The notes: a model not told the origin generated them from the letters alone. 54,349 bases of DNA, filler included, from Basidioascus undulatus (GCA_000826855.1; 3 parts of 3 records of this genome joined end to end with filler, not necessarily neighbours in it), one strand, 5' to 3'; shown: positions 1-54,349, counted from the whole stretch's first letter. Numbers and translations are program-made.

Positions 1-599
1 ATGGCCATTTGCCAGTGCCGATGGCCATGGTCCCAATATATCCCCCTCCCACAGACCATCCCTTTCCCCTTCGCCTCTCCGCCCGCACCGTCCGCCCCTC
101 CCGCTCAGGGCCAGGCTCGGACGTCAGCCCGCCAACGTCCGTCCTCTCGGATAAGGCGCCCTCATACGTTGCGGGCAGGGACAGGCGGACGTTGCCTGCT
201 TCGGAGAAGGCGGTGAGGTTGAGGGGAGGGTGGAGATTAGAAGGCCGGTTGACTCTGCGAAGGTTAAGGCGGTGAGGTGAAATAAGGGGCGGAGATATGG
301 GAGGCGTTGGAGTGACATTGAGCTGCGTGGGATGAAGGGGGGATAATCACTATGGGAAAAGCGTGGTGGAGCAGCTATCCATCTGGCTGTACTGTCTCCC
401 ACATATGCACTCTCACACTCTTTCAAGGTAGGGAAAGCATCTTCCCCCTCCATCTCGGGATCAATCTCGTTTTAAAAGTGGGACTCCAATGTCATGGTTG
501 ACTGGGCGGCAGCTGCTGTGGTGGTGGATGCCGCCCGGGGTCGGCACCAAGCGACAGTTCTGAGTCGGAGAGCAGCCAGAGCCAGTGACTGTGCCCAAG

Positions 600-1113
600 T
601 AGGGACAATGAACAGCTTTTGTTTTGAACTGCTCATGAGCAGCTCACCTGAACTGTTCATGAACACCACCTTGAACTGTTCATGAACAGATGCCCGTGAG
701 CAGTGAACTTGAATGAACAGGCTTGCGAATCTGCGACTGTTCATGACCTGTTCAAAATCTCAAGAGAAATCCGTCATGTTTGGAAAACACGGGCTGCATT
801 TGGCCCCCATGCAGCACAATTACAGCAGCGGACTTTCCACGTGCCCGTGTTTCACATTAGGGGGGGGGGAAGGCCGCTGTTAAAGGCCCTGAGGGGACCG
901 AAGTGCTCCTAACTGGTACCGCCCCCATAGCTGGAAGGCCCGGAAATGCTGGGGATTTGTTCACGAGCTGTTCGTATGTTTACGGTGAAGTCATGAACAA
1001 TGTTCATTAACATCGCTCTGTGAACTGTGAGAAGCTTCGAACAGGGTCAGACCGGCGTGAACGCTCACGACGAACGAACGCGTGAACAATTTGAACACTG
1101 TTCATTGTACTCC
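600..1113. mobile_element. Putative non-autonomous TIR DNA transposon (MITE-like)
   Basis: Perfect 11-bp inverted repeat ACAATGAACAG (605-615) / CTGTTCATTGT (1098-1108). Left end begins TAGGG. Dense TGAAC/GTTCA subterminal motifs at about 609-755 and 957-1105. No coding capacity and no clear TSD. Confidence 0.5.
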
Positions 1114-1830
1114 TTAAGCCTAACGGAGGTACAACGCTTCCTGCTATGAGGATGGTATTCCAGGGGATGTGTAATTTGTTCGGTATAACGAAGGAAGACG
1201 AGCACCCTTACGAGCGGCTAAAGTGCATGTCCAACAGGGCTCGCGAGCTCACGTGGACAGCTCGACAGTGCCACTCGCATGGTGTTTTCACCGAGCGAGT
1301 CTTCAAGAGGCACATACATTAAGCGGTCTCGTATGTGTACCAGTTCCTTATCAGGGACACTGGGACACTGGCTGAGCTCGGCGAGCCCAGCACCTTCGCC
1401 GGTACGGACAAACCGCTTAGGCTCTCTCACATGCGCACCCTCATGGTGCAACTGGCATCACATGCACTGTCTACCGCCTCGTCACCGGAGTTTTTCGAGG
1501 GCATCCTCCGTCGGTATCGGGGGGGCTGCGCGATTTCACGGAAACAATGCTTGGCATTGCCCGCCACAGTGCCAGCCTGTTGTGCTATGCCACCGCGTGA
1601 TGAGGGCTGCAACGCCAGCCTGCGCTCTTTTTATTCCGTGATACCCAGCTCTCGATGCAATATATTGCGCATATGCACCCCCTGGGGATCCCACACATGC
1701 AGGGAGCCACTATATGAAGGGCTCTCTTACCCCCTTCCACGCCCTGCACGCCCACAGCTGCATTCAACTGCATTCGCTGGGCAGTGACTACAGAAGCGAA
1801 GCCCTCTGATTTTTTCGATTGCGTACTCGA

Positions 1831-4800
1831 ATGACTAAAACTGTACGCGAGTTCGAGCGTGACTATAACGGCATCACGGTTGTGCCTGTCGAACCGCCGA
1901 CACCCAAGCAGGTACGTCCGCAACAATGTCACTCTCATTGCGCTATTGTCTAGCAAGCCACGCTTGGTAGGCCACTGAAGTCACTGGCGACATAACGACC
2001 TGCCTTTTCCAGATCTACAACTGGCGCATCTATGCCACGACTGCTCTAATCTGCCTTTCGTCGCTGTGAGTCGGCCTCCCCACTTGCACGGCCCAGATAG
2101 AGCCGGATATTGACGCCCAAGGCCCGTACAACTAGCTGCTATGGATACGATACAGTAAATTGTCTCATTTTTTCTCATTAAAAGACACAATTCACCCATA
2201 TCGGTTTTCAGGGCTTTCTGGGCGGCACGCTCGCCCTTCCCTCGACCGCCAGGGAGTTCGGGTTCAATGACATGACGAGTTCTAAGGTTGCAGCAGCAAA
2301 GGCGAACATTGTCTCCATGTGTAAGTCATTGAATAGGCAGCGATATTAGTATGGAGTCTCATAGTCGTTATACTCTGCAGTCCAAGCCGGTGCCTTCTTC
2401 GGTGAGCGAGCACGGGAATCGTCGGCCTGCATTGCCTCCGATAAAGCTGAGCCTTTCATACAGGCATCTGGCTTACGCTCTATTTCACTGAGCGGTTCGG
2501 TCGAAAGTTCTCTGTGCGTGTGCTTCTGCATGCGTCTCATGAAGGGGCAAGCTCTAACAGGACCTGCCCTGACAGACTCTGGTAAGCTTGAGGTTCTTAG
2601 TCTGCTCTGTCAAACTGTGCACGCTGCGATGCTGAACACGCTCCTACAGCTTGCCACTATATTCTTTGTCGGGGCGGGCCTCATGCAGACCTTCTCCAAC
2701 GGCTCCGTCCGTAAGTCTTTGCCTAACCATCTCTCCGCCTATTCTCCAACTGACAATCTCTTCTCCGTCAGCCATCATGTTTGGCGGACGTTTCATCTCG
2801 GGGCTGGCTATTGGGACAATCAGTCTGGTAAGCTCTACTGGATAATTCCTTTTCAAATTACTGACAACGTGCCGGACCTGGTAACAGGTTACACCCGTGT
2901 ACATCAGCGAGAGCGCCCCTCCGAAGGTACACCGGGCATTGGATGACTCCGCCGATGCTCCTTAGAACTGACAAATGAGCCTCCCATCTTTCGCAGATTC
3001 GTGGGCGCTTGGTCGGGTTCGTGGAAATCGCCCTTCAGATTGGCACCCTCGTCGGCTTCTGGATCAACTATGGTGTCGAGGTCAACATTCCGGCCTCGTC
3101 TCGCCTTCAATGGCAAATTCCTGTGTTCACACAACTGTTTCCCGCCGGCTTGCTCTTGATCGGACTACCGTTTATCAAGGTTTCAGGCTTTCATTTACCT
3201 ACCTGATCTCATTTTTCTGAGCCTTGCTGCAGGACACTCCTCGCTGGCTCATGAAAGCTGGTCGTCGCGAAGACGCCGTGAAGGCCCTATGTGCGATTCG
3301 GCAGCTCCCGCCTTCACACGAGTATATCGTGTGGGAGACGTAAGTTTGGCTTCAAGCAGCATACACAGTGGCGCTCTCCCTTACTTTACTTTCTGTCAAC
3401 TAGGGCCTTGGTCCAGAATCAGCTCGACCAAGAAACTGCGATTGTCGGAGGTGCCAGCTTCGCGCAGCTGTTCCGTGAGCTGTGGATGCCTGGCGCCCGC
3501 AACCGCGTCTTCCTCGGGATGTTGATGATGGCTTTCAAGAGTGTGTCCTTCGAATTTTGACTATACCCACTCATTTATTGAAATCTGAGTTTCTAGATCT
3601 TACGGGGATAAATGGTATGCTTTCTTACATGCTCCTTTCTTCGCAACAAGCTGACGCGAAGAGGCCGCCCTTTTAGCGATCAATTGTGAGTGGCTCCCGC
3701 GCTCGCGCTAATATAATGTCACTGACATTCCTGCTTCACCCAGACTATTCGTCAGTCCCGCTTGTTCTCATTATGAGAAACCGGAAAGCTAAGCTTTATG
3801 GTCGTTCTTAGCCCGACAGTCTTCGCTCAGCTCGGCTTCGAAGGACGTACAGCTTTGCTCGTCACCGGTGCATACGGTCTGGCGAAGACTGTCGCAAGCT
3901 TCATTTTCATGTTCTGGTTGATTGACCGCATTGGGAGACGGCGCCCGTGAGTACATCATTCAGGCTTCTTCGCGGGCGTCTCATCACCTATCTCGCGCAG
4001 GCTCATGGTCGGTGGAATGGCCGGCTTCTTGGCCATGCTTTACGTCGCAATTTTTGTAAGTTTTTCTAAAGCCCTCATAGGAAATCCTAATGCTGTCTTG
4101 TATAGCTAATGAGAAGCGGATTCCCGACACCAGATATTTGTCACCAAATCGGACGTGGACAACGTAGGCGTCGGATCGGATCGGACCCCTGCAGGTTATG
4201 TGGCGGTGGTCGCTATATTCGCCTACGCGGTGGCCTATTGTTTCAGCTGGAACTCGACCCCGTGGTGCTACTGTAAGAGAATGATGCCAGGCGCAGACAG
4301 GCAGCACCGCTAACGTGCCCAACGTCAACAGGCTCGGAGATCTTCACGGCCAGGCTGAGAACGCTCTCAAGCTCCTTGTCGATCTCTGTTCAATGGATCA
4401 TGCAGGCAAGTGCTTAGATCTGGATTTGTGAGCTTGAAACTGGCTACATGACTGACAGCGAGAATCTTAGTTCGCTGTCGTCCGAGCCACGCCGTTTGTC
4501 TTCTCCTCTCCTTAAAGGCCTGCTTTTGTATCTGTCTGACTGAAAGGATCGCACAGCTACATGCTTGACAAGCTTCAGGGCGGAACTTACCTCTTTTTCG
4601 GTGCCTGGATGTGTGTGATGTCTGTCTGGGTAAGCCCGTTCTCCGTTTCAGACTTCATTGTCTGGAGGCCACTGACGGTATTCATTGGCTAAAGGTCTAC
4701 TTCTGCATGTAAGCATTGTCTGATTCCATCAGCTTCCACTATGGGATCCGAGCTGACCTCCCTCGTAGTCCTGAGACAAAGGGAATGCCGCTCGAACGGT

Positions 4801-4966
4801 GAGTCTGACTTGCTTTCTCTTCCAAAGGCAAGGCTGACCAGTTGGTTCTCTCAGCATGGACGAGATCTTCGGCAAGGTTGGCGGCCACTCGGAGGATGCC
4901 GAGGCACAGCGTCCACCGCTCAAGGAGAAGCTGTCCGACATCCGTGTCGACGAAGGCAAGGATTGA
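1831..4966 (+). CDS. MFS sugar-porter family transporter, quinate permease (QutD/Qa-Y)-like; many introns
   Basis: Spliced peptide MTKT...PPTPKQ|IYNWRIY, YGYDT, ANIVSM..QAGAFFG, PVYISESAP, LQWQIP, TPRWL, TGINAINYYSPTVF, IDRIGRR, PETKGMPLERMDEIF; stop TGA at 4964-4966. Confidence 0.9.
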
Positions 4967-5691
4967 GAACAGGTTCAAATCTCCCCTCTCGGGAATGTGG
5001 GGTGAAACAGATGGCTTGCTTTTGACTGCTGAAGTATAACGGTTGCTGAAAAGTACCCATGCAAATTGATACTGTCGCTTTTGAAACTCTAGGGTGAAGC
5101 AGTTAGGATGCGTCTTCAGTTGACAGTTGTGTCCTCGCTGTTCCTACTTTGCAACCAGAATAAAAGACTGGTAGTATACTTCTTTTAGCCTAAGTCAAAA
5201 TGGTCACATGCGTTATAACCAAAGTGTGTGTCCAACATGTTCAGCAGTGACGACGGAGGCTGCAGTCTGCGGCAATGACTGACCTTGGCCAACGCTTCCC
5301 ATCTTGGAACGTCCCGCCATCCCATTCAGCCATTTGTCATAAAAATAATTCAAACGAAGTGGGCTTGGGAAGCTTTCACTCAGCTGGAGCCAACAGCAAG
5401 CACCGCGGTGGACATGGCTACGAAGAAATTACATGTTTTAGCCTTGCATCACGGCCAATACAACCTTAGTAAAAACCACATACAATCAATTTTTCTGCCT
5501 TTTTGGTTGTGGCATGAGTTGCCAGGTTTCCTTCTGCACTGCGGCCCGCAGTTAGCCGCCGGTCGGCCAAGATAGTCTTCCATTGTGCATCCGCGTTTGG
5601 AGAAGCTCGCCAATCTGTGAACTCTTTGGTTCAACCCTTCGGTTCTTTCTCTATAACCACTTGTCCCTTCAGATAGTTCTCATCTCTGTCA

Positions 5692-7073
5692 ATGTGGCCG
5701 TTCACCCACGCGGATTGGCGCCCACGACCGACGCACTGGCTGTACGGTGGCGCCGTCTATGTACCGCTCGTGCTTACAGCAGTCTGGCTGGCCGACATCT
5801 GTGGACTTGTGGGACTTTGGATCGGGAAGGATCACAGGAGTCGATATGGGGTACGCTTTTCCTTCTCCACCGACGGGAGCATAACATGCTAACTCCTTCC
5901 GAGCACAGTGGGGAGCTTACGTCGTCTTCATCTCGGATGTCTGTCACACTTTCATCTACCGGCACCAGACCAGGAGATAAAAGGAATTTAAAGTATGCTC
6001 TGGAGTTGTTTAGGTCGGAGCACATCACAAAACATTCTTCATAGTCCTCAACAGCGTGTCGGCCTTCTTTTACATCCTCTCGTTCGTCAGGTTCATCTCC
6101 TTTAAATGTAACCTTGAAAGCTTACATGAAGGCCTCCCCATGAAATTACACAGTTTAGTGCTCGAGAGATGGCTCAGACATACGGATTGTATCCCGGGAA
6201 CAGAACGCGCTCGACAGAGAATCTTTGATGGCCTGGCCATCTTATTCTGCGTGGCTGCGTCGGCTTGTCTAGCCTTCCTGGCCATCTTCGACGACATAAA
6301 CTACTCTTCGGCACACTGGTCAGCTGACCATTTTTTCCCGAACAGCAAAATAGGGATCCTTCATTTCTAACAATCTTTTCTAGGGCGTTGGCGTTGGGGT
6401 TCATTGGTGAGGCTCTCCGACTACATCTCCTCTAGCACGAAAGTGAACAGAAAATTTTTCATCCAAATCCAGGCTGCGCTTCCTTATCAGCGATTTTCCA
6501 GACACTCGAAGTCTGGACGCTCGCATCAGACTACCCGGAGCGCAGTCACCTGCGCCGGAACGCTATCATCAAGTTGTTGATCCTTGCTATCGGCCTTTGC
6601 ATGGTCATCGTCCGTTAAACAAACTCAGTCCTGGATCTATGTAAACCAAATGGCTAACGCTCCAATTGCACCAGGGATTTGGCGTCACATTCGGCATCTG
6701 CAAAGGTGACTCCGTCAGCAGCTCCACGCCCGACGTCGATCCCAAGTGCAACTACATCACATCCATCAACGCGTCCTTTGAGTGGTCTGCAGCCTTTGCG
6801 CTGGCCCTCTACTTCCTCTCACTTGTGAGCTGTACTTCGCTTGAAGCGCCTGAACACTGAAGCTCACCTCGAACGCGGCAGGCGCTCGACCTCTTCCCCG
6901 CTGCGAAGACGTCCTCACGGTATCGACGTCGCGTTGCCGCTTGGGAGGAGAAGGTAAAGGGTTCCATCTCTGAACTTCCCATGCTCAGCCTGGTTGTACT
7001 GACTCTTCCTGATGCATAGCATGTCGTCGAAATGGCCCCGAACCGGAAGAGTACTCGTCATGACCTTGTTTGA
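5692..7073 (+). CDS. Frag1/DRAM/Sfk1 family membrane protein
   Basis: Hydrophobic exons with VVFISDV, LERWLRH, LAIFDDINYSSAHW, INASFEWSAAF and LDLFPAAKTS, resembling fungal Sfk1; spliced; stop at 7071-7073. Confidence 0.75.
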
Positions 7074-7510
7074 TACTGTTCGTCGCATGCCATTGCTTGT
7101 GTGAATGCCAGACATGAACCGGTGGAAAGTCTGTATGTAGCCGCCAGAAACGATCCCTCGAAAGTGTTTGTTGTCTGCCATAGTATGGGGAACCACCCGC
7201 CGCTACCAAGGTGAGTGACAGTCCTCCGAACACGCGAACACAAGCCTCCTTTTCGAGGTCGGGAACTGCACCCCGTTCAGTAGCTCTCTTGAGTGGATTT
7301 CCAGCCGATAGAATCTTTTTGACTGTTTATCTTCACGTATTCAGAAATCCGGCGTCCTTGCAGCGGTGGGTACGGTACATGAAAAAGGAGACAGCCCGAC
7401 GCGAGAACCGCTGACAAGCCCGGAAGCAAAATAATTCGAGTGCCGCCACTGCACTGCAACCTTGACGGTCTTCTCGCTTGCCTCCTCGCGCTCTATTTCT
7501 TCATTTCACC

Positions 7511-9858
7511 ATGTCAAACGATCCGGCGCAATTCGACGATGCTCCCGAGGCGGAAGAGCCGTACCTCGCCCAGCCGGTCCCCTCGACACCTGCGACCCGC
7601 CTGGCCGAACCAGCTCCTACTGCGCCCGAGCAAGGGTACGCAGCGGCGAGGGAGCCGGGCGCTGGATACATCGACGAGGATGAGGAGAACGTTCCCGAGG
7701 CGGAGCGCCTGGAAAGTGGGACAGGGCCGGAGGCGCGTGAGGCAGGACTGGAGGATGAGGCGGAGCATGAGGAGGACGGGTACCACGGGAGTGATTGGGA
7801 TGAGAACGATGATTGGGAAGGCGGGGAGGAGATCGACGAGGTGAACGATCAGGACTGGGAGGGCGCTGGAAAGGGTGGGTCTTTGCTTTGAGGGACTTCG
7901 AGCTTGGTGTCGCGTGAGGTGCGTGATGGAAGATGGGCCTTCTGACATACATTTCTCCGCCTTCCCAGACTTCACAAAGCAATACAACCGACTCCGACAA
8001 CAAGTACACGCCACCCGAACCCCTGCGCCTGCCGCTTCTACATCCTCTCATACTCCCTCATCCGCGACCCCGCTTCCAGCGACGAACCGCCCTCGTCGTC
8101 CCCCACCTCCCCCTACCTCCGCCGCCGTCTCTACCGCCGCCATCGCCGCCAAGAAGGAGCACGCCGATCAGCTCACGCGCCTAACCGCGCTCTTCGCGAA
8201 CCAGATCAACCTCGCGCCGTATACCAAGGAGAAGACGCGCGAGAAGGATAAGAGCGACCGCGCGACGACCGAGCAGGTCTTGGACGATCGGACGCGCCTT
8301 ATCCTCCTCAAGATGGTCAACCGCGGCGTCGTGGCGCAGGTGAACGGGTGCTTGAGTACGGGCAAGGAGGTGCGATTTCTCTTTCCTTCTGCTGACTGTT
8401 CTCATCTCGACTATCCGACTCACGCACACTTTTCCAACAGGCCAACGTCTACCACGCCGCCGCCCCGCAACTCGACCCCTCGATCCCCGCCACCTCCCTC
8501 GCGCTCAAAATCTACAAGACCTCGATCCTCATCTTCAAGGACCGCGACCGCTATGTGACGGGCGAGTTCCGCTTCCGGCGCGGGTACGCCAAGTCGAACC
8601 CGCGCAAAATGGTCCGGCTCTGGGCGGAGAAGGAGATGCGCAACCTCAAGCGCATGTGGGAGAAGGGCATGCGCTGCCCGCAGCCCATTGAGGTCCGCGA
8701 GAACGTCCTCTGCATGGAGTTCTTTGGCACGCCGGACGGATGGTGAGCATTTATGATGAAGCTACTTCTCCCGCGAGGGCGCTGAATGATGGTTTCCTAC
8801 AGGGCGTCGCCGAGGCTCAAGGACGCCGCAATCCCTTCGAGCAAGCTTCCTGGGCTGTACGCTGAGCTCGTCTGCGCCGTACGCATGATGTACCGCGCCT
8901 GCCGTCTCGTCCATGCTGATCTTTCCGAGTACAACATCCTGTGCGTTTCCGTCTCTCACGTCCATTGACCACAGGACAGAGCCTGATCTTACATTTTCTT
9001 TACTCGCAGGTATCACGCCTCCCACCTCTACATTATCGACGTCTCGCAATCCGTCGAGCACGACCATCCCGCCGCATTCGACTTCCTCCGCTCCGACCTG
9101 CGCAACGTCGAGTCCTTCTTTGCGAAGCAAGGCGTGCACACGCTCGGCCTGCGGCGGACGTTCGACTTCGTGGTCGCCGAGAGCCTACGCGAGGGCGGCG
9201 AGCGGCGAGCGCCGGGCGAGGTCGAGCCGGACGAGGAGATGGAGGCCGTCCTGGCCGAGTGGCTCGCGGCGCCCGCGCCTGTGGAGCAGGACGCGAAGGA
9301 CGAGGCGAAGAAGGACGATGCCGTGTTCTTCTCGAGTTATATCCCCCGGACCTTGAACGAGGTGTACGACCCCGAACGCGACGTCGACCGCATCAAGAGG
9401 GGAGAGGGGAAGGACCTCATCTACGCGGGCGTGACGGGCGTCGCGGAGGTTAACAAGGGCGAGGAGGACGAGGTGCTAGAGAATGGGAAGACGGGGAAGA
9501 CGGTGCGCGTGGTGGAGGAGCAGCGCTTGGCTGCAGAGGAGGATGCCGAATCGGAGGGGGAGGAGGAGGATGGCGAGGAGGATGTCGAAGACGAGGAGAG
9601 CGAGGAGGACGACGAGGACGGCCGGAAGCCTCGTGGGCCCAAGGGCAAGAAGTTCGAGGACAAGGATGCGAAGAAGGTGCGCGTTACCCATATTCTTCCC
9701 ACTTCTTCGCCCGACCCTGGCGTTGACTTGACGTGCTATTGTCGCGTTTGCAGGGGCGGAAAGCGGCGGCCAAGGAGGAGGCTCGTGAGCGGCGCAAGCA
9801 CAAGATCCCCAAGGCCGAGAAGAAGCGCAAGATCAAGACTAGCCGGGGTGGACGCTGA
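7511..9858 (+). CDS. RIO1: RIO1 atypical Ser/Thr kinase (40S maturation)
   Basis: [95 protein letters not shown]; basic C-terminal tail. Confidence 0.97.
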
Positions 9859-10052
9859 GCTGGACTGTCCTTTCTTTCGCACTTCCTATACTGTCGCTTC
9901 GTCCTTGTTGCATCATACCCTTTTCGTGAGGCACCGACTGCTTGCTTGCACGTTCGCTTCAGTCATTTCGTCTCCGCACGCACTGCCTTGTCCGCCCAAC
10001 GCTGCGCCAGAAGCTTTCGATTTCAGGAGGCTTCAACAAATGCCGCAGCGGA

Positions 10053-11656
10053 TCATTGATTCGAGCTAGGCAATACAGCTCTCGGATACAGTGGCTTCAA
10101 CACAGCGAGCGTGGCCTGACTGTCGCGGCTGTTGACGAGCAGGACCTCGCTGTCCGTCCGAGGAGTCGGGTTTCGAACAGCACTGGGGAAAACGACATCA
10201 CTCTTAAGCTTGAGGGCCTCCGAAATTTGGTCCGATGGGCACTCACCGCTTCTCGGTTAACCGAAGGACAGAAAGGAAGATGACGAGCAGCAACAGCGGG
10301 ACGAGCGAGAACGAGGTTACCCAGGCTGCCCGTAGCCCGGTTCGCTGGATTGGGAGTAGGGAGTCTTTGCAGGGTGGGTAGGTAGAGTTGGGGTGGCAGT
10401 GCTTGGTCGCAGGTGCGTCGTCTGGGAAGGAAGCAGTTGCGTCAGCAACATTTTCCTGGAAACGGGAGAAGGGAACAAGTCGGACAGAGAGAGCTGTCGA
10501 AGCCGCAGCAGTGCAGCTGGAGGGAAAGTGCAACATTTCAGCATGGATAGAACGGTTACTTTCGCAGACCAGGAAATAGACTTGCAGCCTCCTGAAAGGA
10601 CAGTCTCGCCACGTCGTCGAGTCCTCCCCACACCTCGCCCGCGGTGCTCTCGAGCGCAAAGACGTCCCGCTGAAAGGCGACGCAGCCGAGATAGAGGATG
10701 AAGAAGAGGGAAGACCAGAGGAAGAGAAACGATGAAATCAACACCCCCTTCTTTCTCGACAGGTTGCCGATGAGGCTGGAGAGGCCGGCCAGAAGGAGGA
10801 GAGGGCCGGCGACGGTCGCGACTGTCTCCGACAAATGGATCAGCGGCGTCAACGCAAAAAGTCTAGGAAGTAGTGGAGAAGACGCACAGATAAGGATGTC
10901 TGAGTTGAACAGGATGAAAAGGGGTGTGTGCGGTAATGCTTGAATGCGGAGTGAGCCGCTGGGTTGCGATTGTGCAGGGCATACACAGACGACATACCTT
11001 CTAGCCAGGACAAGGTCGCGAGCAGCGTTCCAGCCAAGCCACCGAGGAGTATCTGTGAGACTGCGTGAGCCAAGTCGGGCATGTTCGAATAGAAACATCT
11101 GGCGTACGAATGCTGCCCCGCAGACCAAAACGACATCCCGTCCTCTCCGCTCCGAGCGTCCCTCGCGTTGTGCTTCGGCATCCCTCACGCTCTCCCTTGC
11201 CTCTCCTAGCCTGATCACTTCCCATTGTTCCGCTACCTCACCGATCCCCGCACCATCCTTCTCCGACCCCTTACGTGAGAGCAAGCTCGCCTGGGACCTT
11301 CTCGCAGCGATGAGCTGGAGATCAAGCGGGCGCGCCGGCGGCGGCTGGTGCACGAGCCGGACTGTGGGCGTGTCCGGCAGCGGTCCCGCAGGGGGTTGGC
11401 TGACGAGCCTGACGGTAGGAGTCGGCGGGAAGTCCGGGGTGGGGAGAGTGGACCATGTCGAGGTGCTCAGAGTCGAGGATGAGATGCCGAGGCCGACAGC
11501 AAGGGAGGACATCGGGGGAAAGGGAGAGAGGGGAAGGGGAGGAGAAGACGGCAAGGAGTGGAATGTTGTTAGGGTGTCGCTGCGGTGATGCTGCTGGCCG
11601 GGGGAGCGGCGACGGAGGGAGGGGGAGAGGGAGGGGGAAAGCGAAGGGGAGGTCAT
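10053..11656 (-). CDS. Fungal tetraspanin, Tsp2-type (long Pro/Ser-rich N-terminal tail)
   Basis: Transmembrane segments followed by spliced RLSFQEA|LHCCGFDSSL|..ATKHCHPNSTYPPCK (CCG plus two Cys in EC2) and a final TM helix. The start ATG is a best guess. Confidence 0.75.
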
Positions 11657-13240
11657 TGGAATGATAGGGATGGTAGGGACGAGGTACGAGGTTATAAGAC
11701 TCGGTGGGAGTGGGTGGTAGATGGAAGACGACAAGGAGGCCTCAGAGGTTGAGCTGAAGGGGGCGTTGACATGTGAACTGCGACGACGACAGGAAGCCTG
11801 GCAGGCTCACCGCTAGACGATAGCGTTGCCACGAGCAGCGTTTGCACACAATCGTGTTTCAATAGGGACTTCAGGCTTTTTCCTATGGGGTATATTGCAT
11901 TGCATCTTGCTGGTGGCGTCCTCAGAGGGCGCAGCGGAATAGGCGACCCACAAAATTTCACTTTGCTCGACTAAGGGGCGCTCCTCGTCTTGCTACATAA
12001 ACCACCCTCTTTAAGCTTGATCCTGTAGTCTTACAACGTGTTTTCCTTCATGATCCACGCTTCGGAGGCAAGACGGGCAACCGGCTGCAACTGCACAATC
12101 TGGGCAGCGAACCATCATCGTGCTCAGCCCATGCTGCAGTATCTCAACGGGCCTTCTGACCTTCCTTGGAGGATTATCTCTTAATATAGACCTTTAGATA
12201 TTCTTATGATCTGGTTCCATTAAGCCAGGTGGATGTCGTCTAGTCTTCGGCATGCATCGCTGTGTCGCTGTGTCGGGCCTGGTGCCCTTACATGCCTTTC
12301 TGGCGACTTACGAACAAGACATACATATCTGCGCCCTTGTGGTATTTTACAATGGCTATCGACTTTTATGAGTAGTCATAGCAACAACGTGTACGGTGCG
12401 GTATTGGCCACCGCAAGTCGCGCTCGTTCAGAGTGGTGGTACTCCTCAGTGTCACAGCGGCCGCCTGCCAGTCAGCACCCGTTTGCCTTGTATGTAGTGT
12501 TCCTAACTTCTATCGCTCTGTCCTCAAAGACAGGTTGTGATGAACTGGTAGAACACCGCGACGCTGCGGCTGTCCCGGCGGTGGAAGTTGACTTCGCCAG
12601 TTAGGTTCCTCAACCACTCACGATCAAGCGGCCGCCTGCGTCCGAATTACGTCTTGATACAGGCTACCTGTAATGTCCGATATATAAATATATAGTTGAG
12701 CAATTGCTCAACCATCCACAATAAACATGAGGAGCGCTGCTTCCGTGTTTCCAGAAGGGTCCACGACGACCTCAGAGATAACGAGATCATCACGGAGAAT
12801 GTGTTTAACCGAGGGTACGCGCGCAATCAGCCGCGGTTGCAGAACCATTTTGCCACAGATAAGGAGCGGTACACAAGCTGAGCAAGCGGAAGATCGGTAC
12901 AGCCGGTCGCGAGGCGCTGGCTGACAAGTCCGGCGCCGGCTGGCCCCTCGCCCTCGCCCGCGTTCCTTCGCTCGTCCTTCATATTCTCGCCAGTCGTGCG
13001 CCCCTCCCCCCTTGACCATCTTCCAACACGGCCTCTCTTCGCAGCACCCTTGCACGCACCCGCCTCCCGAGGAATCCATTAACCTCGCCCTACACCACCG
13101 CCCGCACTTTTGCGTCCTTTGCTAGGCCCAACACCCGCTCGGCAAGGCTCTTCAACTCCGCCACACCACTCGTCGTGATCGCAGCTTTCCACTCTTCCCG
13201 CTCTTCTTCCTCCACCGAACCCATCCGCCACTTCGCTCCA

Positions 13241-14725
13241 ATGGCTCCCGTCAACGGCATCCGCGGAGAACAGTCCAAGAAGTTCCACTCCAAGGTGGTA
13301 TGTAGACGGTTCCTTGCTCGGGTCGTGTCGCAGGCGCTGCGAAGGGGCAGCTATGGCGTGATGGCGTCCGCTCGCTGCATGGATGCTCACTCTGACCGCC
13401 TTCGCTGCAGGTAATCATTGGCTCTGGCCCTGCCGGCCACACCGCCGCCGTCTACCTGGCGCGTGCGAACCTCGAGCCTGTCCTCTTCGAGGTGCGTTGC
13501 GTCTTCTCCATCTCCCACTCCCACTCCCTCCCCCAGCGTCCCGCTCAGAAGTTGGCTTTCGCTCGCAGGGCATGCTCGCCAACGGCTTCGCGCCCGGCGG
13601 CCAGCTGACGACGACTACGGACGTCGAGAACTTCCCCGGCTTCCCGGAGGGGATCCGCGGGCCGGAGATGATGGACAAGTTCCGGCAGCAGTCTGAGCGC
13701 TTCGGCACGCGCATTCTCACCGAGACGGTCTCGAAGGTGGACCTCTCGCAGCGCCCGTTCAAGTACTGGCGCGAGGGCGCCGAGGACGAGGAGCCCGAGA
13801 CTGCCGACACCATCATCATCGCTACCGGCGCGTCCGCCAAGCGCCTCTTCCTCCCCGGAGAGGACATCTACTGGCAGAGCGGTATCTCCGCGTGCGCGGT
13901 CTGCGACGGCGCTGTCCCCATCTTCCGTAACAAGCCCCTCGCTGTTATCGGCGGTGGTGACTCCGCCGCGGAGGAGGCTACCTACCTCACCAAGTACGCT
14001 TCCCACGGTGAGTGCTTGCTTCCCTTCCCCCTTTCCCTTATCTTCGCCTCGACTTTTTCCTGCAAATTGCTGAACGGGAAACGCGTCCGGCAGTCTACGT
14101 CCTCGTCCGCCGTGAGGAGCTCCGCGCGTCCAAGATCATGGCCCAGCGTCTGCTCAAGAACCCCAAGATCACCGTCCTCTGGAACACGGTCGCGACGGAG
14201 GCGAAGGGCGACGGCGACCTGCTGAACGCGCTCGTCATCAAGGACACCAAGACGGGCGAGACCAAGGATCTCCAGGTCAACGGTCTCTTCTACGCCATCG
14301 GTTCGTCGCTCTTCCCCTCCTCTCCCGTCCTGCCATCATCTCCCTCCCTTCCCGTTTTGCCCATGCTTATGCTTTGTCGATTTTCAGGCCACGAGCCCGC
14401 GACCCAACTCGTCCGCGACCAGATCGAGGTCGACGAGGACGGGTACATCAAGACCGTGCCCGGCACGTCGCAGACGTCCATTAAGGGCGTCTTCGCCGCC
14501 GGTGACGTCCAGGACAAGAAGTGGCGCCAGGCCATCACGTCCGCCGGCTCCGGCTGCATCGCCGCGCTCGAGGTCGAGCGCCTGCTTGCTGAGTGCGTCG
14601 CTCGCTCTTCCTCCCCCTTCTCCATTTCACTGGAAACGGTGGCTGACTGGGCGTTGGGATGACGTTGCAGGGAGGAGGCCGACGCGGAGCCGCATGAGGC
14701 GACGGGCGTTGAGAACTGGAACTAA
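13241..14725 (+). CDS. TRR1: Thioredoxin reductase (low molecular weight type)
   Basis: [39 protein letters not shown] (CxxC), [20 protein letters not shown]; stop TAA at 14723-14725. Possible ACG-initiated extension from 13028. Confidence 0.98.
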
Positions 14726-15290
14726 TTCGTCATTTGCGTTATTTTGTGAGTCCTGGCTTTCGCCTGTACGTCCGGCAGGAGACGCTGACGTCTTCCGACA
14801 GTTGTTTTGCCTCTTCCCTCTTCGTCCATGATACCGCCCAACACGACACCACCCCACATTCTTTTCTTTCTTTGCTTTCTTTGAACGCGCACAACACTGC
14901 ATCTTAGACGATAGACGTCCTACATACATTGGAGATTGAGAATGACACGATGCGTCGTCGGGGTGTGAGTGCGGTCGTGGGATCGTCAGGACAGTAGCGG
15001 TCGCTTCGCTATCTGTGCCTGCGCATTATGAACACACTCAATGCCTAATATGCCCGTAAGTTTGCTTGAGTCAACACATTTTCAAGAAAAAAGCATCGAG
15101 AGAAAGGCTATGATGGCACTCCGCAAAGTGCTCCTCCAGCCCACCCGTAACCCCCACGCGAGCCATCGCCGGCGCGCGGGCCCTTACCCCTCTCTAGCAG
15201 CCCACCCACCGCACCTCCATCCTCCCGACCTTGCTCCTTTGTGCTTAGCCCATCTCATCCTCACTCTCAGACTCTCCAGTCCGCCGCTAC

Positions 15291-15645
15291 GTGAGTCTCG
15301 GAGGCTCTGTTGCGGACAGCGTCGCTTGCTGGGGCGCCGTGGCGATCGCAGGGCGCGGTGCGGTGGCCGCGCGAGAAACCCAGATGGGGCTGGGCGATCG
15401 GGAGGGGTGTGGGCAGTTGGAGGGGGGCGATGGACGGGTCAGGAGCGCTGTGGACACTTCGGGGATCAGGGGGGATGCAGTTGAACGGGAAATGTGGATG
15501 GGGAAGGCAGCTGCCGGTAGCCTTCCAGCGCGCAACCCCCTGCTCTCCGCCAGGCCCGGTGGCCTCTGACCGACGCAGACCGCGTCATCCCACCATCCAC
15601 CTACCCTCATAACTCTGACGTTCCTTGTGCTCTCGTCCGGTCTAG
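15291..15645 (+). promoter_or_regulatory. Long 5'-UTR intron of VMA3
   Basis: GTGAGT donor at 15291, CTGAC branch near 15615, TAG acceptor at 15643-15645, 11 nt before the ATG. Confidence 0.6.
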
Positions 15646-15656
15646 GAAAAGCCGCC

Positions 15657-16498
15657 ATGTCGTCCGACCTCTGCCCCGCGTACGCGCCCTTCTTCGGAGC
15701 CATGGTGCGTCTTTTCCCCTCCCCTCTCTCCCACCTCTCGCCATGCTGATCTGGTTAATTGTGTATATGTGGTGTGAAATAGGGCTGCACCGCCGCTATC
15801 GTCTTCACTTGCCTCGGCGCGTCCTACGGCACGGCTAAGTCCGGCGTCGGCATCTCCGCGATGGGTGTCCTCCGTCCTGACGTGCGTAGAGGTGATTGAT
15901 TGCGCAGGGACGGGGACTGACTGGTGTGTGGGGTGGGGGATGCAGCTCATGATGAAGTGTATCGTCCCCGTTATCATGGCGGGTATTATCGCCATCTACG
16001 GTCTAGTCGTCTCTGTCCTCATCTCGGGTGACCGTGCGTGCCTCCCCCCCCTTCCCGTCTCCTCTCCCTCTTCTTCATTGACGCTGGCTTTTCCGCGACA
16101 GTTCGGTCCCCCATGCCCCTGTATACCGGCTTCATCCAGCTCGGCGCGGGCCTGTCCGTCGGCCTCGCCGGTCTCGCCGCCGGCTTCGCGATCGGCATCG
16201 TCGGCGACGCGGGCGTCCGGGGTACCGCCCAACAGCCCAGGCTCTTCGTCGGCATGGTGCGTCCGCTCGTTCCGGCGCGCTGGCTGGAGCAGCAGGGATG
16301 CTAACATGGCATGGCGGGGCGGCGGTGAATAGATCCTCATCCTCATTTTCGCTGAGGTCCTGGGTCTGTACGGTCTCATCGTCGCGCTTATCCTCAACAC
16401 TCGCGCGAACGAGGTTCAGGGCACGGTGCGTATCGTCTCCGTGTTCTCTCTCTCGACTGCGACCGACCCGCCGCTAACACCTCTTTCGACAGTGCTAA
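15657..16498 (+). CDS. VMA3: V-ATPase 16-kDa proteolipid subunit c
   Basis: [92 protein letters not shown]; the last exon is TGC TAA. Confidence 0.98.
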
Positions 16499-17113
16499 TC
16501 GTCCTCCGCTCATCTCGGGGTCGATTAACCCTCCCAACCACAACCATCGTACTCCGCCCCTCCCCCTGCCTTCCTTACCCCCGCCCCTTTCCTCTCCGGC
16601 CGACCTAAAGACGACTTGTGATCTGCATAAAGAACCCCTCCCCCGCCGCGCTGGAGCATCCCGCCTAGCTGTTCAATTCAACCTTTTGTTACACGTCTCG
16701 TTTTACTACATATTTTTCTCCATTTCGTCTCGCCAAAGATGTTTGAGAACATGCTGCGAAGATTGAGCTGCGCAAGTTGCACCTGCGAGGGCTGTTCAGT
16801 GTGGGTGGGTGTGTAGCACACGGCAGCGGGCTGTGCGCACACTCGGCTGTGGTCTGGAAAGTAAACTTGCGACCGGAACAAGATTGCACGGGAGAACTGA
16901 CACGAAAGGTAAAACTAATGCCGGGCGTGAAGGTCTTGCGATAGTCGAAAAGGAAGACAGATTGGCAAAGGAGAGGTGACGCAAGCGTCGCGAGTCGCGT
17001 CCAGAAAGTTAAGAAGCCGCTGCGAGCGCCTTGCCGCCACCGCCTTTCCACACCCACATTCAACGCAGCACTTCGTCCCCAAGTAACCCTCGTCAAAGAA
17101 CGCACATAGCCTA

Positions 17114-18068
17114 ATGATGGGACCCCCCCAACTCCCCAAGCGCGGCGCCTCCGGCCCCTCCTCCTCGCCGTCCTCCTCCACCGACCGCGCGCGCGAAGAG
17201 GCGCGCGAGCTGATGCTCCAGAAGGACGAGATCGAGGCTGAGATTGGGGTGCACAGCTCGGCGCTGAAATCGGTATGTCTTCCCTGGACTTCGCTTGCCC
17301 GGGGGGCTGTGTTGATGAGGAATGGAGAGGTAGCAAGGCGCGGACATGACCTGCCCGCTTGTGGATCTGGAGGGGTTTCCGCGATCGGATATGGATCTAG
17401 TGAGTTTCCGCTGGAATATGCAGAAGGGGTGAGAAGCCGGGGTGGCGGGGGTGCTTATCGGGAGGGGAGCAGGTGGCGGTCCGGACGGCACGGTTTCATG
17501 TCCACCGGTTGAGGAATGATTTGCAGGCGGTGATGAATCGGATTGAGGAGAAGCTGCATGAGGTGCGTCGTGCTTTATTAATTCTTGGTACAAATATTGG
17601 CTCATGCGGGCTTGGAGGTTCAAGGTGTATGCGAAACCCGAGCCAGGCAAGGCTGCACCGGAAGCACCAGCGCCTACAGCGGGCGCGGCGGGCGCGGTGG
17701 ATGAGGAGAGCGAGTGGGCGGTCATCAAGGGCGTCATGCCTGGTAGCCCGGCGGACGAGGCGGTGCGTTGTTGGGAAGCGGAAAATTAACTTGACTGGTG
17801 GGCTGGCGCTGATGCGGGATGCGAGTGGTGGGACAGGGCTTGAAGCGCGAAGACCGGATCCTGCGCTTTGGGGCGCTCAAGGCGCGCAATAACGACGGGC
17901 TCAAGGCGTTGCCCCCGCTTGTGCAAGCGCATGAGAACGTGCGTCTTCCCCAGTGTTCCCGATGCTCGAGCTGACGGTGTGATGGGAAAAGCAGCGCCCG
18001 ATCCAGATTGTTGTGCGCCGTGGGGAAGGGGAAGGGGGAGGGGAGAAGGTCAGGCTCGGCCTTGTCCC
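17114..18068 (+). CDS. NAS2: 26S proteasome assembly chaperone Nas2/PSMD9 (PDZ), truncated at contig end
   Basis: ELMLQKDEIEAEI, PLVDLEGFPRSDMDL, AVRTAR..LRNDLQAVM, VMPGSPADEA|GLKREDRILRFG. Confidence 0.92.
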
Positions 18069-18168
18069 NNNNNNNNNNNNNNNNNNNNNNNNNNNNNNNN
18101 NNNNNNNNNNNNTTAATTAATTAANNNNNNNNNNNNNNNNNNNNNNNNNNNNNNNNNNNNNNNNNNNN
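18069..18168. other. Artificial contig-joining spacer
   Basis: 44 N + TTAATTAATTAA (stops in all six frames) + 44 N. Confidence 0.99.
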
Positions 18169-18800
18169 GGGAGAGGTCGCATGAGGGCTGGGGAAGATCC
18201 GCTCCAGTCAGTCAGTTGCGTGCGATCGCGAAAGCACGGACGCACCGAGATGAAGAACAGCGCGCCCGGCACCCCGGCTTCGTGCATTTTCGCGGAGCCC
18301 AGCTCGGGAGGTACCGCGTCAGCGCAAGACAGAGATGCGCGCCCGAGCTGTCTCCCACGAGGGCGATGTTGCGCGGTGCGAAGCCGAGGGCGCGGAGGTA
18401 TGTGTATGCGGCGAGGAGGTCGTACAGCTGCGCGGGGAAGGCTGTGGAGGGGGAGAGGGACTTGCGGTAGTTGAGGGCTTGGATGGAAGTTAGTGGAGAT
18501 CAATTTGAGATAGTATTCAGGAGATAAAGAGTGCGTACAGAGACCGCGCCGCGAGGTGCATTGGCAGATGCCGTAGGGAAAGGGCGTGCCCATGAGGTGG
18601 CCCATTACCCGTGACCTGTGAAGGGAAGTCAGTGGCTCTATTTTATGCTTTCAATGTTTTTAAGAAACACTAACCCTCCCGCAAGATACAAAGGCATCTT
18701 TTCACCCTCTTCAACGCGCTCATCCCCCTCCTTCCACCTCTTGCCCTCCACAAAGGACGTTGGGGGTTGGGGGTTCTTGGGTGCTGTGATGCTTCTATTT
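18169..18800 (-). pseudogene. HSL-family alpha/beta hydrolase (esterase) fragment, frameshifted, cut by contig end
   Basis: EKMPLYLAGG, LNYRKSLSPSTAFPAQLYDLLAAYTYL, IALVGDSSGAHL (nucleophile elbow), then a one-base shift to GVPGALFFIS|PSCDLS. Confidence 0.75.
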
Positions 18801-21800
18801 CAGGACGGCAGGGAGGAATATCTTTGAGGGAGGCCTGATGTTCCTTCGGACATGAGCGATACAGTCGTCTGAAAGCGATGACGACGTACGAGGGCTGGCG
18901 CGATAGTGATTCACGATCGAGGTACTTAATGGTCTACAGTGCTCTTTGGACTGGATTTCTTTGAATATCGGATGTGAGTTCTCGTCCGCAGCACTGCGAA
19001 GCGCCGAGGGTGAGGGGCATGCCGCAGACTGTAGTTTTGAAAAACAGCTGAAAATTTGTCACATTCCGGCTGTCCCAAAAGCAGTACCAAAAGTCGGGCG
19101 GCCTTCTTGAGGTCTGCTGAAATTGTAAGTGGATGGTAGTTGTCAAGGAAGGGGCAAGATGTGAAACATTTCAAGCTGCGCTCGGAGTCTCTCCTCTGGG
19201 CCAGGAGACAGTGGGCACCGGGCAGCACAGGGCTGCGGGTGATCGCTGCAGCAAGCTGCTGCCAAACAGCTTCAAGAATAACCGATTATACCGCCCGTCC
19301 CGGGACATTAGAAGCAATGGAACGTGCTTGTTGGAGTTCATGTCGTATTAGCCGCGAAGTGATCTGAGCGTCCCTTCTGCTGGCCACGGTGTTGTTCCCG
19401 GCCAACTTTCCTCCGTCAGCGCTGTTTCTGCCCGTGGTCTGCCGAGCAGCACGGTCCTGCTTCGAAGTCGCCGATACGACGTCTCATTTATCCGAAGAGC
19501 AGATGTCCCGGGCCGCTTTAAAAGTGAGGTCGCCTCGTTTCGTCAGTAGTTACAAAGGCCGGGGAGCCGGAAGATTTAAACTTTACCATGGCACCCAGCG
19601 GTATTTCAGGGAAAGCGAACTTTTGGAATCAAGTATTGCTCAAGGTACCCATGTTCAGCTGTATCCGATGTTTGATACACTAATCAGTCAGAATGTGAAG
19701 TTGCGCAACGAAAAGGGGGATGCCGACACTGCACGCGCGGCCCGTCGAGAACGCTGCAATTCTGGATTTCCCTTCTCACCCACTCACCGTCGTCGTCCTC
19801 CATAGCCGTCCTCAGAGAGGTTCCCCATATAATCTTCCATGCCGAGCCATTTCCGCAACTTGTTCTACTATCCTGGCTCGAGCCATCGCCCGTTCGGGTT
19901 CCCGGGGCCGCAAGGGAGGCTGCCGAAGGACGCGCCGGTCGTCCTCTACTCGCTTGGCAAGGGCGGAACGTTACTAGTCCTTAACGTTGTGCTTCTTGAG
20001 GCGACCCAAAGTCTTCTGAGGGATGTGGGTTACCCTGGTGAGCGGATATCCACACACTGCATAAGCAACATTTCAAGCGCCGGCTCAAGTGTTCACGACT
20101 GGCCCGTCCGACTCAGGCGCTGTGCTGTGTTTGGTATCTCATGAACGCGTGGAAAGGGACGAGGCGTTCAGTCAGAGGGTCTACCAAACACCTCATTCAG
20201 GAGACGTTTTGGAGCGCTTGATCGATCGGACTGAGCTTGCAGAGCTGACGCTCGCGGTCGGAGTGGTGTCCATCGAAGTCCTGCCGGAAGGGGAGCGCCG
20301 AGCAAGCGCCTTTAGGGAGATGGTGGAGGAGAGGTGAATCTCCTGTGTGGTGTTCTTCTTCGTTACAATAATGAACTCACTCAGGATGGCCGCGCCCGAG
20401 GATCTGGACCGCCAAGCTAGGCCGTCGTCTCGACCGGGAGGAGGACGGGAGCACCGTGTGCGATGATGGGCTGGAGAGTAGTAGTGTCAGGGAAACACCT
20501 GAGCCTGGGATGGGAACGCAAAGGTCCGTATTTGTATGGCAGCCATAAATACCCGTATCCAAGCTTATGTGGGAGGGAATGGTAACTTAACAGTCAGCTC
20601 CTCGCCAGCCTTCTTCAAGAGACGTTGCGCAAGTCTGGCGGCAGACAAGACGGAGCGGCAGCAAGAGCCACCGAAGACGAGGTAAGATACCAGGCCCGGT
20701 CTATGCACACTTGAATTTTTGAGGTGAACCTGTCCTCTCTTTCTCTTCAGCACGAGAAGGAGAGCCTGCACAAGATTCTCGAGGTGCTGACGCGCTGAAA
20801 CAAACTTCGATTTTGTTGATGGAGGTGCCCCACTGTAGCTGGTTATCTCTATCATTCAAGGTGAAGGGAGTTCTGAAGCGAATGGTCTCTCTCTTCTTAC
20901 TTCTCCTTTGGAAGACATATTGGTGTGAGGCCATGCGTGAGGCAAGAGCTGCCTCTGTGCAATCGCTCTGCACAGCAAAGCGACATGATCGGAGGCTGAA
21001 TCCTGTGCGTAGCACAGGTGGGGTCTTGCGCTCAGCGTTGGTCGGTGTACACCGGACCCAACCTCTCCGATGAAATCTCCAGAAACTTCCTAGTACTAAC
21101 AAAAGCAGCAGGACGGCCCGACTGCTTCCTTACCACAGCGCGGAGCTCATGCTTCCGTCAACGGCCCCTGATATGATGACCCCCTGTATGCCATGTCGGT
21201 ATTGACTGGGAATAATAATTTATCTTTGGTTCTGAGGAAAGATTCCCGTGGGAGGCAGATAAGGGTGGGTCATCAATGTCTCGTGCACGGCTTTTGCAGC
21301 GCTCAGTACTACTTCATCTCCGTGTCTGGGGATGCCTCGTGGCAAGCTACAGTCAGAGCTCTAGATTGCTAGCTGACGCCGATGCATATCAGATTAGATA
21401 TCTCGGTGGCAATTTGGCACTCGGGACTCCTCTATAGCTTTTATGTATGCAGAGCCGAACGGGTCTCCTGAAAGCCACTCGTGGAGTGCGGACGTGCCGC
21501 TGGCTATTCCGGTCGAACACTGGCAGTGATTCCGTGGCACAGTGACCCGTGTGTGAAGGGCGTTGTGCTTCCGTACGATGGAAGCTACAAAGGTGTATGG
21601 GTACCGAAGGCGACCTTGGCATTAATTTGCCATCATCAGTGATGCCATGTGTTGCTGCTCTGAATGGCGTGCTCGAAATAGGATCTCGTGTGCCCTAGTG
21701 ACCTTCCTTGAAAAATTGCTCCGTCTTCCGAATGCCGTTCTGTAGGGCCGGGAAAGTCGACGTGGGTTCAAAAGGGGCTTTTGTGTGGCTGAGGCTGAAG

Positions 21801-23063
21801 ACACAAAAGCAGACCGTGCACTCGAAGTTAATTGCGGGTCAAACTCGGCGTGCAGCTGCAGAGCTTTGACCTTGGGGAGTTTCACCGCCGGCTGCCTCGA
21901 GAGACTGCAAGTCGGCTGCCGAAGTCGCCTTCCGCCCATCAGGTTGCCCTTGCTCACGCGTTACGTGGGCCAATCTCACCATATGAAAGGTTGCTATGCA
22001 AATATGATTTTTTCGCTCAGACAAAAAGCCCTCTGCGGCGCCAAGGACAGGGGCCGCAGTCAACGGAGGTGGGGCCTTCGAAACACCCGGAGATCCGGAG
22101 TCGCCACTGGATAAGGAGTCGTGTATATATGACGTACTCTACTCCCTGCGAAGGATTTCGCTCACTGATGATGCCAGCAGAGCCGATATCAAGCTCTCAC
22201 TCGGCCAGCCACGCCTGAAACTGCGTTGCGCATTCACGTCAGTTGACTGCATTTGCCTCCGATTGGTCCAGTCCAGCAGTGAGGTTGTACATTTCTCTGA
22301 ACACCGTAGACTACCTCTGGCAGGAACGAGAAATAAAACTGAGAAAGACTCGGCTCAAAATAGACTGCATAGGTAGGTTCAGCTTTGCAGCATCATCGCC
22401 TCGAGAACTTCTGTTCTCGTGATCAGTGAGTGTCCGACTGTGTGGTGCCGATCCGGCTGGCTGGGCTGCTTGTTCGGCATCGCCTCACCCCAGCAAAATA
22501 CCTGCATAAATTGCGGGCCTCAATTCCCATAGCATTCAATTTTCTTTGCCTTTGGTGCGTACCATGAGGCTTGTGAGTTGGAATGTCCGGCGAACAGCAA
22601 ACGCTTAGCTCGCGCACAGCGCTTCCACGACAATGGTCGCACTAAGGCGTGTCGATTGACGACGTATTACCCTGGAATTGTTTGGGAGAAGTTCATCGGG
22701 TCCCCCCTCTTCGGGGACAACTCAAATGACCTGAACTACTTTCAGATGCCGCGGGGCAGGGTGGGGACGGCTCGGCGGATAGTTGCCGTGTGAGCCGGGG
22801 CAGTAAGGTGTTCGTCAAACTCAGGTCCTCCCTGGGCTCGAATATTCTCAGTACCGGCTCAACAGCTCGCTCCCGTTGCTCCTGACCATCACACGGACGC
22901 CAATTTCTGCACGACCAAGCGGGCCAAGCCGGGTGCAGCATCGCTCACGCTCTATACCTTCTCTCCCTCAGTCTTCCACACATCCACACAGGCCGAGGCG
23001 GACGCTCCCTTCGCCTTCTGAAGCCTGTCACCACCCTCGAGGCACACGAGCCGGAAGATATAT

Positions 23064-25213
23064 ATGGTTGGAACACTTTATATTGCCGCGGAGGAGTTCT
23101 CGTCCCGAGGAGAAAAAGCGGGGCTCGCGGTCAGTGATCATAGAGTTCGAACGTCGACAACTCCTTCGCTGACGGGGCGAGCTTGCACAGATAATCGGAG
23201 CAGCCGGGACTCTCTCCGCTTTCTCCACGTTTGGTCTCCTCATTTACATCCTTGTGAGTCCTCTAAACTTCAAAACCCCTCGATGCCTGTAAGTGACTTC
23301 ACTGTCGGCTGCAGTGGCAAGGTGTCCTGGCGCCGCCTTCACGACGAACGGATGTCACGAACGGAATTCGCGGATTTCTGCGATCTAGTCTGGGAGGCTA
23401 CCTCACGTCTCTTCTTGTATCCGATTGTATACAAGGAATTGCATTTGCAATGAACTTCCGGTGAGTCCATACACCGCAGATGGCAGTCCATTCTGTCCGC
23501 GTTAACCCAAAGTTCACAGATGGTCTTCCCTTGGACGCATTGAGGCGGGGCCAGTCTGCAGTGCCCAAGGTAAGAATTCCTGATGTTTCTGACAAATGGC
23601 AATTAATAATCCTACGATACGCTTCAGGTGGAATGTCGCAATTGGGTGACCTTGGGAGCGTAGTCTGGAGTCTCTGCATCACCTGCCATACGTTTTGTAC
23701 GTCCATTACACATTGTCCGTCAGTTCAGACTCTTTCTGACGAGCAGCGAGTCCAGCTGTTCTTTTCTACACCCGCAGGTGAGCTCACAAGCCCTCCTTCG
23801 CTTATGCCCGAAGCTGAATAGCGGCGAACGTTTCTCCAGGCCACCAACCTGTGTGGCTCCATTGGTGCTTTCCTGCGGTTGGATCATCATTATTGTTCTC
23901 CCAATCGTCGGACCGACCGCGATTCAGCAGGGCAACGAGAGCTTCTACTCAGTCAGCGGAGCTTGGTGCTGGTGCGTATAGTTGCTTCCAGACGAAGCAG
24001 CTGGACAAGCTGAAACCTATAGCTATCGGCATTTTCAGGATCAGCACTCCTTACGAAATCCCTCGACTCTTTTACTTCTATGTGAGTAATTTGCTCTCGG
24101 TCTGCAGACACCCTGTACACACGCTGCAGCGATCAAGAATCTCACTAACAGTGTCGTCGTACAGGTCTGGGCACTTCTCGATCTCGCCCTCTCCATAGTC
24201 CTATACAGCTTGATCTGTACGCTGATTTCAATTCCATATGCTTGATACTTGTGCCTAAGCTCCTTACGCTCCTGCAGACCTCCGCTTTTCGGGCTACCTC
24301 GTCGTCGAAGGCGCGAAAGTCAGCATCGGCAAGGGCCGGGCGTCGCTCGCGTGCCTCATGCCATGGTCGAGCAGCGCGAACCACTCGAGCCACCTTGGCA
24401 GCGGGTCGAACTCGGGCCCGTCCAGCGGTCAGCTGGGCACGAACCTCAGCGACGAAGCGCCTGTCGGGAAGCATGTCCGGGCCGTGTCGCGGAAGCTCAT
24501 GCTGTGAGCCTGTGAGCTTTGTACGTGCAAGTGGTCTGCGGCGAGCTGATAAGATGGTCGTTCTCGCAGCTATCCCTTCGCCTTCTTTTTCAACCTCCTC
24601 CCCGTCAGCATTGCGAAGCTCGGGCTCATGAGCAACTGGAATCCGCCATTCTGGTGCGTTGAGCCTCTCTCACGTGTCGTCACTCAGGTTTCTGATGTAT
24701 CGTTTTTGATTAGGTTTTTCGCCCTTGCCGGCACATGCTTCTGTCTTACTGGGTGCGCCAAGAGCAGTGGGACTGCTGTGCGCAGTGCAGGGAGATTGAC
24801 GCCGTTCCTTTGCAGAACCGTCAACGTCGTCCTCTTCCTCCTCACCCGGCACAGCTTCATCCGCAAAGTTCACCGGAACAGGAAGCGCATCCATATCACC
24901 ACCCACCAGTGCGTCCTTTACAGACTTTCTTGTTCTCTCTCTCCGCGTCTGATTGACAACGTGACCTTTCAGAATCACCGTCGTCGAGGGTGATCGGGAC
25001 ATCGGCACCATCACCTCCCCCAAGACGCCCAACATCCGAGTTAACGGCATCACGCCGATCGAGCTTCAAGACCTCTCCGAAAATTCTTCGCTCGAGAAAG
25101 TCTACGAAAATGGGCATGGCCACCACAGCGACGAGGAAGACAAGATGCCCGAGATGGACGGCGACTCGATGGCGAGCCGCCAGGGCTTGGTGCGGGTGGA
25201 CTATGGGAATTAG
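23064..25213 (+). CDS. Git3/Gpr1-like seven-TM G-protein-coupled receptor
   Basis: Spliced: LTSLLVSDCIQGIAF, CSAQG..QLGDLGSVVWSLCITCHTF, FYSVSGAWCW|IS, VSRKLML|YPFAF, GTVNVVLFLLTR; stop TAG at 25211-25213. Confidence 0.85.
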
Positions 25214-26260
25214 GAGACACTTTTTTTGTACTTTCGATGCCTGTAATACCTAACACTCTTTTGTTCTTTGATTTTCATGGCCTTATATTGAGCGGCCTTG
25301 CCTGCTCGCCCCGCCTGCGTGCACTGCTCAGCTGAATCCTGTCCCCAGCAAAATTCTTTTAAAACCTACACCTAACAGAGCTGAAATAGCGTGCATTCGA
25401 TCCATACCCCGCTCCTGCTCACTTAAGCAATCGTAGGTGAGAGGTCTTTGATCCTGCGAAGACGTGCGCCGTGCCGCTTGGATGTAGCCTAGACGTCGCC
25501 GTACAGGGAACCATCCGCCACGGCTTTGAATGCCCCGTTTGAAACTGTTCTGAGATCTGCTCTAGGTGACTCAAATATTTCATTCTGAGCGGATCTGTAA
25601 CATATGAACCTGGTGCCAATGGTACGTGCGGACTACCTGTTGGGTCTGCAGCCTGAGTCACTCATGCGTCCACCGTCTCCATCCAATCAGAGTCGTTATA
25701 TCTCTCGAGACTTCCTCGAATAAGTTCTATGTTTATTTCTACATTTCTGCGCTTTCACGGTGCGCAATTCACTGTCTGGAAGCTCTTTGCACACTGCGAT
25801 AGCGCGTGAGCAATGCTGAGTCAGTCAGAATCGCTCGAGCTGGGCCTTCCCAAATCTTTTGGAAGTTGCGTCTTGCCGACTCCTCTCGCCCTCGTCCCGA
25901 CCCTTGGTCGTCGCTCGCTTTACGCTTACTCTTGGGGCGATAGCACGTTCATCACCGCCTTATACGTAAACGGCATTTGCTCTCTCGTTTCGCCCAGATC
26001 GGCGCTTGCGAACCAGCTTGGTGGGTCATCTTCTGCCCAGGGGGCAGTCGCGCGAAGACGGCTCGCCTCCGCCACAGACCGAGGCAGCTTTACTTTGCAC
26101 GACTGCCTCTGTGCTTTACTTTCGGGCAATTTTATTGACCAATTGGAGAGGTTTTCAGTCCATAACCCCTCTCCTACCCGCCACCACCGCCAGTCGGCTC
26201 CCCCGCCTCGACCCGTTCCCACACCTGTCACCTCTTCCCCCCCCTCCCCCACCGCCCATC

Positions 26261-28866
26261 ATGTCCGCCGCTACTGCCAAGTCGCTCAAGGCCATCGCGC
26301 CTGTGCCGACCGCTACGGACTTCCTGTACGCCCGACGTCCTTGTATGGGCGTTGTGCGCCGGCTGATGTTGGGAGGGGCTGGCCAGGGACATCGTCCTGT
26401 CCAAGACGCAGCGGAAGACCCCGACGGTCATCCACAAGAACTTCAAGATTAGCCGTATCCGCAACTTCTGTGAGATAACAGCACTATCGAGGAAGTGATG
26501 AACGGTGAGCTAAGCGGTATCGGCACCAGACATGCGGAAGGTCAAGTTCACCCAGGAGTCGTTCAACGAGAAGCTCGACCAGATCCTCACCGAGTTCCCG
26601 ATTCTCGACGTGAGTGCATCTGTACCGTGGCTTCCGCACGCACCTTCCGCTCATACTGCGCGATCCTCCAGAACCTCCACCCCTTCCTCTCCTCCCTCAT
26701 GAACGTCCTCTACGACAAGAACCACTACAAGCTCGCGCTCGGCCAGCTCAACACCGCTCGTCACCTCATCGACCAGGTCGCCAAGGACTATGTCCGCCTG
26801 CTCAAGTTCGGTGACAGCTTGTACCGCTGCAAGCAGCTCAAGCGTGCTGCGATGGGCCGGTACGTATACGATCGCTTTGTGTTGAATCAGGCTCGATCTC
26901 ACGAGTGGGATTGTGCAGTATGGCTACGATCATGCGGAGGCAGAAGGACCCCCTCGAGTACCTCGAGCAGGTCCGCCAGCACATCGCCCGTCTCCCCTCG
27001 ATCGACCCGTCCACGCGCACGCTCCTCATCTGCGGCTACCCGAACGTCGGCAAGTCGTCCTTCATCAACAAGGTCACGCGCGCGGACGTCGACGTCCAGC
27101 CGTACGCGTTCACGACGAAGAGCTTGTTCGTCGGCCACATGGACTACAAGTACCTCCGGTGGCAGGTCATCGACACGCCCGGTATCCTCGACCACCCGCT
27201 CGAGGAGATGAACACGATCGAGATGCAGTCGATCACCGCGATGGCGCACCTGCGGTCGTGCATCCTCTACTTCATGGACTTGTCGGAGCAGTGTGGTTAC
27301 TCGGTCGAGGCGCAGGTACGCTCGGTCCTTTAACTCCGACCTGCCTACTTTCAATCTCACGTTGCTGTTCACTACAGTGCAAGCTCTACCACTCGATCAA
27401 GCCGCTCTTCGCCAACAAACCCACGATCCTCGTCATCAACAAGATTGACGTCGTCCGCCCCGAGGACCTCTCCCCGGAGAAGGCCGCCATGCTCGCCGAG
27501 ATCACCTCGCAGGACGACGTGAAGATGCTCCAACTCTCGTGCCTGTCAGAGGAGGGCGTCATGGACGTCCGCAACCAGGCGTGCGACACGCTCCTGGCGC
27601 ACCGCGTCGAGACCAAGATGCGCGGCAGCAAGATCAACTCGGTCATCAACCGCATCCACGTCGCTCAGCCTAAGGCGCGCGACGACGTCGCCCGTGAGCC
27701 GTTCATCCCCGACGCCATCAAGGCGCGGAAGACGTACGACAAGAGCGATCCCGAGCGCCGCACGCTCGAGCGCGACCTCGAGGCAGAGGGCGGCGGTGCC
27801 GGTGTCTACAGCATCGATCTCAAGAGTGCGTCTTAGTCCTCATCTTTTTCAGGTTCCCTTCCGCTGACTCGCAGTCGATGGCGCTTTATACAGAGAACTA
27901 CCTGCTCGAGAACGACGACTGGAAGCACGACATCATCCCCGAGGTCTTCAACGGCCGCAACGTCGCGGACTTCATCGACCCCGACATCGCCGAGAAGCTC
28001 GAGGCGCTCGAGCGGGAGGAGGAGAAGCTCGAGGCGGAGGGCTTCTACGCGAGCGACGAGGAGATCGTGCGTGTCCGCTGCTATTTGACCGCTGTGACAT
28101 TCGCTGACCCCTCCCTTTCTATTGCAGCTCGACTCGGACGAGGAGGGGATCCGCGCTGACGCCAAGGCGATTCGCGAGGAGCGGGCGATGACCAAGCTCA
28201 AGTCGCAGGACAAGAACCGGTTGAAGAACAAGCCGATCATGCCGCGCACGGCGCAGTCGCGCTCGCTCACCGACATGTCGAGCAAGCTCACGCGCCTCGG
28301 CCTCGACCCGAGCCGGATCGAGGAGCGCGCGACGGCGATTGCCAAGGCGCGCGGCCTCATCGGAAAGCGCAAGCGCGCGGGCGAGGACGGCGACGTGGAC
28401 ATGGACGACGCGGACGAGGGTGTCTGGACGGACGAGGACGCGGCGATGGACGTCGACGACGGCGCGGGAAGGAAGAAGACTAAGACGAACAAGGGCGGCG
28501 CAGTCACGGCCAAGAAGCCCCACCCTCGTGCGCCGACCAAGAACAGGAACCTTATGGGTCTCGGTGGTGCTGCGGTACGTTGGCTGCTCAATTGGTGTAC
28601 TACATCATCGCCGGTGACCGACTTGCATTTGACCTGCTTCCCAACAGAACGAGGCGAAGGCTACCTCTTTGCGCAACCTCAGCCAGCGCGAGCGCAACCG
28701 CATGGCGAAGGCTGGCGAGGCCGACCACCACATCGCCGCAACTATGCCGAAGTGGCTGTTCTCCGGCAAGCGCAAGGTACGTGTCTCGCTCCCTTTCTCG
28801 TCTCTCGCATGCAATGAATGCTCACGGCGCGTCGTTTGGCAGGCCGGAAGCACCAACCGGCGGTAG
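26261..28866 (+). CDS. NOG1: Nucleolar GTP-binding protein 1 (60S biogenesis)
   Basis: [93 protein letters not shown]. Confidence 0.98.
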
Positions 28867-29433
28867 ACGACTCGGCGTTCGTGGTTGGGTTCGGACTGGA
28901 TTCTTGCTTGCTGCCTCTCGCGTGTACTTTCCGGGTTTCGCCTGCTTTAATTTCGCTCTCCCTTTGTCATGTCTCCTTGTATTTTTACATTGCTTCACGA
29001 CCACCCCATCGCATTGCTGTCACATAGACCAGTTGGACGTACTGCCGGATGTCGTCTGCGGGCATGGGCACAGATTCACATGCCGTACACCGATGCCGCT
29101 CTTTGCAAATTTGGTGACACGTACTACGAGCGCAAGCCAAGAGGAAAATTTTGGAAAAAGACTGCAGCGCAGCGCATGCGCTGCGAGATCCATTTCATGG
29201 GCGTTGGCGCACTGTTGAGGCTGTGCACGATCAGTTGCATGACGTGCGAACGGCTGCCGTTGCGCCGGCTCTGCGCCCGCCGACGTCGACCAAGCTTCTT
29301 GCCATCTTGGACGCCTCCTCGTGCACCCACCTTCGTCTTCTTTCTCTCTTACCACACGACTATATTTCTCGCTCACACCACTGCTCAATTATTCCACTGA
29401 TCTTGAACGGCCTGAGAGACTCTCGCTCAGCTC

Positions 29434-32059
29434 ATGTCGATCAATCGCAAGCTCGGCTTCGGCGGGATCGGAACCCGGCTCGCGCACAGCTCGATCCCTG
29501 TCGGCCTCGGTAACAAGGACCTGCGTGCGCTGCAGGACCATATTACGGCGGAGAAGGGTTGGCTGCTTTCGTGAGTCCTCACTTGCGGTAGCTCAGGCGG
29601 GTGGGACGACGGGCGTGCTGATGGGGATGGTGCGCGCTCGCAGGAACCAGAACACGGCGCAGCAGATCACGAAGACGGCTGAGACGCTGAGGGCATGGGG
29701 CGCAGGCGAAGGCGATGACTTGAAGGTATGTTCTGAGCGGCTTCCGCCCCAGGACGCAGCGTTGCTGAAGGTCGCGTGCTTGGCAGGACATCCTCGGCAA
29801 CGCCGGCGTTCTCCTCGACCACCTGTCGAGCGCAACCGTCGCGCTGACGACGCACCAGACGCGGATACGCGAGCTATTTAAGAAGATCCGGACGCGCGAG
29901 GAGGAGCTCGACGACCTGCGGCGGCGGCGCAAGACGCTTGGGGGCAAGATGGACGCCGCGGAGAAGAAGCTCGCGAAGATGAACTCGGAGAACAAGAACC
30001 TGCCGCAGCAGACGCAGCTGCTGGAGGGTTACAGGCAACAGGTACGTGTTCTCATGAGGATTCGGTTGTGGAGAGGTAGCAGCTGAGCTGAGCCGAGATG
30101 GAATGCGTAGGCGGCCGATCTGGACACGCAGATCCTGAACGAGGAGGCTCGAATCTGGGACTTCAAGCGAAGCACGACCAAGCATGCGCTGGCGCTCAAG
30201 TTTTGTGGGCTGATCGAATGGGCGGAGAAGGCTGCCGTACGCCAACGTCTGTTGTTTGTGCGTCATGACGCTCGCCGCTGACGCATCAGACTCTGCAGAT
30301 TGTTGGCGAGATGGGCAAGCTGCTCATTGAGGTGCGCAGGCGGGCGCATCATGCGAGGCTGCGGAAGCTCACTCGGGGGATCGCAGGAGATTCCTCTTGA
30401 CACAGCGCCTCCCAGTTACCCGCATCCTTCCTACCATGGTTCGCATCAGCCCTGTCTCAGTTCCCCTCACTCGCCTCTGACGAACTCGGGCGGCAGGCTA
30501 CGAGCGTTCCGCAAAGGTCGTCTCGAACACCGAGAAGACGCTTTCCGAGGTCACCTTCGGGCCGATGCCGGTGACGGACCTTCACGCGCCGTCTATGCCC
30601 ACGCATGAAGACTTCGAACCGCCACGCTCTCCTACCATTGGACGCGACCCTTACGCGCAAATGTCGATCAGCCCGACGCTGAGCCAGGGACCGACGTCGC
30701 CTTGGGTGTGTGACATCTTCGCAGCTGGGCAACAGGCTTGTTCGCTCACAATCCGTCTTTTCAGATCGACGCCGACACGACAGGGCAGCCAGGCTACTAT
30801 TCCGACCCCTACAACGATGGCCAAGGCGGGTACCCGTCGCTCAGCGCTGTCGCTGCTGCGCCAACGGCGGACGCGCCCTCGGCGCCTGCGACGCACCAGC
30901 GCCAACCGTCGGCTTCGAGTGTGCCCATTGCTGCTCCCGCCTCTCCACCTCCTACTTCGACCCTCGCTGCCCTCTCGTCGCCGGACCAGCCATGGCGCAT
31001 CTCGAACAACCCCGACGCGTACCCCGAGCATGGTGACTGGTTTAACGCATCAATCCTTTCATCAACATTCGCTAATTTGAGTCAGCCCACATAGATCCGC
31101 GCCACGAGGCATTGGTCAGCTCGCACACTCCCTCGCCGACCACGCCTGCGCCTCCGGCTGAGAGGCGCGAGGACTCCACGTTCTCCGACATACCCGTGGC
31201 GGCCATTTCGTACGATCCGCCGGCCGGCCCGCCGCCTGACTGGACGCCGCAAGCGAATCACCAAGCGCAGGATCGCTCGTTCGACGCCGAAGACGCGTAC
31301 GGCGGGACGGTACCGGAGAGTCCTGAGCGGAGACGGGAAACCGAGGAGCTGCGCCCGGCCGTGTCCACGACTGCTCCCGCATCGCACACAGATGACTGTG
31401 AGTTCCAGGCTGTCGTAATGCTACGGACTGGAAACTGAGCTGATTGGACATCCATTAAAGCGTACCACCCCTCCGCCTTCCCCCCGCACCCCTCTCTCGC
31501 CGAGTCTCAGCAGGCGTCGTACGTGACCGCCCCTGCGGCCTCGCCTGCCCCGCCTGCCTCGCGCACACCCACCCCGCCACCGCCATTCCCTGAGCCGTCG
31601 GCTGCTCCGTACCACGCTCAGGAGTCATCCCTTCCGAACCCCTACGACGACCGCATCCCGTCTCCCCCGCCGCCAACCGCGCACGACGAGGTCCGGGTGC
31701 CTCCTACCGATCGTGAGCCGTCCCCTCTCCCACTGCCCATTCGCCCCTCGTCGCCGTATGGCGCGCCTCGTGTTCCGCGCGCGACGTCTCCCGTGCCCTC
31801 ATTCGGATCGGCCGGCAGCTTCAGGCCTGAGAGCGGCTCGCGCACGATCTCAGCCGCTGCGTTCAGGCGTGGCAGGCCGAGCGCAGGCGGCGGCAGCGTG
31901 CCTTTGCCGTCTACGCCGGACAGCGGGGCTGGGAGCGGGACCGCACCTTTGAAAATCAGGAAGAGCGCTACGCCGCTCTCCCCCGGCGCGGGCGAGGAGG
32001 CATGCGGGACGAGCCCGGGCGGGTATGGAAACGGCGGGTATGCGACGCGGTTGGACTGA
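29434..32059 (+). CDS. Eisosome PIL1/LSP1-like BAR-domain protein with long Pro-rich C-terminus
   Basis: NKDLRALQDHITAEK, LRAWGAGEGDDLK|DIL, FKKIRTREEEL, AEKKLAKMNSENK, FKRSTTKHALALKF, SRTISAAAFRR. Confidence 0.75.
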
Positions 32060-32467
32060 GCGGAACGACAATGACTGTTAACGTTAATTCGGGACTTTTA
32101 TATTACCCTGACGGTTATTTGATGTGATATGTAATGTTTGCTAGTTTTTGACCTTGTCCTGAACACGCCTTCAGGACCCAGGGAGTAGCGTCGAAATCTT
32201 ACCGCAACTCGTTCGACCCCTATCGCTTCTATCCTCAAACCACGCCCAAGAAATTAGTCAAAAGCTGTGCTTACTGATTTTCAATACGTTCCATCACTGG
32301 GCATAGCATCGACTGCATCACGCACTGCCTCGCTGATGTTTCGGAAGACGTGGAGGGGCAACGGGGCAGCCTGCGACATGGCGCTGCTCGGACTCGCTCG
32401 ACCGTCGAGCTCCTTTAATAGAGACCACTGGCACTCATTTGCACCCCGAACGCACCTCTACTTCGTA

Positions 32468-33293
32468 ATGGTCGTCGAATCTGTCCCATCCGCTCACCGT
32501 GTGCTCCTCCTGCCTGAGAGTGAAACGCCGGACATCCTCCTCGTCGCTGCAGACGGTTCCTCGTTCCCCTTTCAACAGCTCTACCTTCGCGCCGCCTCTC
32601 GGGTTTTCGTGGACATATTCGATCTCGGCGGCCCATCCAAGGTCCCCATGCCTCGCATCGAGCTGCCCGAAGAGGCGGCTGTCCTCGAACCTTTCCTGCA
32701 GCTCATGCACCCCGTCGCGCCCATGCCCTCTTCTCCCACCACCATCGACATCTTCCATGGGCTCCTTCGCACATCCGGCAAGCACGACACGCCCATAATC
32801 ACCGAGCTTCTCCGGTGGACCTGCCGAAGCGTGCGTACGCCCTCGCGCTCCTCACCAACCCACCGCGACCGCTGGCGCTCGCTGTCTTCTGCATCGCGGC
32901 CGAGCACGGCTGCCTCGACGTAGCCAAGACGGCCTGGCGCTCGCCGTCCACGTCCCCCTCTCCGACGTCAAGCTCGACGACGTGCGCGACGTCCCGCCAG
33001 CGTACTACCACGCGCTCGTCACGCTCCATCTCGGGCGGGTCGAGGCCGCGCGCAGTATCCTCAAGGACGAGCCGCTCTTCCTGCACGGCTACAAGGTGTG
33101 CACCTCGCACAAATTGGCTGTCGAGAAGGTCTGGGAGGACGCGAAGACGGATGCGATCATGGACGTCACGGCCGGCATGTTCAACCCCGCCTCCCTCCTG
33201 AGCGGTGTAGCGACGGAAACGGACTGCGCGGTATGTGTCAAGGGTAAGTCGCGACAGATCTCTTCCCGTGTGACGCCAACGCTGAACACCTAA
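32468..33293 (+). pseudogene. BTB/POZ-domain protein, intronless, two frameshifts
   Basis: PDILLVAADGSSF..LRAASRVFVDIF..IELPEEAAVLEPFLQLMHP..GKHD; frame changes near 32813 and 32957; C-terminal C..H..W..CxxC. Confidence 0.75.
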
Positions 33294-33489
33294 ATACAGC
33301 TGTGCATGCCGCTCTGAGAATGATACATTAAGTGGATGAAAGTTCCGTCGGAGATCGAGCTCTAGGTGGGCGGTCCATGTCCTCGCTGCGCTTTCGATTT
33401 TGTCTGGCACTCCAAAGGCCGCAGTGCGTCGATTCGACTGAAATGGGCCAGATGTTTTCCTGGATTTCGGCTCATTACCTCCTTACAGT

Positions 33490-34310
33490 GTTCCGACATC
33501 CGCGTCCGACGAGAAGAACCACATTTTCACACCCTTTGCCGCCCCTTCTCCCGATGTCCTCCTGATTTCATCCGACTCGCACACATTCCTCTACCAACGC
33601 TCCGCCCTCTCCGCATGCTCGTCCGTCTTCAACGACCTCTTCGTCTGCACCGAGAGTACTTCCCTCGATCCCTCTTCGGAACCCCTCCACGTCTCCGAGC
33701 CCGCGCACGTCCTATCCCCCTTCCTCGCCGTCGCACACGACCCCTCCTATCGCTCGCCCGAAACGCTGCCTCTCCGCGTGGTAAACTCGCTCCTCCTAAT
33801 GGCTCACAAGTACGAAGCGCCCTCAATTGCGCTTCTCTGCACTCTGCTCTAAGCAACTATCCTCCCTTCGACGCCTACCTCCTCGCCTCCCGCGCCTCGA
33901 CGTCCCTCCTCGCCGCGCCCTTCGCCTCCTCGCACACCCCGACTCTTCCGCGCGCCCCTACATCCGCGATGCACGCTCTCCTCCGCGCCCCCACATCCGC
34001 GATGCACGCTCTCCTCGCACTCCACCTCGTCCGCATCGACGCAGCGCGCGACATCTTGCTCAAGCAGGTACTCAACCCGCAGACGTGCAGTGCGCACGGC
34101 GCCGAGGTGCTGCACATCTGGGACGCCGCGAGGCGCGCAGTTCTTTTCGACATCACCCCGAACTGTGTGCTTGCGGAGCTCGTGAGGGACAAGGTGCTGC
34201 CGGGTGTCGAGGCGCTCGAGTGCAGGGAGTGCACGGCAGGGACGCAGTTCGCGCTGCAGGTTGTGCAGATCAGGTGGGGGAACGTGCGGGACTCTGTCAA
34301 GATTGAGTGA
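33490..34310 (+). pseudogene. Second BTB/POZ paralogue, frameshifted, no clear ATG
   Basis: Frame not shown in the ORF track: PDVLLISSDSHTF..LSACSSVFNDLF..LHVSEPAHVLSPFL..MAHKYE; shift near 33838; then HALLALHLVRIDAARDIL..CSAH..IWDAA..CREC. Confidence 0.7.
33951..34016 (+). repeat. 33-bp tandem duplication (2 copies, 1 mismatch)
   Basis: CGCGCCCC(T/C)ACATCCGCGATGCACGCTCTCCTC twice, encoding RAPTSAMHALL twice. Confidence 0.95.
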
Positions 34311-35742
34311 ATAGCACGCTTTCGCTGTCTGTAAACATCTTTTTATAATCGCAAACAACCGGTTGCCTGAAGTATTGTTCTTTTGCGTCCACTGTGTGCC
34401 GCCCGTGCAGACAGACTGCGCGTGACGGCGCTGCTCGTCTCCCTCTCCAGAGATACCCTCGGTCCACCATTCGCGTTTAAGCTTACAGGAGGCGACAAAC
34501 AAACCACCTAATTTGAGCCGCTACCTTTTGGGCAGACCACGATTGCCCCAACACAGTGGCAATGCAGGGCGCCGTGAAGGCTGTGATTTTGTAGCGACCG
34601 TCCGTTTCATAGGATGATGCACTTTCCCACAGCAGGATCAGACCGGAAGAACTACCAAAGTGGACTGAGTATTTTGTTTTCACTGATACGAATTGAATGG
34701 GTTAACCAATTAGCAAACGTGCGAACGGCGCCTTGCACATCGATATCACCAATCCGTGTGCTTCCAGTGCATCGCCTGACAGTCGCTAAAGACTACGGGA
34801 CCGTCAAACGTTTTTATACAGATATTACTTGAGGGACATTCATAAAGAGGGCCTGAAATAATGGTGGCACAGAACACCTAGTAGTCGATAGTGACACAGT
34901 GCAGTCGTCGGCCTGATGCAGACGCGATCAAGGCAAGGCTGTGAGGGCTGCGTTTGGCAAGGAGGGAGCTGAGATACGAAACTAGTGTGGGCGTTGGTAT
35001 GTTTTATGAGCTGGCAGGAATGACCCCTACAAGGGAAGACAGACGAGTTGATCGTCTCATCACGCTCCGTCAGATCAGACGCAATATTACCAACTACATC
35101 GGACCCATCGGACATCATGCATTTCCTGGTTCGGAACGAAAGACGACCGACGAGAGCGGCGGTTTCGAGAAGCGGGTGTGTCGGTCAGTACCCGTCGACC
35201 CGACGGCTTTTGAGCTGCGGGGCGGTTTGATATCGATACAGTGTTATTAGATAAAGGCAAAGGGTTTGAAAAGAGGTATGCAGGGCAAATATCCGCCGCC
35301 CGAAAGAGGCGATCGAGGTGAGGGATGAGAGCCAGAGCAACTGCAATTACAGCGACCCTCCTTCTGTTCCTGGCGGCCGAGGTCCACGCTTGCGAGGTGA
35401 GCGAGACGAAGGACGAGTTGCATGCATCCGAGTAGCAAGAGTGAGACCCGGTCGATGTCGACAGCCAGCACCGAGGGATGGCTTCAGCGATCATGGGACT
35501 GCCAATGTGTGCGAGTCGATTGCTGTACTTTGAAGGCCAGCGAGGCATCCCATCCTCAGCCATTGAGAGTCCAGTAGTCATGCGAAATAGCCGTGCGAAG
35601 GAGGAAGCCGGGTGGTACGGATGGGCGGATGTGCATCAGCAGGCAAAGGCAAGCCAGCTTCGGCAGCAAGAACCATCACTGTCACAAACGGCGCTCTGCA
35701 CCGGATAGCGTCCAGTCCTAATCATCGAATGCCATCGCCTTC

Positions 35743-36196
35743 CTACGTCGTCCCCTGACTCCCCTCTCCCCCCCCCGCGCCGGCCGCGCTCATCTTCATC
35801 AGCTCCGCCAGTACCCCCCCATCCATATCCATCGCCTCTCCCCCAACGCCCGAGGCCCCCTCCCCAACGCCGACGCCGACGCCCGCCGCCGCCGCGTCCA
35901 GATCAAACGCGCCAAAGTCGAGGTCGAACCCGCTGAGGTCGAGCTGGGGCTCCCCGTCCTTAGGCGGGGACGGCAGCGGCTGTTGCTGGGATTGGGGTGG
36001 AGGAGGTTGCTGCTGCCCCTGCTGCTTGAGCGCGGCGAGGAGGTTGAGGTCCTCTGGTGCTGGGGACGCTGCGCGCGAGAGCGCAGTGAGGAGCGCGGTG
36101 GTCTCCTCGTCTGTGGGTCCTGGGCCGGCAGGGGTGGACGCGAAGAGGGCGGAGGCGGCGGGCGGGACGGTTGCGGCGCCGGCGGTAGTGGGGGAG
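35743..36196 (-). CDS. 3' terminal exon of an unidentified gene (low-complexity Ala/Pro/Gln, acidic-Phe tail)
   Basis: Open frame with host-like GC3 bias running off the contig end: ...PQLDLSGFDLDFGAFDLD...SQGTT*. Confidence 0.6.
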
Positions 36197-36213
36197 AGAT
36201 CGGAAGAGCACAC
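36197..36213 (+). other. Untrimmed Illumina TruSeq adapter
   Basis: AGATCGGAAGAGCACAC exactly at the contig end. Confidence 0.95.
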
Positions 36214-36313
36214 NNNNNNNNNNNNNNNNNNNNNNNNNNNNNNNNNNNNNNNNNNNNTTAATTAATTAANNNNNNNNNNNNNNNNNNNNNNNNNNNNNNN
36301 NNNNNNNNNNNNN
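36214..36313. other. Artificial contig-joining spacer
   Basis: 44 N + TTAATTAATTAA + 44 N. Confidence 0.99.
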
Positions 36314-36315
36314 CG

Positions 36316-36358
36316 AGCAGCGGCAGGCGCAGCAGCGGCAGCAGCAGCAGCAGCAGCA
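36316..36358 (+). repeat. Imperfect (GCA)n microsatellite at contig start
   Basis: agcagcggcaggcgcagcagcggcagcagcagcagcagca. Confidence 0.8.
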
Positions 36359-36401
36359 CCACTCGCCCGGAAGCCGAGCCTCATCTCCCAGAGCTCAACC
36401 C

Positions 36402-37403
36402 CTACTTCTTCCCGCCGCCGTACGTCGCCTTGCGGCCGAGGTCGAAGGGGATGTACTTGTACTTGATCATGTGCCTGCGTGTGCATTCCGGTCAGATTGA
36501 AGCTGGAGGGGAGAAGGGATGGGAGGACGTACGCTATCTGCCTCCGCATGGTGATAGAGAAGAGAATGAGAAAGTAGACGAGGAGGATCGGCCAGTACAC
36601 AGGGATGTCGAAGATGACGCTCGTGGTCGCGACGAGGGAGAGGCCAATAGCGCGGGTCGCGGAAAGCCTGTTCCATTTCCACACACAGTCGCCCACCGTC
36701 AGCCTCGTACATTCCCGAGCACCCTTGCCATGCCGGTCTCCCCGCCCCATCTCCAATTCGACCGAGACACACCAGAACTTAAACTCCGGCAGTCTCCGGA
36801 TGAACGGCCGGAACTCGTCGTCACCCCCACCAGAGCCCAGCCCGAACCCACCGCCGCCGCCGTAGGAGTTGGACGTAGGGAGCTCCGGCCCGCCCTCCTC
36901 GACTTCGGACGCGAGGACGTCGGCTTCCAGGGAGGGGTCAAATTTGGGTTGGAGGAAGGCGAGGAAGAGGTTGAGGCTGTGGGAAGGGAATGAGAGATTA
37001 GAGAAATTGGGGACATTGAAGGGTGCTGTAGGGGTAGAGAAAAGCGGGGGAGGTCACAACGTACAGGTACTGTGGTGAGGCGGTGTTTGTCATCAAGAGG
37101 GTGGTAGAAAGATGGAGGAATTGGGACGGACGATGAACAGCGCGTAGCAGACAATGAACCAGGCCTGGCTCCACAGAATGCGCAGGACAAAGAGTGCGAG
37201 CAGGCCGCCGGTGGTGAGCCACCGGTACGTCGTGTACGGTGTGACGCGGTCGAGGTAAGCCTGCATCTGGCGCTGGTAGCGTGACGTCTGCGCCTGGAAC
37301 GTCGCGTAGGGCGTCGAATCGGACAGGCCTGCTAATCCTATTTTACGGTTAAGCTGGGAATATAAAGCACGGGGAGAAAGAAAGCCGCGCCTTCGTTCAT
37401 CAT
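36402..37403 (-). CDS. RER1: Rer1 ER-retrieval receptor
   Basis: YLDRVTPYTTYRW, QAWFIVCYALFI, NLFLAFLQPKFDPSL, DDEFRPFIRRLPEFKFW, FDIPVYWPIL, TMRRQI|.HMIKYKYIPFDLGRK. Confidence 0.97.
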
Positions 37404-38129
37404 GGCGGCGGCGGGGGAGAGCGGAAGGAGAGGTAAGGGCAGATGGCGGCGGGAGCGAAGACACGTTGGGCAAGCTGCTGTCGGGCGCGCGTTGTTGGCG
37501 AGATTCGACGCAGCGGGCCGACTGCGGAGGACCCGGGGAGGGCGTCAAATTAACCTCATTTCTTTGGGCCTCCGCTTCCTGGTGGAATAGCCGGCTTGCC
37601 CCAAGCCTTGTTTTCTTTCCCCGCAGACACAAAAGACATCTCGAATGCTGTTCAATCAAGCTCTCGCGGCCGCATGGAAGAAGTGCGAGAGCGGTGTCAT
37701 CAGAAAATGCGCCTGGGTCAACCTGCAGCCCAGTTTCCATCTGGAACGACTCGCAACTCACTTGGGAAATGCGAACTTAGTATTATTAAGGATCAGGAAT
37801 TTCCGATACCCAAAAGATTGGACGGCTACCTCGCGGTGTGCTGGCGATGTGCCCACAGAAGTATAACGTCTACAGTACATGCCGACAATCTCCTACTGCA
37901 GGCTGTTGAAGTGCACTCAAACTTTTGAATCTTGGATAGGCAACTGTAAATTTATGGCGGAGCTCAAGTGAGACTTCATTCTCAGCCCCGCTCCCTTACG
38001 ATCAGCACAGCAGTCAATGGGAAACCCCCGGGCGTCCCACGCGTGCTACTGAATCTTCGACATGACCACACCTAATCAGGAAATCCGCATTATAGGATAC
38101 CGTAAGGAACCCACCTACGCTCTCTCTCC

Positions 38130-38502
38130 CTACTGCATGACCACAGTCGTGATGCCTCGAGTAACAGCCGTAGCAGTGGGTGCTGCATTGGGTGCAGCAG
38201 TCGGCGTGCTGATCATAGCCCATCGAAGCAGGTCAATATCACTGGTAAACAGCCAGGGACAGAACTGCGGCGCGATGCAGCGGCGGTGGAGGGTTGGGGT
38301 AGGTAGCTCGGGGGCGGGAGTGATGTATGCTTCATTGGCGGTTTCGTTGAGGGACTTGGTCAGATCCTAGAGGCGGATTGCAATGGGGATAAAAATTGTT
38401 ATGAAGAGGGATTCTTACAGATTGGCACTGGGGGAAGACCCAGTGTGGTCGTTGCGAGGAGCGGCAGCAACCGACCAGAGCGCGGATGAGCAAGTTGCGC
38501 AT
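38130..38502 (-). CDS. Possible small two-exon orphan or decayed secreted protein gene
   Basis: ATG at 38502; a GTAAGA...CTAG intron joins in frame to DLTKSLNETANEAYITPAPELPTPTLHRRCIAPQFC...TTVVMQ*. Confidence 0.3.
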
Positions 38503-39385
38503 CGTGGCACCGATGAACGTTGGGAGTTGAGGAGAGTATGCCTTCCAAATATGGGCACGTTCTTAGAAATTGAGAAAGGCCTTGGCCAAGTATCTTGCTC
38601 GGCGATGCTTGCATGTTCGCGCGGGAGTGTGAAGGTAACTTAAGCTGCCCGTGTGCCCGTGAAGCCAGCGCACAGTTCATACAGTTGCAAAGGGCAATTT
38701 GAGGTGAATTGGATTGGGGTGTTTTAAAGAAATAGGAGTGTCTCAAGCACCCGGGAACTTCATGAGGGACAAACGTGCACGGATTGGAATCTGGACTTGG
38801 GCCAGCCCGTTTCCCTTCCATTTGCTGCTCAGCATGCTTTCAGGTCTTTGTGCTGGTCAGAAGTATTTTTAAAAAGTGGGATCATAACATTTAAAGGTAA
38901 GCTTGAAAGTCGTCCAACTGCCTTGATCAGGGAACACTACTATGGGATGCTTCAGAGGAGTCCGGTATGATACTGGAAATGCACCGCAGCTTTCACGTTC
39001 GGACCCCACGGCCTGGGAGTGTGGCAAGAAGCAACTGGGGGAGAGAAACAAATAGAAGGACTCGCATTCAAGGCGCGCCTGTTCAGAAGCGCTATCTGTT
39101 GAGCACAACATGGGTGCTGACGAGCTTTTCACAGCGCTCAGCTCAATTTGGGAAGTTACGCAAGGTCTAACGAAGATACAAACGGGAGTTTATTGCACCT
39201 CCATGAAGTGGCCTTGCAGGTGCAGACATCTGCGAAAGCAAGCCGGTTGCACCGCGCCACACGTGCCGGCTCTTGTCTCCGAACCACCACCGTCTGCGCC
39301 CTGCCACGCGCTTCGTCGCCACCAAAGCTGTTCACTGCCCAAGCGCTCTCGCTCGACCTTAAAAGCTGTCTATAAGACGCTCAAA

Positions 39386-40151
39386 ATGGTTCTGCCGCGC
39401 CTCTTCCCCGAGGTCTACGCGCTCATCATCACCGAAGCCGGCGCGCTCTCGCACCCGCTCGCGTACACCCGGGACTTCGCCACCCTGGCTTCCCTCTGTC
39501 TCGTATCTCACTCCTTCAACGCGCTCGCGACGCATCTGCTCTATTCGTCCGTCACGCTTTCGAGCTGTACGCAGATACCTAAGCTCATCAACACCGCGGA
39601 AACGAACCGGCAGCTACTCGCTCTTACTCGTTCCTGTCAAGCCACCCCCTTGCTCTTCGCGAACAGGAAATTCTTTTCTCGAAGATGCACAATCTGCGGC
39701 GGCTTCCACGATCTATATACAGCCGAGCAGATTAAGGGAGTTTTACCTGCCGCACAGGTGCCTCCCCCAGATGTCCGCATCTCTTTCAGGAACAATTGAG
39801 CGCCTGGCGCTGTATCATATCTTTATTGAGTTCCAGCAGAAAGTCGAAAGTCTCCTGATGATGCCTTGCCTAACCCATGTCGCCGTTCTGGCCGGTTACG
39901 CGCTTCAAGACCAGGAGCAATACCTGAGCGGCCTTACTCAGATCCTCACTGACACGCCTGCGCTGCGCAAGCTGATTCTTGGGTGCAATGTCTACTTCAT
40001 GCTCGAAGGCGACGACGTGGAGGGATTCTCGGACAGTTTGACAAATGCATTGCTCGCCGCTTTACGGGCCAAGGTAGTCGTCATAGAGTGGACCCAGCAA
40101 ATTTTTAGGGATCGCAAAGTTGATGGCACACTTTGGGAGCTGGAGGAGTAG
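39386..40151 (+). pseudogene. F-box/LRR-like hypothetical gene, intronless, frameshifted
   Basis: MVLPRLFPEVYALII..TLASLCLVSHSFNALATHLLYSSVTL; LRR-like MHNLRRL, MPCLTHVAV and TPALRKLIL lie in shifted frames. Confidence 0.55.
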
Positions 40152-43100
40152 GTAGACGCGAAGGTCCCTTCAATCAATTGACAGATTTCCGCTGCTTGTT
40201 TCCTTTGAATAGTAGTCACAGTGGAAGCATACCAAGCTTGGCTTTTCTAAGACGTCGTGGAACTGCGAACAGTGGCTGTACTGCACCTTCCGCCCAATAA
40301 CGCTTGTCTCTTGTATATCTCCCAAACATCGCCAAGCAGATGTCTCAGTCCGTGGAGCAAATTGTGAACGCACGCTGCAGAAACTGTGAAGAGCCACAGC
40401 GCTCCCCGGCACCCTACTTCCATCGGCAAAGGATTACCACGGGAGAGAGAAATTTATAATCGTTCTTAAGTAAGTTCAATCCAAGGTTCCTAACAGGCCG
40501 TCCTTCTCCGATTCAGCAGAACGGGTTCTGCCTGCAGTCCAACTCGGGGATTACGCTTGAGTCTTCGAAACTTCGTATTAAACCTTTTTGTGTCGAGCTT
40601 ATGTGCCTGAAGTACTCTAACATCTGATTCAAATCCCTGAGCTTCACACACTCATACTCCATGGGAGGGACGGACAGCTACCAGCCGACGATCGGCGCAT
40701 GACCCACCGCAGCTCTCCGGAGGTATATGCAGCCCAAATTGGAAACGGAAATCAAGTGCATCCTACGGTAAGCGTCAGTGGACCTCTCCCCAAGAGACAG
40801 GTCTTGTTCAACATGGATTGCAATGTTGAGAGTCGTTCACTGTGTATCGCCCCCGCAAATGCCCAGTTTCTAATGTCTGTACGTCACGAAGACGCCAGAA
40901 GTACTAATATAGATGTTTTCAAGCTCCAAATTCTTGGTAGTTGATGGAAGGTGGATCAAGCATCTCTCAACCTGGCCTGGGGCGTACTGCCAAATCTCAC
41001 AGAGCTCTGAAACTCGTGCTCTCGCACAGCCGCCTATAATCCACTCTATCGAAGTGTCACAAAAAAGTCGGTAATTCATATAGCTTGAAAACCCAGTAGA
41101 CAGTCTAAAATAGCAGGCCAAACTACGATGAGAGGACAAGAAGATGCAATGCCGAGTCACATCCCCGCCAGCTCCTTCGCCGCCTTCTTCAGCTCCTTCA
41201 GTCTTCTTCCTCGCCCCCGCCACCACCCTCCCGAGCCTCGAAGACATTACTTGTTCACCCTAACAGAGCCCGAGGACCGGATCGCCTCCTCAAGACGGAT
41301 CGCCTCCTCAAGCGACTTCTACGTCTCGCCGAGACCCTTCGATCCGAGCAGGACGGCCGCGTTCGCCGTCACAGTCTCCTTCACCCAAACCGCGACCGTC
41401 CCCGCCATGCACTTGTCGCGCTGTCCAAGCTCACACGCGTGGACAAACTTGGGTACGTGCGCCATGGAAGCGCCCGAACGTGGCGAGCCTGGCGGCGCGG
41501 CGTGGGCGAGGCGGTACGCGCGCTCCTAGCCGAGGTCGGCGCGCTCGACATCGGTGAGGTCGGGAACCACACCCGGGTGCGAGAGGAGGGACTGGAAGTT
41601 GTTCAGCTCTTGTTTGGACGGGGAGACGCTCGCCGCCGTGTCCGGCCTGGAGGAGGACGGGGGGCTGCGGGCTGCGGGCAGACAGAAGCGGAAGGCGTAG
41701 CTGGAGGGGGAGCGGAGTTTGGCGCAGCTGCTGTTGGCTCTCCCGCAGCTAGAACAAGCATTATTCAGGAAGGTTCTGAACAGGCGATTGGAGGTATTGT
41801 ACCCGGTACTCACCTTGCAGGGTTGCGTCAATCCATTTTACATGCTTGGAAAGCCCCACTTTTCTGCTGTGGCCCGAAGACTGCGGAGAGCAGCAGTTCT
41901 TCGGAAGAGGTGCGCTGGGGTCCGCATGCTGTTAGCTCCGGACAAGAGTGTGTATTATATGCCCCAACTGACTCTTCGAGGACGGAAAGCAGCTTAGCTG
42001 CCCCAGCCCCCTTCGCTTTGCTGCCTAGACGTACCGGCGCGTGCCTGGTTGTCCCTCGGAGAAGTGGCGTGTTGGGGTTGGCGTATTTCTTGCACCTCCG
42101 AGAGATGTATGTGTCTGGAGCGAAAACGGTGCGCCTGTCCAGGAGGAAGGAGTCCGAGTCGGAAAGGCTGCAAATTTGAAGCGACACAACGACCGTTATA
42201 CGAGATGGATACCTAAGCAATAAAAAGGGATTCCATTCCTGGACGTACTTGAAAATAGAGCTTCCCAGTGGGGTTTTCTTCTCTTGAGTGCTGTGGAACC
42301 ACCCACATCCCGATTAGTCCCTGTCCTGCTGTCGCCTCCACCCAACCGGGACATCCAGACTGATAGCGACTCACACGATCGCTCGGGCCCGGCACCGTAC
42401 CACGCTCAGTAACCTCTGAACTCGAAGCCCTCCGTCTCTTCTCCCTGGGAGTACTGGTGGCTTCGGGGATGCCGGACGTGCTATGACGGACGCGCTTGGA
42501 CGTCCACGCCTTCACGATGACGACCGACTCGACAAGCCGGCAGAGAGCCAGACGAGTAGATGTGCGTGCGCCGCACCTAAATGCACCGCTTACAATGCCG
42601 GGACTGACTGCTTCCTCATTCTTTGAAGGGAATGGAACGCTACCGAGTTCGGCCAGTACTTCTTTTCGGGAGGGCGATGGAGGAGATAAAGAGATGCGAT
42701 GTGTACATATTGCTTACGCGTGGATCCGCAGGCACGGCGGTGAGAGTTAAGCGCAAAGAGTCGTAGCCAGTCAAACTTTGTGCACTATGTGAAAGTATGC
42801 AAGGGAGAAAAACCTGAGGCTGACTACGTGAAAGCTGCAGCCCACCATTCCTCCAATGGGACCGGGAGACTGCGGCACCAGTGCAGAGCCCGACTGCACG
42901 ACAGTTAGTACTGTGAGTTACCTCCCGGGGTCGTTACTTTCATAAGCATCCATCCGATATTTGAGTATTGTTTCAATTAGCCTCGAATACATAAAGTCTT
43001 TAGGAGATTTATGCATTCTCGGCGTTCCGTCCCAGGTGGGCAGGCTTCCTACTTATCCGTCCGAGAACTACCCAAGCAAGACCAAGAACAGGTTCCATGT

Positions 43101-44916
43101 TGGTTCGTATAACTTAAAAAAATAAATACAGATACCTCAATTTTTGCCTTCATCACTTCACCTCTCCGCCAAAGTGCATCTCAGCCACCCAACTTCAAGA
43201 AGGACGCCTACCATCTTGCGGACGAGCCTATACGAGCATACAGAACCCAAAGTCCACCTTTGTTTACCCTATGCATTGATAATGGGCCCATAGAGCCGCA
43301 TCATTAACAGATCAGTGGAGGAAAAGGCGGCAAGACGCCCCGGTCGAGGCCTGGACGCAAAACATGCAAGCCAGACGTAAGTGCCGATGTTCGACCCCCA
43401 TACTTCCTGGAAAGCGACTGGAGGTTTTAAATGTTTGGTGGATTGTGAAAACGCGCGGGACGAGGCTTGGGTCCAGCGGAGTAGAGTCCATGGGCGACAG
43501 TCAAGGAACCGGGACTTTGTGAACGGTCCACGGTCGACTTCCCGACTCCAGTTAGTTCTCGGTCAAATACAATGCGGTGAGATCGGCGCATTAGACTCAT
43601 ACTTGGGAGCGAAATCGTCAGGAGACACTTTACACGGCCTGGCGTATCATGTTGATAGCCAGCAAGCAATGGTCGGAGACGGTTGGCCACTCAGGCTGGC
43701 GCATTGGGTGTCTTGACTCTTGGGTGACGCCAGGTTCTGACGGGCTCATCGCGTTCTGTTCGTGCATGAAGCGCGCGGAGGTGAAAAACGCTAAGAAGGA
43801 GTGGACTGAGCGCTTTGCCGTGATATTGGTGGCAATCTTACATAGGGGAGTGTTGCGAGGACGAGGACTTTCCGCCTCCGCAGGGTTTTATAGAATCGCC
43901 TCGGATGTCTTCACCCCCGTTAGAGCCCAAACCCGGAGAGAAGAAAGTAAGAATACGGAAGAAGGATGTCCTGTCGGTTAAATGGGCAGTACCGAGCACC
44001 ACAGTCCTGGGCAGTCGAGACGAGGCGGACGCGTTTCACACTGAGTTTTTTTGCGACCTTGCCTACCTGATCGTGGGCCGGGGACGCCGAGAGTAACGGT
44101 AAGGTTGATGTTTTGGAAACGCAGCTGAGCTGAGCCGGGCTCTACCTAGGCGGGTTTTCTAGATTATAATGATTGCTTAAAGAGAAGGGAGACAAAGCGA
44201 GAATGACTGACTGGTCAGTCCGCTGCGTCGAGTTGCGTCTGCGCAGCGAGCAGAGCACAGGCACAGCCGGCCGCTAATGCCCAAAATGGCCCTCATTCCC
44301 ATCTTTTCCTTGCACATATTTCCGCAATTTTCGTTCATTTCCCACCCTTTCAGTCAATGTTGCGCACATGGCTTTCCGCCCGTGACGCAACGGGCCGACT
44401 GCGCGGCCCCTCGTTTGGTCTTCTCTTTGTCCAGACTCGGCACCTGCCAACCCCCGTTCCTTTCTTGCCGTTGTCTCTGTCCCCTCCCTTCTTCGTTTCT
44501 TCCATCATCGTCAACACCAATATCACCGACTTCAACATCTCTCTGGACTTGTACATCGCGACCCCCGCCGCCCCCCACACGATAGACGCGCGACCGAGTT
44601 GGTTCAATTGCGGACGCGTTATTTCTCCGACTGCGTCCTGCCCCTGTCTGCACCGCCACGGTGCTCGACACGTCCAGAGCTGGCTCTCGACGATTTCTGC
44701 ATTTGGACTTTCATCAGCCCATCAACATCCACCGACGCCGAGACTGTACGCCCATCACGATCCTCATGCCTCTCCCATTCGAGCAGCCTGACGCCCTCTC
44801 CTCTGCAGCCGCACCCTCGACACCCTCCCCCCTTCCGCTTCAGCAACCCCTGCCCCCTCTCTCCTCTCTCTCTCTCTCTCATCTGATACCGCTCCCCCGC
44901 GCTCGTTTGGTGCACG

Positions 44917-47900
44917 ATGGGCATATCATGGTCCGATATCAAGAAGATGGGCGAGGATGCCCTCAACGTGCGTCGCCGTCCTTGCACGCGCTACCCACCC
45001 CGGTCCCTGTTCCTGGCGCTAGCGGCCACGCAGGCCAACTGACTCCCGGCCCTTCCTGCCTTCTTCGCTTCCCTCTCTTCCTCGCACACAGAAATACAAC
45101 GTCAGTAAAGTGGCCGACGCGCGATCAGTATGGCTCCAGGTCGCGGCCATGTCCGCCGTGTCGGTGCGTCCGGTTTCCCTGCTCGAGAAGGTGGAGCGGG
45201 GCAGGGTACTCATGAATGCGCGGGGAATGAGCGCAGCTGGCGACTATCATCGTGTTCTCCATCCTCCGGCCGCGCAACAAGGTCGTCTACGCGCCCAAGA
45301 TCAAGCAGCGCGTCAAAGGCGCAGAGGACATCCAGCCACTCGACGACGGCATCTTCTCCTGGGTCAAGCCCCTCTTCCAGTACAAGGAGAAGGATTTGGT
45401 GCCCAAGATCGGTGGGTGCCCCTTCCCTCCTCCCTCTCCTCTTTCGCCCTCCCCTTCCCTCCCCCCTCTTCCCCGTCCCGCAGAGGCCCGAATAGAAGAA
45501 GGAGACTGATGAGGAAGGGGTTGGGGACAGGCCTCGACGCGGTGACCTACCTCCGCTTCCTGCGCATGCTGCGCAACGGCTTTGCGCTCACGGTCATCCT
45601 CACCTGCGGCATCCTCCTTCCCGTCAACTACGTCTACAACAACAAGCACGTCGACGGCCATGACAAGTCGTGGCTCACCGCGACGACGATGCAGAACGTC
45701 TACGACAGGAAGTGGCTCTGGCCCCACGTGGCTGTGAGCTACTGCATCAGTGCGTGCGACGCTTTTGGCGCGGACGGATTGAACGCGGCGTAGGGAGTGG
45801 GGGCTGATGATGCGCGGTGTGTCGCACGCGACAGACATGATCTTCATGGTCCTCATCTGGTTCAACTACCGGGCCGTACGTGCTCCCCTCCCCCTCCCTC
45901 TTCCGCTTCCGCCCCACACATCTCACCCTCCCCCGCACTCACAGATGGTCCGCCTCCGCTGGGACTGGTTCCGTTCCGAGGAGTACCAATCCTCTCTCTA
46001 TGCTCGCACGCTCATGGTCTGTCTCCCCCTCCCCCCCAAAATCCTCTCCCCCTTCCCCTACTCACCCTCCTCCGACAGATCACCTCCGTCCCCCGCAAAC
46101 TAATGTCCGACTCAGGGCTCCTCTCAATACTCAAGCCCGACCCCGAATCCAAGCAAAAGTTCGCGATCCCGTACGACCTGACCTCGGCGCACATCGGCCG
46201 GCGTGTGGGGCACCTGCCCTTGCTGGTGGAGAAGCACAACGACGCGGTGCGCCGGCTCGAGCAGGTGCTGGTTAGCTATTTCAAGAAGGGGACGCTGGAG
46301 GGGCGGAAGAGGCCGACGAAGACCGTGGGTGGGTTTCTGGGCATGGGAGGGGAGAAGGTGGATGCTATCAAGTATTACTCGTGAGTGCTGGGTCCCGTTT
46401 CTTTTTTCGGCTGCGGGAACGGACTGATCGGTTTATGGTGGTGGGGGCAGCGAGAAGATCCGCCGCTTCGAGTCAGAGATCGAAGCGTGGCGGGCCGAGA
46501 TCGACTCGAAGAAGCCGGAAAAGTACGGCTTTGCGACCCTCGCCGCCGTGCCGTTCGCGCACGTCGTTGCGAGCAAGCTAGAGAGCAAGCACCCGAGAGG
46601 AACGACCATCACGCTGGCGCCGAATCCGAAGGATCTGATCTTCGAGGTGCGTGTTTGTTTCCTCCCTTCCGTCCCACCTCCCTGCCTCCCTTTCTCCTTC
46701 CCACCCTCTTTGCGCCTTCCTCCCTCTTTTCCCTTCCTCCCTCTTTCCCTTTCTCCCTCCCTTCCTCCATCGCTCGCTCCCTCGTTCTCTTGCTTTCCTG
46801 GTGTTTGAGTGGTACTTGGTCGATGGGCCGGTGGGCGGCCGGTGGGCTGACGAAGATGAGGGGGGAATAAAGAACTTGCATGACACCCCCTCGGCCGCGC
46901 AGAAGGCGACGGGGTGGGCGCTCCTCGCTGCTGTTTGCGTGCGTGGTCGTTGTCTTTTCTCGTGCTTGATGGTGCAGGCTAACCTGGGCTGAGGTGATAC
47001 GCGGCGGAGCAGTTCCTGAACACGATCCCGCTCCTGGTCATCTCCTTCCTTGCCAACCTCTCCTATGCGACGGCATACTCGACCTCGCTGGAGAACTGGC
47101 AGGATTCCTCGCCGTGGTCGTTCTCCGCCGTGGCCGGTGCGTCTGCGCGTCCTTCCGTTTCTCCTTCGTCCTTCTATTCCCTTCCCCTTCTTTTCGGCCT
47201 TCCCTCCTCCTTCCCTTTCACCATTTCCTTCCCTCTACTCGTACCTCAGAAGCGACTCACAAATGGAACGGACATGTTAGGTATTCTCCCCCCCGTCGTC
47301 GCCGCCCTCTTTGGCTGGCTCCTCCCGCACATCATGCGCAGGCTGTCGCAGTACCAGGGCGCCGTAACGCAGTCGCGCCTCGACCGCGCCGTCGTCGCCC
47401 GCTTCTTTGCGTTCCTCATCATCTCCCAGCTCTTCATCTTCACCCTTCTCGGAACGGTATTCAGTGCGTCCCTTCCCCCTCCCCTCCCCTCCCCCTCATT
47501 CTTTCCCTGAGCGTGTGGGGATGTGCGGCGATCAGACTTGGTTTCCGACGTTGTGCGGATGTACAGCGGCAAGGCGGAGGGCTTCCAGGGCGTTTGGGAC
47601 GCCGTGGAGAGTGAGTTGGTTTTGGGTCACGACACGAGGGCAAGGGCCAGGCTGAGCCGATTGGGACGGACAGAAATCGCCATCAAGATCAGGGACGCGT
47701 ACGTCTCGCAGGGGTCCTACTGGCTCAAGTGGTTCCCGATGGTGTGTTCCGTCGCCCTCTCTCGGTCTCCCGCTCTCCAGATGGGCTGATACTCGCGTGC
47801 GAACAGCGCGGCTTCCTCGCGTTCTTTGACCTCGCGCAACTGCTTAACCTGTTCATTGTTTGGATCAAGACTCAGTGCGTGTTTCTTCAGTATGGAGTGG

Positions 47901-49759
47901 AGACGCGAGCAGCGCTTATGCGAGCTTGGTCTCGCTCGCTCGTAGCCTGTTCGGTCGGACCCCGCGGGATATCAAGGAGTGGACGTACCCGCCTGACTTC
48001 GAGTATGGTCAGTTGATCTTTGCGCTTCCTTTTCTCTGGCGGTGCAGAAGTCCTGACCAACTGGAGCTGGGCGTCAACAGCTATCTACTATTCGAACATG
48101 CTCTTCAGTACGTATACCGGCGGTTCTCCTGCAACAGTTCCACCTTCTGACTGATCTGTGCGTGCCTTTCAGCTGCCACCGTCGGCCTCGTCTACGCGCC
48201 CATCGCTCCGCTCGTCTCCGCCGCCGCCCTCGCCGTATTCGCGATCTTCGGGTGCGTCTGCCCACCTTCCCGAATCATCGACCGTCGTTGGGAACGTTGC
48301 TGACGCTGATGGACGACGATGATGCAGTGTCGTCTACAAGTATCAGCTCATGTTCGTCTTCGTGACGCAGGTCGAGTCGGGCGGTCGCGTGTGGAACATG
48401 GTGCGCTCGCTTCATGCCGGAAGAGCGTGTGCGCGGAGATGCTGATATACCGTAAACAGATCGTCAACCGCCTGCTGTTCTCGCTCATTGCGATGCAGGC
48501 CATCATGATCCTTTGTACGTTTTGACCGCAGTTTACGGGGACAGTTCGTAACGAAAGCTGATGCCGTGGGATCGTTCAGCCATGGGCCTCGCTTCGGGCT
48601 GGTACTACGCGATTGCGGCCATCCCGCCGATTTTGTGAGTCTTATTGTGCGCCGTTCGAAGACAGCGGCTTATGCAGCGCCGGCACTGTCGCAGTGTCGT
48701 CCTCATCTTCAAACTGGTCCTCACGCGCAAGTTCGACAAGGTCTTCCGCTACTACCTTCCCACCGAGGAGGAGATGGCCGGCAGCAAGATCCACAGCGAG
48801 AAGAGCGACGTCAAGCGGAACCGCCTCGAGAAGCGCTTCGGCCACCCGGCGCTGCACGCTGAGCTGGTGAGTCGAGATTGGTCGATTGTGGCTTTGATGG
48901 CATGGCTGCTGACGTTCGCGAGGGGCATTGCAGTTCTCGATCCAGATCCACCAGAAGGACGAACACCTCCTCGCCCAGGTCTTGCCCGGTCGCGCGCATA
49001 GGCACAGCGTCGGCGGCAAGGAGGACATCCACATGGGTGGTCTCAAGGTGCATGGTCTCCCAATATCCTGACATTGAAGGAGGTGCTGAGTATGTTCGCT
49101 GTCTGCAGTTCGAGGCGGTCACAGAGCAGGAGCTCGAGGAGGCGCAGGTTGAGCGCGACCGGGGCGAGCAGGATTGGGACGCACGTTCGCTCGCCTCGAC
49201 GACGCTCGAGGGTCTCGACCGGGGCGCGACGCCCGCGCCGTCCATCTCGGGCATGCTCAAGCAGCAGTACCTCGCGCACGGCCCGGGCTACGCGCCAGCG
49301 CCGATGGCCAGCCGGGAGGACATCGAGCTCTCGAGCATGGACTCGTACAGCTCCGCGGCGGACCGCCCGCTCGTCGCCAACGCTGCCGCGCCGTCCGGCT
49401 TCGGCGCGCAACGCCCGCCGTTCGCGCGCAACTACACGTCCGCAAGCGACCTCGAGATCGAGCCCCTCACGGCCGGCGGGCGGACATCCCCGCCCGAGCA
49501 GCCGTACGACGCGCCCCCTCCTGGCCGGTTCACCCCGTCCGAGGGCCGCGGGAGCCCCGCGCCCGCGTACTCGAGCCCCCCGCAACGGTACGGAGCTATG
49601 AGCCCCGAGCAGCGCTTCGGCACCCCGCCCTTGAGGTACGGCTCCACGAGCCCCGAGCAGCAGTGGAACACCGCGCATGGGCGCGCGCCGAGCTACACCT
49701 CTCAACCCCAGCGGGGTTACACCCCGCCCGATGGCACACGGAGGGGCGACGGGTGGTAG
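44917..49759 (+). CDS. CSC1/OSCA/TMEM63 (Phm7/Rsn1, DUF221) osmosensitive Ca2+-permeable channel
   Basis: FSILRPRNKVVYAPK, IG|LDAVTYLRFLRM, YARTLM, KVDAIKYY, YGFAT, LAPNPKDLI, FAFLIISQLFIF, GFLAFFDLAQL, VYKYQLMFVFVTQVESGGRVW; Pro-rich tail ending at 49759. Confidence 0.93.
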
Positions 49760-50622
49760 TTGATTGCGCCTTTACTGTCTCACCCTCGCTTCCCCCTCGC
49801 CTTTTTCTTTGTCTGTCTCTTGTGCTCGGGACGCAACGCAGGTCGTCTGCCTGCCGCTTATCTATATGGGTTCGTTCGCATCGCACATTTGTTTCTCTCT
49901 CCTTTGATTTCAGGGACACTTCGTCATAGAGTCGCCCTTTCTTGCCATCGTCACCTGTCGTTGTTTTTTCGTCTTTGTCATCTGCTCGCACGCCCTTCAC
50001 CGCACATACTGCACACACATTCGCTTGTAGCATCCCGTTGCCATCATACAAAACACGTCTGACGTTACGGATAGAGCTTCGTTGCATTTGCCTGCGGTGC
50101 TTGGTCGCATCGTGTGTCCCGCCTGGTTTGACAAGGATGCGTTTTGTCAGTCGCCATACGCCCTAAGAAAATCTAAGCGTCCCTCCTGCTCATACTTCAA
50201 CGCTGGCAGCGACCGCCCGCTAAACGATGCGTGCAATGGAGGTATCAGATACCACGCTGCAGAAGGCGCCCGAGCACAGAAGAGCCATTGCTTCCCATAC
50301 AGCGTCAGGACAGGTTACAACCTAAATAATGAGGCACGACAGTTCCTCGCCCTGTTGAATGCCCTTCCTCCGGAAACCTTGAATTTGATAAACACGAGAT
50401 CCTATCCCTGTGTGGAATACTCGGAAACATGCACTAAGCGGCGACCCACCGTCGAGGCTTTCTGACGGACGTTCCCCTCCATCAAGGACAGGACCCAACG
50501 CAAACCATAATACAAGCCGGCATTTACAATGCCTTTCAATCTCGGAGACTCCTACAAAACAGAAAGGAATTATTCAGAAATTGTCCACGTGAAGTTAAAC
50601 AAAATTTTATTTTAGAGACCCA

Positions 50623-50694
50623 GCAGCAGTAACTTAGTGGTAGAGTGTCAGATTGCAAATCTGGAAGTCCCCGGTTCGATCCCGGGCTGCTGCT
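50623..50694 (+). tRNA. tRNA-Cys (GCA), intronless
   Basis: Cloverleaf: GCAGCAG/CTGCTGC acceptor stem, ACTT/GAGT D stem, TCAGA-TTGCAAA-TCTGG anticodon arm, CCCGG-TTCGATC-CCGGG T arm, U73 discriminator, T-run terminator. Confidence 0.95.
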
Positions 50695-51187
50695 TTTTGG
50701 CCTTCCGTTTCCCCACAACAAGACGCTACAGTTCATCTCCATCCTTGTTTGCACTCGCAACCCCCCCCTTTGTTTCCCCTCTAAATACACTTTTCTAAGT
50801 TCATGCGACTCCCATGTACTGGGACACTCGACCAGCTTAGCTTGACACGAACGCCCGTGTCGGCGGTGCACCCCATCACTGAACTCGTCCGGTCGGAAGC
50901 ATACATGCAAAATACGTCATGTCTTGCGGGTTCGAAGGCGGTTCTAGATTGTAATGGTTTTTAATCTGGCCATGTTGCTGACCAGGGTAACCTGGACCAA
51001 GGTGTCGACCGTCTCTGATCAGAGCGCGGCGGCGTTCGCATAGGTTGGCTACGCCCAGGTTCCGACCGCCTTGATTCGCAGCTGTGTTGCCTCCTGCATA
51101 TTATTCTTCTCCATGCTTTCTTCCTATGACTCTCGTCACGTACTGTATGTCCAAGTGCCTCCTGAACCTTCTCTGAAGCCAGTTTTG

Positions 51188-51529
51188 GACTGCACAGTCG
51201 TCGTCATCTTACCGTAGCACTGCGTTCGTCAGCTTAATGTCGCCGTGGAGGACGCTGTTGGCATGGAGGTGGCAGAGAGCGTCTAGGATCATGACTGCCC
51301 ACAGGTGAGGCTTGCCATTCCCTGCCTCCAGAACTTCCCAGGGAGTGTACCTGTACCTCCTCATCCTACAGCCTCCCTTGACGCGCCCCACCACCTCGAC
51401 GATGTGCGGGTGGGGAGGTAGGGAAGCTAGGAACTTGAACTCCCTCGATGCGTACAGCGCTTTCTTGTCCACGTACTCCTCCTGGAAGTCCAGCCTAGCC
51501 ACTATACCCAGCAGCTCAAGTATACGCAT
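51188..51529 (-). pseudogene. Minimal intronless protein kinase, interrupted after the catalytic loop
   Basis: MRILELLG..YVDKK..REFKFL..HPHIVEV..ALCHLHANSVLHGDIKLTNAVLR* then DDDDCAV in frame; no DFG or C-lobe. Confidence 0.8.
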
Positions 51530-51571
51530 AGTACGGGCAAAACTGGAGTTGACGGCGTCACACCAAACGTG

Positions 51572-53524
51572 ATGGATAGGTTTGAATACTCGAAGGGCGG
51601 CCGGTGGCTCTACACTGACGCAGAAGCGTACCTCTGGCACGGCGGGTGCTATGTGAGACTCGTCTACAGGCCGGGAACCCTGGCCGCCGATATCCTCGCC
51701 TTCAGAAAGGACCTTCCTGAGTACGGCCGCAGCCTCCTGATAGACGGGGACGATGTCACGCACATAGACCATGAGGAACTGCGGGAGCCCGACGAGCCGG
51801 AGGATGACAGCGAGGACGTGTCTGAGGAGATGTCCAGGCTTCCAGTCGTCAAGGCTGACGAGAAGGTCCACTACCTCAAGCACTGCATGTACAGGAGCGA
51901 GATACAGAACTTGCTCAAGGTCAGAGGGGGCCCGTCTGTGATAGAGCTACTGGGGCGTACGGAGGACATGAGGCTTGTGTTCCCCAGGTATACGACCGAC
52001 CTTTTCGAGTATGTGGTGAGACACAGGGGTACGGACTTCAGGCAGCACGCAACGTGGCTGCTGCAGATAATCTCGGGTCTCAAGTGGCTCCACTCGCACG
52101 GGGTGGTCCACAGGGACCTCGTGCTCAGGAACATAATGTACTCGGAGCCCGTGGTGATAGCCGACCTCGAGTCCAAGCACACCTCGCTTGACTGCAGACC
52201 GCCCGAAGTCTCGGCGGACGCCGGGTTCAGCCCGGCTAGCGATGTGTACGCACTAGGTTTCTGTGTATGGCAGATGGAGAAGCGCAACTACCCGAGGCCA
52301 TTTGCACCGGTGGAATTGGAGGGTCCGCTTGCAGAGATCTTCCACGCCTGCAGACGAGAAAGACCCGAGGACAGGCCGACCCTCGAGGAGCTCACCCTCA
52401 CCCTTGAGTCACTAAGCGACCCGCAGGTGCGGCGCCCCTCATCTGCAGCGCGCATGTCAGAGGCACCCAGCCCTGGGTCAGGGCCCGCTACAATGACGGA
52501 GAGCCTCAGTGAGTTCATACGTACGAAGGGGGCGTGTATGCGTCAGGAGGAACTGGCCCTCGCGGTCCTCAACGAGGCGGAGGGGAGGAAGGTTTCCCTG
52601 GACCCCGACCGGATACTCGTTCACTACGAGCCCTCCTGCACCGCAGACTTCAGGGTGACGAGGCTGGAGCTCAAGGATACAAGCGAAGCAGACACCGACT
52701 TCGCCAAGGTCCTCCGCGCGCTGTACGGGATCGTGAAGGATTACGAAGGGGAGCCGTACTGTAACTACCAGCTCTGCGTGCACAGCCTCTGTTTTGAGAG
52801 CCACACCCTCGACGAGTGGCGGACTCAGCTCCCCCAGTTCATAGGCGAGGGCATAGACTACAAGGTTTACAAGACACGCGAGGGGATAGCAGTGAAGGTG
52901 GCGAAGGAGCGGTGGGTGGTTGCGATAGCAGTCAGGGAAGGCCTCACCATCAAGCAACTCTCTCGGGTTCCCCACATAGTAAGGATGTACGAATTCCATG
53001 TAGTTGACGACAGAATCAAGGGCTTGCTACTGCAGTACTACCCCAACGGGACGCTGGAGGACCACCCCCGGATGCATGAGTGCGTCGATCGCTGGGTGTT
53101 GCAACTGGCCATGGCGATCGAGGGCATGCACGCCCTCGGTATAGCGCACGGTGACCTCCGCCCTGACAACATTATGGTCGACGAAGACATGGACGCTGTG
53201 GTGTGCGACTTCAGTGCAGCGGGGGTGGGGAACGAGTGCAGAGGGCACCCGCGGTGGTCGATGCACGAGACCAGAGAAGATGACGCCATCATCCGCACCG
53301 AGCACGACGTTTACTCCTACGGCCTGCTAGTCCTCTATCTCACCTCCGGTAGCAAGCCCTACCCCGACATAGACAGCGACGATGAGGAGGCTCTGGTCAG
53401 AGCCACGAAGGTGCCCCCCGGGTTCGACACCTCGTCAAAGTATGGATGGCTCATAAACGAGTGCCTCGGCCTCCGGTTCCCTGGGGTGGCAAAGATCAGG
53501 GAGACCGTGGAGAAGCCGGAGTAG
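51572..53524 (+). CDS. Intronless tandem (two-domain) protein kinase
   Basis: 650-codon ORF. Kinase 1: HYLK, SEIQNL, VHRDLVLRN, IADLE, PPE, SDVYALG. Kinase 2: IGEG, IAVK, VRE, AHGDLRPDN, CDFS, HDVYSYG. Confidence 0.92.
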   Translation: MDRFEYSKGGRWLYTDAEAYLWHGGCYVRLVYRPGTLAADILAFRKDLPEYGRSLLIDGDDVTHIDHEELREPDEPEDDSEDVSEEMSRLPVVKADEKVHYLKHCMYRSEIQNLLKVRGGPSVIELLGRTEDMRLVFPRYTTDLFEYVVRHRGTDFRQHATWLLQIISGLKWLHSHGVVHRDLVLRNIMYSEPVVIADLESKHTSLDCRPPEVSADAGFSPASDVYALGFCVWQMEKRNYPRPFAPVELEGPLAEIFHACRRERPEDRPTLEELTLTLESLSDPQVRRPSSAARMSEAPSPGSGPATMTESLSEFIRTKGACMRQEELALAVLNEAEGRKVSLDPDRILVHYEPSCTADFRVTRLELKDTSEADTDFAKVLRALYGIVKDYEGEPYCNYQLCVHSLCFESHTLDEWRTQLPQFIGEGIDYKVYKTREGIAVKVAKERWVVAIAVREGLTIKQLSRVPHIVRMYEFHVVDDRIKGLLLQYYPNGTLEDHPRMHECVDRWVLQLAMAIEGMHALGIAHGDLRPDNIMVDEDMDAVVCDFSAAGVGNECRGHPRWSMHETREDDAIIRTEHDVYSYGLLVLYLTSGSKPYPDIDSDDEEALVRATKVPPGFDTSSKYGWLINECLGLRFPGVAKIRETVEKPE

Positions 53525-53634
53525 ACCGGCGAGGTTTCGAAAACAACACCGGCTGTGTCCCTGGACTCATGATCACCTACCGCGCCTGCGGACCCACAAC
53601 CAGGGTTGCGTCGACACCTCCACCGTCATTCGCT

Positions 53635-54289
53635 ATGCCCACCATCCCCCCTTGCGGAGAGGAGGCCCCAGATGTTGTGAGACAGCTGTCCTTCGGCATC
53701 ACCGAGTTCGTGGGTGAACCCTTCGTCGAAGCCGAGGCGTGCTACGTCTCGCGGGTCAAGTACAAAGGGAAGGACGCTGTCGTAAAGGTTCAGATAGGGC
53801 CCCCGAATCAACAGGAGATAGATATCATGAGGGGCCTGAGGGACGTCATTCCCGTTCCCGAGGTTTACGACTACGGCGCCCACGGAGTCTGGGCGTATAT
53901 TGTGACAGAGTTCATGAGGGACTCCGTGACCTCGAGGACTACGAGGGGTTCATGTCGCCGGAGCTGTGTCGGGACAAAGGTGCATCCGGGAGGTAAGGGC
54001 CCACAGGACGGAGCCACCTCCCCTGCTCGTGAAGGACTCGTACTTTGAGGCGTGCTGCGGCGAGGGGTACCGGTATACCGACATCAACGACTTCATGACC
54101 AAGCGCCTGGAGGGGAGCGGAGTGGAGGTGTCGGGGCTCCAGGAGGTGCCCTTGGTCCTCTCCCACTGCGACCTGCTGCCTAGGAACGTCCTCGTGTCCA
54201 ACGACGGATCTAGGGTGGCAGCCATAATAGACTGGGAGTCCGCGAGCTACATGCCGGAGTTCTACAAGTACTTCAACAGCATCACTTGA
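53635..54289 (+). pseudogene. APH/choline-kinase-like phosphotransferase, two frameshifts
   Basis: AVVK..QEIDIM..IPVPEVYDY..YIVTEFM; shifts near 53931 and 53977; LSHCDLLPRNVLV..AAIIDWESASYMP (Brenner motif and DWE). Confidence 0.85.
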
Positions 54290-54300
54290 GCGGTATGGAA

Positions 54301-54349
54301 GGCGAGATGGCCGAGCGGTCTAAGGCGCCAGACTAAGGATCTGGTCCGA
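54301..54349 (+). tRNA. tRNA-Leu (AAG), 5' portion, cut by end of sequence
   Basis: GGCGAGA TG GCC GAGCGGTCTAA GGC G CCAGA CT-AAG-GA TCTGG TCCGA: Leu-type D loop, perfect anticodon stem and start of the long variable arm. Confidence 0.9.

Follow-up and report, generated by a model that had tools for sequence, protein, structure and literature searches.

An intron-free cluster of kinase-fold genes between two tRNA genes in Basidioascus undulatus

Layout of the locus

At the end of a 54,349-nucleotide stretch of Basidioascus undulatus DNA (GCA_000826855.1; the whole stretch analysed, hereafter the window), 3.1 kb of intron-free, kinase-fold coding DNA lies between a tRNA-Cys gene and a partial tRNA gene, probably tRNA-Leu. 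The features are, in order:

50622..50695, + strand: tRNA-Cys (anticodon GCA), multi-copy, followed by a T5 run (ARAGORN; Rfam RF00005)
50696..51208, no strand: single-copy non-coding spacer, tRNA-Cys to kinase fragment (frame reading, tblastn, contig depth)
51209..51571, - strand: truncated kinase fragment, 120 codons plus stop, probable pseudogene (hhalign, tblastn)
51572..53524, + strand: intact 650-aa tandem kinase ORF (Pfam, motifs, alignment A1, AlphaFold2/Foldseek)
53635..54289, + strand: broken APH/choline-kinase-like phosphotransferase gene, probable pseudogene (Pfam, three-frame reading)
54301..54349, + strand: 5' two-thirds of a type II tRNA, multi-copy, cut by the window end (Rfam RF00005; putative Leu(AAG), by eye)

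The cluster holds four kinase-fold pieces rather than four full domains, and consists of one intact gene (the 650-aa ORF) and two broken ones (the minus-strand fragment and the APH-like gene). A first-pass annotation of this DNA had counted four intronless kinase-fold domains; the four pieces and the lack of introns held up, but the minus-strand piece covers roughly one third of a domain, and the APH-like piece is broken. The tiny spacers it described measured 42 nt, between the divergent ATGs at 51529 and 51572, and 110 nt, from 53524 to 53635. Spacers this short, and an exon of 1.95 kb in the 650-aa ORF, are not what one usually sees in independent host genes. The window ends 60 nt past the last gene, the APH-like one, and the DNA beyond 54349 is out of view.

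Copy number was read from contigs of two DNA runs, X1 and X2, which come from different studies 11 years apart; contigs of one cDNA-like run were also used. Two tRNA genes do bracket the block, as had been claimed. The tRNA-Cys gene (an ARAGORN call scoring 67.2 bits against RF00005, with TTTTT directly 3' at 50696–50700) lies 513 nt upstream, and the partial tRNA starts 11 nt past the TGA of the APH-like gene (54287–54289). The latter matched the 5' model positions 1–48 of 71 at 20.9 bits (E 0.83; below the gathering score of 29), its 3' end being cut, and its anticodon loop, CTAAGGA as read by eye, suggests tRNA-Leu(AAG). Summed contig depth in X1 was 260 in the tRNA-Cys bin versus ~50 in its flanks, and 634 versus ~50 at tRNA-Leu. 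DNA contigs end at 54328, inside tRNA-Leu, where several differing upstream flanks converge; the window ends in this gene because short-read contigs break at the repeat. The spacer next to tRNA-Cys is single-copy (depth 52.4 in X1 and 17.3 in X2), and contig mapping gave a single copy for 50761–51491. None of the three minus-strand frames of 50700–51211 contains a kinase-like reading, and tblastn with 150 kinase proteins found no match in the spacer. Other tRNA-Cys and tRNA-Leu copies visible in the contigs have flanks that do not resemble the cluster.

The minus-strand fragment encodes 120 aa (51212–51571), running from the beta3-Lys region to HGDIKLTN and then a stop; it lacks the start of the N-lobe and the whole C-lobe. 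Its score against Pfam Pkinase was 21.4 bits, under the 31.7 cut-off. Comparison by hhalign with the domain 1 family alignment described below (A1) gave a probability of 96.4%, with fragment residues 36–117 on family positions K103 to N187, and tblastn (150 query proteins) placed 117 hit rows in the fragment's bin, the best at E 8e-9. The fragment is probably a pseudogene.

The APH-like gene is also probably a pseudogene. Only its C-terminal piece (53966–54289) matched PF01636 (35.6 bits, cut-off 23.2; profile positions 165–201 of 239) and Choline_kinase (27.6 bits), and its N-terminal piece matched no Pfam family. The two parts lie in different frames, with the switch between ~53917 and 53990, and the gene stops early, right after HCDLLPRN...IIDWE, its C-terminal part missing; it contains no full-length intact frame with a PF01636 match. 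A cDNA-like contig covers 53858–54191 with 0 gaps and 0 other letters, and because it is ungapped, the frame change is not spliced out as an intron in that contig. No search made returned a close relative of this gene.

The tandem kinase and the family of its first domain

We judged superfamily membership by the curated Pfam cut-offs of PF00069 and PF07714. The 650-aa ORF matched Pkinase at 122.1 bits (cut-off 31.7; E 3.6e-35) and PK_Tyr_Ser-Thr at 99.9 bits (cut-off 23.1), each over two stretches. Domain 1 (aa 1–290) carries K103, E110, HRD at 180–182, N187, DLE at 198–200 and PPE at 210–212, and is followed by a Pro/Ser-rich linker and then a stretch of unknown nature to ~aa 420. Domain 2 (aa 424–640) carries AVKVAK, HGD at 526–528, N533 and DFS at 546–548, its Lys and Glu being assigned by eye. 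The canonical DFG is missing from both, domain 1 having DLE, as in most of its family, and domain 2 DFS; for the glycine-rich loop, domain 1 is without GxGxxG and domain 2 has GEGIDYKV. The metal-binding Asp and the catalytic-loop Asp and Asn are retained in both, and the two halves share only ~30% identity over 91 residues. An AlphaFold2 model of aa 1–303, which covers domain 1 only, reached pLDDT 86.0 and pTM 0.76, and Foldseek against the PDB matched it to the kinase domains of MerTK, BTK, FGFR2 and KSR1 (E ~1e-11 to 1e-10); as modelled, domain 1 has the bilobal kinase fold. From its sequence, we infer that the 650-aa protein may be an active cytosolic Ser/Thr-type signalling kinase.

An exhaustive phmmer search returned 355 representatives at E<=1e-10, 37 of them at E<=1e-30. 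The domain 1 family comprises kinases of roughly 300–350 aa (33–44% identity), and in this search the N-terminal domain was 35–44% identical to proteins of that size. Two top matches (779 and 677 aa) are tandem repeats of the N-terminal domain, and matches P0006–P0040 define an unnamed kinase family of ~330 aa; one relative, P0029, carries a Pkinase_fungal N-terminus. Alignment A1, of 14 sequences with 33–41% identity to the window protein, has 24 invariant columns, among them W22, L37, P49 and G59, and in it K103, E110, HRD 180–182 and N187 of domain 1 are invariant or almost so. Domain 1 bears the hallmarks of the family, namely the N-terminal stretch (W22, PGTLA, DLPxYG, G59) and an acidic insert before the kinase core. 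The Atlas clusters nearest to P0007 and to the C-terminal half of the window protein are kinases of ~330–440 aa whose commonest phyla are Basidiomycota or Ascomycota, these taxon labels being Atlas automatic cluster summaries only; by those labels, the affinity of the domain 1 family is fungal. Literature searches, which were aimed at other subjects, found no paper naming this family.

The tree that the first-pass annotation had called for placed domain 1 in a non-viral family but left domain 2 unplaced. In a FastTree phylogeny of 80 rows (unrooted, SH-like support, no bootstrap), the smallest supported set containing domain 1 comprised 31 family rows and itself (32; SH-like 96), with the 39 rows of IMG/VR kinases and the 8 generic ones all outside it. 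Domain 2 formed a long, unplaced branch, and no close relative of it appeared in any search made.

Composition, copy number and transcription

Two earlier observations, the lack of introns in an intron-rich setting and the deviant codon usage, were confirmed. The 650-aa ORF needs no introns, and no stop-free frame in the window is longer than its 697 codons (the next has 416); a neighbouring gene has 12 GT..AG joints of 59–144 nt within 3 kb, and internal exons elsewhere span 28–331 nt versus the 1.95 kb of this ORF. Of the 44 Ile codons in the cluster, 23 are ATA; the spliced neighbour gene has none among 24 (Fisher p 2.7e-6), and 15 further long ORFs of the window have 14 among 133. AGR codons account for 42 of 72 Arg codons versus 4 of 34 in the neighbour, and GGG stands at 26/61 in the cluster. 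The same deviant habit runs through all five coding pieces of the cluster and is absent from the 15 other long ORFs. The compared kinase-fold pieces are <=30% identical to one another as proteins, and for pieces so dissimilar a single codon habit is no better explained by local duplication than by a common outside source. Of the compositional measures, dinucleotides bore out the deviation (distance 0.149, reached by 0 of 95 host windows, whose maximum is 0.098), but 4-mers did not, 9 of 95 host windows being as far or further; GC is host-like at ~0.60. Because the block lacks introns, is tightly spaced and shares odd codons, its history is separate from that of its housekeeping neighbours.

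The suggested read-depth check put the cluster at single-copy host depth in both DNA runs, with cluster-unique contigs at 52–61 versus 49.8 for the host in X1 and 17–21 versus 16.6 in X2. In X2 the listed pieces show no difference from the window, and the run, being essentially identical to it, is not an independent evolutionary sample. Paralogues of three parts of the cluster occur in contigs elsewhere in the same genome. Extra contigs cover 51245–51491 with 21 differences (both DNA runs) and 51583–51714 with 8 differences (X1), and depth is about doubled over 51900–52389 (X1). The paralogues break at differing points near coding ends (51245, 51572 and 53584). For a paralogous 393-nt contig on the minus-strand fragment 19 differences are listed, 13 of them at third positions in the fragment's frame (binomial p 0.0019); the amino acid is kept in 11 of the changed codons and altered in 6, a sign of purifying selection between paralogues. 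Since paralogues exist elsewhere and one has diverged mainly at synonymous sites, these kinase families are resident in the genome, which speaks against a recent foreign insertion. The cDNA-like run yielded contigs at 53191–53398 and 53416–53566, at a depth of ~5; transcription of the cluster is weak and unspliced in this one sample.

Known systems and the origin of the cluster

As the first-pass annotation had remarked, no mobility gene is visible. No integrase, transposase, RT, recombinase, helicase or capsid gene was found in the cluster ORFs or in the long ORFs scanned (68 of the 88 in the window, with 16 non-cluster ORFs outside the scan); families in the long ORFs were only the housekeeping NOG1, RIO1, Rer1, ATG16, ATP-synt_C, Nas2, Pyr_redox_2 and RSN1/PHM7. 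The same ORFs contain no virus hallmark (major capsid protein, PolB, packaging ATPase). The visible part has no terminal repeats or target duplication, its longest direct repeat being 22 nt at 77% identity. The signs of a tRNA-targeting retrotransposon (RT, integrase, LTR, poly(A) tail) were not found beside the tRNA genes, nor was any captain tyrosine recombinase, transposase or element end found within the window, one side of any element lying beyond the window end. Matches in IMG/VR, spread over 58 loci, were generic kinases of mostly 22–42% identity in the catalytic core only, plus a single 28-residue match at 54%; none belonged to the domain 1 family, and none started before query residue 77, the first 76 residues being family-specific. 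Scans for exact words from domain 2 and from the APH-like piece, which are weak tests, gave no viral relative. With PADLOC, the models mad6, MkoA and PD-T4-6 matched the 650-aa ORF on the kinase core only (mad6 at E 3.8e-44, residues 431–616), the APH-like pieces matched nothing, and the partner genes of those bacterial systems are absent.

TKL and FunK1 kinases are described as strongly expanded in Agaricomycetes, the expanded TKL genes being without extracellular domains or secretion signals (bioRxiv 10.1101/349894). The expanded soluble TKL and 'Other' kinases of mushroom-forming fungi, as characterised there, are multi-copy, lineage-specific and quick to evolve; the cluster resembles them in its matches to PK_Tyr_Ser-Thr and Pkinase, in having TK/TKL-type kinase domains as its closest folds, and in its paralogues in the genome. 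It differs from FunK1 in that the 650-aa ORF has no match to Pkinase_fungal (PF17667) among the 8 families listed for it at E<=0.1, and from the expanded TKL/FunK1 set in that domain 1 belongs to the unnamed ~330-aa family, which is marked by its conserved N-terminal stretch and acidic insert and has DLE where DFG would be expected. Among plant tandem kinase proteins are WTK1/Yr15, Lr9 and WTK4, and these proteins are reported to be cereal immune receptors. Like them, the 650-aa protein joins two kinase domains in one soluble protein, and its relatives P0004 and P0005 are tandem too; the likeness appears to be one of domain layout only, with no common descent. The APH-like gene shares with APH and choline kinases (PF01636, PF01633) the HCDLLPRN catalytic loop and the IIDWE metal-binding motif, but its frame is broken, its C-terminal part is gone and its N-terminal piece matches no family.

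The known eukaryotic example of foreign DNA collecting beside Pol III genes is that of the tRNA-gene-targeting retrotransposons, Ty1/Ty3 of yeast and TRE5-A and DGLT-A of Dictyostelium, as described in PMC5006619 and PMC5911963. Unlike these retrotransposons, the cluster has no RT, integrase, LTR or poly(A), and the spacer by tRNA-Cys is single-copy. Starship elements of Pezizomycotina are reported to carry blocks of accessory genes (PMC9156397, PMC11162782). In the window, by contrast, neither a 'captain' gene for a tyrosine recombinase nor any element end is present. Starships are not known from Basidiomycota.

We favour, with moderate confidence, the reading that the block is chromosomal and single-copy, a small cluster of genes for soluble kinase-fold proteins of fungal type whose families have expanded and evolve fast. 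Duplication within the genome would be its simplest source, and it would include two relics, a kinase fragment ending after the catalytic loop and a frame-shifted, 3'-truncated APH-like gene. The flanking tRNAs would be ordinary multi-copy Pol III genes, with the kinase cluster beside them by chance.

That the cluster was wrongly attached to the host contig at the tRNA-Cys repeat, as a chimera of the assembly or as a contaminant, is very improbable. Short contigs of both DNA runs do stop inside tRNA-Cys (50650, 50660), where other flanks join, the link from host gene to cluster passes through this 74-nt repeat unbridged by short contigs, and composition differs on its two sides; yet the cluster has host single-copy depth in two runs from different studies, its paralogues occur in the same runs at host-like depth, and a repeat of 74 nt should be shorter than ordinary reads. 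We give hardly any credence to the idea that the block is part of a large DNA virus (Nucleocytoviricota or similar) that carried several kinases and became endogenised. Giant viruses encode many Ser/Thr kinases, the genes here are compact and intronless, and the Atlas neighbours include kinase clusters of Nucleocytoviricota, though only at ranks 18–30. Against the viral origin raised by the first-pass annotation stand the core-only IMG/VR matches, the non-viral clade of domain 1, the Basidiomycota and Ascomycota labels of the Atlas clusters nearest to P0007 and to the C-terminal half, the host-like GC and the lack of a capsid, polymerase or packaging gene in the scanned ORFs. Another of its suggestions, a tRNA-associated kinase defence or conflict system, is scarcely credible to us; its genes would act on or with the flanking Pol III genes. 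It draws on the position of the block, between two tRNA genes, and on the PADLOC matches. These matches reflect only the shared kinase domain, 2 of the 3 genes are broken, the other tRNA flanks are unlike the cluster, the APH-like paralogue signal stops short of tRNA-Leu, and this is a single locus picked after the fact. A tRNA-linked cassette array is likewise unsupported.

The odd codons common to the pieces, together with their missing introns and close packing, would be compatible with an origin in a mobile element or in transfer between fungi. In such a scenario some uncharacterised mobile element would have left the block as cargo or as a remnant, or another fungus would have supplied the segment, with several unrelated kinase-fold genes arriving jointly, intronless, tightly packed and with the codon habit of the donor; this strikes us as possible though rather unlikely. 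It would account for one deviant codon habit in five pieces, for the outlying dinucleotide distance and for the tiny spacers; degenerate genes are common in old insertions, and with the block at a contig end beside repeats the rest of an element would be unseen. Against it, the visible part holds no recombinase, transposase, RT, helicase, terminal repeats or target duplication, the differing break points of the paralogues imply that the block does not recur as a unit, their mostly synonymous differences imply long residence in the genome, and the 4-mer distance is within the host range. More speculative, and in our view improbable, is the proposal that four unrelated kinase-fold genes came jointly as a compact intronless cassette with a codon habit of its own, brought by an undescribed element of basidiomycete-type fungi, either mobile and cargo-bearing or DNA-virus-like, which inserts next to Pol III genes and whose remainder would lie past tRNA-Leu. 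On that view, the role of the intact tandem kinase would be in conflict or sensing and not in housekeeping signalling.

The kinase block and its setting

The window is eukaryotic DNA in which an ORF scan picks up housekeeping genes as numerous short pieces. Among the 68 of 88 long ORFs scanned (16 ORFs outside the island were left out), we recognized the families NOG1, RIO1, Rer1, ATG16, ATP-synt_C, Nas2 and an RSN1/PHM7-type channel. X3, a run labelled 'DNA?' whose sample is that of the likely source run, was compared with window 47000–54349 and behaves as cDNA, since one of its contigs has 12 GT..AG joints. These joints (59–144 nt each) fall in a gene at 47013–49959 and leave internal exons of 28–331 nt. 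The kinase island (51188–54289) and its flanks comprise the following features:

50622–50695, plus strand: tRNA-Cys(GCA), with a T5 run behind it
50696–51208: non-coding, single-copy stretch
51209–51571, minus strand: kinase fragment
51572–53524, plus strand: 650-aa ORF
53635–54289: APH-like ORF, ending 11 nt upstream of the next tRNA
54301–54349: partial tRNA covering model positions 1–48 of 71, truncated where the window stops (20.9 bits, under the gathering score)

Next to the island (44207–49959, plus strand) lies a gene for a membrane protein of the RSN1/PHM7 (CSC1-like) type, whose long C-terminal tail is rich in Pro, Ser and Gly; the cDNA-like contig confirms 12 introns in the gene's last 3 kb, and one internal exon is just 28 nt long. 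The anticodon loop of the partial tRNA reads, by eye, as Leu(AAG). On the best-supported reading, both flanking tRNA genes are ordinary multi-copy genes, at one of which short-read contigs break, and the tRNA neighbourhood of the island appears to be incidental.

The island consists of two complete kinase domains in one gene plus two relics. The first-pass annotation had counted four kinase-fold domains; the two in the 650-aa ORF are complete, whereas the other two are a fragment and a broken APH-like gene. The alignment of the minus-strand fragment with its family (hhalign probability 96.4%) is confined to the stretch between the beta3 Lys and the catalytic loop, after which a stop follows. 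A downstream exon was considered and rejected: GTAAG occurs at the stop, yet all three frames of 50700–51211 lack kinase-like sequence. In the other direction the minus-strand ORF (51209–51883) extends 312 nt further, and because this extension overlaps, on the opposite strand, the sequence for the well-conserved N-terminus of the 650-aa protein, we regard it as a probable chance open frame within GC-rich coding DNA. The ATGs at 51529 and 51572 are divergent, with 42 nt between them.

In the APH-like gene the N-terminal part and the catalytic part (HCDLLPRN, IIDWE; APH 35.6 bits, cut-off 23.2) are in different frames, with a protein-like stretch in the third frame between them, and a stop comes shortly after IIDWE. 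We rejected an intron as the source of this frame change. The sole cDNA-like contig across it (53858–54191) is colinear with the DNA, with no gap and no difference, and thus the frame change was not spliced out in that contig; inspection by eye found no GT..AG interval in the size range of host introns that would restore the frame.

The 650-aa ORF is intact (Pkinase E 3.6e-35, two stretches). Its N-terminal domain (domain 1) keeps K103, E110, HRD 180–182, N187, the Asp of a DLE motif in the DFG position, and PPE; an AlphaFold2 model of it (pLDDT 86) matches TK/TKL-type kinase domains. The C-terminal domain (domain 2) has GEGIDYKV, AVKVAK, HGD 526–528, N533 and DFS, and the two halves share ~30% identity over 91 residues only. 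The tandem kinase is predicted to be catalytically competent and active. We read it as weakly expressed; X3 cover was weak, with a depth of ~5 over 53191–53566 and 53858–54191, compared with 85 for the neighbouring gene. X3 gave no cover over 50185–52144 and X2, a DNA run, had low depth over 51900–52144; we draw nothing from either.

Relatives of the island kinases

An exhaustive phmmer search returned 37 representatives at E<=1e-30 and 355 at E<=1e-10. The best matches cover domain 1 over nearly its full length at 35–44% identity and are proteins of ~300–350 aa; two of them, of 779 and 677 aa, carry the domain 1 type twice in tandem. In a 14-row alignment the family shows an N-terminal stretch of its own, an acidic insert and DLE replacing DFG, and in a FastTree phylogeny of 80 rows domain 1 fell within a supported set made up of itself and 31 family rows (SH-like 96). 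This family of ~330-aa DLE kinases, to which domain 1 belongs, is distinct, presumably fungal and apparently unnamed. Its members (window 51572–52480; representatives P0006–P0022) lack a glycine-rich loop and carry the acidic insert EPEDDSEDxS, and the AlphaFold2 model builds the N-terminal stretch into N-lobe strands.

Domain 2 formed a long, unplaced branch in the same tree; some of its distant matches (representatives P0019, P0028 and P0041) are very long proteins with 5 to 15 consecutive kinase-domain stretches. For the family representative P0007, and likewise for the C-terminal half of the 650-aa ORF, the nearest Atlas clusters consist of kinases of ~330–440 aa, for which automatic taxon summaries give Basidiomycota or Ascomycota as the commonest phylum; Nucleocytoviricota clusters appear at ranks 18–30 only. 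We infer that the relatives of the island kinases are fungal.

Other searches were less specific. A word-indexed search requiring shared 5-mers, in which blanks mean little, gave three weak generic matches to the 650-aa ORF, none for its N-terminal 135 residues, and none among longer proteins for the APH-like C-terminal piece. PDB sequence searches found generic kinases only, with no significant match for the APH-like piece. A metagenome scan with a five-sequence family alignment kept 80 of 248 loci; all are generic kinases matching the core only (21–49% identity), and for that reason are unfit for a tRNA-neighbourhood test.

The family members stop at window 52440–52510, where the 650-aa ORF continues through a Pro/Ser-rich linker with ATGs in the reading frame at 52454 and 52493. 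One possibility is therefore that the tandem kinase arose by read-through from two formerly separate, closely spaced genes that became fused.

Copy status and codon usage

Two DNA runs from different studies (X1 and X2) contain the island stretch, at 0.99 and 0.89 of sampled words. Contigs unique to the island have depths of 52–61 in X1 (host flank 49.8) and 17–21 in X2 (host flank 16.6). The island thus sits at host single-copy depth by the read-depth comparison that the first-pass annotation proposed, which speaks against its being a contaminant or an episome present in many copies. Because the X2 pieces listed match the window exactly, X2 is uninformative as to whether other lineages carry the island.

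Contigs break inside the island, depth doubles over 51900–52389 (X1), and extra contigs overlie parts of it:

51245–51491: extra contig, 21 differences, both runs
51583–51714: extra contig, 8 differences, X1

Loose contig ends lie at 51245, 51572 and 53584, near the ends of coding sequences. Together with the extra contigs, they indicate that every gene is matched by one or more paralogues of its own elsewhere and that the block does not recur as a unit. In the first paralogue, 13 of 19 listed differences affect the third base of a codon in the minus-strand frame (p 0.0019) and the changed codons comprise 11 synonymous and 6 non-synonymous cases, so the copies diverged under purifying selection. 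The kinase family has been resident in this genome for some time.

The deviant codon usage that had been noticed from sequence is borne out. In the island 23 of 44 Ile codons are ATA, versus 0 of 24 in the spliced neighbour gene (14 of 133 in 15 other long ORFs of the window); 42 of 72 Arg codons are AGR, versus 4 of 34, and 26 of 61 Gly codons are GGG, versus 6 of 41. The habit is common to all five coding pieces, although no two of the kinase-fold pieces compared exceed 30% identity. Nor is the pattern a neutral one, because A makes up only 12% of third positions and GC3 is ~0.76 to 0.78. The dinucleotide distance between island and the rest of the window also deviates (0.149; mean 0.052 and maximum 0.098 for 95 host windows), but the 4-mer distance is no outlier (9 of 95 host windows lie at least as far off). 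CpG observed/expected is 0.85 in the island versus 1.22 in the neighbour's coding sequence. We rejected CpG loss by methylation as the source of the habit, as C-to-T decay would yield ATT, not ATA.

Origin of the island

As to its mode of origin, which we infer, we lean towards reading the island as a local cluster of soluble fungal-type kinase genes from expanded, fast-evolving families, with one gene intact and two in relic form. Mushroom-forming fungi are documented to have expanded their soluble TKL and FunK1 kinases (bioRxiv 10.1101/349894). The cluster reading does not explain why the pieces share a codon habit and lack introns, nor why the spacers are only 42 and 110 nt, and these traits leave room for the whole block having come in together, either on an element out of view or from another fungus, an account we hold to be rather unlikely. 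The island ORFs and the 68 of 88 long ORFs scanned contain no integrase, transposase, RT or capsid family, confirming the first-pass annotation for that set, and no helicase family either; the island has no terminal repeats, and the window holds no second copy of it.

The same annotation had offered a viral origin, which we now consider highly improbable: 58 IMG/VR loci are generic kinases only, with no match before query residue 77, exact-word scans found no viral relative of domain 2 or the APH-like piece, and all 39 viral rows of the tree fall outside domain 1's supported set. Its suggestion of a tRNA-linked kinase defence system fares similarly, PADLOC matches being limited to the shared kinase core, and we give an assembly chimera just as slight a chance.

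Read as a local cluster, the island is a further example of known soluble-kinase expansion and turnover in fungi, to which it adds one tandem-kinase member and two relics, and it matters little alone. Two points are worth noting: the distinctness of the domain 1 family (DLE for DFG, acidic insert, conserved N-terminal stretch), and the ATA/AGR/GGG habit at high GC3 in all genes of the block, absent from the rest of the window. Were that habit to turn out, genome-wide, to characterise an entire group of closely packed genes without introns, it would suggest that this fungus has gained genes by an unrecognised route, either retroposition or an unknown element.

Across 51188–54289 the preferred codons are ATA, AGG/AGA, GGG, AGC, AAG and GAG at high GC3. 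We take this habit to resemble that of some GC-rich hyperthermophilic archaea; because the proteins are plainly eukaryotic, we treat the likeness as a coincidence of purine-rich third positions.
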